Made by a program: the position numbers and the translations under genes. A DNA stretch of 64,000 nucleotides from a virus: positions 32,001 through 96,000 of the IMG/VR virus record IMGVR_UViG_3300030390_002309. One strand, written 5' to 3'. Shown in pieces: positions 1-64,000 of the stretch (within the stretch, counting starts at the first letter, position 1; each line of letters starts with the position of its first letter). The notes under the pieces were generated by a model. It had not been told where the DNA came from. It ran no database searches and saw nothing but the letters and a program-made list of their open reading frames with translations.

Positions 1-6
1 ATAAAT

Positions 7-1014
7 TTACCAATAACTTTTTTTGCCCTTATCCTGTTCTGGATTAGGTTTTTCTTTATATATATCTTCTTTCGGTGTTGCTAATATCTTTTCATTCTTT
101 TTAATCATTTCTTCTTGGTCTAACATTAACTGATCCTCCTTTACCTTTACTTCTTCTGGAATATCGTCTATTTCTTTTTGTAAAGGAATTTCATTTATAG
201 ATTCGGTATCATCTTCTTTAATCATAGTAAATGCCATATTAGCTGCAACTACCAATGCAATTGCTAATGGGTCGAATACAAATATAATAAGCAATAGAAA
301 CCAGTTAACAACTGTATTCATATCTTGTCCTGTTGTTTCTGCTAAATATTTTAAAGGACCTAATTCTCTCTGATCCTCATTATCTATTTGTTTATCTAAA
401 ATACTTATATCTGTTTTAGATATAGAATCTTCAATCGCCTCTAGCTTATCATTTATAATATTTCTATCACCTAATGTTCTGGCTAATTCATTTTGCAATG
501 CCCTTCTACTCGATGAAGATGTTGTTGTTATCAATTGACCACTTTCTCTATCAACATATTGTACTTGTGCAGGATTCGAAAGAGATATTCTTAAATTTGA
601 AATAGATTTAGTTAATCCTTCTTTTTCATATTTAAGGTCTTGTTTATTCTCTTCAAACCTAATTTGCTTCTGTTGTAATATTGCCAATGATTTATCAAGC
701 AATTCTGATTGAGTTGCAGTTGATTGATAAGCGCCAGATAAAAATCCATATATACCTCCCGATGTTATTATCATAAGTATTAGTGTAGCAATAGATAAAT
801 ATAATCTTAACGCTTTATTTATTGTATCCCAGTATTGATATAATAAAGATGCGACAACTAATTTAGCAAATTCTAATGAACCTGCCATTATTATTACTTG
901 CAAACTTGCGCCTGCGAACAACTTGCTTAATCCAAATACAGAATAAAATGCTGCACTACCAGATACTGATAATGCTGCTAATCCTATTACTATTGGAAAA
1001 AGCATTTTCTTCAT
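7..1014 (-). CDS. Membrane-anchored coiled-coil protein (3 N-terminal TMs, coiled coil, C-terminal TM with FVFDPLA); DUF4407-like
   Basis: Hydrophobic segments flank a long heptad-rich region. Confidence 0.6.
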   Translation of the reverse strand: MKKMLFPIVIGLAALSVSGSAAFYSVFGLSKLFAGASLQVIIMAGSLEFAKLVVASLLYQYWDTINKALRLYLSIATLILMIITSGGIYGFLSGAYQSTATQSELLDKSLAILQQKQIRFEENKQDLKYEKEGLTKSISNLRISLSNPAQVQYVDRESGQLITTTSSSSRRALQNELARTLGDRNIINDKLEAIEDSISKTDISILDKQIDNEDQRELGPLKYLAETTGQDMNTVVNWFLLLIIFVFDPLAIALVVAANMAFTMIKEDDTESINEIPLQKEIDDIPEEVKVKEDQLMLDQEEMIKKNEKILATPKEDIYKEKPNPEQDKGKKSYW

Positions 1015-1188
1015 TTAACTGCCCGATACTCGATCTGTAATTGTTGCTATCTTATGACGAATATTCATGAACCGGTTTCTTGCATCCATTGGGTCTATCT
1101 TCATGCCTCTTTCGATTGATTGGTTCATGATCATAATCATGTTATCCACTTCATCTAAGAGTCTTAATACATTGTCTTTATCTTTCAT
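1015..1188 (-). CDS. Small hypothetical protein (57 aa, MKDKDNVLRLLDEVDNMIM...), not in ORF track
   Basis: Translated by hand; fills the gap exactly between uvsE and the next gene. Confidence 0.65.
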   Translation of the reverse strand: MKDKDNVLRLLDEVDNMIMIMNQSIERGMKIDPMDARNRFMNIRHKIATITDRVSGS

Positions 1189-2180
1189 AGTAAAACTTCT
1201 TTTTTATTATTATTATTTTTATACGCATAAATATTGCGATATTCTAAAAGTGCCAACTCTTTTGCTTTGGCTTCTATTACAATATCTAGATCTAGCCCGT
1301 ACGTCTCAATCTCATCACGTATATAATCTGAATGAGCTTGTGCTCTAATCGTAGGGTCTTGAAACTCTCTTGCTCTACTTTCTGAATAATGTGTACATTG
1401 TCTAATACCTTCAGGCCATGTAGTTGCGGCTAATTTTAATGCTTGTTCTTCTGATAATTCATCTGGGTGAAATGTATGGTGATGATAGTCGAATGTGATT
1501 GGGATGCCAATCTCTTTATGGAAGTACTCATAAATCATCTTTGTCGACCACATACTAGGTTTGTCATCATTTTCTAATACTAAACGCTTTTTACAATTAT
1601 CAGATAATCTATGCCAACCTGCAATCCATCTTTTTGCAGTACCTACAAAGTCGCCACCATATGAGCCACCAACATGAATATTAATTTTATTTTCAAATGA
1701 TGGTTCAAATCCCATAATATCAAATGTTTCAGAATGTCGTTCTAGACTTATAATTGTACGTTCTACAACATCTAATTTAGGAGAACCTAATACATTAAAT
1801 GGTCCAGGATGAGTTGTAATACGTATACCATTCTTACGTGCATAGTCACCACATTCTAATAACTTTTTTGCTATTTCATTGAACTGCGGAAGTTGATGTA
1901 ACTCATATTGGTCATGCCATGGAAATAATTCAGAACCTAATCTAAATACTTTTATCTTATGTTCATTGTTCCATTCAAGGTAATGTAATAAGTCATTTGC
2001 ATTTAATAAAGTCCTTTCACCTAATAAATGTAAGTCCCAATCTTTAGGGTCTTCAGATCCTTTTTTCCAAGTTACCTTTCTAGCGGTTCTTGATGTTGTA
2101 ATTCTACCACCGGCCTTTTTTGGACGGTTAGTTAATGTCATGTTGACACATGCATATCCTAATCTCATTTTTTTGTTCAT
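1185..2180 (-). CDS. uvsE: UV DNA damage repair endonuclease UvsE/UVDE
   Basis: MRLGYAC start, FRLGSELFP, THPG, IHVGG, LVLENDD, FDYHHH, HYSES, AHSDY and EAKAKE motifs. Confidence 0.93.
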   Translation of the reverse strand: MNKKMRLGYACVNMTLTNRPKKAGGRITTSRTARKVTWKKGSEDPKDWDLHLLGERTLLNANDLLHYLEWNNEHKIKVFRLGSELFPWHDQYELHQLPQFNEIAKKLLECGDYARKNGIRITTHPGPFNVLGSPKLDVVERTIISLERHSETFDIMGFEPSFENKINIHVGGSYGGDFVGTAKRWIAGWHRLSDNCKKRLVLENDDKPSMWSTKMIYEYFHKEIGIPITFDYHHHTFHPDELSEEQALKLAATTWPEGIRQCTHYSESRAREFQDPTIRAQAHSDYIRDEIETYGLDLDIVIEAKAKELALLEYRNIYAYKNNNNKKEVLL

Positions 2181-2183
2181 ATA

Positions 2184-2215
2184 TTAATATAATAAATTTA
2201 TCTCGTAATTCCTAA
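2184..2215 (-). promoter_or_regulatory. Bacteroidota sigmaA-type promoter (TTAG-N20-TATATTAA)
   Basis: Member of the 18-copy family; directly upstream of uvsE. Confidence 0.6.
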
Positions 2216-3507
2216 ACATTTCTCCCATTTTCAAAAACATGTTTAACGGTCGGGAACCGTAAACTTAATTCTCCTTTCTGATTTTTTGTCTCTTCAAAGT
2301 ATTGAACGGTAATTTCTTTTCCAACAATTAAATCTGGATTAGCATTATATTTAATTCTTTGCTCTTGATTCCATCCTGACCCAACTGCTACTTCATATCC
2401 TTTATGACTAATATATGCTTGAGCCATCATTGGAATAACAACTTCTTTACCTTCTCTAATAACTCTATGGTCTTCAAAGTCGATACTTTCTACTACATAT
2501 TCTGCATCAAAGAATTTTTTAACCTTCAATAAGTTTTGAGACCTCTTACCTTCATACCCAACATTTTTTCTTAACATAACTCCTTCATGACCATCTTTCT
2601 CTGCATCTGCTTTTAATTTTGCAAAATAGTCATCTCCAGAAACTACATGTTGATCTAAAACACTTAAGCACGAATTATTTTCTAAATGCAAAATATGTTT
2701 TCCAAATCTAGCAATTCTCATTGTCAATGTTGTTTCACTTTCTTTTGCATTAAATTCATTTAAGGTTAAGTAATCAAACATTACATATTTAGGATTAGTA
2801 ATTGTATGATTCTTTCTTTTGATTTGTTTCATTATACCTTGAAAATCTTCATTACCATTTTCATCCATTAAACAAATCTCTCCATCAAACACAACTCCTA
2901 CAACACCTAATTTTTTAATAGCATCTTTAACTACCTGTAATGTTTCAAATTCATTACCTACTCTAGAATATGATTTTACATTACCTTGATAATCAACTAT
3001 TGTTAAACATCTTACGCCATCTAATTTTCTAGATGCTAACCATATATCATCCCAATCAACTCTCTTTGGGTCAAATTTATTTGCTAATGCTACATCAAAG
3101 GTTGGAACTAAATTTGGAATAACCTTATTAATAACCGATTCAGATGCTCTAATTTCTAAATTCCTATCTATAATAGAGAAAATTAAATCTTCATATTCAT
3201 TATATTCGGCTACAAATGCATTAACCATTGCAATTGCATCATGGCCGGTAAACACTCTATTATTAAGATCATCGAATAAATCAAATATATCATCATAATT
3301 TGAATTCATATCACATAAATCTGCATTCTTTTTGCAATTCTTACTGGTCAAATAATACTTTTTATATGGGTCTAAGGCATAATTTAAAGCCTTTTTAATG
3401 AACTTATCTTCCTTAATGGTATCAATAATAACCTTTTTCTCATTAAGAGAACTGGTATTCTTCATATTATTAACAAAATCTTGGAGTTTTTCTAGGTTTT
3501 TCTTCAT
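2212..3507 (-). CDS. lig: ATP-dependent DNA ligase
   Basis: KLDGVRC motif I, FDGEI, EGVMLR, LLKVKKF, VGSG and SLRFP motifs. Confidence 0.93.
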   Translation of the reverse strand: MKKNLEKLQDFVNNMKNTSSLNEKKVIIDTIKEDKFIKKALNYALDPYKKYYLTSKNCKKNADLCDMNSNYDDIFDLFDDLNNRVFTGHDAIAMVNAFVAEYNEYEDLIFSIIDRNLEIRASESVINKVIPNLVPTFDVALANKFDPKRVDWDDIWLASRKLDGVRCLTIVDYQGNVKSYSRVGNEFETLQVVKDAIKKLGVVGVVFDGEICLMDENGNEDFQGIMKQIKRKNHTITNPKYVMFDYLTLNEFNAKESETTLTMRIARFGKHILHLENNSCLSVLDQHVVSGDDYFAKLKADAEKDGHEGVMLRKNVGYEGKRSQNLLKVKKFFDAEYVVESIDFEDHRVIREGKEVVIPMMAQAYISHKGYEVAVGSGWNQEQRIKYNANPDLIVGKEITVQYFEETKNQKGELSLRFPTVKHVFENGRNV

Positions 3508-3538
3508 ATCTTATGGTTTTTATTTAATATCTTATATA

Positions 3539-3570
3539 TAAAGATAAGGATAATATCCCTAATAACCTAA
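3539..3570 (-). promoter_or_regulatory. Early promoter (TTAG-N20-TATCTTTA)
   Basis: Repeat family member upstream of the ligase. Confidence 0.7.
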
Positions 3571-3665
3571 TCTTTTTGAAGCTTTTTTACATAAATGTTA
3601 ACTTAATCTTTTCTTAATCATTACATAATATGGTTTAGTTAGTGACATGTTATTTATATATGAAT

Positions 3666-3740
3666 ATGAAACGTAAAATAGACATATCTAGCATATTATA
3701 TATTGCCATAATGATCATGGTATTTGCATTAGCAATCTAA
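3666..3740 (+). CDS. Possible 24-aa hydrophobic peptide MKRKIDISSILYIAIMIMVFALAI
   Basis: Basic N-terminus plus single TM; TATTTATA at 3651 upstream; sits in an otherwise empty gap. Confidence 0.3.
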   Translation: MKRKIDISSILYIAIMIMVFALAI

Positions 3741-3964
3741 GGTTTTTGCTTTACATTACCTTTTTGGTTATCCCATGAAATGATTTCAGCTTCTTGAAGT
3801 GTTTCACAACAATAAAAATACCCATCCTTCTTTAATAAAGTATCAGATTGAGTCCATCCCTTAAGGTCTTGTTGATTAAAGTCTGGCTTTAGTTTAGATA
3901 CCTTGATAATACGTTTAACTAAGTATTTGTTTCCGTTATAATCTATAAATTTATGATTGATCAT
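3737..3964 (-). CDS. Hypothetical protein
   Basis: ORF in co-oriented gene string. Confidence 0.7.
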   Translation of the reverse strand: MINHKFIDYNGNKYLVKRIIKVSKLKPDFNQQDLKGWTQSDTLLKKDGYFYCCETLQEAEIISWDNQKGNVKQKP

Positions 3965-3972
3965 TGATATAT

Positions 3973-4377
3973 TTAATTACTACAAATAGGATCTACTTTA
4001 CCTATAATATCATATACTCGTAAATACTTGTATATGTCAAACTCTGTTTTCTTTTCTTTTACTTTTTGTAATAACATGCCATCGTTCCATAATTTTTCAA
4101 CAAACCTTTTTATTGCTGCTAAACTATTAGAATTGATATGTAATTTATTTGGAAATTCTGTTACAGATAATCTATATGGTCCTACCTCATAATCCGTTAC
4201 TTGAATTGCTGGTGGAGATGTTACCCATTTTTCTGTTAGTTTTGAAACTTGTTTTATAACAGCTGCTTCGGTACCTATTTGTATTGCATCAAATAAAAAT
4301 TCAACTTTATCTAAATCATCTAATGCTACAAATAAATCAAAATCGTCTTCCAGTATTTCGAGTTCATTTAGTTTCAT
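3973..4377 (-). CDS. Hypothetical protein
   Basis: ORF coupled to its upstream neighbour. Confidence 0.7.
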   Translation of the reverse strand: MKLNELEILEDDFDLFVALDDLDKVEFLFDAIQIGTEAAVIKQVSKLTEKWVTSPPAIQVTDYEVGPYRLSVTEFPNKLHINSNSLAAIKRFVEKLWNDGMLLQKVKEKKTEFDIYKYLRVYDIIGKVDPICSN

Positions 4378-4574
4378 TAGCCTAGTAGTAAATTTTTATT
4401 ATTTTGATTTGTCTGAATTTCTCTTACATCAAATAGATTATTAAACTGATTTAATGATAATTTTTTAACACCAGCAAAGTACGCAACTGCCTGGTTTTTA
4501 GAAGGCATCTCAATTAAACTAATATGATGTCTTCCCTCGTTTGTTCCCTTCGTGTACATTCCAAATTTTGACAT
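4377..4574 (-). CDS. Hypothetical protein
   Basis: ORF preceded by ATATTTAT motif and AAGGA. Confidence 0.7.
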   Translation of the reverse strand: MSKFGMYTKGTNEGRHHISLIEMPSKNQAVAYFAGVKKLSLNQFNNLFDVREIQTNQNNKNLLLG

Positions 4575-4609
4575 ATTGTTCCTTTTATATAAATATCATA
4601 ATCATCAAC

Positions 4610-4834
4610 CTAGGTTGACTGATAATTGTTAATCTTAAACTCTATCTTATCTATAGTACTTTTTTTATTATAAGGCAAAGTGGTCATTAACAAATCAACT
4701 TCTTCGGCCAATGTTCCTGATAATATTAAAGCATCTACTCCCTGTGTATACCATTTTAAAACAGCATCAACTCCACCATTACGGTAGAGCCTGATTACCT
4801 GTTCATCATTGATATGTCGTTTATGAAATCCCAT
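4610..4834 (-). CDS. Hypothetical protein (MGFHKRHI start)
   Basis: ORF, stop/start coupling. Confidence 0.7.
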   Translation of the reverse strand: MGFHKRHINDEQVIRLYRNGGVDAVLKWYTQGVDALILSGTLAEEVDLLMTTLPYNKKSTIDKIEFKINNYQST

Positions 4835-5097
4835 TAACGCATCATGCCCATCTTATATTTTCTATTAACAATATCCTTCGAAGAATTCATTGTTCTAGCA
4901 ATCATATCTAATTCTTGATATGTTACTTCAAATGATCTACTACCAATATGTAACTTACCTACTACCGGTGTTTCATTTGTTTCAAAATTATGTGCAGTTA
5001 AATTATCGTTAATTTCAAAATCAATCGTTCCATATAGTTTTCCAAATTTTTGAACTTTCTTTTGATCGTACTGTGCCGTATTGTTTACGTATCCCAT
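4834..5097 (-). CDS. Hypothetical protein
   Basis: ORF, coupling. Confidence 0.7.
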   Translation of the reverse strand: MGYVNNTAQYDQKKVQKFGKLYGTIDFEINDNLTAHNFETNETPVVGKLHIGSRSFEVTYQELDMIARTMNSSKDIVNRKYKMGMMR

Positions 5098-5101
5098 GTC
5101 T

Positions 5102-5920
5102 TTAGTTTTTATAAATTATTAATGTAAATATATCATTTGAAAATGTATGGTCTAATGCTACATTTCCAAATTGTTCTTGTGCCCAATTAAATACTGTCCC
5201 AGCATTATAATTAGTAAGACCATCCTCTATTTTTGTTATATCAGAAGCAAGTAATATTACACTTCCTTTTTCACAATGTTTCATCATTGCTGTAATTGTA
5301 TCTTGAAGATATTTCATGTCATCACGAACCGTATCTCCATCATATCTTAAATTATTTGAGCCTATATTAATAGACCAATCTTGTTTAAGATCATCATCTA
5401 ATTTAAACCAATCTTCACTACGAAGTTCAACCTCATTTTCATATACCTTTTTGCCGGCATCTATCAATTGTTGATTCATATCAATACCAATATAGTCTAA
5501 TGTTTCGTTATATTCTTGTTCATAGAATCTTTCAAAATCTCCTCTAGCACAGCCAAAATCTAAAACACTATCTTCTTCACTAATATAATTAGAGATGATA
5601 CGATAAGTATCCCATTGTTGTTCTCGATTTTCATATCCTACAGCCTCTGATGAATACTCTAAATATTCTGGGTCTATACTTGCTTGATCATTCATTTCAG
5701 AAACCTCTTCTTTAGTAGGTTCAATTTCTTCCATTTCTAAATCAACTTCTTCATAATGTAATCCATCATTTCCATTTTGACCAATCACATTCATTCGTTG
5801 TTCTGCATCTGATTCTAGATTATTATCTGTCAATTCGAGGTTCGTACCCTCTAGTTCCTTATTGTCCATTACTGGATCTGGATTCTTTTTCATAAGTAAT
5901 TTTTTTAATTTATTTAACAC
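5102..5920 (-). CDS. Class I SAM-dependent methyltransferase with acidic N-terminal extension (start uncertain: GTG 5920 or ATG 5893)
   Basis: SVLDFGCARGD motif I, YIGIDMN motif II. Confidence 0.8.
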   Translation of the reverse strand: MLNKLKKLLMKKNPDPVMDNKELEGTNLELTDNNLESDAEQRMNVIGQNGNDGLHYEEVDLEMEEIEPTKEEVSEMNDQASIDPEYLEYSSEAVGYENREQQWDTYRIISNYISEEDSVLDFGCARGDFERFYEQEYNETLDYIGIDMNQQLIDAGKKVYENEVELRSEDWFKLDDDLKQDWSINIGSNNLRYDGDTVRDDMKYLQDTITAMMKHCEKGSVILLASDITKIEDGLTNYNAGTVFNWAQEQFGNVALDHTFSNDIFTLIIYKN

Positions 5921-6191
5921 GTCTTCCTCTCTTTTTTCGTTTATGTATTCTTTGCAATTTACTTTCAACATCTGAGAGGTCCATTCTTGCAGGATGAGCT
6001 CTATTAAAGTTTTGCGTTAACCTACATGACATTGCAGCATGTTCCCATGCTACATCATCATTATTGGTACGCGGCATATAGAACTCTGCTGCTAAGAATT
6101 TATCTCCGTTCATTACTCGTACTCCATCCGTACTCTGTTCTACATATGCATTCGGATATTGTTTAAGTACTTTCTTTTGAAATTTATTCAT
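5910..6191 (-). CDS. Hypothetical protein (likely start MNKFQKK at 6191)
   Basis: Start re-picked to avoid overlap with the upstream gene. Confidence 0.65.
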   Translation of the reverse strand: MNKFQKKVLKQYPNAYVEQSTDGVRVMNGDKFLAAEFYMPRTNNDDVAWEHAAMSCRLTQNFNRAHPARMDLSDVESKLQRIHKRKKRGRRVK

Positions 6192-6192
6192 A

Positions 6193-6612
6193 TTAATATG
6201 ACCTAGGTCCTTGCGTCGGAAATATAAAATCATTTCTTTTTTCAATTTGCTGAACTGATACATTTGGTGATACATTTTCTCCATCAAACCATAATTCAAT
6301 ATTCTCAGCATAATTTGCTCTCGTATGGCCTACACCATCCTTTGCAAATAATTTAGTAGGTTCAACATCTCCAACTTCTGCTGCCCCATTCCATATACTT
6401 GTTAGATTAGAATCAATTAACGCATATGATTCAGAAAACTTATTCTTAGCTTTATCTACTGATACTAATAAGAATCCTTGACCCTTTTCACTTCTTAAGT
6501 CATAGAATACCTTTGAGTCTACTGATCTAACATTTGTTATAACTCCTACTTGAGCAACTCCTTCTGTCTTAAAGACAACCTTATCATCTATTTCATATCT
6601 CACTTTACTCAT
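6193..6612 (-). CDS. Hypothetical protein with SH3/KOW-like N-terminus
   Basis: YEIDDKVVF...GVITNV...YDL beta pattern. Confidence 0.6.
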   Translation of the reverse strand: MSKVRYEIDDKVVFKTEGVAQVGVITNVRSVDSKVFYDLRSEKGQGFLLVSVDKAKNKFSESYALIDSNLTSIWNGAAEVGDVEPTKLFAKDGVGHTRANYAENIELWFDGENVSPNVSVQQIEKRNDFIFPTQGPRSY

Positions 6613-6613
6613 C

Positions 6614-6826
6614 TTAAACGTTTTTAGAATTATTAATTACTTTACAGATTTGAGATGAACTAACTGACTTAACTTCAAATTCAACTCCGTCATTTTTAAA
6701 ATCTTCAACTACTAATGCTTCTGCATGAGTAACTGATACTGCATTAACTAAATACGTCTCCGTTTGCCATTTAACTCCCTTAGGTGTATCGGTTGCAATC
6801 TTTACCTTACTTACATAATAACTCAT
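6614..6826 (-). CDS. DUF4494-like protein (Bacteroidota-type)
   Basis: ETYLVNAVSVTHAEA motif. Confidence 0.7.
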   Translation of the reverse strand: MSYYVSKVKIATDTPKGVKWQTETYLVNAVSVTHAEALVVEDFKNDGVEFEVKSVSSSQICKVINNSKNV

Positions 6827-6854
6827 AATTTTTATTTTTTTAATTTATATTAAT

Positions 6855-6886
6855 TTAATATAAGGACTTTTTTTCAAAGATCCTAA
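6855..6886 (-). promoter_or_regulatory. sigmaA-type promoter (TTAG-N20-TATATTAA)
   Basis: Repeat family member. Confidence 0.6.
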
Positions 6887-6902
6887 TTTTTTTACAACTT
6901 TT

Positions 6903-7208
6903 TTAAATAGATTCATTATACATTGCATTATCCAATTCTGCCGAACATTCTATATTTGGAGTATTGGTTGCAAAATATATAAACTTATCTCTACCATATT
7001 TAATAGCATTTGAAGGCCATTCTATTCTATCAATTAAGCCTTTCTTAACACCTCTTCGTAACATGGTTGCATATTTATGATTGGCTTGCAATTTATTGTT
7101 ATTTCGGTCATAACCAAATGCTGCTTTATTAATTTCATTTTCGGTCATAGGTCCTATTCTTTTTAAGACATCTACCATTTCATGAACTGAGTTTCTCTCT
7201 TTTGTCAT
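6903..7208 (-). CDS. Hypothetical protein, possible winged-helix DNA-binding fold
   Basis: GPMTENEI...LRRGVKKGLIDR pattern. Confidence 0.55.
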   Translation of the reverse strand: MTKERNSVHEMVDVLKRIGPMTENEINKAAFGYDRNNNKLQANHKYATMLRRGVKKGLIDRIEWPSNAIKYGRDKFIYFATNTPNIECSAELDNAMYNESI

Positions 7209-7267
7209 TTTTTATTTATTAATTTTAGATCAATTTAAGGCTTGATCTTTAACCTTTTTATTATATA

Positions 7268-7299
7268 TAAAGATAAGGAATATATTTCATATAACCTAA
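7268..7299 (-). promoter_or_regulatory. Early promoter (TTAG-N20-TATCTTTA)
   Basis: Repeat family member. Confidence 0.7.
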
Positions 7300-7319
7300 T
7301 CTTTTTGAAGCTTTTTTAA

Positions 7320-7727
7320 TTATATTTGTTCACTATAATCATGCTTCTGCCAATCAAATCCTATCATCATTTTAGATGTTCTAGGAACAATATCTTCAAA
7401 GCATAAGTAACTATACTCTTCATGTAATTGCCAATTAGCACAATCATTTAATGCAATGATGCCTTGCTCTCTAACATCTATTAATTCATATCCATCACCA
7501 TAACCGAATCCTGTAATACATTCTACTAGTTTTCTAAGGTCCTTTTCTCCTTTATCCATTCCACCATTAGCAGCAAAGTTGCCTATAGCTCTTTGATAAG
7601 CGCCATATATCTTTTCTGCTACATTGATTCTCATCTCTTCAGCAATCTTATCATTATGTTTATACATTGCCGTTGAATGTGGCTTTGTAATTTCGATTCC
7701 GTACTTAATTTGGTTTTTCTTTTTCAT
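7320..7727 (-). CDS. Hypothetical early protein
   Basis: ORF with its own promoter. Confidence 0.7.
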   Translation of the reverse strand: MKKKNQIKYGIEITKPHSTAMYKHNDKIAEEMRINVAEKIYGAYQRAIGNFAANGGMDKGEKDLRKLVECITGFGYGDGYELIDVREQGIIALNDCANWQLHEEYSYLCFEDIVPRTSKMMIGFDWQKHDYSEQI

Positions 7728-7751
7728 ATCTATTACTTTTTTATTTATATA

Positions 7752-7783
7752 TAAAGATAAGAAATATATTTCAATTAGGCAAA
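7752..7783 (-). promoter_or_regulatory. Early promoter (TTTG-N20-TATCTTTA)
   Basis: Closest match to the Bacteroidota -33 TTTG / -7 TAnnTTTG consensus. Confidence 0.75.
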
Positions 7784-7815
7784 TCTTTTACCAAAAATGT
7801 TTAGAAAAAGTTAAC

Positions 7816-7844
7816 AAAAGGAAAGACGCATTAAGCGCCTTTCC
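7816..7844 (-). terminator. Intrinsic terminator
   Basis: GGAAAGGCGC-ttaat-GCGTCTTTCC followed by TTTTG, just after the 7859 gene. Confidence 0.75.
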
Positions 7845-7858
7845 AATTATATATAAAA

Positions 7859-8083
7859 CTACTTCTTTACAAAGAATGATGCAACGATCACTAATACAAC
7901 TAAACCTACAAACCCACCATTACCTAGTGAAGTTACAAGTGCTGATAAATTAGCAATTACATCCATTCCAAATACTGAACCACCTGTTAAGATAGTCCAA
8001 AGAATTGTTACCGGTAATACAGCCATCATGATAGTCATTAGACCACCAAAAAATCCTGTAATGTATTTAATAATACTTTCCAT
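7859..8083 (-). CDS. Small two-TM membrane protein
   Basis: Very hydrophobic; GAGG SD-like element. Confidence 0.75.
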   Translation of the reverse strand: MESIIKYITGFFGGLMTIMMAVLPVTILWTILTGGSVFGMDVIANLSALVTSLGNGGFVGLVVLVIVASFFVKK

Positions 8084-8113
8084 AATAATTTCCTCTTTTA
8101 TTTGTTGTTATTT

Positions 8114-8148
8114 GACACTATTGTCGAATCGGGGTGTTTAGAGAGATC
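8114..8148 (-). promoter_or_regulatory. Downstream arm of a putative long-range RNA structure plus GACA-ATAG-TGTC hairpin
   Basis: GATCTCTCTAA is complementary to 8622-8632; CACCC is complementary to the hairpin loop at 8643-8648. Confidence 0.5.
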
Positions 8149-8159
8149 GCTTATTTTTA

Positions 8160-8570
8160 TTAGAATTTAAGACCGAAACCTAACCCTAAGTTAGTTGTCT
8201 TATCTTCTGTATTATAAACGATTCTTGGATCTACAAACACATTCTTATGTATTGTAAACATCCTACCTACTCCGAGACTCAATGTCTCAGTATCAAATCC
8301 ATTTGCTGAAGCATATGCAAAATATCCTTTGTAGAAATATCTTGCATGAAGATCTATCTCCATATCAACAGTTGAATCCATTTGTGAAATTGCTAAACCT
8401 ATCATTAGGTTATCATTAATTCCATATCCTACAGTTGGACTAACTGCCCATTCTGTCCAGGATACGTTGCTTATATCACTAGCACCTACGTACCAGTCAC
8501 CTTTCGTTTGCGCGTCAGATGCAACAACTGTTGCAAATATTAACGCTATTGTTAAAATCAAATTTTTCAT
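8160..8570 (-). CDS. Small outer-membrane beta-barrel protein with signal peptide
   Basis: Sec signal, AQTKGDWYVG, alternating beta strands, C-terminal LGLGFGLKF BAM signal. Confidence 0.8.
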   Translation of the reverse strand: MKNLILTIALIFATVVASDAQTKGDWYVGASDISNVSWTEWAVSPTVGYGINDNLMIGLAISQMDSTVDMEIDLHARYFYKGYFAYASANGFDTETLSLGVGRMFTIHKNVFVDPRIVYNTEDKTTNLGLGFGLKF

Positions 8571-8597
8571 AATTATTTTTCTCCTTTATTATATTGT

Positions 8598-8656
8598 GCC
8601 ACTATTGGCTTTTACCTTAAGGATCTCTCTAATTATACGCTACACCCATAGCGTAT
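8598..8656 (-). promoter_or_regulatory. Structured 5' leader of the OMP gene
   Basis: ATACGCTA-tgggtg-TAGCGTAT hairpin, TTAGAGAGATC arm, GCCA-ATAG-TGGC hairpin upstream of AAGGAG. Confidence 0.5.
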
Positions 8657-8686
8657 TTCTTAATACCTTTTTACTTATTATTATTA

Positions 8687-8718
8687 TTAATATATAAAAA
8701 CTATTTCGTAAAACCTAA
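8687..8718 (-). promoter_or_regulatory. sigmaA-type promoter (TTAG-N20-TATATTAA)
   Basis: Repeat family member ~115 nt upstream of the OMP start. Confidence 0.55.
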
Positions 8719-8725
8719 TAAAACT

Positions 8726-9124
8726 TTAAAATTGTTTTGGTATTGGCTGACTTCTTCTGCCGCCCTTTTCTCGTAAACCTTCTAATTGCTGTGCAATCTC
8801 TATTTCTGCTTTGATTTGAAGCATAAGGACTCCCTTATCTTCAAACACTCCTTCGAGTGACTTATATTTGTTGTAACTATTAGTATCACCTGCAGACGCA
8901 TCTTGTGCCGTCTTAAGTGCTCCTTCTATTCTTGTTGCTATTTCTGTTCTTAATGATGACCTATTCATTGTCCCAAATCCAACGATATGAATCTCTGGAT
9001 CTATTGGGTCAAAGTCTTCTGCATCAAGCAGTCCACCATATTTGTAAGTTCTTTCGTTAAGTACCGAATCAACTTCTTCCCTAACTAAACCTCTTATTCT
9101 ATTTGCTAAATCTTGTTTGTCCAT
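8726..9124 (-). CDS. Hypothetical protein, putative virion/head cargo (IRGLVREEVDSVLNE)
   Basis: N-terminal E-rich motif shared with other late proteins. Confidence 0.65.
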   Translation of the reverse strand: MDKQDLANRIRGLVREEVDSVLNERTYKYGGLLDAEDFDPIDPEIHIVGFGTMNRSSLRTEIATRIEGALKTAQDASAGDTNSYNKYKSLEGVFEDKGVLMLQIKAEIEIAQQLEGLREKGGRRSQPIPKQF

Positions 9125-9337
9125 TTAATTCCAAAATATTAATTTAGCAAGGACGCCTATCATCGCTACCCATACCGACCATAGGGCGCCATTTGCTTTT
9201 TTTCTAAATTCTGTATTGCGATTAACTCTAGATATAGTTCCATCATCTGGATCTAATAATCTAATTTTTATCTCTCTTACATCAGCTTTAAGTTCTACAA
9301 GCTCTTCATGTAATTGTTCATTTGTTAATCGTGCCAT
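9125..9337 (-). CDS. Small coiled-coil protein with C-terminal TM
   Basis: Heptad pattern followed by a hydrophobic tail. Confidence 0.65.
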   Translation of the reverse strand: MARLTNEQLHEELVELKADVREIKIRLLDPDDGTISRVNRNTEFRKKANGALWSVWVAMIGVLAKLIFWN

Positions 9338-9346
9338 AATACAGTT

Positions 9347-9532
9347 TTAAGATCTTTTTGATTCTGTAACAGATGCCTTTCTATATTCTGTTACTAGTTT
9401 TTTTAATTCACCAACTGCCTTCCTTGCTCTTGTTGCAGCTGCTTTATTTCCCTTCTCTAAAAACTTTGAATGGTTCTCACTAAACTCTGTCCAAAATCCT
9501 TCCATCTTTGTATATAACTCTTCTGATGCCAT
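9347..9532 (-). CDS. Histone H1-like/Hc1 family small DNA-binding protein
   Basis: EKGNKAAATRARKAVGELKKLVTEYRKAS signature. Confidence 0.85.
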   Translation of the reverse strand: MASEELYTKMEGFWTEFSENHSKFLEKGNKAAATRARKAVGELKKLVTEYRKASVTESKRS

Positions 9533-9567
9533 AATAACTCTCCTTTTGTTAATTTAATATAAATATG

Positions 9568-9792
9568 CTACTCTTGATTAAAATCAGAAAAAATATCCTC
9601 GGCTTGTTTTGAAACTTTAAAGTCTAATTTCAACGCATGTTCTAATTGGTGGTCATTCATTACATCTAGTGCTTGAAATACTAAATCTCCATCTAGATAG
9701 ACCTCACCAATTAGGGTTTCATCGTCGACAAAAAACTCTAGTTCTTCGCCTTCAAATACTTCGCCGGTGGATATGTTTTCTATTGTAATCAT
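9568..9792 (-). CDS. Acidic hypothetical protein
   Basis: ORF after ATATTTAT motif. Confidence 0.65.
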   Translation of the reverse strand: MITIENISTGEVFEGEELEFFVDDETLIGEVYLDGDLVFQALDVMNDHQLEHALKLDFKVSKQAEDIFSDFNQE

Positions 9793-9829
9793 TTATAATA
9801 AATATGCTATTACACCGGTTTTAAACCTA

Positions 9830-10021
9830 TTACGCCTTAGAAGCAGCGGCTATTATACAACTAATTCCTGATATAGAAATTAAACCAAAGAATGCCATTT
9901 CATTTAATGGTCCTGCAAAGTTAATATAATCTAAAATTGCTCCGGTTCCGGTCATATATGCTAATTTTAAACAAACATAACCTCCGATAATTAACGATAA
10001 ATTTGTGATGAACTTTTTCAT
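9830..10021 (-). CDS. Small two-TM early protein
   Basis: Hydrophobic ORF with its own promoter. Confidence 0.65.
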   Translation of the reverse strand: MKKFITNLSLIIGGYVCLKLAYMTGTGAILDYINFAGPLNEMAFFGLISISGISCIIAAASKA

Positions 10022-10045
10022 ATTTTTTACTTTTTATTTATATAA

Positions 10046-10077
10046 TAAAGATAAGAAATATATTTCAATTAGGCAAA
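10046..10077 (-). promoter_or_regulatory. Early promoter (TTTG-N20-TATCTTTA)
   Basis: Identical core to 7752-7783. Confidence 0.75.
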
Positions 10078-10269
10078 TTATTTTGAAGCTTTTTTCCTAT
10101 ATATATCAGTTATTTTAGTATGGGCATATGACCATCTTTCTTTAACTTCTTTATATTGATGATGAGGCTGTGTTCTCATTTTTTGCAATTGTTCATCAAA
10201 TTCTTTTTTCATGTCCATTGAATCAATTGATTCAGTTATCTCGTACCAAAAATCTTCATAATGCCCCAT
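10078..10269 (-). CDS. Hypothetical protein
   Basis: AGGAG SD and ATATTTAT upstream. Confidence 0.7.
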   Translation of the reverse strand: MGHYEDFWYEITESIDSMDMKKEFDEQLQKMRTQPHHQYKEVKERWSYAHTKITDIYRKKASK

Positions 10270-10307
10270 AACGTAACTCCTATATTAATTTGTTAAAACT
10301 ATAAATA

Positions 10308-10634
10308 TTACTTACTTATTGTTCCTTTTATAAATTTCTTCTGTTTTTCTATGGCTTCATTAAGCTCGGTTTTATCCGTAGTGTGCTTTCTGGTAATCTT
10401 ATCTTCTGTTAACTTTCCAACATCAGTACTACCTACATATGAATCAATAAACCATACAGATTTCTTATCCATATCTTTCTTCCATTTAACAGATGGCAAA
10501 ATAGTACCGGATTGTACACACTTTAATTTGTAAGTTATCTTGTCTAGAACTTCAATTACAGAATATAATGAAGTGGTTGATAGGAAAGATGCAATTACTG
10601 TATCTCCTATATTTAGTTTTTTCTTTCTGCCCAT
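10308..10634 (-). CDS. Hypothetical early protein (KOW-like N-terminus)
   Basis: LNIGDTV; own promoter. Confidence 0.65.
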   Translation of the reverse strand: MGRKKKLNIGDTVIASFLSTTSLYSVIEVLDKITYKLKCVQSGTILPSVKWKKDMDKKSVWFIDSYVGSTDVGKLTEDKITRKHTTDKTELNEAIEKQKKFIKGTISK

Positions 10635-10654
10635 ATCTTTGTTTTATTTATATA

Positions 10655-10686
10655 TAAAGATAAAAAATATATTTCAATTAGGCAAA
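10655..10686 (-). promoter_or_regulatory. Early promoter (TTTG-N20-TATCTTTA)
   Basis: Repeat family member. Confidence 0.75.
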
Positions 10687-10708
10687 TATTTTAATAGGAA
10701 TGTTTTTA

Positions 10709-11587
10709 TTAGTTTTGATCGTATTCATCAATTTCGGCCATTATTGATGAAAATTGTTTTCTTAATGATTCATGTTCCATTTGAAGTTTTTCAAGTACTG
10801 CACCATATCTATCTGTAGTAGGTCCTCCTTCTGGACTAGCTTCTTGCTCCATATCTTTTTGTGTTTGAATAATCTCTTTAGTCTTTTGTAGCATTTCCAT
10901 TTCAATGTCCATTGCTTCATTTCGTTTATTCATTATCCAATCATATGCTTCAAATGGTGTTTTAAAGTTAGGTAGTGCTTCATTTACCTCACCACCTTTG
11001 GCAACATGTTTATCTAGTAGATGTTTCAATGTTATAGTGAATTCGGTATCATCATTTGCTTCTACTTCTTTAAGTTCAAGTTCTGCATCTGCATGAAGAC
11101 CACTAATTTTATCTTCATATGCTTTATATGTTGAATTAGCTAATTCAGAAGCAGATCTTTTCTTCTTACTCAAATCAGCAGCAATCTTAGTATGTTTTGC
11201 AATTGCCTTTTCATTACCACTTGCTTTAGCTGATTTATATTTTTCTAAGTTAACTAATAATAAGGAAGATAATGCTTGTTCCTTTTTAACAGCTTTATCA
11301 TAATCAGACTTTAATGATCTAGCACTTTTTGCTTCCCTCATTTGTTCTGGATCAGAAAATCCTTCATCAGGTAGTTCAGCTTCAATAAGAGATTTAATCT
11401 CTTCTTCTACCATTTCTTTAATCTTATTAACAAGACCTTTATGTTTTGTTGATGCCATTTTATCTACTTCTTTTTTAGTCATATCATCTGCAACTTCTCC
11501 GGCTTCACCTTTTTTAGGTATATCACCTTTTTGCATAGCTTTCACTACACCAAAGAACTTTTGCTGTTGTTTACTTTTGGATGGCAT
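10709..11587 (-). CDS. Putative virion protein with DUF3008-like N-terminal module (MPSKSKQQQKFFG...ASTKHKGL) and coiled coils
   Basis: Motif recognition; start re-picked at ATG 11587, coupled to the upstream stop. Confidence 0.65.
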   Translation of the reverse strand: MPSKSKQQQKFFGVVKAMQKGDIPKKGEAGEVADDMTKKEVDKMASTKHKGLVNKIKEMVEEEIKSLIEAELPDEGFSDPEQMREAKSARSLKSDYDKAVKKEQALSSLLLVNLEKYKSAKASGNEKAIAKHTKIAADLSKKKRSASELANSTYKAYEDKISGLHADAELELKEVEANDDTEFTITLKHLLDKHVAKGGEVNEALPNFKTPFEAYDWIMNKRNEAMDIEMEMLQKTKEIIQTQKDMEQEASPEGGPTTDRYGAVLEKLQMEHESLRKQFSSIMAEIDEYDQN

Positions 11588-12579
11588 TAATACCAACCAT
11601 CTAATTTACCAGATTTGAATTTGTTCAATATAACTTTAATATCACCTGCCTTCTGTTTCATTCTGTCTTCACTATATTTTTTACTATATTGATCATCTTC
11701 TTGCTTTTCAGCTTCATTTTGCAATTGGATATATTCACCATAATAATATAATGCCTTACTCATTCCTTTAGTAACATTTTCTAATTCAACTTCATTACCA
11801 TTAACAGTTGCCATTATCTGACTATATCTACCTAGTTTAGGTAATCCCATTGACTCTGCAACAACCTTATTAGATATTTGAACTATTTTAGCAACCATTG
11901 CATCTACCTGATCTCTACCACCTACTCTTGCATTTAGTATTTCTTTATATCTAGATAGGTTTGCTGCTTTCCATGCCTTAGCATCTTTGAAAGTATCTTT
12001 ACCTAATTTCAAATCAGCTCTTTTAGCTTTCAATGCTGAAGTTCCTCCTCTATAAGAATCTAAATCAAATACATATACTACATCAGCAAGTTCTCTTAAC
12101 TTCTTAACCATCATAGTACCAAAAGCACCTTTTCCAATTGGATCTGCTGAACCTTTATAGGATGAAGTAGCTGTCTTACTTCCTACACCACCTTGACGGC
12201 CATGGTATTGAATTTTATTATCAACGGTAACAGCTAATACTGCAGGACCTCTTAATGTTCTATCATATGCCCATCCTTTGCTACTTGCAAATGGATTAGC
12301 TATATCTTGATTAATAACATAGAATGCCATTCCTTTTTTAACATCTGGAGAAGTTGGTTGAACTTTACGGAAACTACCTTTTGGTAATTTATCCCAAGCA
12401 ATGTCATATGTTTTAGCAGCTGCATCCCAAAACTTTCTATAGTTAGTATTTAATGATCCTCTACCTAGCTTATCTAGTTTAGCAATCAATGGATCACCAA
12501 ATGCTTCATTAATTGAAGAAGCACGAAGTTCTTTGATCAACTCTTCTTTAATGATTCTTCTTATGTCTGATTTTTTCAT
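11587..12579 (-). CDS. Putative virion/head cargo protein (MKKSDIRRIIKEE...INE)
   Basis: Long ORF, ATATTTAT at 12607, GAGG SD. Confidence 0.7.
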   Translation of the reverse strand: MKKSDIRRIIKEELIKELRASSINEAFGDPLIAKLDKLGRGSLNTNYRKFWDAAAKTYDIAWDKLPKGSFRKVQPTSPDVKKGMAFYVINQDIANPFASSKGWAYDRTLRGPAVLAVTVDNKIQYHGRQGGVGSKTATSSYKGSADPIGKGAFGTMMVKKLRELADVVYVFDLDSYRGGTSALKAKRADLKLGKDTFKDAKAWKAANLSRYKEILNARVGGRDQVDAMVAKIVQISNKVVAESMGLPKLGRYSQIMATVNGNEVELENVTKGMSKALYYYGEYIQLQNEAEKQEDDQYSKKYSEDRMKQKAGDIKVILNKFKSGKLDGWY

Positions 12580-12637
12580 CTTTATTCCTCTTAAGGTTTC
12601 TTTTTAATAAATATGCCGGGGCAGGAGATTACCGGCG

Positions 12638-12727
12638 GTTACGGTTAAGAAAAGGTGGTGGTTAGGGAGGTGTGGTAAAAAAAGAATTAGTGTGGTTTTA
12701 AAAAGGTATAGTGAGGTTAAAAAAAGC
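12638..12727 (+). repeat. Phased imperfect direct repeats GTG(T/A)GGTww-AAAAAG
   Basis: Units start at 12670, 12690 and 12711, with a weaker one near 12640. Confidence 0.45.
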
Positions 12728-12737
12728 TTGCCAATAA

Positions 12738-12769
12738 TTAGGTTATATGAGATTAATTTCTTATCTTTA
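12738..12769 (+). promoter_or_regulatory. Early promoter (TTAG-N20-TATCTTTA) driving the only plus-strand operon
   Basis: Orientation flips with gene orientation, supporting promoter function of the family. Confidence 0.75.
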
Positions 12770-12792
12770 TATATAATAAAAAGGTAGAAATT

Positions 12793-12981
12793 ATGAGCAA
12801 ATTATTAGATGAAATAATTAAAGAAAGTGAAAGGTTGAAGGCCTTAGGTTGGAAGCCTCAATTTAGAGGAGATACCGGAATCAATATTGCCCAAGTTATG
12901 ATTGATAACAATATCAAAGCAAGGAACCAATGGGATGCCGCTTTTATGGAAACCTTCCAAGAAATTAAAAATAACAAATAA
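12793..12981 (+). CDS. Hypothetical early protein
   Basis: ORF right after the promoter. Confidence 0.7.
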   Translation: MSKLLDEIIKESERLKALGWKPQFRGDTGINIAQVMIDNNIKARNQWDAAFMETFQEIKNNK

Positions 12982-12986
12982 CAGAT

Positions 12987-13124
12987 ATGAAAATAATTGA
13001 AAGATTCAAATGTGAAATGACCGGAGATCATTGTGTTGTAATACGTGATAAGGACGGTGATGAAATGTGTATGTTGGTAGAAGATTACAACTTCTTTTAT
13101 AGTCCAACCAAACCATTAGTATAA
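12987..13124 (+). CDS. Small hypothetical protein (45 aa, MKIIERFKCEMTGDHCVV...), not in ORF track
   Basis: Translated by hand; TAATG overlap with the next gene. Confidence 0.65.
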   Translation: MKIIERFKCEMTGDHCVVIRDKDGDEMCMLVEDYNFFYSPTKPLV

Positions 13125-13510
13125 TGAGTAAAGTATTAGTTAGTGAATTTGCAGTTGCCGGAAAAGAGGTGCAAAGAACATATGCAATACATGGCGGATT
13201 GATTCCGCCCTTTACAATGACATGTAACGGAGAACGTTATATTATGCCCGGATGGTATAAGCTAAAAGCGAATGAAGCTACACCAGATATAAAGGATATT
13301 GCTTATTATCCATATAAGCCTAAAAAAGCTAATATACCTAATTTACCTAATATAAAGAGCAATAAGGTATATAAGGTAAAGAGCTCTAAAGGTAATAGCT
13401 TTTATGAAGTTCAATTGAACACCTCTGGATCATTGGAATGTTCATGCCCAGGTTATGGGTTTAGGCGTAAGTGCCGTCATGTAACCGAATTAATGCAAAC
13501 ATCTATTTAA
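13124..13510 (+). CDS. SWIM zinc-finger protein
   Basis: YEV...CSCPGYGFRRKCRH (CxC-x8-CxH). Confidence 0.8.
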   Translation: MSKVLVSEFAVAGKEVQRTYAIHGGLIPPFTMTCNGERYIMPGWYKLKANEATPDIKDIAYYPYKPKKANIPNLPNIKSNKVYKVKSSKGNSFYEVQLNTSGSLECSCPGYGFRRKCRHVTELMQTSI

Positions 13511-14107
13511 TGCCCTCTCCCCTTATTATAGCATGCAGTATCGAATAGAATGTCTTTTATAATATATATAATGAAAAAAATGTTTACGTTAGGTTAAACA
13601 TAGCTTTGTTATGATTCAATAGCATGCTTACCAGCATGGAGGCGCAGCCTCTATCCACCGAATACCATCTATATAGCAAAAAAGCTATGAACGCGATAAA
13701 AATATATATATCGCCCCCCAGAGCACCAAGATCACCTGGTATGTTAAGGATAACCGGTATATGCCCCTATATATGGTGGTTTTAGGGCTATATAGGGCTT
13801 TATAGGGTGATATGGTGGTATTAGCCCCAGTATGGGTGCAGTACGGTCTGGTATGAATAGGTATGACCTGCTTCCCTCTATATAGTATATGCTCTCTTTA
13901 TATATGATTGCTCTCTATATATAGTATGCTCATCATCTCTATCTCTTGCTACTGCATATTCTTCTAACAGCTTCCGGACACTTACGACAGTACTTGATAG
14001 ATAGTGCGATAGACCAGGAACCACCCTAGCCTATCTGAGATATGATATATACTACTAGCCGGTATATAAGCGGTCTACATCTTTATATAAAGATCTCTCT
14101 ATATATA
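13511..14107. other. Non-coding region between convergent genes, rich in CTATA/TATAG and short palindromes; candidate origin, terminus or packaging site
   Basis: No ORF of 60 aa or more; repeated (G)CTCTCTwTATATA units at 13876-13931; composition shift. Confidence 0.35.
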
Positions 14108-14425
14108 CTATAGTTCTTCTTCTCCAAAGAATGCTGGATGACCATTATATGCTAATTGGTCTTCTATACTTGCCAACATATACTTTGCTCTTTGCTTAAA
14201 GAAGCCTACAAACAAACTATGGTTCTCACTCGCCTTAGGATATATAGTCTCGGTATGCTCACATTCACCATAGGTAGCATCATTATACTTACCTACCAAT
14301 ATATTACATCTATACTCTGAATCATACTTAGTACTTACTACAACTTTACCAGGAACTATACTATCTAACATCACTTGGGCTACTTTTACTACTTGGTTGA
14401 TTGGGTCTATTTGGTTTTTTATCAT
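14108..14425 (-). CDS. Hypothetical early protein
   Basis: Isolated ORF with its own promoter. Confidence 0.7.
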   Translation of the reverse strand: MIKNQIDPINQVVKVAQVMLDSIVPGKVVVSTKYDSEYRCNILVGKYNDATYGECEHTETIYPKASENHSLFVGFFKQRAKYMLASIEDQLAYNGHPAFFGEEEL

Positions 14426-14457
14426 ATCTTTATTTTTTATTTCTTTTAATTATACTA

Positions 14458-14489
14458 TAAATATAAGGACTTTTTTTCAATTAGGCAAA
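14458..14489 (-). promoter_or_regulatory. Early promoter (TTTG-N20-TATATTTA)
   Basis: Repeat family member. Confidence 0.7.
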
Positions 14490-15075
14490 TGATCTAACAG
14501 CTTTATTCCGGAAATAAACAAAAAAAAGCTAACAATTTATTAGGAATTACGAAGAATAGTTTGCACCACGTCTAACGATCTCTATACAAAATCCTATATA
14601 TAATGGCCTATACATTGAGATCTCTTATATAAAGGATAGCAAGCAAGCCTTAATGCAGTTTAAAATGTTATGTAATTTTTTTTCTATAGGAAATATTTGG
14701 AAGAACGACATATATTTATATACATTTTCTGGAGATCATCCTATACATAGACTCTGATAAGGCCTATCAATCTATCCTATGCGTATAGTACAATCTATTA
14801 TATAGGATTAATTGTTTTAAAGGTTCAATTACACTATCGATATATGGTAAAGGTTCTGTTATCACCATACTTTGATAGGTCATTACATGTTCGGATAACA
14901 TGGTGTACTAGGGTCTTTGACCCTCTGTATAGATCCATATACCAGAGTCCATTTAATCCTTATCCTGTAATGCAATATAAGCCAATATTGCTAATGCAAT
15001 GGATAAGCATAACCCTATATATGCTATAAATCCCATACACTACCTCTTCGCTTCTTGGCTATATAGCATCTTATT

Positions 15076-15264
15076 CTATATAAAAGGTTCTTCATCTCCT
15101 AATCCTTTGTATATGCCATAAGCCATATAGCCTATTAAGCCTATTGTTATCATCGCTGGTATTATATTGAACAATATAGTTGCTACTATCAATACTGCTA
15201 TTGGCCATATGGCTATTGCTATCAATATACTTGCTATCATCTTATATAGCTTACTTCTATTCAT
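15076..15264 (-). CDS. Small two-TM membrane protein
   Basis: Hydrophobic ORF. Confidence 0.65.
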   Translation of the reverse strand: MNRSKLYKMIASILIAIAIWPIAVLIVATILFNIIPAMITIGLIGYMAYGIYKGLGDEEPFI

Positions 15265-15685
15265 CGGTAGGTAGCTTCTCTCTATTCATGCTACTCAATT
15301 CACCGTCCACCTTATTGGTCTTTGGTTTAAATTTACTTGGCTGAACTTTAATACTATCCCAACTACCGTCTGGATAATCTATTCTCCTAAGCATTATCTC
15401 ATCAATCTTTCTATCTATTCTATTCACCGATTGATTCAATTCAAGTACATCATCCTCCGTTCTCTTCACTTGCTCATAAAGAGAGTCCAACCATAACTTG
15501 TCTGCTTCACTTGGTATCCAATAATTGTTTTCCGGTGTTTCTATATGAGTATTCCAATAATGACGTTCACAATGTTTATACAATTCAATTGATCCATATA
15601 CCAACATAAGTACAATGGCACCGCATATAGCTATAAATGCTCCACGGCCTGAATCTTTTATTTGTTTATTTGTTTTTCCTTGCAT
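15257..15685 (-). CDS. Membrane-anchored hypothetical protein with coiled coil
   Basis: N-terminal TM. Confidence 0.65.
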   Translation of the reverse strand: MQGKTNKQIKDSGRGAFIAICGAIVLMLVYGSIELYKHCERHYWNTHIETPENNYWIPSEADKLWLDSLYEQVKRTEDDVLELNQSVNRIDRKIDEIMLRRIDYPDGSWDSIKVQPSKFKPKTNKVDGELSSMNREKLPTDE

Positions 15686-15959
15686 AATCTTCTCCTAATA
15701 TTTCACATACATCCGATAAGTTCACATACCATTTACCATCCATCATATGTTTATCCGCTGCCCATATTTCATCAAGTATCTCTGACCTGCTAATAGCTGA
15801 TTGAGCACTTGTTGTAATTTTTTCTCGAGTAGGGAAGTTATACTTTGATTGGTTTCTTGTACCTTTCTTAACTATCTTTTCACTACCAATTGGTCCTCCA
15901 ACATCTCTTGATCTTATCTCTCCCGTATCTGGGTTTCTTTCATATATCTTCTTTGCCAT
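15666..15959 (-). CDS. Hypothetical protein (KIYERNPDTGEIRSR)
   Basis: ORF in gene string. Confidence 0.65.
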   Translation of the reverse strand: MAKKIYERNPDTGEIRSRDVGGPIGSEKIVKKGTRNQSKYNFPTREKITTSAQSAISRSEILDEIWAADKHMMDGKWYVNLSDVCEILGEDYARKNK

Positions 15960-15962
15960 AAC

Positions 15963-16145
15963 TTAATCCTTAATAGTCCCTTCAATGCGAGCGAAGCGAG
16001 CTAATACCGGCTTCCCAAACTTAACCGCACACCACACCACTCCTACGGCTGCCAATCCAATCACTGATAAATTTATTAAATTCGGATGCCAATGTTCTCC
16101 ACATAGTCCCGTTGCATGATATAAAAATTCTAATACTGTCTCCAT
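15963..16145 (-). CDS. Small membrane protein (HATGLCGEHWHPNL)
   Basis: ORF in gene string. Confidence 0.6.
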   Translation of the reverse strand: METVLEFLYHATGLCGEHWHPNLINLSVIGLAAVGVVWCAVKFGKPVLARFARIEGTIKD

Positions 16146-16151
16146 AATTTA

Positions 16152-16403
16152 CTATTTGTTTTGTGGCGTCATCGTTGCTTGTTGATTAGCCTGATTTGAT
16201 ACACCCACTATTGTTTGTACCGTTTCTCTTAATTCTTTTGCTTCAGCAATATCTTTAACCAACTTGCTACATTCTCCTACGATATCTGGATGTTCTCCAA
16301 TACCAGCAGCTCTATCCATATAGTTTTGTAAATTAGCTATTGCCTTTGCTTCTTTTGCATTTGCTTCTGCAATGATTGCATTCATAATTAGTTGTCCGTT
16401 CAT
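16152..16403 (-). CDS. Conserved phage hypothetical protein (AGIGEHPDI motif)
   Basis: GIGEHPDI motif recalled from T4-like aquatic phages. Confidence 0.75.
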   Translation of the reverse strand: MNGQLIMNAIIAEANAKEAKAIANLQNYMDRAAGIGEHPDIVGECSKLVKDIAEAKELRETVQTIVGVSNQANQQATMTPQNK

Positions 16404-16451
16404 ATTATTTTCTTTTTATTATTAATATATTTAATATACTGTAATCTATCA

Positions 16452-16760
16452 TTATTGTATATACTCTGTTAAATATTTTGCTAACCAATATGATACCTTA
16501 TATCCTGTGAACCCACCTAATGCAGTTGGTATTGGAAATAAAATAAACTTGGCTAATGATGTTGTGTATTTAGGTCTATTGATTACTCTGCTAATATAAA
16601 AGTAATGTACCATATATCCTATCAACACTGCTATATCTATTCTTAGTGCAATGAATGGTACTATAATTGCTCCACTAAATCCAAATAGAAAGTTTTCTAA
16701 TATTGCAACACCTATATCTTTCTTAGGTGCTTCTTTATATTCTTTTCTTATCGTATTCAT
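16452..16760 (-). CDS. Membrane protein
   Basis: Three hydrophobic segments. Confidence 0.7.
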   Translation of the reverse strand: MNTIRKEYKEAPKKDIGVAILENFLFGFSGAIIVPFIALRIDIAVLIGYMVHYFYISRVINRPKYTTSLAKFILFPIPTALGGFTGYKVSYWLAKYLTEYIQ

Positions 16761-16761
16761 A

Positions 16762-16956
16762 TTAAAACGGCATTCCGTTATCCTTATCTAATTGATCTTC
16801 ATAATCTCTCATTTGCCTAAACCAATCCGAAGATACTGTTATACATATAGCATCTGTATCACTTGGAGATTGTCTCCACCAAGTTGATGGATACTGTTTC
16901 CTTGCAATTGTATCCAATCCTTTTTCTTTAATCCAAATTTGTACTACTGGTTTCAT
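16762..16956 (-). CDS. Hypothetical protein
   Basis: ORF in gene string. Confidence 0.6.
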   Translation of the reverse strand: MKPVVQIWIKEKGLDTIARKQYPSTWWRQSPSDTDAICITVSSDWFRQMRDYEDQLDKDNGMPF

Positions 16957-16957
16957 G

Positions 16958-17197
16958 TTATTTCTTTTTATTTTCTACTACTGCAATATCATCATATCCA
17001 CGTGCAATATATTTCTTAACTAATCTCATGGACTCTTCTAATGTCAATTTTTCTCTTCCGTCTATATCAATTGGAATGCCGCCTAACCAAAATGTATATG
17101 TTATATTATTCATCTCTTCGATTATCACATTCCTTACATTTGCTCTTACTATTGAATTTGATATCCATTCTTTTAATTTACGGTCTACTAATTTCAT
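16958..17197 (-). CDS. Hypothetical protein
   Basis: ORF in gene string. Confidence 0.65.
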   Translation of the reverse strand: MKLVDRKLKEWISNSIVRANVRNVIIEEMNNITYTFWLGGIPIDIDGREKLTLEESMRLVKKYIARGYDDIAVVENKKK

Positions 17198-17481
17198 TTC
17201 TTAAATTTATTTTGTTTCTTTTGAAACTTAATAAAATCTTTATCCTTGTCAGCACTTAAGCCTCCTATCGTAAAACTCTTATCATGTTCTTTAGGCCATG
17301 GTCCTTGCTTATCAGCTTGTTCTAGAAACTCTTGTACATCTGGATCATCTGCCCATAGTTCAATATGATCTTTAATTTTTGGTTTGTTATCATTCTCTTC
17401 TGGTGTTATGGGAGTATTCATTGCTTCTATTATACACCAAATCCATATTACAACAAACCCTATTCCTATTATCATTTCCAT
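17194..17481 (-). CDS. Hypothetical protein with N-terminal TM
   Basis: ORF immediately after promoter. Confidence 0.65.
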   Translation of the reverse strand: MEMIIGIGFVVIWIWCIIEAMNTPITPEENDNKPKIKDHIELWADDPDVQEFLEQADKQGPWPKEHDKSFTIGGLSADKDKDFIKFQKKQNKFKK

Positions 17482-17486
17482 ATTAC

Positions 17487-17518
17487 TTAATATAACAAAT
17501 TAATTTCAATTATCCTAA
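17487..17518 (-). promoter_or_regulatory. sigmaA-type promoter (TTAG-N20-TATATTAA)
   Basis: Repeat family member. Confidence 0.6.
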
Positions 17519-18027
17519 TCTTTATGCAGATATTTTAAATACCTTTTATTCATATTATCATAATACTTAGTATTCGTCAATATATTATGTGCCTTATCTA
17601 ATGCCTCTCTTGTTGCTATATTGATTAAGAAATAAGGAGCATGGCTTCTTGCATTGAATCCATTTATATCTTCCTTATCATTTGGATTAAAACATATACA
17701 TTTCAAATGTCCGTAACCATTCTCCTTCATCGTACTATTAATGAAATCTTGATATCTTACTGTATCAACATTTGATAGTTCTTCTTCTGATACTTGTACA
17801 AATAAAGCACTATCATATTCTGAGTCATCGTATAACTTAATCTTGTCTAATAATGTAGACTCATTAGGATCAAATTTATCTATCATTAGTTTGTCCTTAT
17901 CCAATTCAGCTCCTACAAATGGACATGTAGGTAATCCTCCATACTCTTCCCTAGGCTCTCTGAGTATTCCAATGTAATCTAATACCTTACTCTTAAAATT
18001 AGTATATGGACATTTTGATTTAGTCAT
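17515..18027 (-). CDS. Hypothetical protein, DUF1415-like (GGLPTCPFV)
   Basis: CPF motif near the N-terminus. Confidence 0.6.
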   Translation of the reverse strand: MTKSKCPYTNFKSKVLDYIGILREPREEYGGLPTCPFVGAELDKDKLMIDKFDPNESTLLDKIKLYDDSEYDSALFVQVSEEELSNVDTVRYQDFINSTMKENGYGHLKCICFNPNDKEDINGFNARSHAPYFLINIATREALDKAHNILTNTKYYDNMNKRYLKYLHKD

Positions 18028-18181
18028 CTATTTGATTCTCTTCTGGTTGATTACAACCTTCTCCTCCGTAGTGTTCATAGTTTTTGGCTATTACTTTTTT
18101 TTCATTCTTGGCTTCCCATAATATACCTACTATAAAAATAGTAAATATTGCTCCGCCTACTATAAACATTACTATATTCAT
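18020..18181 (-). CDS. Small single-TM protein (53 aa), not in ORF track
   Basis: Translated by hand; ATGA overlap with the nei stop. Confidence 0.55.
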   Translation of the reverse strand: MNIVMFIVGGAIFTIFIVGILWEAKNEKKVIAKNYEHYGGEGCNQPEENQIDD

Positions 18182-18981
18182 CTATCTGATTTTGTTTTTT
18201 CAAAACCTTCCCACTTTGGATCATACCAAAACATTCTAGCATTTTTATCTTTTATTTTTAACATACTATCATTACCATAACATTTCATAAACCTGCCAGG
18301 CTCTTTACCAAATGGATTTTTCCAATCCTTAATCCGGCCTCCTCCACGAACATAAGCTAAATTAGGAATATCTCTGCATAGTTCTAATATCTTTGGCTCT
18401 TCTAAAATTGCTTCTCTTGCTGATAAGAATGGATTCAAGTAAGGCAATCTATATAATATTTCTGCTCTTAAATAATTTCCTATGCCATTGAAATATTTTT
18501 GATTCATCAGTAAAAGATAAATAGGATGGTTGAATGCTGCTTTATTAATATTAACTAATATGTTTTCTTTGAATGATTTAAACTCTTTAGTTGGGTCTGG
18601 GCCTCTTTTATCATTCCACAAACCTGCTGCCTTCCATTTACCAAATCTTCTTACGTCAACAAATGATAATGTAGTTCCATTTTTCCTATAAAATTTTAGA
18701 TGAGCATGTTTTGGTTCATGACCTGTTGTTGTAACTTTAAAATGTCCAGTCATTCCCATTGTCATCTGAATAGGTAAATCTACATTATCACAATGCATCC
18801 AAACAATTAACTCTTTACCTCTAGACTCTGATGTTACAGTAAATTGTTTATCTTGAAACCAAGGTGCATCTATATCTTCACATTTATGTATTGGATTCTT
18901 TTGTACACCAATATATGTTTGACCTTTTGATGCTTCATTAATAAAGTCCGCTGTAAATTTTAATTCTGCTAATTCTGGCAT
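18178..18981 (-). CDS. nei: Fpg/Nei family DNA glycosylase/AP lyase, NEIL1-like (zincless finger)
   Basis: N-terminal PE, RGKEL, MGMTG, FVDVRRFG, H2TH NGIGNYLRAEILY; no C4 zinc finger. Confidence 0.9.
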   Translation of the reverse strand: MPELAELKFTADFINEASKGQTYIGVQKNPIHKCEDIDAPWFQDKQFTVTSESRGKELIVWMHCDNVDLPIQMTMGMTGHFKVTTTGHEPKHAHLKFYRKNGTTLSFVDVRRFGKWKAAGLWNDKRGPDPTKEFKSFKENILVNINKAAFNHPIYLLLMNQKYFNGIGNYLRAEILYRLPYLNPFLSAREAILEEPKILELCRDIPNLAYVRGGGRIKDWKNPFGKEPGRFMKCYGNDSMLKIKDKNARMFWYDPKWEGFEKTKSDR

Positions 18982-18984
18982 ATT

Positions 18985-19548
18985 TTATTCTATTACTATT
19001 TCTATCATCTTTTCATCACTAACAACTCCATCTGCAAAAGATGCTTGACCTGTTATTGTTATAGTATCTCCTTCCATTGTCTGTACTGGAGCAAACATTG
19101 TATTAATTTCTCCATCCATTGTACTATAAGATGCTTCATTAATTGTTGGCACTTCTTGTCCATCAAACCATGTTACATAACTTGTATCATTATTTAGATA
19201 TAGATAACTAGAGTCATTCAATGTCCAATTCTGATGTACAACATATCCTAATGTATCTCCTATAACCCAATAATGACTACTTGTCCACTGTATTTTAGTT
19301 AATTCATATTCATTTGCTACTTCAGACACTTTACCTGATATTCTATGTAATGTCTGCCATTCCTGTCCTAAATCTAAATGATAATATCCATTGTTATCAA
19401 CATTTAATCTAGCATCTATTTCAAAGTCATGGCCTACAATGTATAAGTCATCTTTACTACATGAAGGTGTACAAAACAATATTATAAATAACACTGCCCA
19501 TAGTATTAAAATTTTCATATATTCTGGCATATCATCATTACTACTCAT
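18985..19548 (-). CDS. Putative lipoprotein
   Basis: Hydrophobic stretch then PSC-SKDD lipobox-like motif. Confidence 0.65.
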   Translation of the reverse strand: MSSNDDMPEYMKILILWAVLFIILFCTPSCSKDDLYIVGHDFEIDARLNVDNNGYYHLDLGQEWQTLHRISGKVSEVANEYELTKIQWTSSHYWVIGDTLGYVVHQNWTLNDSSYLYLNNDTSYVTWFDGQEVPTINEASYSTMDGEINTMFAPVQTMEGDTITITGQASFADGVVSDEKMIEIVIE

Positions 19549-19937
19549 TATTTATCTTCTCCTTTATTAATATGACTATACCACCAAACAGATATGATTG
19601 TTAATAATAATACAGAACCAAATGTGTAAAGAAGAAACCATGGTGAATCTGCATCAGCAAATATTGCAGGTGCTCCCATTACTACTAACCATACTAAGAA
19701 TATCAATCCTACATTAGATTCTAATCTTCTTTCAACCTTAACCGTAAGTTCCTTTTTAATAACACGGCTCAATGCATCCTGCATATCTTTTCCATATACT
19801 GGTTGTTTCCATATTGTACCATCCTTCTCTCCAATAGTTATCAAATATTTACAATAACCTTCATGAGAACTAGAACGTTTCAATAACTCTGCTTTCATAG
19901 CACGCCTTCTATCGTACTTTTGTTTTTTAATGCTCAT
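19548..19937 (-). CDS. Hypothetical protein with two C-terminal TMs
   Basis: ORF, coupling. Confidence 0.7.
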   Translation of the reverse strand: MSIKKQKYDRRRAMKAELLKRSSSHEGYCKYLITIGEKDGTIWKQPVYGKDMQDALSRVIKKELTVKVERRLESNVGLIFLVWLVVMGAPAIFADADSPWFLLYTFGSVLLLTIISVWWYSHINKGEDK

Positions 19938-19938
19938 A

Positions 19939-20268
19939 TTAATTTACAAATGCTATATTATATAATTCTTTTCCATATGATGCTTTATCACGATTCTTTC
20001 CTATAGCAATATCATATTTAGTCTTAACATCATTTAACTTTGTTAAACATTGTTCCTTTGTTCTACAATAGAATGATAATGTTGTATAAGTCTTGAACCT
20101 GCCTTTAGAATCTTCATTCTTTATTCCAGCCTTATGTTGAGATGAATTCTCTCTAGCTCTATCTACTGCAGACTTTTCAGGTCCTTTCTTCTTAAACACT
20201 ATAGGTGCTTTAGTATCAACTTTAGGTTGGTTTGTTACATGTACTGTTAATCGGTAATTGTTATTCAT
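19939..20268 (-). CDS. Basic hypothetical protein
   Basis: ORF in gene string. Confidence 0.65.
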   Translation of the reverse strand: MNNNYRLTVHVTNQPKVDTKAPIVFKKKGPEKSAVDRARENSSQHKAGIKNEDSKGRFKTYTTLSFYCRTKEQCLTKLNDVKTKYDIAIGKNRDKASYGKELYNIAFVN

Positions 20269-20274
20269 AATTGT

Positions 20275-20445
20275 TTACTTTTTGTTATTAATTTTAGTTG
20301 TTTTTCTTTTGTCATAATTATCCATGTTCTTCATGAACTCTTTATGTTGTATTCTATTATCAATCCAATGACTGATCTGAGTTGTTACATACATTCCCAA
20401 GACGAAGCATCCGCCTCCAAATAATATTATTGCTATTGTTTCCAT
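20275..20445 (-). CDS. Small single-TM protein (56 aa), not in ORF track
   Basis: Translated by hand; fills the gap. Confidence 0.6.
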   Translation of the reverse strand: METIAIILFGGGCFVLGMYVTTQISHWIDNRIQHKEFMKNMDNYDKRKTTKINNKK

Positions 20446-20448
20446 AAT

Positions 20449-22554
20449 TTATATTAATTCTAAAAATTTCTTATTCATTGATTTTGCTACTTCATTAATC
20501 TTTTTGGTATTGATATATTGAGCTTCTTTGCCGTACATTGCATTGAATGCCTTTTCTTCAGTATCACTAATACCATATGACCCTGTAATAAAATAACTAA
20601 TTACTTTAATACCTTCTCTGGTCATCTTCTTTACTTGCTCTCTCGTATGTTTATGAGCACTTTCACCATAATAATCACCATAATAAGGCATTCCATCACT
20701 CATATTAACAAAATATGCATCTTTACCTTTTGATGCATCTAATACTTCTTTCATTATTGCATCAAAACATAATCCTTCTGGCGTCACTCCTGATACAATA
20801 CAATGAGGAAAATTAGTTTTAAGTTGACTTATACCATGCTTTCTACTATCATATGCAATTAATATCACTGGCATATCCTTTCCACTAAAATATGCTCCGG
20901 CTCTGAAACTAATAACACAATCCATATTCTCTATCATGCTACATGCTTTTGCAATTGCTACTGAGGTTGTAAATGCGTTATTAAATCTCTCTCCATTCAT
21001 TGAACCACTATTATCAATTGATATATGAATCATACCTGGATTATATGCAAATGATTCTACTTTTGCAAATATATTTTCTATACCAAATCCTGCACTTGAT
21101 ATTCTACGTTTATCAATCTTACCTGATCTTAATCTATTGAACTTAGTATCTTTCTGTTCTGCCCTTACCTTTAACTTCTTACCTAATACAATACCTCTTC
21201 TTAATCCTTCATTCACTAATTGACTATTTGCTTCTATTCTATGATCACCCCATGCTCCTTGAGTGGCCCACATATCACATTCAACATTGTTAATTAAATC
21301 TTTGGTAAAATTCTTAATAACAGCTACATCTTCATGTTTAGGAATAGAACCACCATCCCAATAATTTTCTCGCTGGTATTCAACTTTCTTAATTTCTGTA
21401 CCACTATCTTCCATCGATGAAATTGTCTTTTGTAACTTCTTACTTACACTGGTCTTCTTAATATCTTGGTTCTGAAATTCTTCTTGCTTCTTAATTGCTT
21501 TCTTAAGTTGATCTATTTGCCTTTGATTCAATTCTTCTAAATCATTTGGTGCCTTTACTCCTCCTAAATTTCTACCATCACCTTTCTTAGCCTCTTCGCC
21601 TTCTGCCTTTGAACCATCATCACTATCAACATCTCCTTCTGGTTTCTTTGCTTCTCCATTTCCATCAACTGGCTCTCCATCTTCTGCTCCACTACCTTCT
21701 CCATTACCTTCTCCTTCTCCTTCGTTTTTCTTATCTAATTCTAATGATGGTATTTGACTTTCAATAACCTTAAATACTTCATATGCTAAATCTCTAACTT
21801 CATTGGTATTCTTTAGTCTTGCAATATTCTTAAGATCGATCATCTTCCATATCTTATCTAATTCTAATACATCTAATCTACGATTTGGATTAGTTAAATT
21901 ACAAATACGGAATAAGAATGAATCCCAATCTGCACTTGTATACTCATCACTCTTAAGACCTTTATCAATAATCTTTGCATTGAAGAATTTTTCATACAAT
22001 GCTTGATAGTAACCTTTATACCCTGGTGCATTTTTATATACCCAAGCATCGATTCTTCTATCTTCTATAATATTAATAAGGCTACTTAACTTAGATATTA
22101 CATATTCTGGTGACCACCATTTGTCATATCCTTCTAAATCAGATGCTATTGCTCCATGCTTATCAGCTAATGATGACATATATTTATGATCATCAAATAA
22201 CCATGTATCTAAGTTTCTTAATGTATCAAAGTCGGTCAATTTAATATGCGATCCTTCATGTAATGCTAATCCAACGGCTGGATCAAAATCTTTATCTTTC
22301 AATGATGCTGATATAACAACTGACTTACCATCGGTATAACTATCACCACTTGTTTGAAACTTAACTGGAATGGATTCTCCTGTAACAATTCTAACAAAGT
22401 TACCTATTGCTCTACGGTAACCTGCTAACTTCATAGGGTCTTTACCTTTTGGCTTTGCAATTTCTTCTCCTAACATATCAAATTGATCATCATTAAAGAA
22501 GTCATTATCTAACCAAAAACTTGAATTGGAATCTGAATAACTGGTTTTTTTCAT
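20449..22554 (-). CDS. vWA-domain protein with N-terminal HExxH metallopeptidase-like domain (CobT-like partner of MoxR AAA+)
   Basis: LHEGSH, NIIEDRRID, acidic linker, MIDAS DNSGSM, TPEG and SDG motifs. Confidence 0.85.
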   Translation of the reverse strand: MKKTSYSDSNSSFWLDNDFFNDDQFDMLGEEIAKPKGKDPMKLAGYRRAIGNFVRIVTGESIPVKFQTSGDSYTDGKSVVISASLKDKDFDPAVGLALHEGSHIKLTDFDTLRNLDTWLFDDHKYMSSLADKHGAIASDLEGYDKWWSPEYVISKLSSLINIIEDRRIDAWVYKNAPGYKGYYQALYEKFFNAKIIDKGLKSDEYTSADWDSFLFRICNLTNPNRRLDVLELDKIWKMIDLKNIARLKNTNEVRDLAYEVFKVIESQIPSLELDKKNEGEGEGNGEGSGAEDGEPVDGNGEAKKPEGDVDSDDGSKAEGEEAKKGDGRNLGGVKAPNDLEELNQRQIDQLKKAIKKQEEFQNQDIKKTSVSKKLQKTISSMEDSGTEIKKVEYQRENYWDGGSIPKHEDVAVIKNFTKDLINNVECDMWATQGAWGDHRIEANSQLVNEGLRRGIVLGKKLKVRAEQKDTKFNRLRSGKIDKRRISSAGFGIENIFAKVESFAYNPGMIHISIDNSGSMNGERFNNAFTTSVAIAKACSMIENMDCVISFRAGAYFSGKDMPVILIAYDSRKHGISQLKTNFPHCIVSGVTPEGLCFDAIMKEVLDASKGKDAYFVNMSDGMPYYGDYYGESAHKHTREQVKKMTREGIKVISYFITGSYGISDTEEKAFNAMYGKEAQYINTKKINEVAKSMNKKFLELI

Positions 22555-22578
22555 ATCTATTTCTTTTTATTTATATAA

Positions 22579-22610
22579 TAAAGATAAGGACTTTTTCTGT
22601 ATTAGGCAAA
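22579..22610 (-). promoter_or_regulatory. Early promoter (TTTG-N20-TATCTTTA)
   Basis: Repeat family member. Confidence 0.75.
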
Positions 22611-22640
22611 TCTTTTTGATGCTTTTTTTCATAAATGTTA

Positions 22641-23069
22641 TCATGATATCATTGCATTTAATGGTGGTACTTTATCATATTCATTCTTATATTCTTTTAA
22701 AAGATTATGTTCTAATCCTTTAACATATGATGTCTCACATTTGTATCCTAATACCTTACTAGTTACAATAGGCATAGGTAATACATATACCCAAATACTT
22801 TCTACATCCTTTATATGTTGTCTAATACGGTTATTTGTTATATTAGATATACATCTATAGCCTTTATGGAATCTCTGAGTTAAGTTTTGTGTTTCTCCTA
22901 TCTTTAATAACTCACCCTTATCATTTGTCATTACATATACGCCTGGCTGGTTATCTGATTTGATAGGATTACTAGGATACATTATTTCAATACCTTGCGT
23001 ATATTTAGATGATTTAATCATACATGCATATAATTCAAATCCTTTGTTTATGTAATATTCTTTATTCAT
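22641..23069 (-). CDS. GIY-YIG nuclease family protein
   Basis: PGVYVM...LKIGETQNLTQRF...LE...PPLN. Confidence 0.75.
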   Translation of the reverse strand: MNKEYYINKGFELYACMIKSSKYTQGIEIMYPSNPIKSDNQPGVYVMTNDKGELLKIGETQNLTQRFHKGYRCISNITNNRIRQHIKDVESIWVYVLPMPIVTSKVLGYKCETSYVKGLEHNLLKEYKNEYDKVPPLNAMIS

Positions 23070-23082
23070 ATTATTATTTTTG

Positions 23083-23156
23083 TGATCGAGAAAGGATTCG
23101 AACCTTTGACCTATTGCTTAGAAGGCAATTGCTCTATCCAACTGAGCTACTCGACC
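23083..23156 (-). tRNA. trnR: tRNA-Arg(TCT), CCA not encoded
   Basis: GGTCGAG/CTCGATC acceptor, ATTGC-CTTCTAA-GCAAT anticodon arm, AAAGG-TTCGAAT-CCTTT T-arm. Confidence 0.95.
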
Positions 23157-23234
23157 ATTTCAAAAAGGAAGGGAGGCTCAAGAATTAACCTGATCTTTGT
23201 ACTTCCTCCCAACCTATACTAATCACCAAATTAG

Positions 23235-24401
23235 TTATACATTTAATTCTTCTTCTTCTTCAACGCCTTCTGCATTAAAGATATCCTCATCTTCTATACT
23301 ACCACAATACTTTTGAACTACTTGCTTCATAAAGGTTCTTTCACTATCTACTCCTCCATCTTCATCAAAGAAAGGATAAATACAAACCTCTGCCGATTCA
23401 GCTAATGTAAATCCATCTTCTAACAATCCTGCCATCTCAACACTTAACCTTGTACTTATTGAATTTGTTATTCTAGGAGCATCACCTTTTATTTCTTTTC
23501 TAGTCATTGATGCTATCTCTGCAATATTATCAGCTTGCTCTTGAGTCACTCCTGGATGAAGATCTTTTAATAATCCTGACTCTTGTTCTTTATCTAATGT
23601 CTCCATTTCAACAATAATAAATCTATCAACTAATGCTCTATCCATTGCTCTGGTTGCGGTATATTCATTACCTATATTTGCAGTGGCTACAAATGTAACT
23701 CCTTCTGCTACCTTAATGGTCGGTGCATCTTGATGTTCATCTAATCTTAAATATCTTTGTCCGGCATCTAATACCGTCATCAATATGTTCCATGCTTCTG
23801 GATGTGCTCTTGATATCTCATCTAATAATATAATAGCATCTTTGGTCTGGATTGCTTTTACAAATAATGATTCACTAAACATTGTACCTTCTTCTTTCTT
23901 AAAATGGGTGTTGCCAATCAATGTCCCTCTTGGATCTTGAGTGGCACCTAAATTAAAATAGAATTCTGGTCTATCTAATGCTTCTACTAATCTCTTAGCG
24001 GCCATTGTCTTACCACAACCTGCTGCTCCGGTCATCATAATATTCTTACCTCTCATTGCTGATCGAACTAAATACTTCCATTTCAAATCAGGCATTACCA
24101 ATGTCTTAGGACGAAGGTCTATTGATTCATTATGGATAAAATTCAATATTGGATCTGCTTCTAATTGTTCTGCCATTTTTACTTCTTCTACTTTTGGTTT
24201 CATATCATTAAACAATGCCATATCCTTACGTCTTGATCTTCCGGTTTCCATATCATATTCTATACATTGATTATTCTCAACACAATGTGAACACATAATA
24301 TCTCTAACATATAAATCATTACGTACATTCCCTTTTGTATCTTTTAGGATGTACTTACCATTTTTTGCTTCAACGGTTAAATAGATTATTTTTTCTTTCA
24401 T
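23235..24401 (-). CDS. MoxR/CbbQ/CobS-like AAA+ ATPase
   Basis: Walker A GAAGCGKT, Walker B ILLDEISR, ATANIG, DRALVDRF, sensor ISTR. Confidence 0.9.
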   Translation of the reverse strand: MKEKIIYLTVEAKNGKYILKDTKGNVRNDLYVRDIMCSHCVENNQCIEYDMETGRSRRKDMALFNDMKPKVEEVKMAEQLEADPILNFIHNESIDLRPKTLVMPDLKWKYLVRSAMRGKNIMMTGAAGCGKTMAAKRLVEALDRPEFYFNLGATQDPRGTLIGNTHFKKEEGTMFSESLFVKAIQTKDAIILLDEISRAHPEAWNILMTVLDAGQRYLRLDEHQDAPTIKVAEGVTFVATANIGNEYTATRAMDRALVDRFIIVEMETLDKEQESGLLKDLHPGVTQEQADNIAEIASMTRKEIKGDAPRITNSISTRLSVEMAGLLEDGFTLAESAEVCIYPFFDEDGGVDSERTFMKQVVQKYCGSIEDEDIFNAEGVEEEEELNV

Positions 24402-24446
24402 AATTTGGTGATTTTTGGTTATTTATTAATTTTTATTTCTTATATA

Positions 24447-24478
24447 TAAAGATAAGAAAAAGATCTCATTTAGGCAAA
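24447..24478 (-). promoter_or_regulatory. Early promoter (TTTG-N20-TATCTTTA)
   Basis: Repeat family member. Confidence 0.75.
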
Positions 24479-24484
24479 TCTTTT

Positions 24485-24583
24485 TCAAGCTTTTTTTAAC
24501 TTTGTTTCATTTATTTTTTTGATAGCCTCTTCCATTGTAAGACCGAATTTGTCCATTAACATTTTAATTGCTACTATATTCAT
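24485..24583 (-). CDS. 32-aa early peptide MNIVAIKMLMDKFGLTMEEAIKKINETKLKKA
   Basis: Lies between two promoters; leader identical to that of the 12793 gene. Confidence 0.6.
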   Translation of the reverse strand: MNIVAIKMLMDKFGLTMEEAIKKINETKLKKA

Positions 24584-24606
24584 AATTTCTACCTTTTTAT
24601 TATATA

Positions 24607-24638
24607 TAAAGATAAGAAAAATATCTGTAATAGGCAAA
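24607..24638 (-). promoter_or_regulatory. Early promoter (TTTG-N20-TATCTTTA)
   Basis: Repeat family member. Confidence 0.75.
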
Positions 24639-24660
24639 TCTTTTACCAGGAAAGTTTAAA

Positions 24661-24876
24661 TTATTTTAGGAATTTTTCTATCTCTAGTTTGGATGGCCAG
24701 CCGAGATTAAGACCACAACTTTCACAAACGTACCTTATCATTGTACTACTTTCATCTGCTACTTGTTTTATAACTTGTTGTTCGTGTTTGCATTTGTGCT
24801 GGAGTTCATTGATTTCTAAATCAATTTTCCGCTTTTCAGAAAGTAGTTTTTCCACCTTCATCTTGTTCGCATCCAT
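24661..24876 (-). CDS. Small zinc-binding hypothetical protein (CKH...CESC)
   Basis: Cys/His motif; ATATTTAT upstream. Confidence 0.65.
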   Translation of the reverse strand: MDANKMKVEKLLSEKRKIDLEINELQHKCKHEQQVIKQVADESSTMIRYVCESCGLNLGWPSKLEIEKFLK

Positions 24877-24901
24877 ATCAATAAATATGTGAGATGCTGT
24901 A

Positions 24902-25453
24902 TTATTCTTTGATCTGAATTGTTATATCATGGGGTGCAAATTCATTGCCTCCAAAATAAGGATATAGATAATATCTTCTAATTAACCCCCAATTACCTTG
25001 TGGTCTTCTTCTTACTTCGGTAGTATCATTGTCTATAACTATTATATAATAGAATGTCTGAATATCAATTGTTACATCATATATTGTATTTATATCAATA
25101 TTTTTTATTTTACCGGATGTATGAACTCCTTCTGCATGTCTTAGCCAACATAATTCTATTTCATTATTCAAATACCTCCATCCTAATCTTATAGAGTATT
25201 TTTGATGACTCTTTCCAAAATCACTAACACCATATATTTTATTAACATCAGATTGATTCTCAGGTATTTCTGATTCATATATTGCTGAATCATCTAATAT
25301 GAATTGAAAATTTATTCTAGAATTTGTTGGATGATTAAAATAGGTTCCTGACCTATGTTCGCCTTCTGGTATTATATAAGTTCTAAAGCCTAGATCATCT
25401 TTATCTTTACCACATGATGTGCATATCAATAAGAGTAATATTAGCCTTTTCAT
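24902..25453 (-). CDS. Putative lipoprotein, beta-rich
   Basis: MKRLILLLLICTSC lipobox; YPYFGG. Confidence 0.7.
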   Translation of the reverse strand: MKRLILLLLICTSCGKDKDDLGFRTYIIPEGEHRSGTYFNHPTNSRINFQFILDDSAIYESEIPENQSDVNKIYGVSDFGKSHQKYSIRLGWRYLNNEIELCWLRHAEGVHTSGKIKNIDINTIYDVTIDIQTFYYIIVIDNDTTEVRRRPQGNWGLIRRYYLYPYFGGNEFAPHDITIQIKE

Positions 25454-25496
25454 ATATCAATAAATATATGAGTTGATATGGTATATCTACAAGTTC

Positions 25497-26018
25497 TTAA
25501 TAACTATTTTTCATCCTACCACCTAATGGATTACCCACTTCTTGATAGTAACAATTGTAACATAATAACCTTAAGTTATCTCTTATATGATTTGTCCTAT
25601 CTCCATCAATCCAATCTAGTAATAATGGCACTGAATAATCTGATACCCTTCTTACACAATAACCACATGAGTTACATTCTTCTTCAAGAATAGCATTTTT
25701 AAGTAATCTTATCTTTAATCTGCTATGTGGATAATTAGGATACTTACCTTCTAGTATATCTAATAAACCATAATGGCCTCTTAGTCTAGGCTTTGTTGCT
25801 CTAGGTATTCCTTTTCCAGCCTTGTTCTTATGTAGTTCAAACAATGTTTTACCAGTTTCTGAATCTACATATAGTTTAGAATATTTCCTAAATGCTTCAT
25901 ATGAAACTTTAAGGAAACGAGCTGCGCCTGCACAAGATTGAGTATTGACCATTGCATATCGAATCTCAGACTCTGATATGTTCATTGGTGGTCTACCCTC
26001 TCCTGGCTTGAACGGCAT
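25497..26018 (-). CDS. HNH-like endonuclease with N-terminal HTH; catalytic His appears replaced
   Basis: CNSCG...LLLDWIDGDRTNH...NLRLLCYNC. Confidence 0.75.
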   Translation of the reverse strand: MPFKPGEGRPPMNISESEIRYAMVNTQSCAGAARFLKVSYEAFRKYSKLYVDSETGKTLFELHKNKAGKGIPRATKPRLRGHYGLLDILEGKYPNYPHSRLKIRLLKNAILEEECNSCGYCVRRVSDYSVPLLLDWIDGDRTNHIRDNLRLLCYNCYYQEVGNPLGGRMKNSY

Positions 26019-26022
26019 TATA

Positions 26023-26331
26023 TTATCCTTTTAGTAATTCTTTTGAATCATCTACTAAGTTGCGACTATTATAAAATTTATCTCTAGCCTTTGCTCTCAT
26101 AGACTCAACATATGTTTTTTCGTCCTTAGATAATGAACTCCAAAATGATTCAAACTCTCCACCTGGAGTATTCATATATCTAGTATATGCATCTTCAGTT
26201 TTGTCATCATTCATATGCTTAGCTAAAACTGTACCTAAAATAGTTGATGCTTTAGGTTGAACTGATATTCCGTTCTTCCCCATTGCAGTATACCATTCGT
26301 CCATAATCTGTGTTACTTTGTCTTTACTCAT
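26023..26331 (-). CDS. Hypothetical protein
   Basis: ORF after the tmRNA locus. Confidence 0.65.
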   Translation of the reverse strand: MSKDKVTQIMDEWYTAMGKNGISVQPKASTILGTVLAKHMNDDKTEDAYTRYMNTPGGEFESFWSSLSKDEKTYVESMRAKARDKFYNSRNLVDDSKELLKG

Positions 26332-26369
26332 AACTTATTCCTTTTTTTTATTATTTCCTCTATATCCTC

Positions 26370-26509
26370 CGAAGCTTAAACGGCATGCTTCTTCAACCGT
26401 CGGTCTTGGGTGCTTAATTAAGCAGCCATCGCCATGTTAACATGTTCGCCTGTTATTGCGTTGATCTTCATTATATCCTTATCATCATGTCAAATACCTG
26501 TTCATCCCC
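26370..26509 (-). ncRNA. ssrA: tmRNA coding piece of a permuted two-piece ssrA; tag (A)GEHVNMAMAA* at 26450-26418; 3' boundary approximate
   Basis: Starts GGGGATG-AACAGGTATTTGAC; AATAACA precedes resume codon GGC; ends GCTGCTTAA inside a hairpin; possible pseudoknot 26401-26371. Confidence 0.88.
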
Positions 26510-26514
26510 ATTTG

Positions 26515-26586
26515 TAGCCCGACGGAGAATCGAACTCCGGTTACATGGATGAAAACCATGCGTCCTAACCACTAGACGACCGGGCC
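26515..26586 (-). tRNA. trnE: tRNA-Glu(TTC), CCA not encoded; nested in the tmRNA intervening segment
   Basis: GGCCCGG/TCGGGCT acceptor, CATGG-TTTTCAT-CCATG anticodon arm, CGGAG-TTCGATT-CTCCG T-arm. Confidence 0.95.
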
Positions 26587-26600
26587 AATTTCCTACTTAG

Positions 26601-26660
26601 TGGAGATGGTGGGAGTCGAACCCACGTCCATTAATGCAGCTAATATAACTACTAACGATC
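26601..26660 (-). ncRNA. ssrA: tmRNA acceptor piece of a permuted two-piece ssrA; 5' boundary approximate
   Basis: GGAC-GTGGG-TTCGACT-CCCAC-CATCTCC-A; pairs with GGGGATG giving G3:U70 and A73. Confidence 0.88.
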
Positions 26661-26664
26661 ATTT

Positions 26665-26672
26665 ATAAATAT
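26665..26672 (-). promoter_or_regulatory. ATATTTAT putative late promoter for the tmRNA/tRNA-Glu precursor
   Basis: Same octamer precedes about 12 genes in intergenic gaps. Confidence 0.5.
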
Positions 26673-26673
26673 G

Positions 26674-27237
26674 CTACTTCAATCGTATATACTTCTTACC
26701 ACCTTTAAAATATATTGTACCAATTGGTATTTCATCTGTCAATGCCTTTCCTAACATATCATATGCTATATCATTATACCATCTAATACCATCTTCTTCA
26801 ATTACAAATCCAGGAATTCCTGTAGGAGTATTTCTCAACATTACAACCCATGTAAATAAATTGAAATCATATACTACCGAGTCACAGTAATTACACATCA
26901 TTATTGTTGAATCTAATTGATATATAAAAGCATCATAACATAATTTAACTGTATCTGATATTTGTATTAATGGAAATGAGTATGGATTATTTCCTTGACC
27001 TACATAACATGCAACATCATTACATGCAGTGAAGCTCCAATCTATTGCACCTACCATATTACCTATACCACCTGAACTTGGAGTTACAGTTAATGTTGTA
27101 TTTGGAAATATTGAATATGATAAAGAGTCACACCAATTATTAGTTTGTGCCTGTGACCTTGTTGACCATAATGTCAATACTGCTAGCCAAAATATAGCTA
27201 CTATAAAATAGCCTTTGTTCTTGTTAATTTTTTTCAT
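26674..27237 (-). CDS. Secreted protein with degenerate T9SS-type C-terminal tail
   Basis: Signal peptide (SQA-Q); YDMLGK...GTIYFKGGKKYI tail. Confidence 0.65.
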   Translation of the reverse strand: MKKINKNKGYFIVAIFWLAVLTLWSTRSQAQTNNWCDSLSYSIFPNTTLTVTPSSGGIGNMVGAIDWSFTACNDVACYVGQGNNPYSFPLIQISDTVKLCYDAFIYQLDSTIMMCNYCDSVVYDFNLFTWVVMLRNTPTGIPGFVIEEDGIRWYNDIAYDMLGKALTDEIPIGTIYFKGGKKYIRLK

Positions 27238-27245
27238 TTTTTCTT

Positions 27246-27593
27246 TTAAATAAATATTTCTGCCCCATTTTCATTATCTTCAAATACCGAGACATAGTTG
27301 CATTTGAACTCTTCTAATATTTCCTTCGCCAACATTTCACATGACTTGGCTCCGAACTCATGAGTTCTAGATTCAGAGTTAAAATATTCATGTTCTAGAT
27401 ATTGTATAATATCTCGTTTGAACATAATAAACTCTACATCTCTATCATCATGATGTACTTCTTTCTTAGCAGTTATAAACCATTTATGTCTATGCATGTT
27501 TGCTAAGAATCCTACTTCAGGAAATACAGCTTCAGCATCTGGCCAATTATGTAATCCTTCTATTTCTAATTTTGCTATAACGTTTGTTTTCAT
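27246..27593 (-). CDS. QueD/6-pyruvoyl-tetrahydropterin synthase-like T-fold protein (phage type)
   Basis: EGLHNWP, HRH, HDDRDVEFI and SCEMLA motifs. Confidence 0.6.
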   Translation of the reverse strand: MKTNVIAKLEIEGLHNWPDAEAVFPEVGFLANMHRHKWFITAKKEVHHDDRDVEFIMFKRDIIQYLEHEYFNSESRTHEFGAKSCEMLAKEILEEFKCNYVSVFEDNENGAEIFI

Positions 27594-27597
27594 ATAC

Positions 27598-27629
27598 TTA
27601 ATATAATAAATTTATTTCAACTATCCAAA
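27598..27629 (-). promoter_or_regulatory. sigmaA-type promoter (TTTG-N20-TATATTAA)
   Basis: Repeat family member. Confidence 0.6.
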
Positions 27630-28171
27630 TAATCTTGAACTTTATTCCAATAATATGTTGTTGCATTTTTATTCATGCCTCGAGGGCCGCCATTCCAACA
27701 TCTTGCAATCTCTTCATCTGACGTTAAATTATAATGGTTACAATAAATTTCAAACATCTGTATTGATTTATATCTCATCCATCGATCATGATATACAAAT
27801 CTTGCCATCTTACCCTTTCGTTTTAATATCCTATTGACATCATCAACCATTGTCTTTCTTATCTGTAAACACCCTACTGCATCTTCACCTCTTGCATGTG
27901 CAGAATCATTACCCAAACTCTCTACCATTATAAGAGCTGATAATAAATTGGTGGCATTGTATTGTATATCTATAGTATGTTCCCATATCTCTCGATCCCA
28001 TATTAATGTATCAATTTCTAATAGTAAACTATCAATCTTATAATTTAAACTATCTGTTCGTATTTCTAAACTTTCAATTTGTTTTTCATAGTGAACTAAA
28101 GATGATATTGTCCATACTGAACCTAAGAATATTAAGGCAATGTATAAAAATACTTGTACTGAATTTTTCAT
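27617..28171 (-). CDS. Membrane-anchored lysozyme-like/lytic transglycosylase protein
   Basis: N-terminal TM, coiled coil, ALIMVES...AVGCLQI...ARCWNGGP; start re-picked at MKNSVQ. Confidence 0.75.
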   Translation of the reverse strand: MKNSVQVFLYIALIFLGSVWTISSLVHYEKQIESLEIRTDSLNYKIDSLLLEIDTLIWDREIWEHTIDIQYNATNLLSALIMVESLGNDSAHARGEDAVGCLQIRKTMVDDVNRILKRKGKMARFVYHDRWMRYKSIQMFEIYCNHYNLTSDEEIARCWNGGPRGMNKNATTYYWNKVQDYLDS

Positions 28172-28172
28172 A

Positions 28173-28463
28173 TTATTTACGTTTTGTTTTATATTGTCTG
28201 ATTTGTACTTCAAATCCTAATTTTTGAAAGTTTGCATATAAAATATATATCTCCGGAGCAAATCCTGAATATATTTGACATTCACCTTTACCGTCAGTTA
28301 GTAATACTATCTGATGAGCCCGTAGTGAATTACACATAGGTAGAAGTGACTTCAATGCTTCTGTAGCATATTTGAATGAATTTACCTCATCATTGATAAG
28401 ATATAACTCCATACGTTTTCTTCTACGCCTTGGTATATTCCCAAATAACTCTGATATCTCCAT
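28173..28463 (-). CDS. clpS: ClpS-like Clp protease adaptor
   Basis: LYLINDEVNSF...A...L...C...AHQIVL...GKGECQIYSG. Confidence 0.75.
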   Translation of the reverse strand: MEISELFGNIPRRRRKRMELYLINDEVNSFKYATEALKSLLPMCNSLRAHQIVLLTDGKGECQIYSGFAPEIYILYANFQKLGFEVQIRQYKTKRK

Positions 28464-28495
28464 AGGTGGTGGTTGTTGTCCAATATGTCATAACT

Positions 28496-28708
28496 TTATT
28501 CTTGATGTTCTATTTTGTTAATTCCATAAGCTTGATACTTATGAATAAATTCTTTTGTAACCTCTGTTCTATGACCAATGCCATATGCTACTTTAGCTTC
28601 TATATTATCGCCATTGTCATCTTGAACATATACTAAATATATATCTTGATGATCAGTTTGGCTCAACTCCGCTACATCTGTCTTCTTGCTTACTATTTTC
28701 CAGTTCAT
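28496..28708 (-). CDS. Hypothetical protein (start uncertain)
   Basis: ORF; start re-picked at MNWKIV. Confidence 0.5.
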   Translation of the reverse strand: MNWKIVSKKTDVAELSQTDHQDIYLVYVQDDNGDNIEAKVAYGIGHRTEVTKEFIHKYQAYGINKIEHQE

Positions 28709-28895
28709 CGACGATCCTTTGTAAAATTGCACATTTTTCATATTCTTCTTTTTCAATAAAATATTTAATCATGGAGTTTATGAATTTCATCTTTTTACCT
28801 GTATCAAAACTTGGTGGCCATACATTGATCTTAGATATAACATCGTATACCTCTTCAATTGTAAGATCTAGATAATTCTCCACTAGTAACTCCAT
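28653..28895 (-). CDS. UVR (UvrB/C)-motif protein
   Basis: YFIEKEEYEKCAILQR. Confidence 0.7.
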   Translation of the reverse strand: MELLVENYLDLTIEEVYDVISKINVWPPSFDTGKKMKFINSMIKYFIEKEEYEKCAILQRIVDELENSKQEDRCSGVEPN

Positions 28896-28912
28896 ATTCT
28901 TTTTATTTAATA

Positions 28913-28944
28913 TAAATATAAGAAAAATTTAGCGTACTAACAAA
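28913..28944 (-). promoter_or_regulatory. sigmaA-type promoter (TTTG-N20-TATATTTA)
   Basis: Repeat family member. Confidence 0.6.
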
Positions 28945-28957
28945 TATTTGAGATGCT

Positions 28958-29095
28958 TTATTTGCCTTGCCCTCTATACTTTTTCTTGTAGTTTTTTGAC
29001 TTCTTTGAATTCGAAGTATTATTTTTTGAATGGATGCCTGGACGTTTCCTTTTTTTAGCATCTGTATGTGAAAATGTATTTACTCCTCTAGCCAT
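28958..29095 (-). CDS. Small basic protein (45 aa) ending KKKYRGQGK, not in ORF track
   Basis: Translated by hand; TAATG coupling; YRGQG tail recalled from T4-like phages. Confidence 0.75.
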   Translation of the reverse strand: MARGVNTFSHTDAKKRKRPGIHSKNNTSNSKKSKNYKKKYRGQGK

Positions 29096-29415
29096 TATGA
29101 AACATCCATATTATCATTATGACTTGCGTCAATACCCTTGTCTTGTAATTTTTTAACTATCATGTCAAGTTTATCGTCATCTCCAGAATTATATCTCATT
29201 GGTAAACCATTTGGCCAAATGTTTATGCCCAATTCCTTCATTAACTCTTCTGTCTCTTTTATACTTAGTTTTGAATCGTGGCTTTTTTTAGCATCTGAAT
29301 ATACATATGTGCCATAAAATCTACCACCTTGTTCTGTATATACTATAGTTATTTTTTCTGGTAATGGTGCCATTCTTATTGGAATCTCAGATAATATGTC
29401 TTTCAATTTCATCAT
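29095..29415 (-). CDS. Putative head-cargo protein (MKLKDILSE)
   Basis: Shared N-terminal motif. Confidence 0.65.
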   Translation of the reverse strand: MMKLKDILSEIPIRMAPLPEKITIVYTEQGGRFYGTYVYSDAKKSHDSKLSIKETEELMKELGINIWPNGLPMRYNSGDDDKLDMIVKKLQDKGIDASHNDNMDVS

Positions 29416-29639
29416 TTCTTATTTCCTGCAAATTTTTCTAATCCTGCAATTCCAAAACAACCTAATACGATAAGTGTGAATGAGTCATATATTGTTTCAT
29501 TGATTACTAAGTCCTTTCCCAAATAACCTGTAAACAAGTCTAACAAGGCAAATAATACCATTACTAGGAACGCAATAAATCCTACCACATTCTTTTCATT
29601 CCACTCATTATCATTTTTAAATATATTAAACATACCCAT
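29412..29639 (-). CDS. Small two-TM protein, holin-like
   Basis: Two TMs, LGCFGIAGLEKF, basic C-terminus. Confidence 0.65.
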   Translation of the reverse strand: MGMFNIFKNDNEWNEKNVVGFIAFLVMVLFALLDLFTGYLGKDLVINETIYDSFTLIVLGCFGIAGLEKFAGNKK

Positions 29640-29641
29640 AT

Positions 29642-29947
29642 CTATCCTCTAGATTCGCCTTCTGCGAAATTCATTAATAGTTTTAATGTATCTGCTAATT
29701 CTTTACCCATATCAGGTCCACTTGCTGCAACTGCTGCGCCAATGTATTGTCTCATATCATCTAGCATTGTTTCTGTACTATCCCATTTCTGGTCGATGTT
29801 AGATTTAAGTCTCATTGTTGAATAATCAACTTCATTAACTTGTTTAGCTTGATGTGCTGCAGTTACGCTACTTAATGTAGGTAACTTATCTCCGAACTTT
29901 CTATTTTCAAATCCCGGTGTACTTTCTAATAATTTTTTTAATTTCAT
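29642..29947 (-). CDS. Putative head-cargo protein (MKLKKLLES)
   Basis: Shared N-terminal motif; internal VNE. Confidence 0.65.
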   Translation of the reverse strand: MKLKKLLESTPGFENRKFGDKLPTLSSVTAAHQAKQVNEVDYSTMRLKSNIDQKWDSTETMLDDMRQYIGAAVAASGPDMGKELADTLKLLMNFAEGESRG

Positions 29948-29951
29948 AATA

Positions 29952-30368
29952 TTACCTCTGTATATCTTTTAATGTTTTAGCTGCTGATTTAATATGAGAT
30001 TCTAAGAACTCTTGAGCTTTTTCTAATTCCATTCTCATTTTTTGTACATCATCTCTTTTGACTGCATCTTGGATCCAATCAATTGCATTACCTAAATCTC
30101 GTGCTTCCGTATGGTAATTAACATCTGTATATGATTCATATAAATCATTAAGAATTTGTATAAACTCTGGACTTGAAAATTTTGATAAATCTTCCGGTAT
30201 TTTCATTTCAGCACTAAATCTTAACATGCCAACGTAGTCAAACTCGTTACTGTACATATCACCAGGTGTAAAGGCCTCTCTAATACTTGTCTTCTTTTGA
30301 TGGCTAGTAACTTCATTTACTTTACTGTATTTGAAGTCTTTTATCCATTTGTGTGCGTTAAATTTCAT
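29952..30368 (-). CDS. Hypothetical late protein
   Basis: ATATTTAT and GAGG upstream; VNE/IRE sites. Confidence 0.65.
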   Translation of the reverse strand: MKFNAHKWIKDFKYSKVNEVTSHQKKTSIREAFTPGDMYSNEFDYVGMLRFSAEMKIPEDLSKFSSPEFIQILNDLYESYTDVNYHTEARDLGNAIDWIQDAVKRDDVQKMRMELEKAQEFLESHIKSAAKTLKDIQR

Positions 30369-30393
30369 TGTTCTTTCCTCTTTTATATAAATA

Positions 30394-30759
30394 TTAGAAG
30401 CTATCCATTAATACTTCATCTATGGCACCCTGAACATCTTTTTTTGTTGCTGCCATATGAAAACTAATATCTGCTTGGAATCTTTTTACTTCTTCTCCGT
30501 TATTAAAAATAATAATTGTAGGTACAACTACTATTTTCCACTTTTGTTGTAGTTCTTTATCTACAGCTATATCAGCAGTTAATTTTGCTGCATCGCCTAA
30601 TTTTGAAAACCATTCTACATCATTTGCAGAATTCCATCCAGCATTAAAATGAACTACTGTTAGGTCATTGGTTATCTTTATAGTCTGTGCTGTTATACCA
30701 CTGCTACATAGTAATACTAATAAGTATCCACCAAATAATTTCCATATTGTATTCTTCAT
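30394..30759 (-). CDS. Secreted thioredoxin-fold protein lacking CxxC
   Basis: Signal peptide; VVHFNAGWN at the CxxC position; VVPTIIIFNNGEEVKRF. Confidence 0.75.
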   Translation of the reverse strand: MKNTIWKLFGGYLLVLLCSSGITAQTIKITNDLTVVHFNAGWNSANDVEWFSKLGDAAKLTADIAVDKELQQKWKIVVVPTIIIFNNGEEVKRFQADISFHMAATKKDVQGAIDEVLMDSF

Positions 30760-30771
30760 AACTTGCTCTCC

Positions 30772-31056
30772 TTATCTAAGTCTATCAATTTTTTCTTCTA
30801 ATCGTTTAATATCTTCTTTGATCTCAGCAACATCATCTGCCGTTGTCTGAATTGTTTGTCTAATCAATTGATCTTTCATATCATATTCCATACGTGATAT
30901 TTCTGGACTAGGTGGTACTGGTAATTCTTTTGCTTCTTGTATATCTGCTTGAAGCGCAAACCACATACCTACCACAGTTGCTATAGCTACTGCAATTCCT
31001 GCTAATGTTTTTATACTTACATTTAAACTCGTATCCTCATTTAATTCTTTTGCCAT
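30772..31056 (-). CDS. Single-TM protein with C-terminal coiled coil
   Basis: TM followed by heptads. Confidence 0.7.
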   Translation of the reverse strand: MAKELNEDTSLNVSIKTLAGIAVAIATVVGMWFALQADIQEAKELPVPPSPEISRMEYDMKDQLIRQTIQTTADDVAEIKEDIKRLEEKIDRLR

Positions 31057-31072
31057 TGTCTCTTCCCTGTTA

Positions 31073-32134
31073 CTAAAATATTATATAGTTAACGCCTACA
31101 CTAAAATCGTGCCAATTACGATTCCAGTACTTATTATATTTCCCTTCTAAAAATATACCTAAACTTTTATTAAACTTATGTCCAAATATTAAACCACCAC
31201 TATAATCAAACCACTGACCGCCATTGTATTTATGGTATGAGAACTGGCTATTGTCATTATAATGAAATGGTAATAAATTACCCCATGAATGTAACCAAAA
31301 TGTTTTTGTATAATGATAAAAGTCAAATCCAATTACTAATGAATGTTGCAAAGTATTATCTTGACCATCTCTTTTTCTTTCCGTGTAATCTGCTAACATT
31401 TTAGGTATGACTACACCTTCCCAAATTTCCGAACTTGTTGCAACTGAATTACCTGATGGGTCTAAATATTCAACTCCACCCTGTCCATCAAATTCTACAC
31501 TATATCCTTCTTGTATAGCTAAGAATGTATAATGTAAGTTGCCATTATCTAATAACCATTCTTCTAATGGATTATATCCATATGGTTCTGATAATCTCTG
31601 TGCTGCTCCTATATTAAAAGATAACTTACTGCCTACATTATATCTATATCTCTCTGATGCCTCAAAGTATCTAATATCAGCAAACCCATCTTCTAAATAT
31701 TCTACCTTTGCAATCCAATCATCAGCAACATATCTTAAAAAATGATGTTGATTTAAAAAAGATTGTCCTTGTTGTCGTTTCCAATCAACTTCAAATAGAA
31801 ATTCAAATCCTTTAACCTTTCCAATAGTTGCTGCATCTGAATATGAATTTTCTGTACCATCATAAAATACATCTGCTCTATTTTCATATCCTAGTCTAGC
31901 TATCTTCCTTAAACCTAATGTCATTGAATAATCAAATGGAGTTTCAATTGTTGTTGTAGTTAATCCATTTGTAACACTATATACATCTAAATCTGATACT
32001 GAATTACCTCCATTTATTGCTCCATAAAATGTTGCAAATTTGAATGTCTTTTTAAGATCAATCTGACCACAGCATTTCTTTGGAGCTGCACATCCAACTA
32101 AAACAACTAATAATAAAACTAATATTTTTTTCAT
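31073..32134 (-). CDS. Putative outer-membrane beta-barrel protein
   Basis: Signal peptide, aromatic-rich alternating strands, C-terminal FSVGVNYIIF. Confidence 0.7.
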   Translation of the reverse strand: MKKILVLLLVVLVGCAAPKKCCGQIDLKKTFKFATFYGAINGGNSVSDLDVYSVTNGLTTTTIETPFDYSMTLGLRKIARLGYENRADVFYDGTENSYSDAATIGKVKGFEFLFEVDWKRQQGQSFLNQHHFLRYVADDWIAKVEYLEDGFADIRYFEASERYRYNVGSKLSFNIGAAQRLSEPYGYNPLEEWLLDNGNLHYTFLAIQEGYSVEFDGQGGVEYLDPSGNSVATSSEIWEGVVIPKMLADYTERKRDGQDNTLQHSLVIGFDFYHYTKTFWLHSWGNLLPFHYNDNSQFSYHKYNGGQWFDYSGGLIFGHKFNKSLGIFLEGKYNKYWNRNWHDFSVGVNYIIF

Positions 32135-32153
32135 CTTACTCTTTCCCTTTTAC

Positions 32154-35100
32154 TTATTGTTTAACAACCCTTTTACTGTATCTAACATCCTTATAAAGTA
32201 TAGACATATTATATATACCATTCGGTAACTTAGATAAATCTAACCTTGTTGGATTAGACTCATTAATTATTAACTTACCAGTCATATCATATAATTCAAG
32301 ATCTATTTCTAATCTAGTATCTATATTTAATACATTTTCTGTTGGATTAGGATATACATGAATTCCTAATGCTGATATATTATCAATACCTACTGGCCAC
32401 CCATCTTGACAATAGTTATACATTGACTGACAATTTGCATCCCAATCACTAGTACAACAATAATTGTCTATATCTATCACCCAAGCATAACACCCGTCAT
32501 TCAACCAATAAGGTATCCCTGGTCCTCCATAACATCCGGCATCATATAAACATGCAGATGAATCAGAAACATTGGCGGCTGGATTGTAATTATATGCACT
32601 TACATCTGTACATCCTGGGACTGCAGTAATACAACTACCATCATCAAAACATGCATTAGGATTATAATTAACCGATGTTGGATCTGTACAACCTCCTATA
32701 TAACAACAACTATTATCTAATGTATTTGCCAATGGGTCAAAGTTCAATGCAGTATTATCTGTACACCCGTAAACAAATGGAATACAAGAACCATTGTCGG
32801 TATTGGCTAATGGGTCATAATTAAATGACGTTGAATCTGTACAACCAAATACTACAGAAATACAAGAACCATTATCTGTATTGGCTAATGGATTATAATT
32901 AAATGCTGTTGCATCCATACATCCATAAACAAATGGTACACAACTTCCATCATCTGTATTTGCTGCATTATTATAATTAAATGCTGTTACATCCATACAT
33001 CCATAAACAAATGGTACGCAACTTCCATCATCCAAGTTTGCAGTTGAGTCATAATTAAATGATAATGCATCTGTACAACCTAATACAATTGCAATACAAG
33101 ATCCATCATCTGTATTTGCAAGTGGATTGTAATTTAAAGAAGTTGAATCAGTACACCCTAATAATTGTGATATACATGAACCATCATTTGAATTTGCTAA
33201 AGGATTATAATTGATTGCTAATATATCTGTACAACCATATATGAAAGGAATACAACTTCCGTTATCTGTATTTGCAAGTGGATTGTAATTAAATGATGTT
33301 GAATCAGTACACCCATATACAACAGGAATACAACTTCCGTTATCCGTATTTGCTAAAGGATTGTAATTAAATGATAATGCATCAGTACAACCATTAATGA
33401 TTGGTATACAAGAATTGTTATCTGTATTTGCGTTAGAATCATAATTAAATGCTGTTGCATCCATACATCCATATATGATAGGGACACATGAGCCATCATC
33501 TACATTAGCACTTAAGTTATAATTAAATGCTGTTGGATCTGTACATCCATATATTGGATATACACACCCATTATTAACTGTTGCTGATGGGTCATAGTTT
33601 AATGCTAATGTATCCGTACAACCTATATAATAACAAGAGCCATCATCTGTATTTGCTAAACTATTATAGTTATCAGCTGTAGAATCAGTACATCCATTAA
33701 TAATAGGAATACAACTTCCATCATCTAGATTAGCAGTTGAATCATAATTAAATGCCAAATCATTTGTACATCCAAATATAAAAGGTATACAACTTCCGTC
33801 ATCAACATTAGCTAATGAATCATAATTAAATGATAATTGATCCATACATCCTAATACTGTTGGTATACAATAATCTCCACAAAAAGGTATTCCTGTATAT
33901 TTTACCCAAAATGGAGCAGCAAAAGATTGAAGAGCTCCTTGACCATTATTAGCAAAAGGATTTTGACCTTCATGCATTAATACAACACCATCTGCATTTG
34001 TTAGTTTAAATGAATTATGCCAAGTTTGAAATTGTACTTCTTCTGGTGGCTGTTGTGGTCCACCTACTTCAAAATAATATATTTCAACAGGCACTCCTGC
34101 ATCTAATATTAAAGGAAATGTATCTTGATAACTTCCTGGCCCCATTGTGAATGTACCAAAGTTAATTCCATTTTGATAAACACCTATATAAGAATTACCC
34201 CATCCATCTCCACCTGCATCTCCAATCCATAATTGATACTGGCAATCAGGAACAAGATCATTAATTGTTGCTGTTGGATCATAATTAAAAGCTGTTGAAT
34301 CTGTACATCCGTAGATATGAAGATTAGTACAAGTTGAATCATCTATTGTAGCTAATGGATTGTACTCTTGATAATCATCATCCATACAACCAAATACATC
34401 AGCATAAGTATTACAAGGAACTCCAAATTGTTGTCCTGAATATAAAGTATACCCAAATCCTGGATTGTCCATATACCATATTGTATCTCCATTACAATCA
34501 TATATTACTACCATACCATCCATGGATCCACCTGAAGTAGAACCTGCCATACCATCACCATAATCATCACTTAGTATGAATTCGAATCCTATAGTTTGAT
34601 CTATACAAAAAGTGTATGTATATGTTTGACCTACATCATTAAAGTTATATGTTCCAACAACAGCAGAATCAATTACACCTCCACTATTCATTATCCATGA
34701 TGTTTCATTTGGCCAATTGTCAAATGTTATCTCCATTGTTATTTGATATTCTGTGTAATCACATGTTGTTCCGGAACATGACCCATCATCTATTGTTGCC
34801 CATGGATTATAAGTTGGCTGAGATGGATCTGTACATCCTTCTATACATGATGTCGGTGTATATGTTATTGTATCAGAAAAACTACCATCTGCAAATTCTA
34901 CTACACCATAATGTTCTACGCTCCAATTAGGTGGCATTTGACCATTACCTGCATATACTGCAAAGTCGGTTGCATTAGGTCCAAGCCCATATTGAAATGG
35001 TCCTACTCCATTTGCATTAGAATACCAAAATCTAACTATATCACAACTTATGTTTGTTGTATCTACCTCCCAATTAAATGATACTAATGTTTGTCCACCA

Positions 35101-35609
35101 GGTAAGCATTGTTGTGATGCTCCAGATGTTAAAAATCCACCGCAGGGTGGAAAGATACATGAACCATCATCTACTAAAGCAGTTGAATCATAGTTAAGAG
35201 CGAAAGGATTTGTACAACCAAATGATGGAGGTGCACAAGGAAGTATTGTTACTGTAGTATCTCTTAAGAAAAATGAACCTAAAACCGGATCCCAATTAAT
35301 TATAAGACCTTGACAAATGTTTTTCATCTTAAATGAAGCAGGTTGCTGAGATATCCATCCATCTCCAAAATTGTCTGTTAAAGATATTGTATAGTCTCCA
35401 GACATTAAATTAATAATTGTATCTAGATATTCATATGGTTGAGTTGGTTGATAATAAAATGTAGAGTCTAGTGTACTATCACTAACCATAAAGAAATTAG
35501 ATTCAGTTGGAGCATAGAAGTCAAATTGAACTTGAAACCTAACCCATGAATCGTTTTGTCCAAATAATAATATTGGAATTAATGCTATTAATACTATTAA
35601 CTTTTTCAT
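32154..35609 (-). CDS. Large secreted Cys-repeat protein with T9SS type A C-terminal sorting domain
   Basis: Signal peptide; about 21 GCTD..A.NY...A..DDGSC repeats; VYPNPT...LYDMTGK...LPNGIY...KRVVK. Confidence 0.88.
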   Translation of the reverse strand: MKKLIVLIALIPILLFGQNDSWVRFQVQFDFYAPTESNFFMVSDSTLDSTFYYQPTQPYEYLDTIINLMSGDYTISLTDNFGDGWISQQPASFKMKNICQGLIINWDPVLGSFFLRDTTVTILPCAPPSFGCTNPFALNYDSTALVDDGSCIFPPCGGFLTSGASQQCLPGGQTLVSFNWEVDTTNISCDIVRFWYSNANGVGPFQYGLGPNATDFAVYAGNGQMPPNWSVEHYGVVEFADGSFSDTITYTPTSCIEGCTDPSQPTYNPWATIDDGSCSGTTCDYTEYQITMEITFDNWPNETSWIMNSGGVIDSAVVGTYNFNDVGQTYTYTFCIDQTIGFEFILSDDYGDGMAGSTSGGSMDGMVVIYDCNGDTIWYMDNPGFGYTLYSGQQFGVPCNTYADVFGCMDDDYQEYNPLATIDDSTCTNLHIYGCTDSTAFNYDPTATINDLVPDCQYQLWIGDAGGDGWGNSYIGVYQNGINFGTFTMGPGSYQDTFPLILDAGVPVEIYYFEVGGPQQPPEEVQFQTWHNSFKLTNADGVVLMHEGQNPFANNGQGALQSFAAPFWVKYTGIPFCGDYCIPTVLGCMDQLSFNYDSLANVDDGSCIPFIFGCTNDLAFNYDSTANLDDGSCIPIINGCTDSTADNYNSLANTDDGSCYYIGCTDTLALNYDPSATVNNGCVYPIYGCTDPTAFNYNLSANVDDGSCVPIIYGCMDATAFNYDSNANTDNNSCIPIINGCTDALSFNYNPLANTDNGSCIPVVYGCTDSTSFNYNPLANTDNGSCIPFIYGCTDILAINYNPLANSNDGSCISQLLGCTDSTSLNYNPLANTDDGSCIAIVLGCTDALSFNYDSTANLDDGSCVPFVYGCMDVTAFNYNNAANTDDGSCVPFVYGCMDATAFNYNPLANTDNGSCISVVFGCTDSTSFNYDPLANTDNGSCIPFVYGCTDNTALNFDPLANTLDNSCCYIGGCTDPTSVNYNPNACFDDGSCITAVPGCTDVSAYNYNPAANVSDSSACLYDAGCYGGPGIPYWLNDGCYAWVIDIDNYCCTSDWDANCQSMYNYCQDGWPVGIDNISALGIHVYPNPTENVLNIDTRLEIDLELYDMTGKLIINESNPTRLDLSKLPNGIYNMSILYKDVRYSKRVVKQ
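32550..33851 (-). repeat. 17 tandem ~78-bp coding repeats (GCxD...NY...A..D.GSC)
   Basis: Counted in the translation. Confidence 0.85.
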
Positions 35610-35755
35610 ATTTCAAATCCCAAATTAAATATCATAAATCTAAACTTAGACTTTTCCCATTTTAATTCTAATATTGTAAAAGTACCTAACCTAAATTGTA
35701 AGTAATACTTTTCTTTTTTATTGCCGGCATCAAAACCGTTAATCCAATTAATCAT
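35606..35755 (-). CDS. Small hypothetical protein (49 aa, MINWINGFDAGNKK...), not in ORF track
   Basis: Translated by hand; ATGA overlap. Confidence 0.65.
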   Translation of the reverse strand: MINWINGFDAGNKKEKYYLQFRLGTFTILELKWEKSKFRFMIFNLGFEI

Positions 35756-35758
35756 AAC

Positions 35759-36148
35759 TTATCCCTTAAATATTTGTTTTTTACCTCCATGGTATTCATA
35801 GGCATGACCTTCAATCTTCAGTTGTTCATTTACACACATCTGCTCACCATTTACATCTTCTATAAAGATCTCTCCTAGTACTCTACCATATTTACCTACG
35901 CCATGAGACTTAAGTCTAAAGTAGCCAGGTTTAGAACTTACTGTTTCAATAAGTTCTTTGTTTCTTGCTTTTGCTGCTAAGCCTTTTTTCTTTTCATCTA
36001 AATCTCTAGTTCTAGACTCCCAAGTATCAATTCCCATATATCTGATTCTTCTCTTTATCCAGATATCGAAACCTACATCAATCATAGCATCGATAGTATC
36101 ACCATCAACAACTCGATCTAATTTTGCTCTATAAATATACTTGTCCAT
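35759..36148 (-). CDS. Thermonuclease (SNase-like) family protein
   Basis: RVVDGDTID, RIRYMGIDTWESRT, GKYGRVLG; start re-picked at MDKYIY. Confidence 0.88.
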   Translation of the reverse strand: MDKYIYRAKLDRVVDGDTIDAMIDVGFDIWIKRRIRYMGIDTWESRTRDLDEKKKGLAAKARNKELIETVSSKPGYFRLKSHGVGKYGRVLGEIFIEDVNGEQMCVNEQLKIEGHAYEYHGGKKQIFKG

Positions 36149-36149
36149 G

Positions 36150-36491
36150 TTAACAGCAACTCCCATCTGGAGAACATGTTGCACTATTTACTTTACAAGC
36201 TTTACATTTACATACTTGCCAATATGCCCATGCCGCTGCTGCTAAAAGAAATGCTGTACCTGCTATAACATTAATGCCAAATAAACATCCAGCACCTATT
36301 GCTAATACATATCCACCATAACATTTGATATAACATAATATCATATCATACAATGATTTATTTTCTTTATACTCTGCTACAATCTTTTCATCTAATTGTG
36401 TTTTATCTAAAACTTTCTTAACAACTTTCTTTGCAGTCTTTTTAACCGCTGCTTTTTTAGTTGTTGCCTTTTTTGTTATTTTCTTAGCCAT
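36150..36491 (-). CDS. Membrane protein with histone-H1-like K/A/T-rich N-terminus and Cys-rich tail
   Basis: KKATTKKAAVKKTAKK, two TMs. Confidence 0.65.
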   Translation of the reverse strand: MAKKITKKATTKKAAVKKTAKKVVKKVLDKTQLDEKIVAEYKENKSLYDMILCYIKCYGGYVLAIGAGCLFGINVIAGTAFLLAAAAWAYWQVCKCKACKVNSATCSPDGSCC

Positions 36492-36514
36492 TTTAATTTT
36501 CCGTTATATTAATA

Positions 36515-36880
36515 TTAATCTTCAGGTTCATAATGATACTTCAATGTAACCTTTTTTACTGCTTTTCCTTTTGATGTACCGTCTGCTAACAATTCTGATG
36601 GCACAATGTTATCTGGAGTTTCATACCAATATGCTATTTCATATCCCTTTCCATCTGTCCATGTAACTGTTAATCCTCTTGTATCTTCTGCATCTGCTTG
36701 CAATACTATAGTTTCTTTTGCTGGTAATATCATGTCAATAGCTTTCTTGCCAGCCTTTTCTGAATTACCTGTTTCTTGATTAAATACTTTCTTTGGAATT
36801 TCTTCCCACCCTGAGCCTTTAAGTAAGTCTTTTAGTTTTGGTGTTTTGTATTTTAGTGAATTTTTATTTGCGTCTGCCAT
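36515..36880 (-). CDS. Hypothetical protein (PKLKDLL motif)
   Basis: ORF in gene string. Confidence 0.65.
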   Translation of the reverse strand: MADANKNSLKYKTPKLKDLLKGSGWEEIPKKVFNQETGNSEKAGKKAIDMILPAKETIVLQADAEDTRGLTVTWTDGKGYEIAYWYETPDNIVPSELLADGTSKGKAVKKVTLKYHYEPED

Positions 36881-36881
36881 T

Positions 36882-37640
36882 TTATTCCTCTTCTGAACTG
36901 CCTATTGCAGTTATTGGTTCTAATTGATCTGTTGTTTTAGTTAAACTATCTCCGGGTCTATATGTTGATCCTGAATTCATTACTGTATAAATTGCAACTG
37001 TACCCATATCATTAGGCAATTCCATTACCTTTTTAACTACTCCTATTGACCCATGATGTGGACATGATGAATTTTTATTCTTAACTATATCACCTACGCC
37101 AAATGTATAATGATGATCTTCATTAACCATTTCTTCTACAGGTTGTGCCTTAGCTGCTTTAATTTTTTCTTTTGATTTCTTGATAGTATTCTTCATTGCT
37201 GCTTGAGCGGCTTTAAATTTAGCTTTTGCTGAATCTATTTCTGCATTAGCCGAATCCATCTCTGCATCTACTTCTTCTTGACTAATTTCTGCAAGTATAT
37301 CTTTAATAGATGGCATTACAGATTCTTTTGGTAATTTATCTGACTCTTTATCCTCTTCTGCATCTGCCTCATCTGATTCAGGTTCATCTGTAGCACCCAT
37401 TCCTTTATTATATTGATCTAATTCTATAACATTATTATTTACTAGTAAATGTTCAACTGCAAAATAATCAAACTGTTGCATTTCACTATCTTCATCCATA
37501 CCAAAACCATATGTAGGATCTTCTACATCCTCTGATTCAGTTATGATTAGATATCTACCATTAACATACACTTTAACTGGTACGCCTGTTAGAACAAATT
37601 GTCCTATTATAACATTATTAAATACTTTTGCTGGTTCCAT
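36882..37640 (-). CDS. Multi-module hypothetical protein (internal SIKDILAE; C-terminal SH3-like GDIVKNKNSSCPHHGS module)
   Basis: ORF; modules separated by xxE sites. Confidence 0.65.
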   Translation of the reverse strand: MEPAKVFNNVIIGQFVLTGVPVKVYVNGRYLIITESEDVEDPTYGFGMDEDSEMQQFDYFAVEHLLVNNNVIELDQYNKGMGATDEPESDEADAEEDKESDKLPKESVMPSIKDILAEISQEEVDAEMDSANAEIDSAKAKFKAAQAAMKNTIKKSKEKIKAAKAQPVEEMVNEDHHYTFGVGDIVKNKNSSCPHHGSIGVVKKVMELPNDMGTVAIYTVMNSGSTYRPGDSLTKTTDQLEPITAIGSSEEE

Positions 37641-38498
37641 TTATTTCCCTATTATCTTACTTAATTTAATTCTTCCTTCTCCAAAAGGTTCATCAAAATT
37701 AATTGTTCCTTGTGATAAAGCTTTATTAACATCTCCTTGTGGTGCTCCGGAAAAATCTGCTTGTGGCATTATCTTTCTAGGAAATGTACCTTTCATTGAT
37801 TTAATTTCCTTATGGGCTACACCTATTTCAATTGCAATCTCAGCTGCATCTGGTAAAGCTCCGTTAGTATATTTATTAAACTTTTCTATTGCTGATTCAA
37901 TCATATTATCTGCTACATAATTTTCAACTTCATCTGTACCTGTTGCCATTAAATCTTGTCCTTCAAAGTCTTTAGTAAGTACTTTACCTGCCTTTGCTGC
38001 AATAGCCATTTGCATTATTCTCAAAGCACCTTCTGCACCTTGACCTGTAGGTACTTCCATAATATCACACATCATTTTTGCATTTCTATTTGTCATAAAA
38101 CATGAAGACCATCTATGATGTCCATCTAATATAAAAATCTTTCCTCCTACTTTTGCACACAATACTGGTGAACCTGGAGGTGGACCTAATTTAACTGGTG
38201 ACTTAAAACATGAATCAATTACTTTAAATTTATCATATACTAAATCATCTAAACTATTGCCAAATCCTATTTCTGCCTGAGTTGGAAACATTTTAGTACA
38301 TGACATATTTGCTGTTGAAAATTTAACTACTTCATCTTTAGGTTGGCCATCTTCTGCACCTTTAGATAATAAAGATTGCATATCCTCATCTGACGCTAAT
38401 TTTTTTAACATACTAACTGATTGAGCTAGATTTGCAGACGCAACCTTTTTTATATCGTCAGCAGGTGCTTCTGATAATAATGATTTTAATTTTAACAT
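37641..38498 (-). CDS. ParB/Srx-fold protein with KLKSLLSE leader
   Basis: PTQAEI...ILDGHHRW. Confidence 0.75.
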   Translation of the reverse strand: MLKLKSLLSEAPADDIKKVASANLAQSVSMLKKLASDEDMQSLLSKGAEDGQPKDEVVKFSTANMSCTKMFPTQAEIGFGNSLDDLVYDKFKVIDSCFKSPVKLGPPPGSPVLCAKVGGKIFILDGHHRWSSCFMTNRNAKMMCDIMEVPTGQGAEGALRIMQMAIAAKAGKVLTKDFEGQDLMATGTDEVENYVADNMIESAIEKFNKYTNGALPDAAEIAIEIGVAHKEIKSMKGTFPRKIMPQADFSGAPQGDVNKALSQGTINFDEPFGEGRIKLSKIIGK

Positions 38499-38544
38499 GA
38501 TATATCCCTTAGTCTTTATTTTAATATAAATATGCTATTGCTAC

Positions 38545-38895
38545 TTATTTCCAAAGAATTTGTATGGCAACTAATGCTATGGCTAATATTAATGAAACTA
38601 TTGTTTTAGCCGAAAATGATTCTCCTAACATGAGCCAAGTTAATATTGCAAATACTATCATTCCTAAACTAAATCCTACTAATCTTCCAGGCCATAATAA
38701 TCCTCCAAAACCAGCTACCATATATTTGGTTGATAATATTAACAAATAGGATACCGGTGCTCCTAGGAGTGCTAATAACATTGGATTGTCCGAAAACCAT
38801 TTCCATATAAATTGTCCATTGATTTGAAACCATATGAATATATGTGTTACAAAAAATAACAACATACCTACTACTAAACTATATACATTTACCAT
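38545..38895 (-). CDS. Four-TM DMT/SMR-like membrane protein
   Basis: Four TMs, C-terminal GE.FS.KT pattern. Confidence 0.65.
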   Translation of the reverse strand: MVNVYSLVVGMLLFFVTHIFIWFQINGQFIWKWFSDNPMLLALLGAPVSYLLILSTKYMVAGFGGLLWPGRLVGFSLGMIVFAILTWLMLGESFSAKTIVSLILAIALVAIQILWK

Positions 38896-38899
38896 AACT

Positions 38900-39457
38900 T
38901 TATCTTTTCCAGTTTCTGAAGGCATGTACTATTTCTTCATCTACTGATTCTTGTTTAACTTCTTTTTTTACTCTCACTTCCGTTGGACTCATTACTTCTA
39001 ATATCTCTAATATTTGTCTATACTGGCTACCTGATATTGATTCATTATCTAATGCTGTAGTAACTTTTTCTATAGCATATTGTTTATCATGGTCTAACCA
39101 AATTACAGCTTCTCTTAAAGCCTTTTCAAAGTGTTCTTTGGTATATAATGGTATCTGTCTTATATTGGAATCTAATGATATTTTACTCGAAGATCCTTCA
39201 TTTCTACTACCTCTATATAACATAGAACCAAATCCTGTTCTACCCTTGCCTTCTAATCGTTGTAAATACTCTTTTGTATCTTTATTCTTAATAACTTCTA
39301 TTTCTGAATATGTTGTTTTACCTGTGATGATTGTTCTTACCATATTTTGTTCCGTAGAAGAACATTCTACACATTCTATAGTTTCAGGTAATATTTTTAA
39401 TCTAGCAATTGGAATTGGAGTATTACATTTGTGACAATCTCGTTGCATCTTTCTCAT
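38900..39457 (-). CDS. DksA/TraR C4-type zinc-finger protein
   Basis: CHKCNTPIPIARLKILPETIECVECS. Confidence 0.8.
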   Translation of the reverse strand: MRKMQRDCHKCNTPIPIARLKILPETIECVECSSTEQNMVRTIITGKTTYSEIEVIKNKDTKEYLQRLEGKGRTGFGSMLYRGSRNEGSSSKISLDSNIRQIPLYTKEHFEKALREAVIWLDHDKQYAIEKVTTALDNESISGSQYRQILEILEVMSPTEVRVKKEVKQESVDEEIVHAFRNWKR

Positions 39458-39471
39458 TTTTTAATTATATA

Positions 39472-39503
39472 TAAAAATAAGAAATTTATTTCAATTAGGC
39501 AAA
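39472..39503 (-). promoter_or_regulatory. Early promoter (TTTG-N20-TATTTTTA)
   Basis: Repeat family member. Confidence 0.7.
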
Positions 39504-39519
39504 TCTTTTTGAAGCTTTT

Positions 39520-40320
39520 TTACTTCTTTTTTCCTCGCCTCATATTCAATTGCCATCTAGCCATCCGTCCTTTTTCTCCTTTTGACTTTGCTAATTTAGC
39601 TAATTGAGTTAATGTAGCTCCTTTTGGAATGCCTACTCTTTTAGATATACCCTTTCTGCCAGGATTCTTTCCATCTGCAAAGTTTTCATTAACCGGTGTA
39701 TTATCATGACCACATTTATGGCAGTTATATAAATCATTCCCCCCAGATGCTATAGTCCATGCCCATTTACAATTATCGCAAATAATATGAGTATCTGTTT
39801 TAAGCTCATCTAATTCATCAAATGGTTTGAACTCTGAAGTTCCTAATTGATAATGATCCGGTTTATGTCCTCTTGATAGTTTTGAATGGTAATCTATTTC
39901 GTTCATTGATGAATATTTTTTCCAATCCTTTTCTGCATTCCTAGCTTCTATCTCATGAGGATTGTTATCATAACCCTTTTCTCTATATCTTATATATTCA
40001 TTATGATCTTGATGAGTATGTTCAAATTCATGTAGTACACTTCTGATAACATCTTCTTCGTTTTTCATATTAGTGTAATATATGTAAATTATATTATCTT
40101 CATACACCCATTGTGCTTTTGTTGTATCACTATCTTCGCCTGTCATATCATCAATACCACTTAATCTAGCATAAATATCATGATGTAATTGTATTTTTGG
40201 AATTCCTTGTTTGCCCTTCCCTCTATCTTGAACAATTTGAGGAAATATTTTATCTACAATTGACTGTACTTTGTTTTTAGATAATCCTTCTGATAATATG
40301 TCTTTTAATTTTATCGCCAT
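39520..40320 (-). CDS. Mosaic putative head-cargo protein: KLKDILSE leader, HExxH zincin-like domain, zinc ribbon, basic tail
   Basis: LHEFEHTHQ...NPHEIEA; CDNC..CHKC; ENFADGKNPGRKG. Confidence 0.75.
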   Translation of the reverse strand: MAIKLKDILSEGLSKNKVQSIVDKIFPQIVQDRGKGKQGIPKIQLHHDIYARLSGIDDMTGEDSDTTKAQWVYEDNIIYIYYTNMKNEEDVIRSVLHEFEHTHQDHNEYIRYREKGYDNNPHEIEARNAEKDWKKYSSMNEIDYHSKLSRGHKPDHYQLGTSEFKPFDELDELKTDTHIICDNCKWAWTIASGGNDLYNCHKCGHDNTPVNENFADGKNPGRKGISKRVGIPKGATLTQLAKLAKSKGEKGRMARWQLNMRRGKKK

Positions 40321-40556
40321 GGTAACATTGTCAATCCTACTTTATTTAATACGAACTCCATAATCACTACAAAGGTTATTCCGCCTACTATTTGCCAACA
40401 CCAATACTTCCAACCAGTTAAACCTTCTTGCCATTTACGAAACTTAGTTTTCTTTGACCATTCGTAAACTCCTAACTTGGTATTAATTTTATTAGCATAC
40501 CAACCTGGATCGAATAGGTTACCAAACATTATTAATAATTTACGTATCATTCCCAT
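40311..40556 (-). CDS. Trp-rich membrane protein
   Basis: C-terminal TM. Confidence 0.65.
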   Translation of the reverse strand: MGMIRKLLIMFGNLFDPGWYANKINTKLGVYEWSKKTKFRKWQEGLTGWKYWCWQIVGGITFVVIMEFVLNKVGLTMLPWR

Positions 40557-40735
40557 TGCCTATTGAATCTATCTCTTTGGTCTTGTATAACATATTCTAC
40601 TATATCATGTTTACCACAATGAGGACATGTAAGTTTTTCTATGTTTGATGCTTCATTTATTTTCCATTCACCCGCACATTTATTATTACTACATTTGTAG
40701 ATATATGTATGGCGTATGAAAATTTTATGAGGCAT
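40547..40735 (-). CDS. Zinc-ribbon protein
   Basis: CSNNKC...CPHCG. Confidence 0.7.
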   Translation of the reverse strand: MPHKIFIRHTYIYKCSNNKCAGEWKINEASNIEKLTCPHCGKHDIVEYVIQDQRDRFNRQWE

Positions 40736-41160
40736 TATTTTTTTAACATATTCTTAACCGAATCAGGCCCTGCCCACATTCTACATGACCAATATCCTGC
40801 TTTAGTTCTATCCTTTTTTTGATCACATTTATGTCTTGCTTTGAAAGATTTTCTTTTCTCTGGATCTTTTGTTTTAATACTTAAACCTGTACCATCACCA
40901 AATGTTACTTTCTTTACCTTATCTCCATCTTTAACATATACTTGGAATTTCTTATCTCCGGATATTCTAGATACTTTACCAATCTTTACTTTTCTTCCTT
41001 GGTATTCTGCTTCTAGGAACATTACTGGCTGACTATGTTCCCACATTTCAATTCCTAATGATTCACTCACCTTAACACATTTATCCTTACCATTTTCAGT
41101 ACCGGCGTATCTATAACCGTTCCAACATGCTTTTCCATCTATACCTTTTTTCTTTGCCAT
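40735..41160 (-). CDS. Conserved phage protein (DUF6321-like; KKVTFG...SFKARHKC...AGYWSCRMW)
   Basis: Motif recognition; N-terminal CWNGY module. Confidence 0.7.
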   Translation of the reverse strand: MAKKKGIDGKACWNGYRYAGTENGKDKCVKVSESLGIEMWEHSQPVMFLEAEYQGRKVKIGKVSRISGDKKFQVYVKDGDKVKKVTFGDGTGLSIKTKDPEKRKSFKARHKCDQKKDRTKAGYWSCRMWAGPDSVKNMLKK

Positions 41161-41164
41161 AGTA

Positions 41165-41902
41165 TTACCTTATTAATTTTGTTATAAATTTAACTCTAGG
41201 ATATCTTCTTAACATATTATTTACGGCTCTAATATTTTTAGGACTATCATCCATAAAATATACTGTATCATATCCTTTTTTAATTTGTTTTTCTATCCAA
41301 TCTGCTTTATGAATTGGGTTTGAACTTCCTAATGGAACTACATACGCATCCATGCCAATTGTTTTTAAGAAACTAGTAACTGGAAGTCCTATTCTTCTTG
41401 CAGTTAATATAGTTACCTTTCTAGCTCCTTTTGCAGAACGACTAGCTTTATCTAATTGCTTCCTTAACAAAGCTGCATTTTGTTTTATTAGTCTAGGATT
41501 TTGTAATTTCTTATCAAAATCTTTAAAATCAAATTGTTCGTCTGGTTTGGGTGTATATGTTGCAAACTCCGCAGGATCTAATTTTTTAATCGTACGACCA
41601 TTACGTGTTACATATATCCAAGCATCAGACTTAGCTAATGTATCATCAAAATCAAATACCGATAATACTTTACGTTCCTTTAATATTTTTGTATTACTTT
41701 CTTTGATATCCGATGGGCTAATATAAAACGTATTACCGTCATGTGTTACGGTATATGAATTAAACATGGGAGTTGGCCCTTGTGTGACAGATAGTATTTT
41801 TACAGTCTCACCAGATTCTTTTAATTTTACCATATCACCAGATTTATATATACTGGCTTTATGTATAACTACTTCGTTTAATATGTTTTTTAGTTTAATC
41901 AT
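41165..41902 (-). CDS. HAD-superfamily phosphatase-like protein with KLKNILNE leader
   Basis: VFDFDDTL, ILTAR, K and FMDDSPKN motifs. Confidence 0.8.
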   Translation of the reverse strand: MIKLKNILNEVVIHKASIYKSGDMVKLKESGETVKILSVTQGPTPMFNSYTVTHDGNTFYISPSDIKESNTKILKERKVLSVFDFDDTLAKSDAWIYVTRNGRTIKKLDPAEFATYTPKPDEQFDFKDFDKKLQNPRLIKQNAALLRKQLDKASRSAKGARKVTILTARRIGLPVTSFLKTIGMDAYVVPLGSSNPIHKADWIEKQIKKGYDTVYFMDDSPKNIRAVNNMLRRYPRVKFITKLIR

Positions 41903-41926
41903 TTTATATAAATATGATATTAGTCA

Positions 41927-42136
41927 TTAATCATGGCTGCAATGATCACAATAACATTTCTCTCTAGGACCTGTTCTTGTAACTTCATTTCCCTTAGTAT
42001 CTTTAACAGTAACTCCTGCTAAGGTTTTTGGTTTAACTATTATATCATCTATAGTTAAATCATTTATTTTACAATTGCAAGTTTCACAATGTTCTGTGAT
42101 TGTTTGTACACCCTTTTTTATGACCAAACGAATCAT
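41927..42136 (-). CDS. Small Cys-rich protein
   Basis: CETC, CYCDHC. Confidence 0.6.
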   Translation of the reverse strand: MIRLVIKKGVQTITEHCETCNCKINDLTIDDIIVKPKTLAGVTVKDTKGNEVTRTGPREKCYCDHCSHD

Positions 42137-42750
42137 TATGATATATCTTTACTTTCAATCAACGTATATGAAAATGAATTACCATGAATCTCACGAGCTG
42201 CTTGACATATATCTAAAAACTCATGCCAATCATCATTGCTACCAATTACTTGACAACCTGCCGACCATTTATCTACTCTGGAAGATTTTCCTCCTGCTCT
42301 GGAAGTTGCTCTATGAATATTAATTCCATATACTCCTTCTTTAACACTCTCCTCGATAAGATCATATTTGCCATCTAAGTTTGCATCTCTATAAACTTTA
42401 ACTGGTTTCTTTTGTCCTAATGCTAAATATTTACCTTGATGTAGTCTCAATTTATGAGATCCTCTATATTGACCAGGCTTTAATATTGCAACACCATCCG
42501 GATTCAATATATTTTCTACCCAATGTGTTCCTGGATCTGTTGTGCATTTATATTCATGATACATCCATTCTCCATCTGCATTTTTATATGAAATAGTCAT
42601 TAAGTCATCGAATGCATTTGTGACTCTTCCATTCGATTTGGAATTTCTAATCCCTATGATATTAACATCATATGATTTATTGTTATTATCATGAAAATAT
42701 TTATAGCCCATTCCTTCGACTATGTTCATGACATCTTCTCTTGTATACAT
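42136..42750 (-). CDS. Putative endolysin (L,D-transpeptidase-like catalytic fold)
   Basis: TTDPG, VYRD, GINIH...WSAGCQV His/Cys dyad; ATATTTAT and AAGGAG upstream. Confidence 0.65.
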   Translation of the reverse strand: MYTREDVMNIVEGMGYKYFHDNNNKSYDVNIIGIRNSKSNGRVTNAFDDLMTISYKNADGEWMYHEYKCTTDPGTHWVENILNPDGVAILKPGQYRGSHKLRLHQGKYLALGQKKPVKVYRDANLDGKYDLIEESVKEGVYGINIHRATSRAGGKSSRVDKWSAGCQVIGSNDDWHEFLDICQAAREIHGNSFSYTLIESKDIS

Positions 42751-42789
42751 CAAAACTCTCCTTTATTAATTTGGTTTATAATAAATATC

Positions 42790-42942
42790 CTATGAGCGCT
42801 GATCTAATGGATTTTTTTTGTTTCGTTTGTTTCTTTTTCTAGAATCTCTTTGAAACTCTTCATTATGGTTATCTTTACGTTTAGGAAACTTCTCCTTATA
42901 AGGCTTATATTCTTCTAGCCTGTCTATTCTAATCTTTGGCAT
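42790..42942 (-). CDS. Small basic protein (50 aa), not in ORF track
   Basis: Translated by hand; fills the gap. Confidence 0.55.
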   Translation of the reverse strand: MPKIRIDRLEEYKPYKEKFPKRKDNHNEEFQRDSRKRNKRNKKNPLDQRS

Positions 42943-42959
42943 TACTCTTATATCTTAAT

Positions 42960-43358
42960 TTAACTTACTTTTTCCCACTTACCATTATTTAATAACTTAA
43001 AGGTTGCAATATATTTTTGTTTCCATTGGTCTGGTTCTATAAGGCTTAAGAATATTTTTTTATTTTTGTTTTCATATAGATAATATGACTTACCAACTAT
43101 TGGCTGAAAACTATAGTTTGCTGCATATACTAGACTTGTCCAATTATATTCATCAATAAGTTTCTTATACTCTTCCTTCAACTCATTTAATTTAGATTCA
43201 AAATAGTGATTTGCATCAGATGCCGAACTCTTGTCTACTTTTAAAGGTTCAAACTTTTGCCCATTTACAGAAGTAGGATATGATTTTTTATGCGCATCAA
43301 ACTCACCTGTATCATAATTATATACTATATTATCTGGATATTTCTTTTTTATAGACAT
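42960..43358 (-). CDS. DUF2452-like protein
   Basis: YPTSV...FQPIVGKSYYLY...FLSLIEPDQW. Confidence 0.75.
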   Translation of the reverse strand: MSIKKKYPDNIVYNYDTGEFDAHKKSYPTSVNGQKFEPLKVDKSSASDANHYFESKLNELKEEYKKLIDEYNWTSLVYAANYSFQPIVGKSYYLYENKNKKIFLSLIEPDQWKQKYIATFKLLNNGKWEKVS

Positions 43359-43504
43359 CTACTTTGTTTTATAAACTATTTCTTTTATACATTTCAATAT
43401 CTTCCATTAGATAGTGCATATACAATACAGCCTTTTGATCATCACCTGCTTTAATAAATGTAATAACTTCTTTCATGCGGTCAATTATTTCTTTACCATC
43501 CATA

Positions 43505-43753
43505 TTACTCTTGTATTCTAACTTTAAGTTTTTTAATTTTTCCTAAAAATCCTTCAATTGAATGGGACTTTGCTTTTTCATCTTTAATAATAATATGTCC
43601 TAGGACTTCATGATTCTGATCTACTGCATTTAATAATATGTTAAAGCCTTTACGTGCCCAAAATACTCCAAAGCCATTATCATCACCTAATTGATTTATA
43701 TCATTAACTGTATCGGCTTCTGTATTGCCTGGGTATAAAATATAATATCTCAT
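43505..43753 (-). CDS. Hypothetical protein (start MRYYILYPG)
   Basis: ATGA coupling to the upstream dehydrogenase. Confidence 0.65.
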   Translation of the reverse strand: MRYYILYPGNTEADTVNDINQLGDDNGFGVFWARKGFNILLNAVDQNHEVLGHIIIKDEKAKSHSIEGFLGKIKKLKVRIQE

Positions 43754-44595
43754 ATTACTGCACGCCCTTCTAACTTCTCCCAATCTTTTTCTGACCGTAC
43801 TTGGCAATTAGTTTCCCAAGCACCTTTCAATGTATTCATTTCTATACCATACACATCTCCTAATGATATAATTGCTTGTATATCCTTTGGAAAACAAGAT
43901 CCTCCAAAACCCATTTTCCCATCCGGTCCTGGTACTGATAAATGACTATGTCCTACTCTTCCATCTCTAACAAATCCATCAACTGCAGTTTGCCAATCAA
44001 CATTACATTTATCTGATAACATTTTCATTTCATTCATAAATGAAACTTTTGTAGCAAAAAAACAATTATTCATATACTTGATCATTTCTGCTGTTTCAAA
44101 ATTAGTTTCGATACATGGAACTGATTGACCAAATCTCCATTTATAGAGTTCAGCTATTTTATTAGTAAATTTAGATTCTCCTCCTAATATAAATCTAGAT
44201 TGATTGATAAAATCAAACTTGGCAGATCTCTCTGTTAAAAACTCCGGATTAAACACTAATGGTAAATTAGAGTATGCTTTTTGTAAGGCTCTCGTTGTTC
44301 CTGGTGTTACTGTAGACCTAATTAATATAATAGCATCATTTCTATATACATCGTCAATTGCATCCAGTGCCGATTTCAATATTCCTAGATGCATACTACC
44401 ATCTGGGTTAGATGGTGTTGGCACTGATACAAATATAACATCTGAATTGTTAACTGTATCATCTAATGTATGTGTACTTTTTGCAGGATCTTTATCATAA
44501 GATCTTAATTCTGCATCACAGCCAGTTTGTGGAGAGAACCCATACTCAACAGCTGTTCCTACAAATCCTCTACCTATTACTCCTATTCTTTTCAT
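43750..44595 (-). CDS. UDP-glucose/GDP-mannose dehydrogenase family (no C-terminal domain)
   Basis: GRGFVG, VSVPTP, RSTVTPG, NPEFL, GFGGSCFPKD. Confidence 0.9.
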   Translation of the reverse strand: MKRIGVIGRGFVGTAVEYGFSPQTGCDAELRSYDKDPAKSTHTLDDTVNNSDVIFVSVPTPSNPDGSMHLGILKSALDAIDDVYRNDAIILIRSTVTPGTTRALQKAYSNLPLVFNPEFLTERSAKFDFINQSRFILGGESKFTNKIAELYKWRFGQSVPCIETNFETAEMIKYMNNCFFATKVSFMNEMKMLSDKCNVDWQTAVDGFVRDGRVGHSHLSVPGPDGKMGFGGSCFPKDIQAIISLGDVYGIEMNTLKGAWETNCQVRSEKDWEKLEGRAVI

Positions 44596-44620
44596 GTTTA
44601 TTCTTTATATTATTAATATT

Positions 44621-45016
44621 TTACTTCCACAATATACCTTCCTGTTTTAAAGTTTGGTATGCTAACTTTGGCAATACTTTTTGATTAAATAATTCACGTA
44701 TTCTATCTTTATGGCTAGTTGGAGTTATCATATCATTAAATGATGAATCTGGATATCCTGTCAACTCTTTTAATGTATCCATATAATTAACATAACTTCC
44801 GACCTTTCTATCAAATTTATCTGATTCTGATATATTCTCCCAATATTCTAATTGATCCTTTAAAGGCCACATATCTATTGGAATATCTTTAGACTTTCTT
44901 CTATCTGATAAATGTTCTTTGTGTTTATTTTTTCTCTCTTGTTTCTGGATATATTTGTCCATAATATCCATAGACCTGTCTTTCGGAGACATTCCAATTG
45001 TTGATTTTTTACTCAT
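44621..45016 (-). CDS. Hypothetical protein
   Basis: ORF in gene string. Confidence 0.65.
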   Translation of the reverse strand: MSKKSTIGMSPKDRSMDIMDKYIQKQERKNKHKEHLSDRRKSKDIPIDMWPLKDQLEYWENISESDKFDRKVGSYVNYMDTLKELTGYPDSSFNDMITPTSHKDRIRELFNQKVLPKLAYQTLKQEGILWK

Positions 45017-45019
45017 TAT

Positions 45020-45877
45020 CTACCATTTTTGTTGTTTATATATGTAATCTGCTAAGTCTATCTTAGGCTCCCATGCTAATATCTCTGATGCTAGAGAATG
45101 ATCAGCTAAAGTATTTTGTGCTTCACCTGGTTTATCGGGTTGGTACCATGGCACTATATCAAATATTTTTGCTACTTCATTTATAGAATAATTTTTACCT
45201 CTTCCAAATTCAAAGTTATGTCCATATGCTTGTTGCTTCATTATTCTTATTAAACCATCTACAATATCACTTACATGGGTGAAGTCTCTACGCTTTTCTC
45301 CATCTCCGAATATATCACATGCTTTATCATTTTTAATATTATTCATCCAACGACCTATCAGTGTAGTGTATCCACCTTCAGTTAACTGATATGGTCCATA
45401 TACATTATAAAATCTAGCTATTGATGCCTTTAAGTTAAAATGAGTTTCATATAATTTAATTATTTCTTCTCCTACATCTTTAGTAAATGTATATGGATTT
45501 GAAAATTTACCTGCATGATGTGATGACGATCCTGCATATATCAAAGGTATATTATTATTAGCACAATAATTTACAACATTTAAAGTTCCATTTGCATTAG
45601 TAGTAAAATAATTCTTAGGATCTTCAAATGAAGGTTGTATCCTTGCAACAGCTGCCATATGGAATATTACATCTGGTTTAGAAATATCATTTACTAATCC
45701 ATCATATCCATCTATATCTCTAATATCATAATTATGATACTCACATCCATCTATATGATTTTCTTTTTTACCGGTAGTGTAGTTATCTATTGATATTACA
45801 TGATGTCCATCTGATAATAATTTCTTGATTAAGTTTGTGCCTACAAAACCAGCTCCTCCTGTTACTAAGATATGCAT
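45020..45877 (-). CDS. NAD-dependent epimerase/dehydratase
   Basis: TGGAGFVG, YTFTK, RFYNVYGP, RDFTHVSD. Confidence 0.9.
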   Translation of the reverse strand: MHILVTGGAGFVGTNLIKKLLSDGHHVISIDNYTTGKKENHIDGCEYHNYDIRDIDGYDGLVNDISKPDVIFHMAAVARIQPSFEDPKNYFTTNANGTLNVVNYCANNNIPLIYAGSSSHHAGKFSNPYTFTKDVGEEIIKLYETHFNLKASIARFYNVYGPYQLTEGGYTTLIGRWMNNIKNDKACDIFGDGEKRRDFTHVSDIVDGLIRIMKQQAYGHNFEFGRGKNYSINEVAKIFDIVPWYQPDKPGEAQNTLADHSLASEILAWEPKIDLADYIYKQQKW

Positions 45878-47064
45878 ATTAATTCCTTTTCATATGTTTC
45901 TAATTTAATTATTGTAATACGTAAATTTCCAAGATCAAAATTTCCTAGTTCTCCGCTATCATTAATAATAGCAGATATATTTTGAATATAATTAAGATCA
46001 TCTTGACTAAATCTACTACCATCTATCTCAATAAGTATTCCATTTTGTTTTTCATTATCATATGGAAGTACTCTATCTGATAAATTATATGAAGTAAATG
46101 GCTGTTCTATTGTAATATATTGCATCCTATTGTTATCTGTATACATTATACTACACCATGGTTCAAGAACTTTTAACAGTTCTAAATTAGCATTCTTTAT
46201 AATGAATCCAATGTCATACTTGGGAGGAATCATAGGTTTTAAATATTTATCATGTAAACAAAAATGTCCCCATTTTCTAATAAATTCTCTTGTTGATTTT
46301 TGATTTTGCTTTAACCATTCATCTGTCTCTCTATTCTTCATAAACACCTCACCATTCGGATTTCTTTTAGCTCCGTCAGCAAACCTTGAACCTCTACATG
46401 TCATATGATATACACATCCTCCCCATGTTTGTATAAATTTAATACCATTCAATTGAAACCTATTGAATATATCCGTATCTTCTTTTGATTGCGGAGCAAA
46501 TAATGGGTCATGGCCTCCTATCTCTTGAAAGTCTTTTTTATAAAATGCCCATGGTGCAAATATACCTTCTGTTACTTTTGTTGCTTGATTCATTTGTACA
46601 TCTTTGAACCACTCTAACATCTCTTGTTCTTTGAACTCTTCAGGCTCAATTCCAAAATCCATCAACATTTTCTCAGGCCCATCAGGGTGTAATGGCGGCT
46701 CTATTCTTGTAAGAGATACAATTGTTTTTTCTGTTAATTTATGCTCTATTTGATCTATTGCTCCGGGCATTAAATACATATCAGCATGATAGATCATACA
46801 AACTTCATGACTAGCAACTTCATTAACTAATCTATCATATAAAATTGTATGTCCTAATCTACTAGGTCCTTCATTTCTAATAGCTTTAAAATTAGAATCA
46901 ATTTGCATCATTTCTAAACACCAATCCCATGTTCCGTCATTTGAAAAATCATCTGCAACACAGATTTCTACTTCATGTTTACCTTGATTCTTTCTAATAG
47001 AATCATATGACCATTTAAGATATTTTAAATTGTTTCTGCCAGGCTGAATTAAACTTATTTTCAT
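45865..47064 (-). CDS. Glycosyltransferase family 2
   Basis: DDFSNDGT, HADM, EDTD; start re-picked at MKISLIQP. Confidence 0.85.
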   Translation of the reverse strand: MKISLIQPGRNNLKYLKWSYDSIRKNQGKHEVEICVADDFSNDGTWDWCLEMMQIDSNFKAIRNEGPSRLGHTILYDRLVNEVASHEVCMIYHADMYLMPGAIDQIEHKLTEKTIVSLTRIEPPLHPDGPEKMLMDFGIEPEEFKEQEMLEWFKDVQMNQATKVTEGIFAPWAFYKKDFQEIGGHDPLFAPQSKEDTDIFNRFQLNGIKFIQTWGGCVYHMTCRGSRFADGAKRNPNGEVFMKNRETDEWLKQNQKSTREFIRKWGHFCLHDKYLKPMIPPKYDIGFIIKNANLELLKVLEPWCSIMYTDNNRMQYITIEQPFTSYNLSDRVLPYDNEKQNGILIEIDGSRFSQDDLNYIQNISAIINDSGELGNFDLGNLRITIIKLETYEKELICIS

Positions 47065-47932
47065 GATAATGTTCTTTATAATTTTCTTTTGCTTTATTAC
47101 TACAATATAAGTAAAATTTTTCATCATTCCTAAGCTTTTCGGCTATTTGTTTGGCATGATGTATATCACCTACATTTACTGTACAATCTGGATGGCATAT
47201 CATTTGAGTATCTAGTCCTTCATATCCAATACATGGAATTCCTAGATATGCACAATTCAATGCAAATGTTCCAGCTGCATGGGTTCTCATTAGATGAACA
47301 CCATATTTTCTTTTACTCAATTCTGATATCCATTGTGTCCAATTCATATATGGTAAATGATTCAACGCCGGCATCTGTTCTTCACCTTCAATTTTTCTAC
47401 CCATACTTGGAATATATATTTGTTCATTAAATTCTTGAGCAACTATATACGAATCAAACCCACCATACCAATGACAGAAATTTCCACCCATCATGACACC
47501 ATCTCGGAGGTCATATGTATTACTAATATTATCTTCTATCATTAAACTACGCATAACCTTACAATCTTTTCCGGTCAGGCCACTAAAATACTTTTTATCA
47601 ATTTCATTATGGACAAATAAAAAGTCCATTTCCATTAATGTATTATAGAACCAAATTTGTTTATCTAATGGATAATCTTGGAAATACCAATGAGGTCCTT
47701 CTTGCATCGAAGATAGTTGGACACAATGTTTCTTAATATTATCAACATTAAACTTTGGATTCTTTTTTGGAATAATTACAATACCTAAGTCGTATTTTTT
47801 ATTAATGTTATTGTCATGTATATTATAATGGTCTGCACCTAGAGTACACATCCATGCATATTCTGTTCTCATATTAACATGGCTGCGAGGTACCTTACCT
47901 CCACTACTTTCTGAAAAGAATGCTATCTTCAT
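47015..47932 (-). CDS. Putative GT-B glycosyltransferase
   Basis: AGTFALNCAYLGIPCIG resembles the GT4 C-terminal motif. Confidence 0.6.
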   Translation of the reverse strand: MKIAFFSESSGGKVPRSHVNMRTEYAWMCTLGADHYNIHDNNINKKYDLGIVIIPKKNPKFNVDNIKKHCVQLSSMQEGPHWYFQDYPLDKQIWFYNTLMEMDFLFVHNEIDKKYFSGLTGKDCKVMRSLMIEDNISNTYDLRDGVMMGGNFCHWYGGFDSYIVAQEFNEQIYIPSMGRKIEGEEQMPALNHLPYMNWTQWISELSKRKYGVHLMRTHAAGTFALNCAYLGIPCIGYEGLDTQMICHPDCTVNVGDIHHAKQIAEKLRNDEKFYLYCSNKAKENYKEHYHENKFNSAWQKQFKIS

Positions 47933-48123
47933 AATCTATTTTTCATTTTTACTATTTTACCACATTTTTCATAATCTTCGATACTCTCAAAATATTTTAA
48001 TAACATTTTAGAGTTTTCATGATCATCGGGCAAATAAAATTTTACTTGTTTTGCTAATTCATTGTAAGTTGTTTCTCCTAACAATAATTTATAAGCATTA
48101 TTATATGACTCGTCTATATTCAT
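47929..48123 (-). CDS. Small UVR-motif protein
   Basis: YFESIEDYEKCGKI, similar to 28653-28895. Confidence 0.6.
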   Translation of the reverse strand: MNIDESYNNAYKLLLGETTYNELAKQVKFYLPDDHENSKMLLKYFESIEDYEKCGKIVKMKNRL

Positions 48124-49436
48124 ATTAAATTGCTGCTAGCCTGAAATCCTGTTTTCATTCCTTGTTGGAAAGGATATTTATTCTGTATCATATATTCATC
48201 TAATGGTGCTTTATATTTTCTGTTTTTCAAATAAGGATGTAGCCATAAAAATTCTTGTACAAGGGCTACGTCTAGAAATGGATATCTAGTTTCTATACCA
48301 TATGCGCCAGCAACATATTCTTCTTTATTTAGATATTGTATTTGAGTTCCATCATAAAAACTATGCCATGGAAATATCTTAGATAGATCATTAGGAAATT
48401 TTCCTCCAAAAGAACTATGATCATATATTTTATGTCCATTATATCCGTAATCACTTATTATCTCATCTGCACCTTGCCCGGATAGATATATCCTTCTTCC
48501 TTCTAAATTTGCCCTCGAACATATTGCACCTAATCCTACTGAAGCTTTATCATGTTTAATATTATAGTTTTTATATTGGTCATTATAAACAAAGTCTTCA
48601 CATATAGACTCTATATCAAGTTTAACATTATCAAACTCCGTTCTAGATAATCCTATTTTATCTCCTTCATTTAGTAATGCATGTCTTTGATCGATTATAG
48701 ACCTATCTTCATTAGATAATATTGTATATGCCTTATAATCTATTTTTTGAATTGTTAATGCACATGATATAGCACCAGAGTCATATCCAGCACTAAGTCC
48801 TAAAAATATTTTTTGAGATGTATGTTGTGTTCTTTTTCTAATAGAATTTTCAAATGCAATAATCCAATCATCATATGAGTCTTTATATTGTCTTAAATCA
48901 AATTCTTTAAGTTGTATTTGTTCTTTAATAGTAAAAGACTCTAAATCTAATATCGATGCATGATTGCCTGGTAATTTTTCTATTTCAGATAATCCACATC
49001 CTAATAAAGAACTTTCGTAAGACGCAATTCCCCATTCTTTACCATTAGTCCCCATCCATATAGGCTTTGTTGCAAAAACATCATTAATGACAATCAAATT
49101 TGATTGTTTAAAATCTACTATACATATTGCAAATTCTCCATCAAGTTTCTTAGCAAACTCTAACCCAAATTCTTTATATAAAGGTATTATACATTCACCA
49201 TCTGATTGGTATGTACCAAATTCATTGAAGTTATATATTTCTCCATTGAGAACACATACTATATCATCTTCTACAAATGGCTGTATTTTCTTAGTGCCAG
49301 TAATATGTAATAAATTATGTAAAAATTGTATACCGTTTATTTCTTTAATTTCAGTATGGTCTGGACCTCTTCGTTTAGAAAATTCATTTCCCATCTTTAA
49401 ATCCTTAGTACTATTTGTAACAGTAAAACTACACAT
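48120..49436 (-). CDS. asnB: Asparagine synthetase B-like amidotransferase
   Basis: N-terminal Cys, RGPD, NGEIYN, LSAGYDS, SGQGADE, ETRYPFLD. Confidence 0.88.
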   Translation of the reverse strand: MCSFTVTNSTKDLKMGNEFSKRRGPDHTEIKEINGIQFLHNLLHITGTKKIQPFVEDDIVCVLNGEIYNFNEFGTYQSDGECIIPLYKEFGLEFAKKLDGEFAICIVDFKQSNLIVINDVFATKPIWMGTNGKEWGIASYESSLLGCGLSEIEKLPGNHASILDLESFTIKEQIQLKEFDLRQYKDSYDDWIIAFENSIRKRTQHTSQKIFLGLSAGYDSGAISCALTIQKIDYKAYTILSNEDRSIIDQRHALLNEGDKIGLSRTEFDNVKLDIESICEDFVYNDQYKNYNIKHDKASVGLGAICSRANLEGRRIYLSGQGADEIISDYGYNGHKIYDHSSFGGKFPNDLSKIFPWHSFYDGTQIQYLNKEEYVAGAYGIETRYPFLDVALVQEFLWLHPYLKNRKYKAPLDEYMIQNKYPFQQGMKTGFQASSNLI

Positions 49437-50145
49437 ATCTTTTTACTTCTTGGCCAAATCCTCTTTCATATATACGTTTTTGGATTGATTCTTCAATTGT
49501 TTTATGTGCCGCACCCGATTTAAAATGAACTATTCGTACATCCTCATTCACATCTTCTTTTTTATAACATGAAACAATATGTTCTGGAATCAATCCTATA
49601 GATAAATGATTTTTAAATTCTAGATAAGCTTTACTCAACGCTGGACTTTCTTTCCATGGAGTAGATATAGTCGGAATTATATTTATCCACCTATCCATAA
49701 AATTTGGACATCTTCTATTAATAGATACATAACTTCCTAACATAGGAGTTTCATGTTCTGGCCTATTACATATCTGAATATCTTTGGTTTGATCAATCAA
49801 TGATGATATATCTTGTAACACTAGACAATCCGAATCTATCATAATGAGTGGTGTTATAAACCCGTATGTGTTTAATATTTCTCTCAATCCATATGTTTTA
49901 GCTACTACTGTATCTGTCCAATCTGTTGATGTATTTCCATTTTTAAAACTAGTTTTAACATCACTTCCAATAATCTTTATTTTGTCAAATTGTTGCAACC
50001 ACAGGATATCATCTTCCTTCAATCCAGCATCTAGTACAAAAATATAATTACATTTTTCTGAATTATGTTCTAGATATGATTGAATAAATATTTTACCGAA
50101 TATCATATAAGCAGAGTTTAGTACAGTATATATAGAATGTTTCAT
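49429..50145 (-). CDS. Nucleotide-diphospho-sugar transferase (GT-A)
   Basis: MIDSDC DxD motif; cluster context. Confidence 0.65.
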   Translation of the reverse strand: MKHSIYTVLNSAYMIFGKIFIQSYLEHNSEKCNYIFVLDAGLKEDDILWLQQFDKIKIIGSDVKTSFKNGNTSTDWTDTVVAKTYGLREILNTYGFITPLIMIDSDCLVLQDISSLIDQTKDIQICNRPEHETPMLGSYVSINRRCPNFMDRWINIIPTISTPWKESPALSKAYLEFKNHLSIGLIPEHIVSCYKKEDVNEDVRIVHFKSGAAHKTIEESIQKRIYERGFGQEVKRYV

Positions 50146-50813
50146 ATTAACTCTCCTAAGGTTTTAAACTCAATATTGATCTCAGGTGTAGTAGTCAAAT
50201 GATCTAGTGATAATCTCATTTGTTCATAGTTAGATTCATTCCAACAATTATCATTCCAGTCACCTGCTATATGAGATTGAAACATAATCCGGCCTTCATG
50301 TAACTCAATATTTGATTCATGGATACCATCTGCTCCATATAACATTTTACAATCCCATTGTAAATTATGATTATGTTCGTAATGTACCGCCGCATATTTA
50401 AAATTTGGTCCTAAACATTTAACTGATTCTGGATGTGCTAACCATCCTGGATTTCTCCATCCAATTGGTTTATGTCCTACAGCATTCCATTCATCCATCA
50501 TCATCTGTATTCTAGACTTGACTTTATCAGCAGTATCTAATTCATAAAATTCACATTCACCTATGTCCTTTCTTTCACACATATGAAAATGTCCATGGGC
50601 TGCTAATTCAAAATATTTTTTAGACTTTAACCAATCAATCCATTGTTTGTTTTCTGAAATAGGAAAACAGTTATGATAATTTGATGGTATGAATAATGTA
50701 AACTTAGCTCCAAATTCTTTATTAAGTTCTTCTAAATATGCCATACAATCGTCGCCTGGAATACCCCATCCCTTTTCTGGATGTATATCATCTATTGCAA
50801 TAGTTACTTCCAT
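50142..50813 (-). CDS. Polysaccharide deacetylase-like (DUF2334) protein
   Basis: IDDIHP, AAHGHFH, GWRNPGW. Confidence 0.8.
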   Translation of the reverse strand: MEVTIAIDDIHPEKGWGIPGDDCMAYLEELNKEFGAKFTLFIPSNYHNCFPISENKQWIDWLKSKKYFELAAHGHFHMCERKDIGECEFYELDTADKVKSRIQMMMDEWNAVGHKPIGWRNPGWLAHPESVKCLGPNFKYAAVHYEHNHNLQWDCKMLYGADGIHESNIELHEGRIMFQSHIAGDWNDNCWNESNYEQMRLSLDHLTTTPEINIEFKTLGELI

Positions 50814-51766
50814 ACGTCTTCCCATGTATATGATTTGTAATTAGTATTAAACATATTAAGATAATTTTGTTCACACATCTTATTTGCTTTTACATACCAT
50901 TCATTACTTCTTCTTTTTTCATTCATTGTACCATCTACTCGTTCGCCTTTAATATACATTCGTTTATTAGGATGATTTCTGTTATGTACTAATAAAATAT
51001 TTTTAATAACATACTGAGGTATATTACCTAATACTTTATTTGTCATATGCATGAATGCAGAATCTTCATGAACAAAGAAAACAGATTTAGGTATATTAAC
51101 TCCTGACTTGACAACTTCTGCTGATATAACTAATCCACAGCCGTTAAATTTATGTCGAGGTAATATTTTTACATCTAAATCTTCTGTCTTGCTATTTATC
51201 TTATTCATCTCATCTTTAGACATTGTGTACCTTAAACTCCACCAATGATCTGGTTTGAATTGTTCTGGTTTATCATAGAATGGTTTATCTGTAAAGTCTG
51301 GATGTTCTAGTTGTAGCCAACTATTATCCCACATCTTACATGTTCCAAAGAATGCTAAATATTTTGGATTGTTATTTGATAAAGATGTAGTATGAAGTTG
51401 ATCTAATATAACAAATTGCATTTTTGGTAATATGGCATCTGACTCGCCCCATATAAGAACATCTACATCTTCACAGTAGTTAGTATTAAATAATCTTCTA
51501 TAGTCGGCTATTGTATGCATTTTATTTTCAAATCTAACATTATCAAAATCTAATAAACAACTTCCTATTTTTTCAATACATTTATTTTTTTGTTCTGCAC
51601 TAATACAACTTTCTAACTGTTCATTGGTTACAATAGTAAAATCAACTACTACTTCTCCATCATATGATTTTATAGCATCCTTTAATGAATCTACATATTC
51701 CTCTATAATATCACATTCATACCATTGTACTAGACATCCTATTGCAAATTTAGTCTTCAAGTTCAA
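50804..51766 (-). CDS. Putative GT-A glycosyltransferase
   Basis: WGESD, HEDSAF; cluster context. Confidence 0.55.
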   Translation of the reverse strand: MNLKTKFAIGCLVQWYECDIIEEYVDSLKDAIKSYDGEVVVDFTIVTNEQLESCISAEQKNKCIEKIGSCLLDFDNVRFENKMHTIADYRRLFNTNYCEDVDVLIWGESDAILPKMQFVILDQLHTTSLSNNNPKYLAFFGTCKMWDNSWLQLEHPDFTDKPFYDKPEQFKPDHWWSLRYTMSKDEMNKINSKTEDLDVKILPRHKFNGCGLVISAEVVKSGVNIPKSVFFVHEDSAFMHMTNKVLGNIPQYVIKNILLVHNRNHPNKRMYIKGERVDGTMNEKRRSNEWYVKANKMCEQNYLNMFNTNYKSYTWEDVWK

Positions 51767-52499
51767 ATCTCTTTTTTATTATATCCCATGTATCACGCAT
51801 TAAATTATTTCTTAATGTTTTATCGAATCCATTAAAATGCCATAACCAAGCACAATCAATAAATAATGCTCCTTGCAAAACACCTCTCTGATGTAGTTGA
51901 GTAAAGTTCCATTTCTTGTTTAGATGTGTAATTGGATATCCTTCTCTACGTACTAAATAGTTAACAGGTGTCTGGTCCGATCCTTTTTTTAATGTATTAT
52001 GTTGTCTATTTCTTAACTCATCTTCATTTGCATAATAAAAATCTGTTATGGCCTTACATAATTCTTTATGTTTAGGTGACATCACTATAAATCCATTATT
52101 CATATATGTTGTCCAATCTAATTCTGTATTTGGAAACATATCTTTATAACCTACAATACTATTATGTACCCATTCTACCATCAAGTCATCATTTACTCCG
52201 GAGTATTCTCCATTTGTCTCATCAAAGAAATTTGGAGCTTCTGGGTGTATCATTGTATCAACATCTACTAATGCTACTTGATTATACTCAATATTATTTG
52301 CTTCTAAAATTTCAAATACATGCCATCTTTGCCAAGTAGGTTTCATAAATAATTTATCACGTAGCTCTTCTGATAAAATAAATAATTCGACATCATACTT
52401 CTTACACCATACTTGCCATGATTTAAGACACCATTCTTTATAATCTAATACATCCGGTGCTTCTTCAAAGCACGTCATAAATACTATATTTTTCTTCAT
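51750..52499 (-). CDS. Glycosyltransferase family 8-like
   Basis: VDVDT, YMNNGF, DQTPVNY, WHFNG; start re-picked. Confidence 0.8.
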   Translation of the reverse strand: MKKNIVFMTCFEEAPDVLDYKEWCLKSWQVWCKKYDVELFILSEELRDKLFMKPTWQRWHVFEILEANNIEYNQVALVDVDTMIHPEAPNFFDETNGEYSGVNDDLMVEWVHNSIVGYKDMFPNTELDWTTYMNNGFIVMSPKHKELCKAITDFYYANEDELRNRQHNTLKKGSDQTPVNYLVRREGYPITHLNKKWNFTQLHQRGVLQGALFIDCAWLWHFNGFDKTLRNNLMRDTWDIIKKRFELED

Positions 52500-52509
52500 A
52501 TAAACTTCT

Positions 52510-53139
52510 TTAGTGAAACGTACGTTTCCCATTAATATTAGTTGATGCCCAATCTCTGCCAACATCTTTAAATAAATCTAAAACACGCATATTGATACCA
52601 AATGTTGCTTCTGGCGAATCTCCTTTGAAACAACAAGCACGTTCTGCATTACCGCCATTATCAGGCATTACTTCATTATTTATTTTTTTATACATATACT
52701 TTTCAAATAAATCATTTGACCAAATTGATGGATTAAAGTTTAATTCATTTCTATTTACCAAACTTATATATGTACCATTACCTAAATCATTTATAGATAA
52801 TTTTTCTGTTGTAGTAAGTTTCCAATCATCTTCTAACCAAAAATATCCAATTCTTGGTTTAAATTTAAATCCTTCATTAATACACCATTTTACAGACTTG
52901 AACCAAGAGATTCTTCCGGCGGTTCTATCAGATGATGATACTTCTAGATCGATATTATCGCTATCTAAAATATTATATAAATTCTTTTTAGTTATCTCCG
53001 GATCTTCGTTTAGTTTATCAATACTAATAATCCATTTACATTTATAATTAGATATAAACTTTGGAATTTCTGATAATACCTGAGTATGTAACTCTGATCT
53101 AGAACATGCTGTAGTCAATATTACAAAATCATATTCCAT
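52510..53139 (-). CDS. Putative GT-A glycosyltransferase
   Basis: TTACSR, FWLEDDW. Confidence 0.6.
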   Translation of the reverse strand: MEYDFVILTTACSRSELHTQVLSEIPKFISNYKCKWIISIDKLNEDPEITKKNLYNILDSDNIDLEVSSSDRTAGRISWFKSVKWCINEGFKFKPRIGYFWLEDDWKLTTTEKLSINDLGNGTYISLVNRNELNFNPSIWSNDLFEKYMYKKINNEVMPDNGGNAERACCFKGDSPEATFGINMRVLDLFKDVGRDWASTNINGKRTFH

Positions 53140-54368
53140 TATCGTCCAATTCTAATAACTTCTACATTGTCTTGATCTTGAATCATTCCCCATGGATCTA
53201 ATACTACTGAACCAGCTGGAAATTTGTAATCTAAAAATTTATCATGATTAGTTCCAATGAAATAACATCTTGTATCTAATTCAAGTACATACTCATCTAC
53301 CCATGGGTCATACATATCAACTTGTTCTGACCTTTCTTCTAATAAATTTTTAAGAAGAATTGAAGGACTACCTACTGTAAGATTTGTTTCTTTTTTGAAA
53401 CACTTACCTAGAATAGTTAATAACAAATCTCCTCTATGTTCTTGAATTAAATCAGCTAGCCAATCTGTTTGGTCTTCCCTACATATCATCAAGTTTTCAT
53501 ACCAATCATAACTCATATCTAATTTTTGAGCTAACCATGATAAAGCAATATTATCTCTTGGATGACATCCTCCTCCATCGCCCATACCTCCTAAAAGATA
53601 TTTTGGACTCATCAATCTCTCATTAGCCAAAAACAATCCTTTCATAACATTATCACAATTTACATTTTCTAATTTATGTGCAGCCTCCATAACAACATTT
53701 GCTAAACATATCTTCATTGTAATATAAGTATTATATGTTACCTTAATCATTTCAGCTTCTTCTATAGAACATTTATAAACTGGTTTACTATGTATTGTAG
53801 CATAAAATTCTTTTGCTTTATTATATGCATCTTCATCATCCATTCCAAATAGTACAAACTCAGGATTTTCAAAATCATTTCTAGTAGTACCCATTGCTAT
53901 AAAGAATGGATTATAACATAACTTAACATGTTCATTAAGTAATGGCTTAATTTCATTACGAATTGTCCCGGGCAAAACTGTTGATATAATTACAACTATT
54001 TTGTCCTCACCTTGTTTTTTAATTTCTTTTGATAATGTATCCATACCTGCTTTAAGATATGAATAATCAAAGTCAACTCTTTCTTCTGGTATTCTTGTGG
54101 TACCTTCAAATCTTTCATCATGAGGTGTTTGAATAGGTACAAATATAATATCTGAGTTAGATACTACTTCTGATACACTAGACCAAGCAATGTTATGATC
54201 TTTTAGTAACTCTGGCGAACCTTCTTCTCGGTACGGCATATGTTTTGTATCTAAAATATCCTTTACTGCTGGACTAATGTCATATCCAAAAACCTCATGA
54301 CCTTTACTATCAGCTACTAATGCACATGGCAGGCCTAATTTTCCTAAGCCTATAAATCCTATTTTCAT
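53139..54368 (-). CDS. ugd: UDP-glucose/GDP-mannose 6-dehydrogenase family
   Basis: GLGKLG, STVLPG, GGGCHPRD, LGKCFK. Confidence 0.88.
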   Translation of the reverse strand: MKIGFIGLGKLGLPCALVADSKGHEVFGYDISPAVKDILDTKHMPYREEGSPELLKDHNIAWSSVSEVVSNSDIIFVPIQTPHDERFEGTTRIPEERVDFDYSYLKAGMDTLSKEIKKQGEDKIVVIISTVLPGTIRNEIKPLLNEHVKLCYNPFFIAMGTTRNDFENPEFVLFGMDDEDAYNKAKEFYATIHSKPVYKCSIEEAEMIKVTYNTYITMKICLANVVMEAAHKLENVNCDNVMKGLFLANERLMSPKYLLGGMGDGGGCHPRDNIALSWLAQKLDMSYDWYENLMICREDQTDWLADLIQEHRGDLLLTILGKCFKKETNLTVGSPSILLKNLLEERSEQVDMYDPWVDEYVLELDTRCYFIGTNHDKFLDYKFPAGSVVLDPWGMIQDQDNVEVIRIGR

Positions 54369-54395
54369 TTGTTTTCCTTTTTATTTTTATTAATA

Positions 54396-54427
54396 TTAAT
54401 ATAATAATTTATTTTCATTATTCCTAA
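54396..54427 (-). promoter_or_regulatory. sigmaA-type promoter (TTAG-N20-TATATTAA) inside the glycan cluster
   Basis: Repeat family member. Confidence 0.55.
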
Positions 54428-54428
54428 T

Positions 54429-55433
54429 TTATAATTGACTATTTATCCAATCATAAGTTTTTCTCATGCCTTCAATTAATGGCTGAGACACTGACCATCC
54501 TATCTTTTCTTTGTACAATGTATTATCAGAATTTCTACCATTAACACCAATTGGACATTTATGGCCATATGTATCGATAAAATCTTGACCATCAATATTA
54601 TATATTCCTAATTCTTTTCCTGATACTTCAATTGCCATTTTTGCAAAATCATTAATCGATAACATCTCTTCTGAGCCAATATTAACAGGCCCAACAAAAT
54701 CTGACCTCATTAATTTAATAGTTGCTTCAATACACTCATCGATATAAAGAAATGACCTTGTTTGATTTCCTGGTCCCCATACTTCAATATTTTCATGTTC
54801 TTTTGCAGCCGCCGCCTTTCTACATAGTGCCGCAGGTGCTTTTTCTCTCCCACCTTTCCAAGTCCCTTCTGGTCCAAAGATATTATGGTATCTTGCAATT
54901 CTCACGTTCAATCCTTTATTTTTAGCAAAGGCTAGAAACAATCTTTCACTAAATAATTTCTCCCATCCATATTCAGAATCAGGTGCTGCAGGATATGCAG
55001 AATCTTCTGTACAATTAGGATTATCAGGGTCTAATTGATTATATTCTGGATACATACATGCGGATGATGAATAAAATATTTTTTTAATATTACTTTTAAT
55101 ACATTCTAATGTTACATTTAGATTTATCAAAGCTGAGTTATGCATTATATCTGCATCATTTTCTCCCGTAAATATAAATCCTGCTCCACCCATATCTGCT
55201 GCAAACTGATAAACTTCTGTCCATTGTTCATTTGGTTGAATAGGACATTGCATTACCTGTTTTACTAAGTTAGGATCTCTAAGATCTCCTTGTACAAAAT
55301 CATCTGCTGCTGTATCTGCAAACTCTGGATATTTTAAATCAACTGCTCTTACCCAGAAACCTTCTTTTTTTAATCTCTTAACCATATGGCTTCCGATAAA
55401 ACCTCCACCGCCTAATACTAATGCTGTTTTCAT
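54429..55433 (-). CDS. GDP-mannose 3,5-epimerase-like NAD-dependent epimerase
   Basis: GGGGFIG, AADMGGAGFI, SSSACMYP, YGWEK, GGREKAPAALCRK. Confidence 0.88.
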   Translation of the reverse strand: MKTALVLGGGGFIGSHMVKRLKKEGFWVRAVDLKYPEFADTAADDFVQGDLRDPNLVKQVMQCPIQPNEQWTEVYQFAADMGGAGFIFTGENDADIMHNSALINLNVTLECIKSNIKKIFYSSSACMYPEYNQLDPDNPNCTEDSAYPAAPDSEYGWEKLFSERLFLAFAKNKGLNVRIARYHNIFGPEGTWKGGREKAPAALCRKAAAAKEHENIEVWGPGNQTRSFLYIDECIEATIKLMRSDFVGPVNIGSEEMLSINDFAKMAIEVSGKELGIYNIDGQDFIDTYGHKCPIGVNGRNSDNTLYKEKIGWSVSQPLIEGMRKTYDWINSQL

Positions 55434-56275
55434 TATGACATCTCCTTTATAATCATTTGTATACCTTTTTCTAAACTAATCTTTGGTGTCCAAAAATTTA
55501 ATATATATTCATCGGCCTCATTACGTTTATCTAACTGTACTAAATCTTTTGATTTGCCTGGTATAATATCTATATCATCAAACTTAGTTTCTAATAGAAT
55601 ATTTTGAGCTACTATATTAGCTACATCTATAATAGAGTTCCATTTAAAATTAGTAATATGATATTCTCGATCTTTATCAAGTTTATCATAACACTGACTC
55701 AATTCTAATAAACAATCTGAACAATCATCTGCATGGAGGAACTGTCTTTGTTCTGTACCGTCCGATAACATTTCTATTTTACCAGTATCTTTTGCTTTTA
55801 AAATAAAATCAGTTATTACATGTGATTTTTCTAAATCTTTTTCTGGTCCATATACGTTCCAAAACTTTACAGTTAAGCCTTCTAATGAGTCTGTATATCT
55901 TTCTCCAATTGCTTTTGCAACTCCATATGGCGAATGACTCATATTGGACATTTGACTAGATGCGAATATAAATTTCTTATTATACTTCTTTATTAGTTCA
56001 AATGTGTTACTCATCAATCTAATATTATTATGTAAGAAATTAAATGTATGTTGATATTTAGCTAAATACCTCGACCCACCTACATCAAATGCTAAGAAAT
56101 ATATAAAGTCTGATTTATTAACTAAATCTTCTAATATTTTATTGTCATGTATCCTTAGGTCTTGAAACTGGTTATCTACTATATCAAATTTTAAAACTTC
56201 ATGTCCCTTAAGTTGTAAATAATTACAGAGACAGTTGCCAATCTGGCCGGCCGATCCCAATACTAAATATTTCAT
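55433..56275 (-). CDS. NAD-dependent epimerase/dehydratase
   Basis: GSAGQIG, YGVAK, NVYGP; start re-picked. Confidence 0.85.
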   Translation of the reverse strand: MKYLVLGSAGQIGNCLCNYLQLKGHEVLKFDIVDNQFQDLRIHDNKILEDLVNKSDFIYFLAFDVGGSRYLAKYQHTFNFLHNNIRLMSNTFELIKKYNKKFIFASSQMSNMSHSPYGVAKAIGERYTDSLEGLTVKFWNVYGPEKDLEKSHVITDFILKAKDTGKIEMLSDGTEQRQFLHADDCSDCLLELSQCYDKLDKDREYHITNFKWNSIIDVANIVAQNILLETKFDDIDIIPGKSKDLVQLDKRNEADEYILNFWTPKISLEKGIQMIIKEMS

Positions 56276-56967
56276 TATATTTTCCTCATTATTGTTAATC
56301 CATGGTTTACTGGAATAGTACATAGTTCATATTTATGTGATCCATTTTCTTCAATAAATTTATTAACTCCTCCCCATGGACCTGTACCTTTAAATTCTCC
56401 ATCTGTAAAAATAGTATCATTATATTCTGGAGTTGAATTAGAATGCATTAGATCATGTAATAGTATTACTGTTTTGTTTGTTATAAATGGTTTCAATAAA
56501 GTTAATTCATTATATACATGTTCACTAGTATGCCAATCATCGATCATAATCAAATCATATCCGGATGATTGATTTTTTAAAAAGTCAATTGCATCAGCAA
56601 TGATAAAGTTCCAATTATGTTTAAGATGTGATGGGCATTGAAATGTAGTATCTTCTATATCAACTGATGTTAATTTTGATTCAATTCCATATAAATTTAA
56701 TAACTGACATCCTACTAATAAGCTATGTGTCGATCTGCCATCACGACATCCTAATTCTAATATATTATTTGGTTTGGTTGATAATATTATAGCTAATAAT
56801 GTAGCTTGATGGAAACTACTATCACCTGGGCCACTTATCGTATCATCAATTATTCTAACTATACTATTAATAACATCTCCATGGAGGTTTGATTTTGCTG
56901 TATTACTTAACCAATCAAAATTCATTGGTTTTGGTTTTTCATTACCATACATATCAGTGTTTGACAT
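56275..56967 (-). CDS. Class I SAM methyltransferase (Methyltransf_24-like)
   Basis: ILELGCRDGRST, DLIMIDDWH, LLHD. Confidence 0.85.
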   Translation of the reverse strand: MSNTDMYGNEKPKPMNFDWLSNTAKSNLHGDVINSIVRIIDDTISGPGDSSFHQATLLAIILSTKPNNILELGCRDGRSTHSLLVGCQLLNLYGIESKLTSVDIEDTTFQCPSHLKHNWNFIIADAIDFLKNQSSGYDLIMIDDWHTSEHVYNELTLLKPFITNKTVILLHDLMHSNSTPEYNDTIFTDGEFKGTGPWGGVNKFIEENGSHKYELCTIPVNHGLTIMRKI

Positions 56968-56968
56968 T

Positions 56969-58042
56969 TTATCTTAATTTTAAGTGTGTTGTTAATTTTA
57001 AAAATTCAGCTTCATCGAATGGACTACTATTAATTGATATAACTGATTTATTAAATTTTTCTAAAACATGTTCTGCCCAAGATAGTTTTCTCTGCATATC
57101 ATCTAACAAAACTAAATTTGTATTTGGACAATAATATAAAGACAAGTCTGCAAATCCTGTTGCTGCTGTAATAAATGTATTTGCATGATATATTATTTGT
57201 AATAATTTTTTAACATCTAAAAATCCTTTCATTGTTATTTTAGATACAAACTCATTATCCTTTATATTATATTCTACTAGATCATCTATCACTAATAATC
57301 TTCTTTTGTTTGATATATAATATTCACATATCCTTTCAAAGAGATTTTTATCTAAATGTCCAAATCCTGGCTTATCTTCATTTGTCCTCGTCTTCCAAGA
57401 ATTTTTAACAAAAATTACATCATATTCGCCTTCGATGGTTCTAGAAATATTTCTAAGCATATGTTTTGATTTGTCCCAGCCATATGTCCATTTTCCGTTG
57501 CCATGAAACTTTCCATATTCACATGTGTTTGGTAAAATTAAATCTCCTATCTCCCCAGTTGCATATTTATATTCAATCTGTGGATTAGGAAACATTATAT
57601 AGTCCCAAGTTTTAGTTTTACCGATTGGATATATAATGTTTTTAAATTGGTATTTGTTTAGTATAGATTCAAATTCATCTTCATTAAAGTTTCTTATTGT
57701 TTTCCAAAATGCAATTCCTTTATCTTTTATACTAGACATATTTTGTTTAAGTAAATCTGTTTCTTTACTTTCTAAATATGCATTTGAGGTATCAATAAAA
57801 GTATCTAGTACAATTAGTTCGTCAACTTTATCTTCATAAAAAAATTCATGTCCAGGAAAGCATGTTGCTATAATAGGACTTTGATTTTTTTCAAAGAATT
57901 CAGAAAATAGTTCATTAAAATAAAAAGGAAACCAACCATATTCATGCCATATATATCCAATAAAACTATACTGATTAGTATCTAGCTTGTTAAGATATAA
58001 ATCTAATTCTTTACATGATGATATATGTTGTATCTTAGCCAT
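56969..58042 (-). CDS. Hypothetical protein, possible GT-B fold
   Basis: Cluster context; ANTFITAATG resembles the GT9 C-terminus. Confidence 0.5.
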   Translation of the reverse strand: MAKIQHISSCKELDLYLNKLDTNQYSFIGYIWHEYGWFPFYFNELFSEFFEKNQSPIIATCFPGHEFFYEDKVDELIVLDTFIDTSNAYLESKETDLLKQNMSSIKDKGIAFWKTIRNFNEDEFESILNKYQFKNIIYPIGKTKTWDYIMFPNPQIEYKYATGEIGDLILPNTCEYGKFHGNGKWTYGWDKSKHMLRNISRTIEGEYDVIFVKNSWKTRTNEDKPGFGHLDKNLFERICEYYISNKRRLLVIDDLVEYNIKDNEFVSKITMKGFLDVKKLLQIIYHANTFITAATGFADLSLYYCPNTNLVLLDDMQRKLSWAEHVLEKFNKSVISINSSPFDEAEFLKLTTHLKLR

Positions 58043-58815
58043 TATTTTTTTATTTTACAGATCGGTATATCTATCATCTTATGTTGATTCTGTTTATTAA
58101 ATTTATTGTATATATTTAAAACTTCTTGTTGTCGATTTGTTAATGTAAATCCTTCTTCATATCCCATTGCCCATTCCAACTCATCATATGTTGCCCCTAA
58201 TTGATCTTCATCGGTTCTATCATCATCCCATAAGCCATCAGTAGGTTTTGCTGTAATTATGTTATCAATGACTCCTAAGTCTTTTGCAGCTTCTCGGACC
58301 TCTGATTTCATTAGATCTGCTATTGGTGAAATATCTACGCCGCCATCACCATATTTGGTATAAAACCCAACACCAAAGTCTTCAACTTTATTTCCTGTGC
58401 CTACAACGAGGCCATTATTTGTTTGAGCAATTTGATATAATGTTGTCATTCTTAATCTAGCTCTAGAGTTTGCTAATGCAAGTTTATTAAGTTCAACCGT
58501 CTTAGGGTCATTATCATGGTCTGCAAACAACATCTCAAATGTATCATATACATGAGTTAGCGGAAGTCTTATATTAGAAATATTATTATATTTAGCCTTT
58601 AACCATTTAATATGTTCATTGGCTCTTTCTTCTTGATCTGAATGTTGATGTATTGGCATTGATACTACAATTGTATTGATTCCCGTTTCTGCACATAATG
58701 TAGATGTTAGTGCCGAATCAATTCCACCTGATATTCCTATAACGAATGAATTAATTTTACTAGACTCTGAATACGAAGTTAACCAATTTGTAATTTGTTC
58801 TATATGTTTATTCAT
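58042..58815 (-). CDS. nadE: NH3-dependent NAD+ synthetase
   Basis: GISGGIDS, NSRARLRM, GTGNKVE, GFYTKYGDGG, PTDGLW...TDE. Confidence 0.95.
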   Translation of the reverse strand: MNKHIEQITNWLTSYSESSKINSFVIGISGGIDSALTSTLCAETGINTIVVSMPIHQHSDQEERANEHIKWLKAKYNNISNIRLPLTHVYDTFEMLFADHDNDPKTVELNKLALANSRARLRMTTLYQIAQTNNGLVVGTGNKVEDFGVGFYTKYGDGGVDISPIADLMKSEVREAAKDLGVIDNIITAKPTDGLWDDDRTDEDQLGATYDELEWAMGYEEGFTLTNRQQEVLNIYNKFNKQNQHKMIDIPICKIKK

Positions 58816-59734
58816 GTGTATCTTTTATATAATTTTCTACATGCATAAGTTGCATATCTGGATTAAAATTTGCTGCTCCTATTGCTAATAATGAGTCATG
58901 GTGAAACATAATATCACATTTTGATAATAGTTGTGATTCTATTAATGCCTCTTCTCCTATCAATGCCCGATACTCTGGCATAAACTGTTTCCCTGCAGGA
59001 TTCCATCCTACTTCCTGTACTTTATGATATGGCACATCATTTATATAATAATCATCCGTACGGTGACATGGATATGATTTTACATTCTCAAAGTTATCTG
59101 ATATAAAATTGATTGCTTCATTTGAATCTGATGCGACAAATATACAATAGTCAGTAATATTATGTTCTAATATCCATTTGTTAACATACTCTTTATAATA
59201 TTCTAAACGTACATTATCTTTATGATATAATTCCTTTGCACCTCTCCCGCCTCGTAAATGAATACCTATTTTAGTTTTAGTAACAAGTGTATTATTTAAT
59301 AAATGTTCTTTGACAAAGTTATTTATTTTCATTTCAACATTTGGTTTGATAGAAATATACTTAGTGATAACTCTATTAGCTTCTCTCCTCCAATAATCAT
59401 CGACAATATTCCAATCTGGTTTTACTCTTAAACCACTAGTTTGTATATTCCTATGACCAAAATTTTGTGGAATTTCTTTTAAAAGAAAAGAATTATGATT
59501 ATCCTTAATTATATCATCATCTGATAATGTCGTTGGTAATTGTTCAAAATAATATTCCCATACATTAGTACTATCATTATAGCCGTTATTTGAGTAATAT
59601 TGTGAATCACTTCCCCATTTTATTATTGCTTGATGATCATTTTGTTCACACCAACGTAGATTATCTAATACTTGCATGAATGCAGAAAAGAACCCCCATT
59701 GATTACATCGTTCAATTAATATCTTCTTACCCAT
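58808..59734 (-). CDS. NodZ/O-fucosyltransferase-like glycosyltransferase
   Basis: GFFS, NVWEYYFEQ, GIHLRG, FVASD, EALIESQLLSKCD. Confidence 0.75.
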   Translation of the reverse strand: MGKKILIERCNQWGFFSAFMQVLDNLRWCEQNDHQAIIKWGSDSQYYSNNGYNDSTNVWEYYFEQLPTTLSDDDIIKDNHNSFLLKEIPQNFGHRNIQTSGLRVKPDWNIVDDYWRREANRVITKYISIKPNVEMKINNFVKEHLLNNTLVTKTKIGIHLRGGRGAKELYHKDNVRLEYYKEYVNKWILEHNITDYCIFVASDSNEAINFISDNFENVKSYPCHRTDDYYINDVPYHKVQEVGWNPAGKQFMPEYRALIGEEALIESQLLSKCDIMFHHDSLLAIGAANFNPDMQLMHVENYIKDTHE

Positions 59735-60422
59735 TATATTCCTCTATAAATTTTAATAATTTTTTACAATCCATATCACGTTCATTTTCTTTACTATTAT
59801 ATAATGATCTTACATTATCACGATCACCCCTTTTAATACGTTCTTGATGTGTTATATCTAATTCATGTTTACCAACTGCAGGATGTAAATGTTCTGTGTA
59901 TATATTTACCTTTACCAACCTTTTAATATTTCTAGCAACAGTTGTTAACCAATAATCATTCATGTCAGATGAAAAATACGGCGGCAAAAAGTATCCTACA
60001 GTTTCAACCCAGTTCTTATGCAAAAATGAATGAGTTGCTAAATCATCTTGACGTATGCCATCGCTGCCGTAAATTAATACTATTTTATCTTTATATTTAT
60101 CAAATTCATCGAGTACTACTTTGTCCCAAAGTGGAGTTCTGAATCTAATATCATCTCCACAATGCATTACTATATCAGCTGATGATTTTTCGTAACAACG
60201 ATTCCACATCACACTTAGATTCCCATCACCTCTTTCATCTATAATCGCATGTACATTTGCTCCCAATGACTCACACATTTTTATTGATTCGATATCATCT
60301 GAGTCAATATAAAATATTAATTCTATATCTTCTTTAAAGTGAGCATTTAAGTGAGCAGACTCCCATAATTCTTTCATGAAAGTTGGTCTTTTTCTAGTTG
60401 GGCAAAGTAAACTAATCTTCAT
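59727..60422 (-). CDS. Glycosyltransferase family 2
   Basis: LLCPTRKRP, IDSDD, CGDD. Confidence 0.8.
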   Translation of the reverse strand: MKISLLCPTRKRPTFMKELWESAHLNAHFKEDIELIFYIDSDDIESIKMCESLGANVHAIIDERGDGNLSVMWNRCYEKSSADIVMHCGDDIRFRTPLWDKVVLDEFDKYKDKIVLIYGSDGIRQDDLATHSFLHKNWVETVGYFLPPYFSSDMNDYWLTTVARNIKRLVKVNIYTEHLHPAVGKHELDITHQERIKRGDRDNVRSLYNSKENERDMDCKKLLKFIEEYNG

Positions 60423-61251
60423 ATCTTGTTATCCATTTTTTTAATTTATAGCTTGGCATCCATTTTAATTTTTTATATGTCTCTTCATAATCAGTTGAAC
60501 TCGAATCTCTATCTCCTAATCTTTCTGGTATAAGTTCATATTCATGGTCAAATAGTTCTGCTAATTCAAACATATCAAAACTTTCATTACTACTTAATTG
60601 ATACTCATCATTATCATTCCTAGCGGCTGCTAATATCAAACCATTAATAGTATCACCTACATATGTAAAATTCCTTCGTTGCGTTCCTGGTTTCACAATT
60701 GTTAAAGGCTCTCCACGTTTCTTTTGTTTTTCAAAAATACTAATTACTGTTTCCCATCCATTATCACATGTATCATGATATGGCCCATAATTGTTATAAA
60801 AGTAACATATAGCATATTTTAGGCCAAACCATTTGCTATAATTTTTAATCAACTCTGTATTCTGTGCTTTGGAAAACGCATATGGAGACTCATTTGCTCC
60901 ATTTGATGCAAATTTAGAACTTGATCCGGCATATACTATTTTAACATTATTTTTTCTACAATACTCAATAACTTTAGCAGTTGAATACATATTAGTTTCA
61001 ATTATCTTATCTGTATCATTAAAACTTGGTGCTATCTTTGAATACTCTCCTAAATGATATACTATTTCAGGTACTTCAGGTAACTGATCAATATACATAC
61101 AATCTGCAGAAATATATTGTACACCTTCAATATGGTTATTAATTTTACCGGAGGAATAATCATCCATAGAAATAACGTCCTTTCCTAATTCGACTAATCG
61201 TTTGCATAAGTTAGTACCTATAAATCCGGCTCCTCCTGTAACTAATATCAT
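60412..61251 (-). CDS. NAD-dependent epimerase/dehydratase
   Basis: TGGAGFIG, SPYAFSK, RNFTYVGD. Confidence 0.9.
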   Translation of the reverse strand: MILVTGGAGFIGTNLCKRLVELGKDVISMDDYSSGKINNHIEGVQYISADCMYIDQLPEVPEIVYHLGEYSKIAPSFNDTDKIIETNMYSTAKVIEYCRKNNVKIVYAGSSSKFASNGANESPYAFSKAQNTELIKNYSKWFGLKYAICYFYNNYGPYHDTCDNGWETVISIFEKQKKRGEPLTIVKPGTQRRNFTYVGDTINGLILAAARNDNDEYQLSSNESFDMFELAELFDHEYELIPERLGDRDSSSTDYEETYKKLKWMPSYKLKKWITRYED

Positions 61252-61799
61252 AACTTAATTATTACTCCTTCCCAATCTACTAATGGACGTCCTATTCTAG
61301 GCTCATCTCCTGCAGCTTCTCCTATATAAATAATGTCTGATGTATTGTTATTTTTAATAAACTCATCTACTGCATCTTTTACTGCCGGACTTTTTTCCGG
61401 TAACCCATAATCATCAAACACTAAATATTTAACTCCTTGTTTCAAACAATTTTGAATATCTTGTTTAACATAATGATATGAATGTATACAATCAATCATT
61501 GCAACATCTATATCTACATCTATACCCCAATCTGAACTATATACATCTCCATGTAAATATTCGATATTAGTACGATCATTATTATTCTTTTGTGCCTTTA
61601 ATACTAATTCATGACTATTTTCTATTGTGATTATACGATCAAATATCATACTCAGTATTCTTGTTGTCCATCCTTCATTAGTTCCTAATTCTATACACGA
61701 TTGTAATTTTTTTGGTTTAAAATAATTAATCAAATCTTGTTTGAATTTTAGAGATGTTGTATTTTTGTCTTGTCTTTTATCTGGTATTCCTTCTAGCAT
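61248..61799 (-). CDS. Class I SAM methyltransferase
   Basis: IELGTNEG, IDCIH, FDDYG. Confidence 0.8.
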   Translation of the reverse strand: MLEGIPDKRQDKNTTSLKFKQDLINYFKPKKLQSCIELGTNEGWTTRILSMIFDRIITIENSHELVLKAQKNNNDRTNIEYLHGDVYSSDWGIDVDIDVAMIDCIHSYHYVKQDIQNCLKQGVKYLVFDDYGLPEKSPAVKDAVDEFIKNNNTSDIIYIGEAAGDEPRIGRPLVDWEGVIIKL

Positions 61800-62521
61800 G
61801 ATATTTTATGTTTTTTAAATATATCTAATAATTCTGACGATACCAAATTTTTATCAATAAATTTATTGATGCCATCTGATTCATCAGGTTTGAATGCACC
61901 TACATTGATAGGCTTTGTTGCTGAATTATATCTTTGTTCGAATTGGGTACATCCAACATTGTATTGATTATTTAGTAATGAAAATCTAAATTGCAAAAAT
62001 GGATATAGTTTATAAACTAAATTAACTACATTTTCATCACCTTTATTATCAACTGCAGGATCCTGTCTATATTCTTTCATAAAGTCTATGATAAATTTCC
62101 ATACATCGATACTCTCAGGCTTTACAAAAATTGAACCAGTATTCCATTCTCGGCCATCGATATATCTACACATTCCTATATCACCTTCAAATTCAGGAAA
62201 CTCAAAAAGATTCAATGCCCAATCATCAAAATCATGAAACCAAAAAGGTTCTGTAATTAGTCCTTTATCTAATAATTCCCATATACCATATTGTTTATTA
62301 AAATATTTGTTAAACTTACATTCATGTTCTAATCTAACAATTTGTATATCTTTATATTCAAAGTCTAAATTAGTACATATGATAATATCTTTTGGGTTCC
62401 AGCCTATACTAAGATTATTATCTATTTGAGCTCTAAAATATCTAAATAGTTCTTCTTGTTGCCATTGATGGCCATATGTTACGTTGTTAACAAAGTCTTG
62501 GAATATAACTACATTTTTCAT
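61793..62521 (-). CDS. Putative GT-A glycosyltransferase
   Basis: WFHDFD, WNTGSIF, DE. Confidence 0.6.
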   Translation of the reverse strand: MKNVVIFQDFVNNVTYGHQWQQEELFRYFRAQIDNNLSIGWNPKDIIICTNLDFEYKDIQIVRLEHECKFNKYFNKQYGIWELLDKGLITEPFWFHDFDDWALNLFEFPEFEGDIGMCRYIDGREWNTGSIFVKPESIDVWKFIIDFMKEYRQDPAVDNKGDENVVNLVYKLYPFLQFRFSLLNNQYNVGCTQFEQRYNSATKPINVGAFKPDESDGINKFIDKNLVSSELLDIFKKHKISC

Positions 62522-63147
62522 ATCGTGTCGTAAAATGCATTTTGTTTTTCTTGTCTACCAATATCTTTTGGATGATATATTGCAAACTTTTCTTCTGGTG
62601 GAAGGTTTGCAAATTTTGTATAACCTTTCAATTGTTCATGAACAGGCTTTACCCAATATATGTTTTCATTATTTTTATATATTCTCATTTGCCAATCTGG
62701 AAAGTTTACCCATCCGTCTTCAGTTAATTTCCATCCCCATTTTGCAATATGTGTATCTGTTATACCTGCTACTGTATTTACTCTCGGTACCCAATATGCT
62801 TCTACATCTGAATTTGTTTCTAAAATAAATGGCAATGCTTCAATCAAATATTCATTAGGTATTTCATCTGCATCTATTTGAAATATCCAATCGCCATCAC
62901 AATTTTTATTCAAGTTGTTTTTATATTGTGCAAAGTTCTTATCTAACTTAAATTGTATAAGTTTATATTCATTAGATAATTTTGATTCCCATCTCTCACA
63001 TGCTTTAACTACCTCAGTAGTAGAATTATCAAAATCCATTTGGACTACTACTTGGTCCTCTTTTCTCTTATGTTCAAATAAGAATGTTAATAATTTTTCT
63101 ATCTCTTTATGCTCATTGCATACTGTTATCGCGTAACTTATTTTCAT
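62518..63147 (-). CDS. Glycosyltransferase family 2
   Basis: YAITVCNE, WIFQIDADE, PDWQMR. Confidence 0.88.
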   Translation of the reverse strand: MKISYAITVCNEHKEIEKLLTFLFEHKRKEDQVVVQMDFDNSTTEVVKACERWESKLSNEYKLIQFKLDKNFAQYKNNLNKNCDGDWIFQIDADEIPNEYLIEALPFILETNSDVEAYWVPRVNTVAGITDTHIAKWGWKLTEDGWVNFPDWQMRIYKNNENIYWVKPVHEQLKGYTKFANLPPEEKFAIYHPKDIGRQEKQNAFYDTI

Positions 63148-63619
63148 TGTCTATTGTCTCTTTTACTATAGAATATAGGTCTTCTAAGGCATTCTTAAAG
63201 TCACCCATATTATATGAATTAGCATTATCTACATCCAACTTAGACGTAAAGTATTCACCCTCCTTTCCTGGTATAGGGTATTGTAACCGTTCTTCTCCAA
63301 ATATTGAAATTACCTTAGCTACCTTCCATTCAAACTTTTTCGGCTCTCCTTCAGGATATAACATACCACCAGGCATTTGCATAAATGTTGGATACCATAC
63401 TAAATTAGTTTCTTTATCTGTAAATTTAACATCTATCATTAATGAAGTTAATTCTGCTTCATGTTTTTCCAAATAAGCACCGTCACTAATTAATTGATCT
63501 GTTGTCGTATATCCAGATTCCATACAAAGGTATGATATAACATTATTATCTGGTTCTGCTTCTACTACAACACATTTGTTACCAGTGATAGGTGATATTT
63601 CATCAAAATCTATATTCAT
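63113..63619 (-). CDS. Hypothetical protein
   Basis: ORF in gene string. Confidence 0.7.
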   Translation of the reverse strand: MNIDFDEISPITGNKCVVVEAEPDNNVISYLCMESGYTTTDQLISDGAYLEKHEAELTSLMIDVKFTDKETNLVWYPTFMQMPGGMLYPEGEPKKFEWKVAKVISIFGEERLQYPIPGKEGEYFTSKLDVDNANSYNMGDFKNALEDLYSIVKETIDNENKLRDNSMQ

Positions 63620-63621
63620 AA

Positions 63622-64000
63622 TTAAACCTTTTTAAGTTTTGGTAATTTTAGTTTAGGCATTTCCATACTAGCCTTTTTAAGTTTTGGTAATGTCAATCCT
63701 ACTTGTGTTGGTACACTATTTAATCCCTCATCTACAATATTTTTAAATATTTCAGACATTTTCTCTAAACTAAAATTGTCCTTAACATATTGAGTTTGTT
63801 TTCTAGAATTATTAGAATATGTTTTATAATTTTTATATACATCTTGTAATACTGCGGCTGCATATCCATAATCAGTTGTAAACCATTGTGTGTTTTCTAA
63901 AATAAATTTATCTGCGGCTGATTTATGTACATTTGTTAAATGACCTGGTAACATCACACAATTATTAGGATGTAAAAAGTCTACATGGCCTGACCAATTC
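63622..64000 (-). CDS. C-terminal part of a GT4-like glycosyltransferase (runs off the window end)
   Basis: Frame stays open to 64000 (NWSGHVDFLH...); LTLPKLKK tail. Confidence 0.65.
   Translation of the reverse strand, partial: NWSGHVDFLHPNNCVMLPGHLTNVHKSAADKFILENTQWFTTDYGYAAAVLQDVYKNYKTYSNNSRKQTQYVKDNFSLEKMSEIFKNIVDEGLNSVPTQVGLTLPKLKKASMEMPKLKLPKLKKV

Follow-up and report, generated by a model that had tools for sequence, protein, structure and literature searches.

From the comparison of related sequences, we conclude that the open reading frame (ORF) of a small outer-membrane protein (OMP) gene is closed into a loop by a long-range RNA helix, P2, which is a selected structure of the sense strand and more than a product of chance. 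This conclusion was reached because the comparative evidence settles the matter. The gene lies in a 64,000-nt stretch of the virus record IMGVR_UViG_3300030390_002309 (positions 32,001 to 96,000 of the record), and this whole stretch is called the window here. The operon of the OMP gene and a gene for a predicted two-pass membrane protein was shown to be a minus-strand transcription unit. P2 is accompanied by a leader hairpin (P1), a contact of the P1 loop with the sequence past P2 (P3), and two small hairpins (Sh1 and Sh2), and the RNA control element formed in this way is apparently undescribed. The elements claimed in an earlier reading of the letters alone (the sequence-only reading), namely P1, both arms, CACCC, the small hairpins, the Shine-Dalgarno sequences, the ATG codons, and the terminator, were all recovered on the minus strand (Table 1). 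The terminator, which was said to close the operon, is present at 7844-7820, followed by its T run. Judging from the promoter-like site at 8683-8712, the transcript would start near 8675.

Table 1. Elements of the OMP operon, in the order of transcription, with their positions in the window.
Element	Positions	Strand	Basis
Promoter-like site TTTACG, 18 nt, AATAAT	8683-8712	-	Consensus scan; block conserved upstream in closest relatives
P1, 5' leader hairpin, 8-bp stem, loop TGGGTG	8635-8656	-	Sequence, RNAalifold, MFE/centroid
P3 5' strand (P1 loop), complementary to 8136-8131	8643-8648	-	Sequence and co-occurrence
P2 5' arm: 11-nt core 8632-8622 and CTTA 8621-8618	8618-8632	-	
Sh1, small hairpin, 4-bp stem, loop ATAG; OMP start codon 27 nt downstream	8598-8609	-	
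Shine-Dalgarno AAGGAG of OMP gene, untouched by P2	8581-8586	-	Unpaired in MFE and centroid structures
OMP ORF, 136 aa, signal peptide, small outer-membrane beta-barrel	8160-8570	-	
P2 3' arm: TAAG 8153-8150, bulged C8149, 11-nt core 8148-8138	8138-8153	-	
P3 3' strand CACCCC, 1 nt past P2	8131-8136	-	
Sh2, small hairpin, loop as in Sh1; next gene's start codon 30 nt downstream	8114-8125	-	
74-aa ORF, predicted two-pass membrane protein; GAGG at 8095-8092	7859-8083	-	
Intrinsic terminator: 10-bp stem (6 G-C pairs), then T run; stem 7844-7820	7812-7844	-	

The perfect complementarity of the 11-nt arms at 8632-8622 and 8148-8138 was confirmed. P2 turned out to be longer than first noted, as CTTA pairs with TAAG across the bulged C8149 to give a helix of 15 bp. 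The whole 411-nt OMP ORF is enclosed in its loop. The 5' arm ends 48 nt upstream of the OMP start codon, and the 3' arm opens 7 nt past the OMP stop codon (8162-8160), within the 76-nt intercistronic spacer before the second cistron; the terminator is found ~300 nt further downstream. Both start regions share one layout, in which an arm is followed by 5-8 nt, a small hairpin, and an A-rich spacer of ~27-30 nt with the Shine-Dalgarno sequence. The duplex between the leader and the downstream sequence has an energy of -31.7 kcal/mol, compared with -15.7 ± 3.2 kcal/mol for shuffled downstream sequence, and none of 200 shuffles reached -31.7 kcal/mol. When leaders and trailers of relatives were combined non-cognately, 0.23% of 5272 pairs had a perfect helix of at least 11 bp; inside this genome, such a helix occurred in 19 of 3000 non-cognate pairs, the majority of these 19 being A+T-only. 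In the full-length ensemble of this window, the arms pair with each other with a probability of 0.89, and both the MFE and centroid folds of the 865-nt mRNA include P1, the P2 core, Sh1, and Sh2. The P2 11-mer has just two exact copies within the window, which are the two arms, and the small-hairpin motif has just two in the whole 129.6-kb record, Sh1 and Sh2. A dispersed repeat or a general promoter/operator was therefore ruled out. Among the 161 minus-strand ORFs of the record, complementarity bracketing an ORF was limited to the OMP gene, which rules out genome-wide punctuation of the T7 type.

The comparison set consisted of 84 distinct leader/trailer pairs from related marine-phage loci. 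A matched arm pair was retained in 78 of them, among which at least eight unrelated arm sequences occur, and covariation was present in these homologous operons. Thus, the proposal of the sequence-only reading that a helix loops out the 411-nt ORF was borne out by the 78 loci, by RNAalifold de novo, and by MFE and centroid folding. RNAalifold recovered P1, the P2 core, Sh1, and Sh2 without any structure being given. In a type-by-type matrix of duplex energies, the cognate combination was the strongest in seven of the eight arm types. In the case of the eighth, the GAGAGCATT type, total duplex energy fails as a test (cognate equal to background), and the evidence comes from contiguous helix length and the partition function. 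Its perfect helix has 8-10 bp, and 9-10 bp in 14 of 16 loci, while helices of at least 9 bp were found in 2.05% of the 5272 non-cognate pairs. When the partition function was calculated for the leader, ORF, and 60 nt beyond, the arms paired mutually with a probability of 0.50-1.00 in all 75 loci evaluated.

The main arm type (37 loci) was suitable for a column-by-column analysis. In this type, 94.5% of the cells were paired, compared with 25-49% with slid partners. Twelve pairs had changed on both sides, as opposed to 4.2 ± 1.2 in shuffles, and none of 500 shuffles reached 12. At one core pair, 25 loci have C-G, 9 have A-U, and 2 have U.G; the loci with A-U, this window among them, form a single clade (support 100). 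According to the ORF tree, two core positions switched between A and G against a constant U at least three and at least six times. At least ten one-sided transitions were inferred in the core helix; all gave G.U on the sense strand and none A.C. Ten sites were able to produce A.C by a transition and none did, for which our own arithmetic gives a chance of ~0.001. This restriction to G.U in the core helix points to an RNA structure, and to one of the sense strand.

The geometry of the helix was kept along with its pairing. Helix lengths range from 7 to 19 bp across the arm types, and in all of them the 5' arm ends 31-51 nt upstream of the ATG and the 3' arm core begins 11-20 nt past the stop codon. 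The arms are clear of every Shine-Dalgarno sequence and start codon in all eight types. P2 as a translation switch that occludes a ribosome-binding site was excluded, because its arms never overlap these signals. The orientation of the segment is identical in all 84 distinct loci. Some departures from the rule were observed. Locus L110 has the 3' arm and a foreign leader, L206 carries an internal G-A mismatch, and one arm type has C.A at the helix end in three of five loci. The helix is absent from 14 loci of a 164-kb phage group, and from L045, L120, L180, L185, and L204, which indicates that it is not essential for the gene. In helix-free relatives that retain the second gene, the spacer has 26-30 nt.

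Folding of the whole mRNA revealed an exceptionally structured molecule (z = -8.6 and -6.2), as compared with -1.6 to +2.5 for nine random segments of the same length from this genome. The RNA of the OMP ORF alone gave z = -5.5. The ORF values were -1.7 to -4.4 in helix-free relatives versus -3.0 to -6.8 where the helix is present; the OMP ORF is thus structured even where the closure is missing, and a strong overall fold does not go hand in hand with the closure. The two Shine-Dalgarno sequences are unpaired in the MFE and centroid folds, and the ribosome-binding sites are predicted to be open with or without the helix.

P1 has an 8-bp stem and a 6-nt loop, or 9 bp and a 4-nt loop if the U.G closing pair is counted. 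Five of its eight pairs changed on both sides across the 37 loci. A leader peptide starting from the ATG in the P1 loop (6-codon frame) was rejected, as neither length nor frame is kept in relatives. The P1 loop is complementary to 5-6 nt located 3' of the P2 3' arm (CACCC at 8136-8132). The sequence-only reading had described a loop-loop contact. Its complementarity stood, but the contact is really that of a hairpin loop with a single strand, and it is less well supported than P2. In 36 loci, the loop and the CACC tail were both found in 32, neither in 4, and one alone in none. The four loci without P3 sit in one part of the tree, so these counts reflect few independent events. In L113, the loop TAGGTG is accompanied by the tail CACCTA; this replacement of G.U by A-U is one wobble-to-Watson-Crick change that fits P3. 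With moderate confidence only, we propose that the loop-tail pairing can give an H-type pseudoknot topology, in which the long loop holds the OMP cistron.

The small hairpins stand before both cistrons with the same loop and one compensated pair different, just as noted from the sequence, and their stems covary in relatives. The second pair of Sh1 is CG in 28 loci, AU in 7, and UA in 1. For Sh2, 26 loci have GC at this pair, 11 have AU, and a mismatch never occurs; each side has changed at least three times on the ORF tree. The consensus is a stem NNCA/UGNN with a loop AUNN; its outer pairs covary, while the C-A/U-G pairs and the initial AU of the loop are conserved. The stems contain 4 and 1 G.U cells. 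In seven of the eight arm types, the distance from the 3' arm to at least one small hairpin is 0-5 nt; none was found in the remaining type (L208/L209). L019 and L024 have a third copy directly past the upstream gene. The conserved loop letters suggest a binding partner and are left unexplained by the closure model discussed below.

The operon was found in ocean metatranscriptomes, where half or more of the words sampled from the region were present in 13 RNA-library runs. Contigs from four RNA runs were placed on the window; they span ~7840-8740 and cover neither 7000-7671 nor 8764-8931. Contig X5 spans 7905-8731, joining the leader, ORF, and spacer through the 5' arm, and contigs bridge the 3' arm in three of the four runs. 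TATAAT at 8637-8632, taken as a -10 box, would start transcription inside the 5' arm; it would not be the sole start, because RNA-library contigs reach upstream of there. Contig ends at 8629, 8638, and 8639 in three of the four runs coincide with the P1/P2 junction, with the reservation that assembled contigs cannot show RNA ends. They are a weak hint at an endonuclease site that the helix would modulate, and could equally come from RNase III cleavage, from another nuclease, or merely from poor coverage of the 5' end. A joint from 8239 to 8473 was rejected as a splice, because the 236 other letters between these positions represent a divergent allele stretch.

The OMP ORF scored 27.3 bits against PF13505 (OMP_b-brl), slightly below the gathering cut-off of 28.7. 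Its AlphaFold2 model (mean pLDDT 68) has 8-9 strands, and the best Foldseek matches were 8-stranded membrane barrels with TM of 0.54-0.59. The modelled fold agrees with an outer-membrane beta-barrel despite the sub-threshold Pfam score. The gene of the two-pass membrane protein is invariably next after the OMP gene, and its 74-aa product gave no Pfam or PHROG family match. In some loci the cassette has a promoter of its own, and in others it follows another ORF. Pfam/PHROG scans of the neighbouring ORFs showed no recombinase gene beside the operon. Searches of 50,697 phage records with the operon (blastn) and the OMP (tblastn) gave no match, whereas 185,579 bacterial species genomes gave one, a MAG contig (L212) that has this operon with a helix of the same type. 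One ligase encoded in the window shares just ~31% identity with Bacillus and Clostridioides phage ligases, and PHROG scans of 10 large ORFs found little.

The element was also compared with described RNAs. An Rfam cmscan of 6500-10500 with E up to 10 returned five chance-level matches, none of them on the elements; a split element with a 410-nt insert would be hard for any covariance model. The lack of a family match is in line with the sequence-only reading, which called the element undescribed, and no description of it was found in literature searches. A 2023 catalogue of >10,000 viral candidate RNAs clusters single intergenic regions, so that at most local hairpins of the element could be included (PMC10690425). 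The closest counterpart is the hbs mRNA of Bacillus subtilis. According to Braun, Durand and Condon (2017, PMC5737220), 14-nt complementary segments of its 5' and 3' UTR, located past a leader hairpin and downstream of the small ORF, interact so as to leave the ribosome-binding site free and to modulate endonuclease cleavage and stability. The two mRNAs share a perfect complementary pair that brackets a small ORF, a similar helix length (7-19 bp for P2, 15 bp here), and the same placement relative to the leader hairpin. They differ in that the hbs 3' segment belongs to a true 3' UTR before the terminator, while the P2 3' arm lies in an intercistronic spacer, and in that the phage element adds the putative loop/tail pairing and the small hairpins. 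In addition, the hbs interaction was proven by engineered compensatory mutants, and P2 is supported by natural covariation only. In the icaR mRNA of Staphylococcus aureus (Ruiz de los Mozos et al. 2013, PMC3868564), a motif of the 3' UTR pairs over the Shine-Dalgarno region, which prevents initiation and forms a substrate for RNase III. There too, a region downstream of the ORF pairs with its own leader, but in all eight phage types the P2 arms never touch a Shine-Dalgarno sequence or start codon.

Other systems resemble the phage element in part. The RNase III stems of rRNA operons bracket a whole gene and phage T7 has intergenic RNase III sites, with stems of at least about two helical turns and at many genes. 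Their complementary flanking segments likewise form a stem that loops a unit out; in contrast, several P2 types have 7-11 bp, and the bracket occurs at one gene among 161 ORFs. In the rpmI-rplT (L35/L20) pseudoknot operator and the long-distance interactions of RNA phage MS2, distant parts of one mRNA likewise pair, one of them being a hairpin loop or a leader segment, and structure and translation affect each other. A ribosome-binding site lies within these interactions or under their control, and they are bound by L20 or opened by translating ribosomes, whereas P2 does not cover such a site. The 5'-UTR stabiliser of Escherichia coli ompA has two hairpins, one close to the 5' end and the other immediately upstream of the ribosome-binding site. 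It too belongs to the leader of an outer-membrane-protein mRNA, but it is purely local and lacks a partner downstream of the ORF.

For the function of the element, the sequence-only reading had named an RNase III processing or stabilising stem, a translational coupling switch, and a pair of protein-binding operators as options. We tentatively propose that P2 may serve as a translation-compatible closure helix that controls nuclease access and mRNA stability, as in B. subtilis hbs. This proposal, which we regard as a real possibility somewhat short of probable, is based on geometry and analogy. The arms would lie just outside the footprints of initiating and terminating ribosomes, so the helix could stay formed while the OMP ORF is translated. 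Through P2, the OMP cistron would remain closed and fold as a domain of its own, and the closure would limit access of endonucleases to the leader and the intercistronic spacer. How stable this strongly structured mRNA is, or how it is processed, may depend on such limited access.

Stems bracketing an ORF or rRNA and cut by RNase III are known, and P2 stacked on P3 and P2b could provide such a site of about two helical turns, from which cleavage would free the OMP cistron and leave pieces of different stability. We consider this unlikely. If stacked, P2, P2b, and P3 reach ~21 bp with a bulge in this window, the contig ends at 8629-8639 in three of the four RNA runs fall at or beside the 5' arm, and the icaR duplex is a precedent for an RNase III substrate (PMC3868564). 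However, a classic RNase III stem is disfavoured by the short helices of several types, since those of the GCGCGC, GAGAGCATT, and ATGAAGAGC types are limited to 7-11 bp and have nothing to stack on. Uncut RNA is common, as seen from the contigs that bridge the 3' arm in three of the four runs and from one that passes the 5' arm to 8731. No phage-encoded RNase III gene was found in the record (~73% complete), and the bracket is not a T7-like punctuation of the genome. It is similarly unlikely that P2 is a translation-linked device, which would hold the OMP termination site near its own leader and the downstream start, hand terminating ribosomes or subunits either to the OMP start again or to the second cistron, and fix the ratio of the two envelope proteins. 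The position of the arms outside the ribosome footprints in all eight types, which lets the helix coexist with translation, the common layout of the start regions, and the invariant gene pair are consistent with it. We know of no bacterial precedent for helix-guided handing on of terminating ribosomes, and the literature search gave none. Moreover, the predicted openness of both ribosome-binding sites regardless of the helix and the existence of relatives with the second gene, a 26-30 nt spacer, and no helix speak against such a device.

A bolder and quite doubtful reading is a prokaryotic 'closed-loop' mRNA, in which the entire translated cistron would be the pseudoknot loop, the helix would lie exactly outside the ribosome footprints and persist during translation, and ribosomes would be recycled or passed on, making a portable RNA insulator. 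After termination, ribosomes would begin again at the same start or move to the next cistron, and the insulator would make expression of a moron-like cassette independent of the genomic context in which it lands. This reading is compatible with the data because the arms keep their place with respect to the start and stop codons whichever of the eight unrelated sequences they have, and because the cassette occurs with its own promoter as well as behind another ORF. We are equally doubtful that P2 serves only to arrange P1 and the small hairpins in a defined geometry through which both cistrons are controlled jointly, the small hairpins being the functional sites for a phage or host RNA-binding protein. 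The conservation pattern of their loops and inner pairs, the covarying outer pairs, their closeness to the 3' arm in seven of eight types, the third copy in two loci, and the absence of the motif elsewhere in this genome favour such a scaffold. Nevertheless, no candidate protein was identified, the L208/L209 type shows no small hairpin, and 4-bp stems are weak. A palindromic DNA site would covary too, though the G.U cells (4 and 1) favour RNA. An inverted repeat acting at the DNA level, either as the borders of a cassette that moves or inverts, or as paired operators for a DNA-looping protein, is highly improbable. The arms are indeed inverted repeats around a self-contained promoter-to-terminator unit, several arm types are G+C-rich palindromes, and L110 is a recombinant whose arms do not match. 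The G.U-only bias of at least ten one-sided transitions on the sense strand is not explained by a DNA repeat, which disfavours the operators proposed among the options of the sequence-only reading. The other orientation is absent in 84 of 84 distinct loci, and no recombinase gene was seen beside the operon. Recombinase sites are typically longer than arms of 7-15 bp.

End-to-end pairing of bacterial coding units is known from a few single-gene studies (hbs and icaR), which came without deep comparative support, and structured-RNA pipelines that scan single intergenic regions cannot detect pairing across an ORF. Here, nature has repeated the compensatory experiment many times, preserving one architecture while using eight or more unrelated arm sequences, in an abundant, transcriptionally active group of uncultured marine phages. 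The finding shows that searches for ORF-bracketing complementarity across phage genomes are worthwhile. If closure by the helix adjusts how long the mRNA survives or how ribosomes move along it, the helix would be a compact, portable design rule for insulating gene expression and a test case for long-range mRNA folding alongside translation.

The virus record measures 129.6 kb (IMG/VR) and includes the window as a part. The G+C content is 31.6%, and the minus strand carries almost all genes. Comparisons of the operon, the OMP (outer-membrane beta-barrel protein), and the ligase with phage records revealed no close cultured relative. The first protein of the two-gene unit scored 27.3 bits against OMP_b-brl (Pfam), slightly below the 28.7 cut-off. 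Its AlphaFold2 model contains 8-9 strands (mean pLDDT 68), and the top Foldseek matches were 8-stranded membrane barrels. For the second protein, no family match was found in Pfam or PHROG.

Features of the OMP operon and its RNA element
Feature	Position	Strand	Remark
Promoter-like site	8712-8683	-	5′ limit of the two-gene unit
P1, leader hairpin	8656-8635	-	
P2, 5′ arm (11-nt core)	8632-8622	-	
Sh1, small hairpin	8609-8598	-	
First gene	8570-8160	-	136-aa protein with signal peptide
P2, 3′ arm (11-nt core)	8148-8138	-	
CACCC after the 3′ arm	8136-8132	-	
Sh2, small hairpin	8125-8114	-	
Second gene	8083-7859	-	74-aa two-pass membrane protein (predicted)
Strong terminator	7844-7820	-	3′ limit of the two-gene unit

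Two other features of the region were recorded. A 61-aa ORF (9347-9532, minus strand) matches the histone H1-like protein Hc1 family (PF07432, E = 4e-18) and was covered by RNA-library contigs in three of the four runs compared; a DNA-compacting Hc1-like protein is unusual in a phage. A 28-nt A+T-rich block is present in four minus-strand copies with 0-2 mismatches (7751-7778, 10045-10072, 10654-10681, and 39471-39498), where chance would give none. An ORF start follows immediately after at least the first two. The block is followed downstream by a TATAAATA-like box, which we take to resemble T4 late promoters, and is probably a phage promoter class other than that preceding the OMP operon.

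The sequence-only reading had proposed that the OMP ORF is bracketed by P1, the long-range helix P2, and the small hairpins Sh1 and Sh2, which precede the first and second cistron. All of these elements were located at the proposed positions when the minus strand was read. P2 is longer than proposed by four pairs (8621-8618 with 8153-8150), past one bulged C, and reaches 15 bp. The leader/trailer duplex gave z = -5.0 against shuffled trailers, with 0 of 200 shuffles as strong. Folding of the 865-nt transcript recovered P1, the extended P2, both small hairpins, and the terminator in the MFE as well as the centroid structure. Searches of the window or the whole record yielded no further copies of the arm 11-mer or the small-hairpin motif. 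Only this ORF among the record's 161 minus-strand ORFs has a long bracket with G+C content, while cognate and non-cognate brackets of these ORFs show the same overall distribution. The element is thus specific to this gene and does not serve as general punctuation. At 8632-8637 (minus strand), a perfect TATAAT lies across the junction of P1 and P2; as a -10 box, it would place the transcript start inside the 5′ arm, and the helix would be lost. Since RNA-library contigs extend upstream of it, it cannot be the sole start.

The fold of the transcript exceeded that of its shuffles (z = -8.6 and -6.2 in two computations), and nine random genome stretches of the same length were far less structured (z from -1.6 to +2.5). 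The OMP coding sequence alone, in the window and in L008, L019, L195, and other related loci, folds beyond dinucleotide shuffles, which is unusual. Its z ranged from -3.0 to -6.8 in 12 helix-bearing loci and from -1.7 to -4.4 in seven that lack the helix. As the ORF is also structured in relatives lacking the helix, the strong fold supports closure of the cistron only indirectly.

Scanning collections three times, with either the OMP protein or an alignment of it, gave 209 loci. A complete ORF and sufficient flank were present in 131 of them, corresponding to 84 distinct leader/trailer pairs. Matched arms were found in 78 of these pairs, in eight types with unrelated arm sequences (37, 8, 4, 3, 16, 4, 5, and 2 loci; the 37 of the main type, that of the window, take in L110, whose arms are mismatched). 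Five of the 84 have no helix; it is absent from L120, L180, L185, L204, L045, and a 164-kb phage group. In the first set of 34 loci, the cognate duplex gave z of -2.4 to -5.3 in 20 and near 0 in 14, mostly members of the 164-kb group, which is devoid of Shine-Dalgarno sequences. When leader types were crossed with trailer types, the cognate cell was the top one in seven of the eight types. The eighth has a perfect helix of 8-10 bp (9-10 bp in 14/16 loci), whereas helices of at least 9 and at least 10 bp occurred in 2.05% and 0.5% of non-cognate pairs (n = 5272). The partition function of leader, ORF, and 60 nt gave an arm-arm pairing probability of 0.50-1.00 in all 75 loci evaluated, a set leaving out L165, L166, and L110 (no 5′ arm); L117, L201, and L211 were on the low side (0.50-0.65). 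Irregularities comprised a terminal C.A in the helix of three of the five loci of one type, a G-A mismatch inside the helix of L206, and, in types beyond the main one, wobble pairs in L016, L188, and L165.

L110, a 1118-nt metagenome contig, combines a main-type 3′ part with a leader and an ORF beginning that are foreign to it, and its arms are unmatched. L185-type sequence makes up the leader and the first ~170 alignment columns; over the 3′ two-thirds of the ORF and in the spacer, L110 is almost identical to L094. The breakpoint lies in the signal-peptide region, leaving the 3′ arm partnerless. Either natural recombination or a chimeric assembly could account for this locus. L212, the sole match among 185,579 species genomes, comes from a MAG labelled Candidatus Nitrosopelagicus and has the same operon and helix type. 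It looks like a misbinned phage contig because an archaeon has no outer membrane. In three arm types, the leaders of L093, L100, L125, L018, and their relatives carry AAGGTTAT-like words as 2-3 direct repeats that precede the 5′ arm, at about -110 to -50 relative to the OMP start. This word is strand-biased in the window's genome (12 sense, 2 antisense) and might bind a protein or act as a promoter element.

Covariation was assessed in an alignment of 37 distinct main-type loci by counting pairs of a specified structure. Paired cells made up 94.5%, compared with 25-49% for slid partners, and both sides had changed at 12 pairs versus 4.2 ± 1.2 in shuffles (0/500 reached 12). At one P2 core pair, 25 loci have C-G, 9 have A-U, and 2 have U.G; A-U marks the window's own clade (support 100). 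Two core positions alternate A/G against an invariant U, with 5 and 12 G.U cells and at least three and at least six changes on an ORF-only tree. None of the ten P2 core sites able to give an A.C by transition had done so, for which we calculate a chance of ~0.001. Both-side changes were found at 5/8 pairs of P1. Each small hairpin covaries at its second pair (Sh1: CG 28, AU 7, UA 1; Sh2: GC 26, AU 11). From the alignment alone, RNAalifold predicted P1, the P2 core, Sh1, and Sh2.

Separated from the 3′ arm by a one-nt linker are 5-6 nt to which the P1 loop is complementary. This contact, P3, would plausibly form an H-type pseudoknot with the P2-closed cistron as its long loop. Loop and CACC tail occur together in 32 of the 36 main-type loci that have a 5′ arm and are both missing from the other four; no locus has just one of the two. 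L212, too, lacks both. The tail alternates between CACCCC and CACCTA, giving G-C or G.U; the sole locus with the loop TAGGTG has the tail CACCTA, giving A-U. In loci without P3, P2 is extended to 12-13 bp. These loci cluster in one part of the tree and so represent few independent events; the proposed loop pairing is considered no more than plausible. In L024 (2873-2905) and L019, a third small hairpin, with CACC before and CAAAAC after it, lies upstream of P1, directly 3′ of the stop codon of a 259-aa ORF. Owing to this CACC, the P1 loop there has a possible partner on either side.

Each of 13 metatranscriptome-recorded runs, filed under 13 study codes, contained 50% or more of the words sampled from the region; 12 of them share one year and one library description and may therefore be one campaign. 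Contigs of four runs were compared with positions 7000-9500. They covered about 7840-8740 and parts of 8932-9500 and left 7000-7671 uncovered in all four, which fits the predicted promoter and terminator. Genomic DNA carry-over was rejected as their source because the cover pattern is wrong for it. Contigs spanned the 3′ arm in three runs and covered it in the fourth with no more than 29 nt on one side. Towards the 5′ side, three runs have contigs that stop at 8629, 8638, and 8639 with no loose ends, and one contig continues to 8731. The ends are a weak hint of an RNA 5′ end at the P1/P2 junction; a poorly covered start near 8675 could explain them as well. At 8239-8473, runs X8 and X10 each gave one high-depth contig that matches on both sides, with 236 differing letters in between; it probably stems from a co-occurring relative with a divergent OMP allele and not from a spliced form.

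The element has no match in Rfam, and no published description was found in literature searches. The large viral RNA catalogue is built on single intergenic regions, and its supplements may list the local hairpins (PMC10690425). Long-range leader/trailer pairing is an already known mechanism; compared with the known cases, this element is phage-borne and intercistronic, possibly forms a pseudoknot, and is unusually rich in natural covariation.

The arms overlap no Shine-Dalgarno sequence or start codon in any type. The 5′ arm ends 31-51 nt upstream of the OMP start and the 3′ arm core starts 11-20 nt downstream of the stop in all types, which, by footprint sizes, is presumably just outside the cover of an initiating or terminating ribosome. 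P2 could therefore persist during translation. Both ribosome-binding sites are predicted open (MFE and centroid) and clear of the arms, which excludes the icaR mode, namely occlusion of the Shine-Dalgarno sequence (PMC3868564).

That the arms are merely a DNA-level repeat is very improbable; the observed bias, G.U without A.C, is expected for sense-strand RNA, whereas neither a DNA repeat nor an antisense RNA should show it. P2 measures 7-19 bp over the types, and an RNase III site is unlikely, the helix lengths in three types fitting poorly with the classic one. Just as unlikely is a device for ribosome hand-over or coupling, and we regard a scaffold for a protein binding the small hairpins as quite improbable. 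The P2 lengths are compatible with the hbs interaction, a 14-bp pairing by which an RNase Y site is shielded and the stability of the transcript is set (PMC5737220). Based on the arm positions, the exclusion of the icaR mode, and the hbs-like helix lengths, we tentatively favor P2 as a translation-compatible closure helix around the OMP cistron. Such a helix would control nuclease access to this cistron and its stability or processing.

Follow-up and report, generated by a model that had tools for sequence, protein, structure and literature searches.

A circularly permuted two-piece tmRNA gene that holds a complete tRNA-Glu(UUC) in its intervening segment (IVS) lies on the minus strand of the window, the 64,000-nt stretch of DNA analysed here, and both the tmRNA and the tRNA are very probably working RNAs of a phage whose host probably belongs to the Bacteroidota. 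The window is part of a metagenome-assembled viral contig (129.6 kb, 73% complete). Two-piece tmRNA is a classic RNA gene permutation, and the spacer cut out of it has been regarded as waste. The recurrence of the arrangement described below would mean that an entire lineage of phages employs this spacer to carry a tRNA under selection, which is swapped, lost and regained in place, and that the precursor of a stable RNA can be the vehicle for expression and processing of another RNA.

The order of the gene, as called by ARAGORN (type tmRNA*), is 3′ tRNA-like half, IVS, 5′ tRNA-like half and tag frame; all coordinates given here refer to the minus strand, and those of the earlier note were correct. 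An AT-rich motif, ATATTTATAAAT (26661-26672), stands directly 5′ of the acceptor piece (26601-26660). This piece, delimited by the RF04321 alignment, ARAGORN, the coordinates and helix covariation, contains the 3′ strands of P2c (26657-26660), P2b (26642-26649) and P2a (26629-26636), the T arm (26609-26625), the acceptor 3′ strand CATCTCC (26602-26608) and the discriminator A (26601). The IVS begins with a 14-nt spacer, CTAAGTAGGAAATT (26587-26600), between A73 of the tmRNA and the tRNA-Glu, continues with the complete tRNA, anticodon UUC (26515-26586), for which ARAGORN, RF00005 and the cloverleaf of the MFE fold agree, and ends with a 5-nt spacer, CAAAT (26510-26514), between the tRNA discriminator and G1 of the tmRNA. 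The coding piece (26366-26509) is defined by RF04321, covariation and coordinates, position 26366 being that of the last conserved bases and not a mapped 3′ end. It opens with the acceptor 5′ strand GGGGATG (26503-26509), followed by P2a (26483-26489), P2b (26470-26477) and P2c (26463-26466). The tag frame called by ARAGORN (26418-26450) starts with the resume codon GGC at 26450, encodes GEHVNMAMAA with its hydrophobic, Ala-rich end and closes with the stop TAA at 26420-26418; a stop-codon hairpin (26412-26423) and a pseudoknot-like element (about 26371-26401) belong to the same piece.

The gene was recognized by both ARAGORN and Rfam. ARAGORN called a permuted tmRNA (26327-26692) with the tag GEHVNMAMAA and, inside it, the tRNA-Glu with its anticodon ttc at position 34, in a 7-nt loop. 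The Rfam family RF04321 (tmRNA_permuted) matched 26366-26660 over the whole model (1-213 of 213) with 58.8 bits against a gathering score of 47 (E 7.4e-09), and its alignment treats the tRNA as inserted within the loop of the IVS; the tRNA itself scored 59.3 bits with RF00005, for which the gathering score is 29. The permuted two-piece tmRNA around an intact tRNA-Glu that the earlier note had described is thus borne out by both programs, whereas its expectation that annotation tools would report only the tRNA does not hold, since ARAGORN and Rfam report the tmRNA too. For annotation this speaks against discarding a tmRNA call on the ground that it overlaps a tRNA. When the tRNA was excised ARAGORN still called a permuted tmRNA with the same tag, and when the two pieces were re-joined in canonical order it called a standard tmRNA, again with that tag. 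A pattern consisting of a tmRNA 3′ end, a gap and a tmRNA 5′ end matched once in the window and never in 100 shuffles. The alanine identity elements that had been claimed are present, namely the 7-bp acceptor stem GGGGATG/CATCTCC, G3:U70 and A73, and so are a T loop of the GGTTCGAnnCC type and the P2 that links the tRNA-like and mRNA-like parts. CCA does not follow A73 in the window DNA, where CTA takes its place.

This tmRNA is unusually small, its two pieces together amounting to about 200 nt. Only 12 nt, AACGCAATAACA, separate P2c from the resume codon GGC, which leaves no room for pseudoknot 1; as RF04321 models no pseudoknots, the missing element is no bar to membership in that family. 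Small size and the lack of room for pseudoknot 1 mean that full trans-translation activity is not assured. In the MFE fold of the 299-nt precursor the tmRNA acceptor stem closes around a complete tRNA-Glu cloverleaf; the P2 helices are absent from that fold, and its energy is not better than that of shuffles (z = -0.27). The acceptor stem of the tRNA-Glu is unusual in having G·U pairs at both ends (1:72 and 7:66).

The window tmRNA belongs to a phage lineage of which 91 contigs were recovered, and the permuted order is common to all of them. Their acceptor pieces are of the TTATATTAGCT type. Their tags include GEQVEMAMAA, GEQVELAMAA, GEHVEMAMAA, GAQVEMAMAA and GEHVNMAMAA; AMAA ends most of the tags called by ARAGORN, the exceptions being a small number of calls in which the tag is long or odd. 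The content of the IVS varies. Among 35 members found in viral contigs, 28 have an IVS of 17-23 nt, three a tRNA-Ala(UGC) and one, the window, a tRNA-Glu; a targeted scan of metagenomes added 36 tRNA-Ala and nine tRNA-Glu cases. Across the 91 contigs the IVS holds tRNA-Ala(UGC) in 39 and tRNA-Glu(UUC) in 10 (window included), and measures 17-23 nt in 36. In two contigs (L160 and L167) the insert measures 69 nt and is no tRNA. Four lie outside these classes: L195, L200 and L220 end before G1 of the tmRNA, although ARAGORN finds a tRNA-Ala after their acceptor piece, and L161 looks like a deletion.

The helices of the tmRNA are under selection. In 66 distinct relatives, 97.3% of the cells of the acceptor, T and P2a-c helices are paired, and two-sided changes occur at 12 of 31 helix pairs (190 cells), against at most 4 pairs and 22 cells in slid controls. 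None of 500 shuffles reached the observed percentage of pairing, the two-sided pairs and cells or the covariation score; the observed value for further pair types was reached by 39 of the 500. All 66 relatives have G3:U70 and A73 is likewise invariant, while the fifth acceptor pair covaries (UA 35, CG 28, GC 2). The T stem is 100% paired with two covarying pairs, and P2a, P2b and P2c are 88-100% paired with nine. The P2 pairings proposed in the earlier note, CATTaATG/CATGATG and GTTATATT/GATATAAT, find support in this covariation, and so does a further P2 helix, GATC/GATC. In the 3′ part of the coding piece GAAGC...GCTTC changes to GAAGT...ACTTC in two of 23 distinct sequences (L164 and L212). 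Contig L164, whose short IVS contains no competing tRNA, was chosen for comparison within the clan. It scores 67.5 bits with RF04321 and gives no full-length match above the gathering score with alpha_tmRNA, beta_tmRNA or cyano_tmRNA (RF01849, RF01850 and RF01851); the only one of the three among the matches listed is beta_tmRNA, of which the tRNA-like core (positions 81-162 of 331) is covered with 43.8 bits where 84 is the cut-off, and the clan has four weaker matches beyond those listed. Alpha- and beta-type phage tmRNAs used as controls reached 66.8 and 98.4 bits.

Judging from two kinds of evidence, covariation in the tRNA-Ala and identity of the tRNA-Glu despite diverged flanks, the nested tRNAs too are probably under selection. 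The 18 distinct tRNA-Ala sequences have 99.7% of their cells paired, with compensatory changes at 6 of 21 pairs. The 72 nt of the tRNA-Glu are identical in 10 of 10 contigs, in which the 14-nt spacer has five variants and the coding piece seven. The flanking proteins of these contigs share 30-83% (187-aa protein; 9 of the 10, window included, have a match) and 59-90% identity. The identity of the tRNA-Glu agrees with selection but offers no covariation, and it could in part reflect a recent spread by recombination and not long purifying selection. CCA is encoded in the first spacer of seven of the ten tRNA-Glu contigs, the window not among them. The second spacer is identical in seven of the ten and is replaced by a 69-nt AT-rich spacer in L202, L226 and L233. 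GAA is the fourth most used codon of the phage (51 per 1000), and AGA and GCA dominate their own codon families.

On the tmRNA tree the tRNA-Glu carriers form one clade nested among the tRNA-Ala carriers, which suggests that the tRNA was swapped, tRNA-Glu replacing tRNA-Ala within the IVS. The surroundings are consistent with a change in place. A MazG-like 115-aa protein, a variable 187-aa protein, the tmRNA, a 102-aa protein and a 173-aa HNH-like protein follow each other in relatives with tRNA-Glu, tRNA-Ala or a short IVS; since this gene order is kept whatever the IVS holds, its content would have changed in place. In the window the 187-aa protein, for which family searches found no family, occupies 26674-27237 upstream, and the 102-aa protein 26023-26331 downstream, its start 35 nt past the last conserved tmRNA bases; both are on the minus strand.

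With regard to transcription, the motif columns RTATATTTATAWWT are 80-93% conserved in 62 distinct sequences from 87 lineage loci and the sequence further upstream is not. ATATTTATAAAT is present at a single place in the 64-kb window, where 1.33 occurrences are expected by chance; it is therefore not a general promoter word of the phage, and a role as promoter element or leader is possible. A TTGACA-17-TACAAT sequence at 26742-26714 was considered as a promoter and set aside, because 11 sites of this kind occur in the region where 7.3 are expected, and the consensus is not one for a Bacteroidota host. Between the parts of the gene no terminator-like site was found, except a spurious match on the D arm of the tRNA. 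Separate promoters would not fit into spacers of 3-14 nt, so that a single precursor from which all three RNAs are made is the likely and most economical reading. Logan contigs of four marine metatranscriptome runs were compared with 25900-27300. Cover at 26600-26634 consists mostly of 31-34-nt pieces with three differing letters, which are tmRNA ends of other organisms; exact pieces have a depth of about 2, and a 151-nt contig, X16, spans 26582-26732, from the end of the upstream ORF through the acceptor piece to 19 letters past A73. Because such contigs show no ends and DNA carry-over is possible, this cover says nothing on transcription or processing.

From the sequence we infer co-transcription, the order of cleavage, aminoacylation and tagging as follows. 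A single transcript would cover both tmRNA pieces and the tRNA between them. The acceptor and coding pieces would pair by way of the acceptor stem and P2a-c, leaving the tRNA cloverleaf in the loop that closes the acceptor stem. Host tRNA-processing enzymes would then release three RNAs, RNase P cutting at position +1 of the tRNA and at G1 of the tmRNA. It had been supposed that these two cuts alone would free the mature 3′ ends, but trailers of 14 and 5 nt would be left behind and would have to be trimmed by a 3′ endonuclease or by exonucleases; since neither CCA is encoded in the window, the CCA-adding enzyme would finish both ends. The two-piece tmRNA, charged with alanine by virtue of G3:U70 and A73, would act with host SmpB to tag stalled proteins with (A)GEHVNMAMAA, and the tRNA-Glu would decode GAA.

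That the coupling of the two RNAs has adaptive value is a separate matter. Both could work while the tRNA is just a passenger, neutral or selfish, in a slot that is safe, transcribed and self-excised, an alternative that deserves to be taken seriously even if we find it somewhat doubtful; it differs from the explanation preferred here only in whether the coupling matters. The turnover of the slot speaks for it. Between tRNA-Ala and a short IVS the tmRNA tree needs 11 changes, at least 6 of them forced by well-supported branches; near-identical tmRNAs with and without a tRNA exist (for instance L166 and L254); most members found in viral contigs (28 of 35) have no tRNA there, and the slot also accepts other inserts, as the 69-nt elements of L160 and L167 and the extra 69-nt AT-rich spacers of L202, L226 and L233 indicate. 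Against this stands the position of the tRNA-Ala, which starts 3-7 nt past A73 in all 39 cases (14 nt in the tRNA-Glu forms), a tightness that suits an RNase P cut shortening the 3′ trailer of the tmRNA. The distance from the tRNA discriminator to G1 is 5 nt in the window and about 7-13 nt in the tRNA-Ala forms.

A broader reading, which we put forward tentatively and hold to be rather unlikely as a whole, is that the IVS of phage two-piece tmRNAs is a general slot for exchangeable tRNA cargo, that the tRNA serves here as a processing handle with 1:1 output, and that the lineage has perhaps a separate origin of permutation. As a handle, the tRNA would bring an RNase P site to 3-14 nt after the tmRNA discriminator and a tRNA 3′ end to 5-13 nt before G1; because its sites would define both new ends of the tmRNA, ribosome rescue and a heavily used tRNA would be supplied in fixed 1:1 proportion from one promoter. 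As a cargo slot, the IVS would be refilled by recombination, with one change from Ala to Glu and at least six losses or gains of Ala. In the case of a separate origin, the tRNA would be a remnant of the tandem duplication that made the permutation.

A very improbable alternative to the working tmRNA proposed here is a tmRNA-like gene without trans-translation, whether a relic split by the tRNA, a decoy for SmpB or AlaRS, or some other regulator. In keeping with it, the RNA is small and lacks pseudoknot 1, a phage mini-tmRNA, that of DS6A, is described in PMC11915505 as an inhibitor of the host tmRNA, and no SmpB gene (PF01668) was found in the 129.6-kb contig, 73% complete. Nevertheless all helices covary, G3:U70 and A73 are invariant, and the tag frame and its stop are kept throughout the lineage, the 49 tRNA-bearing contigs included; neither compensatory changes nor an open tag frame would be retained in a relic. 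That the assembly of this metagenomic contig joined a tRNA into an ordinary tmRNA, or rearranged a one-piece ssrA, is next to impossible, as nine other metagenome contigs with differing spacers and flanks have the same order of acceptor piece, tRNA-Glu and coding piece, the permuted order is found in all 91 contigs of the lineage, and 20 public runs from 13 studies contain part of the stretch, six of them at least half of the sampled words.

The carrier is a large marine phage, probably with a Bacteroidota host, as judged from the sequence: a T9SS type A sorting domain (TIGR04183) is encoded at 32154-35609 of the window with 41.8 bits against a cut-off of 23. The MazG-like neighbour is uninformative on the host because such proteins are widespread. 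Deposited phage genomes queried with the tmRNA pieces of the window or with the 187-aa protein gave only matches to tRNA-Glu, chance matches or none. Bacteroidota hosts generally have a one-piece tmRNA, with GENNYALAA as a Bacteroidota tag; a literature search on GENNYALAA found no paper, which makes any description of the window tag as Bacteroidota-type tentative. The earlier note knew of no permuted form in this host range, but ARAGORN calls the tmRNA of Chryseobacterium phage MA9V-3 (GenBank PV245944.1) permuted. MA9V-3, which is in culture and infects a Bacteroidota host, resembles the window phage in its permuted tmRNA call; it differs in its tag, GNVIDINKYVAKLEVAA, and in an IVS of about 60 nt without tRNA. 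The tmRNA/SsrA passages of PMC13120357, which concerns MA9V-3, do not mention the permuted form.

Nor is a tRNA within a tmRNA loop without precedent, as had been believed. Besides the 39 tRNA-Ala and nine further tRNA-Glu cases reported here, the arrangement is already in print once: PMC11915505 (2025) describes in one sentence, as "unique", the permuted tmRNA of GCA-2688965__sp002688965.2, whose IVS contains an intact tRNA-Ala. Both there and in the window a permuted tmRNA gene has an IVS with a complete, high-scoring tRNA; that case comes from a nominally archaeal MAG and holds tRNA-Ala, whereas the window is phage DNA and holds tRNA-Glu. That sentence gives no host, mechanism or relatives, whereas here nesting recurs in many related phages and is a trait of a lineage with gain, loss and swap of the tRNA. 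Since tRNA-Ala is the commonest tRNA of the lineage, GCA-2688965__sp002688965.2 may be a lineage member binned into a nominally archaeal MAG.

Two-piece tmRNA genes, the subject of Keiler 2000 and Sharkady & Williams 2004 as cited by others, are known from Alphaproteobacteria, some Betaproteobacteria, marine cyanobacteria and phages such as Melnitz (PMC9004378). The lineage shares with those of the alpha, beta and cyano types, as there described, the order of acceptor piece, IVS and coding piece, the match to RF04321, the joining of the pieces by acceptor stem and P2, and an IVS that tRNA-processing enzymes would remove. It differs in being much smaller and without pseudoknot 1, in its probable Bacteroidota host, and in its tags, which start with GE or GA and mostly end in AMAA instead of reading AND...ALAA or ANNIV... 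as in those types. Group I introns, which interrupt the T loop of some tmRNA genes (PMC11915505), likewise place a foreign structured RNA that is removed in maturation within the gene; the intron, however, is spliced and its exons ligated, whereas here nothing would be ligated and the removed element would be a useful RNA. The locus offers a system for asking how RNase P and the 3′-end enzymes deal with a tRNA nested inside a tRNA-like domain, what use Bacteroidota phages make of a minimal tmRNA without pseudoknot 1, and how permuted RNA genes originate. Polycistronic tRNA operons and phage tRNA clusters consist of units a few nucleotides apart in one transcript, processed by RNase P and 3′-end trimming. 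The window resembles them in its adjacent tRNA-shaped units at such distances; unlike them, one of the units is divided: its 3′ half precedes the tRNA and its 5′ half follows, which puts the tRNA topologically inside the acceptor-stem loop of the other RNA.

Wider scans extended the search beyond the lineage. A scan of contigs from genomes gave 13 stretches, none nested, all being tandem tRNA clusters or a tRNA beside a one-piece tmRNA; the case from the archaeal MAG of PMC11915505 was not recovered by it. A scan of viral contigs for any permuted tmRNA with an IVS of 75-105 nt gave at least 119 stretches; among the matches listed, ARAGORN called a tmRNA in 108 of 120 loci (that of the window included), nearly all with AND-type tags, and no nested tRNA was seen except that of the window, a result that says little on the frequency of nesting because the final pattern letters, GG, excluded the tRNA-Ala relatives. 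In L040 a non-permuted call overlying three tRNAs was judged spurious. The idea that nesting is restricted to the lineage with tags of the GEHVNMAMAA type was ruled out by nested tRNAs in other permuted tmRNAs: 10 of 15 newly fetched loci carry a tRNA-Tyr(gta) within a permuted tmRNA whose tag is AKTSD.AANNIVAFSRTR.LATA, and in L259 a 95-nt tRNA-Ile(tat)-like gene, found with relaxed patterns, is nested.

The tmRNA gene of the window is permuted and encloses a complete tRNA gene, all on the minus strand. An AT-rich conserved motif, ATATTTATAAAT (26672-26661), precedes a 60-nt acceptor piece (26660-26601) that contributes the 3' strand to each of three P2 helices and also contains the T arm GTGGG-TTCGACT-CCCAC, the acceptor strand CATCTCC and the discriminator A. 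The intervening sequence (IVS) is composed of a 14-nt spacer that starts with CTA, not CCA, a 72-nt tRNA-Glu(UUC) detected by both ARAGORN and Rfam (26586-26515), and the 5-nt spacer CAAAT, located between the tRNA and position 26509. There the coding piece begins with GGGGATG; it bears the matching P2 strands and extends to near 26366. Its resume codon GGC is placed at 26450 and opens the tag GEHVNMAMAA, a hairpin spans the stop codon TAA (26420-26418), and a pseudoknot-like element occupies the 3' part, ending near 26366. The coordinates that the earlier note assigned to these elements were all correct, as judged from the minus-strand sequence, ARAGORN and the Rfam models RF04321 and RF00005. 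In ARAGORN the gene is a permuted tmRNA bearing this tag, with the tRNA-Glu inside; RF04321 (tmRNA_permuted) is matched over the entire model with 58.8 bits against a cut-off of 47, the tRNA being an insertion in the IVS loop, and the nested tRNA-Glu reaches 59.3 bits with RF00005 (tRNA). When the tRNA was excised ARAGORN still gave a permuted tmRNA, and when the pieces were re-joined in canonical order it gave a standard tmRNA, the tag being unchanged in both cases. CCA is encoded for neither the tmRNA nor the tRNA-Glu in the window; of the 10 Glu-bearing contigs, 7 do encode that of the tmRNA. In the minimum free energy fold of the 299-nt precursor the tmRNA acceptor stem encloses a full tRNA-Glu cloverleaf and the P2 helices are absent; the folding energy gives no advantage over shuffled sequence (z = -0.27).

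Relatives of the gene were sought with a pattern composed of the tmRNA 3' end, a gap, a T loop, a gap and the tmRNA 5' end, which retrieved 21 viral contigs. ARAGORN found tRNA-Ala(UGC) nested in a permuted tmRNA in three of them (L123, L127 and L132), whose genes are plainly homologous to that of the window, while the rest gave 14 permuted tmRNAs without a tRNA call and 4 contigs without a tmRNA call. A lineage-specific word of the acceptor piece retrieved 34 viral contigs, 35 with that of the window. Among these 35 members the IVS measures 17-23 nt in 28, is a 69-nt non-tRNA insert in 2, and holds tRNA-Ala in 3 and tRNA-Glu in 1, the window; one further member is unclassed. The two 69-nt inserts (L160:8968-9160(-) and L167:5685-5877(-)) repeat words of the ATATTCA/TATAAT type and could represent another small element in the same slot. 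The metagenome scan yielded 77 contigs, 56 in the lineage and 21 unrelated chance matches; since it was aimed at tRNA carriers, only the 4 of 35 viral contigs are informative on the frequency of nesting. Of the 56, 36 contain tRNA-Ala, 9 tRNA-Glu and 8 a short IVS, and 3 end before G1, the first tmRNA nucleotide, each with tRNA-Ala after the acceptor piece (ARAGORN). The IVS is of 91 nt, as in the window, in six of the nine metagenome Glu contigs. In the other three (L202:8176-8454(-), L226 and L233) a 69-nt AT-rich spacer with inverted ACATATAAT-like repeats replaces CAAAT between tRNA-Glu and G1, and therefore the tRNA-to-G1 distance is not fixed.

Covariation indicates that the tmRNA of the lineage is under structural selection. 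In an alignment of 66 distinct genes that starts at P2c and stops at the resume codon, IVS included, the pairs of the acceptor stem, T stem, P2a, P2b and P2c are standard in 97.3% of 2031 cells, and 12 of 31 pairs have changed on both sides (190 cells). The observed percentage paired, the both-side-changed pairs and cells, and the covariation score were matched in none of 500 shuffles, the value for further pair types being reached by 39 of 500; sliding the partners by 1-3 columns left at most 4 both-side-changed pairs and 22 cells. P2c occurs as GATC/GATC, GAAC/GTTC, GACC/GGTC and GGTC/GACC, the fifth acceptor pair is A-U in 35 genes, G-C in 28 and C-G in 2, and G3:U70 is present in 66 of 66; P2a is the weakest helix (88% paired). 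The second pseudoknot stem, in the 3' part, reads GAAGT/ACTTC instead of GAAGC/GCTTC in 2 of 23 distinct sequences. A short-IVS member scores 67.5 bits with RF04321, matches beta_tmRNA in the tRNA-like core only (43.8 bits against 84) and has no alpha or cyano tmRNA model among its listed Rfam matches, whereas alpha- and beta-type phage tmRNAs, used as control, pass their own clade models. The lineage therefore represents a permuted tmRNA type outside the three clade-specific models, of about 200 nt in total and without room for pseudoknot 1.

The nested tRNAs appear to be under selection as well. The 39 copies of tRNA-Ala comprise 18 distinct sequences, in which 99.7% of the cloverleaf cells are paired, compensatory changes affect 6 of 21 pairs (4 in the anticodon stem; 0-1 pairs in slid controls), and G3:U70 and the anticodon loop are invariant. 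The tRNA-Glu is identical at 72 of 72 nt across all 10 contigs, which fits selection. Its surroundings, by contrast, vary: the preceding 14-nt spacer occurs in 5 variants and the coding piece, over its first 140 nt, in 7, and the identity to the window's neighbours is 30-83% for a 187-aa protein and 59-90% for a 102-aa protein.

The history of the slot was followed on a midpoint-rooted tree built from tmRNA columns only, IVS excluded (66 rows, 125 columns). All seven distinct Glu-bearing genes group in a single clade (support 100/98), located inside a clade otherwise of 11 Ala-bearing genes (97/87), and the successive outgroups are Ala-bearing; the simplest reading would be that tRNA-Ala was replaced once by tRNA-Glu, both spacers being exchanged with it. 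Between tRNA-Ala and short IVS the tree requires 11 changes, at least 6 of them forced by the starred branches alone, the direction of each not being fixed because of the few columns and the midpoint root; almost identical tmRNAs occur with and without a tRNA. Glu, Ala and short-IVS members share the gene order MazG-like 115-aa protein, variable 187-aa protein, tmRNA, 102-aa protein and HNH-like 173-aa protein, and therefore the slot content changed in place. The HNH-like protein (25497-26018(-); phrog_14736, phrog_10822), encoded two genes downstream of the tmRNA, maintains 96.5-97.7% identity among Glu-bearing contigs, whereas the 187-aa protein upstream falls to 30%, so that divergence around the tmRNA is mosaic. 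Exchange was likely accomplished by recombination between the conserved tmRNA halves. As to origin, under the tandem-duplication model for permuted RNA genes (summarised in PMC3978253) a tRNA lying between the duplicates would land in the IVS, which makes that model a possible candidate.

The spacers are too short for a promoter and no real terminator-like site was found between the three parts of the window's gene; therefore acceptor piece, tRNA and coding piece are most likely co-transcribed. The upstream motif is 80-93% conserved among 62 distinct upstream sequences, the sequence further upstream varying freely, and the transcript probably begins just past it. The last part of the upstream ORF contains a near-consensus sigma-70-type site with extended -10 (TTGACA-17-TACAAT, 11 of 12 matches; 26714-26742(-)), some 50 nt ahead of the tmRNA acceptor piece; in a Bacteroidota host this site probably does not matter. 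Permuted tmRNA precursors are cut by tRNA-processing enzymes into two base-paired pieces, according to PMC11915505. We infer that RNase P cleavage at the tRNA +1 would leave the acceptor piece with a short trailer, that cleavage at G1 would leave the tRNA with a short trailer, and that trimming and CCA addition would complete both RNAs, a proposed mechanism well grounded in the anatomy. The tRNA could either merely ride along or aid tmRNA maturation. That 28 of 35 members do without it speaks against a requirement, but the tight spacing from tmRNA discriminator to tRNA +1 in the Ala forms (3-7 nt; 14 nt in the Glu forms) favours a role in maturation. From tRNA discriminator to G1 the distance is 5 nt in the window and about 7-13 nt in the Ala forms.

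The source record is linear, of 129,594 bp and 31.6% GC, and is estimated to be 73% complete (IMG/VR); ARAGORN finds as its only RNA genes tRNA-Arg(UCU), tRNA-Glu(UUC) and the tmRNA. No SmpB gene was found in this 73% complete contig. Searches of 50,697 deposited phage records with the tmRNA pieces or the 187-aa neighbour gave no close relative. A 1151-aa protein (32154-35609(-)) ends in a T9SS sorting domain of type A (TIGR04183; 41.8 bits, cut-off 23). As this secretion system is one of the Bacteroidota, the host is probably a marine member of that phylum. The stretch is present in 20 public runs from 13 studies, marine or seawater metagenomes and one labelled aquatic. Codon use fits selection on the nested tRNAs: in a crude ORF set GAA ranks fourth among the codons (51 per 1000; GAG, 11), and AGA and GCA dominate their families.

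The window's feature is real, and the core interpretation of the earlier note stands; its statement that such nesting lacks precedent does not. The arrangement has been published once, in a single sentence of PMC11915505, which describes as "a unique feature" that the IVS of one permuted tmRNA, in a nominally archaeal MAG, contains an intact tRNA-Ala. Literature searches on two-piece or permuted tmRNA and phages gave no further case, although the supplements of that paper may hold more. Two-piece forms account for 53 of 133 unique phage tmRNAs, mostly from marine samples, in PMC9004378. In the cultured Chryseobacterium phage MA9V-3, too, ARAGORN finds a permuted tmRNA; its IVS contains no tRNA, and the tmRNA/SsrA passages of the phage's paper leave the permuted form unmentioned. 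Cellulophaga phage Calle_1 has a one-piece gene. The novelty lies in the nested tRNA, here tRNA-Glu, in its carriage by a phage lineage that probably infects Bacteroidota and whose minimal tmRNA type falls outside the three modelled clades, and in the indications of selection on both RNAs, of one tRNA swap and of repeated gain or loss at a fixed genomic place.

A relaxed pattern retrieved 15 further viral loci. In 10 of them (L260-L262, L265, L266, L268, L270-L272 and L274) the IVS of a permuted tmRNA contains tRNA-Tyr(gta), and the tag looks cyanobacterial (AKTSDTAANNIVAFSRTRELATA or a close variant). Except in L265, the first 20 nt or so of the ARAGORN tmRNA call overlap the end of a tRNA-Thr. 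The same pattern gave L259:4038-4483(+), a permuted tmRNA with tag EEGQNRVNANQIKPFARKTSLAVA and a tRNA-Ile(tat) call in its IVS (ARAGORN), of 95 nt, unusually long for a class I tRNA. Counting the window lineage, tRNAs are nested in phage tmRNA spacers in three lineages or more. In permuted phage tmRNAs of the alpha and beta types (L121, L122, L018, L083, L093, L097, L128 and L135) the IVSs, of 85-98 nt, fold into a 12-13-bp closing stem around a T-arm-like hairpin with a GGTTCGAATCC-type loop; they could be decayed tRNAs, or mimics of tRNA with a guiding role in processing, and Rfam called none of the IVSs of L121, L018, L093, L128 and L131 a tRNA at E <= 0.01. In three GC-rich viral contigs (L124:4950-5330(-), L125 and L130) three tRNA-like 3' halves (GCGGGTTCGATTCCCGTC...CTCCA) stand in tandem, with a GGTGCTTTGGTAAGCGCC-like sequence before each; ARAGORN detects neither tRNA nor tmRNA at these places. 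L131:8535-8647(+), 113 nt long and part of a tRNA cluster in a viral contig of 164 kb, matches RF00023 end to end with 23.5 bits, below the cut-off, and may be a mini-tmRNA without a tag frame.
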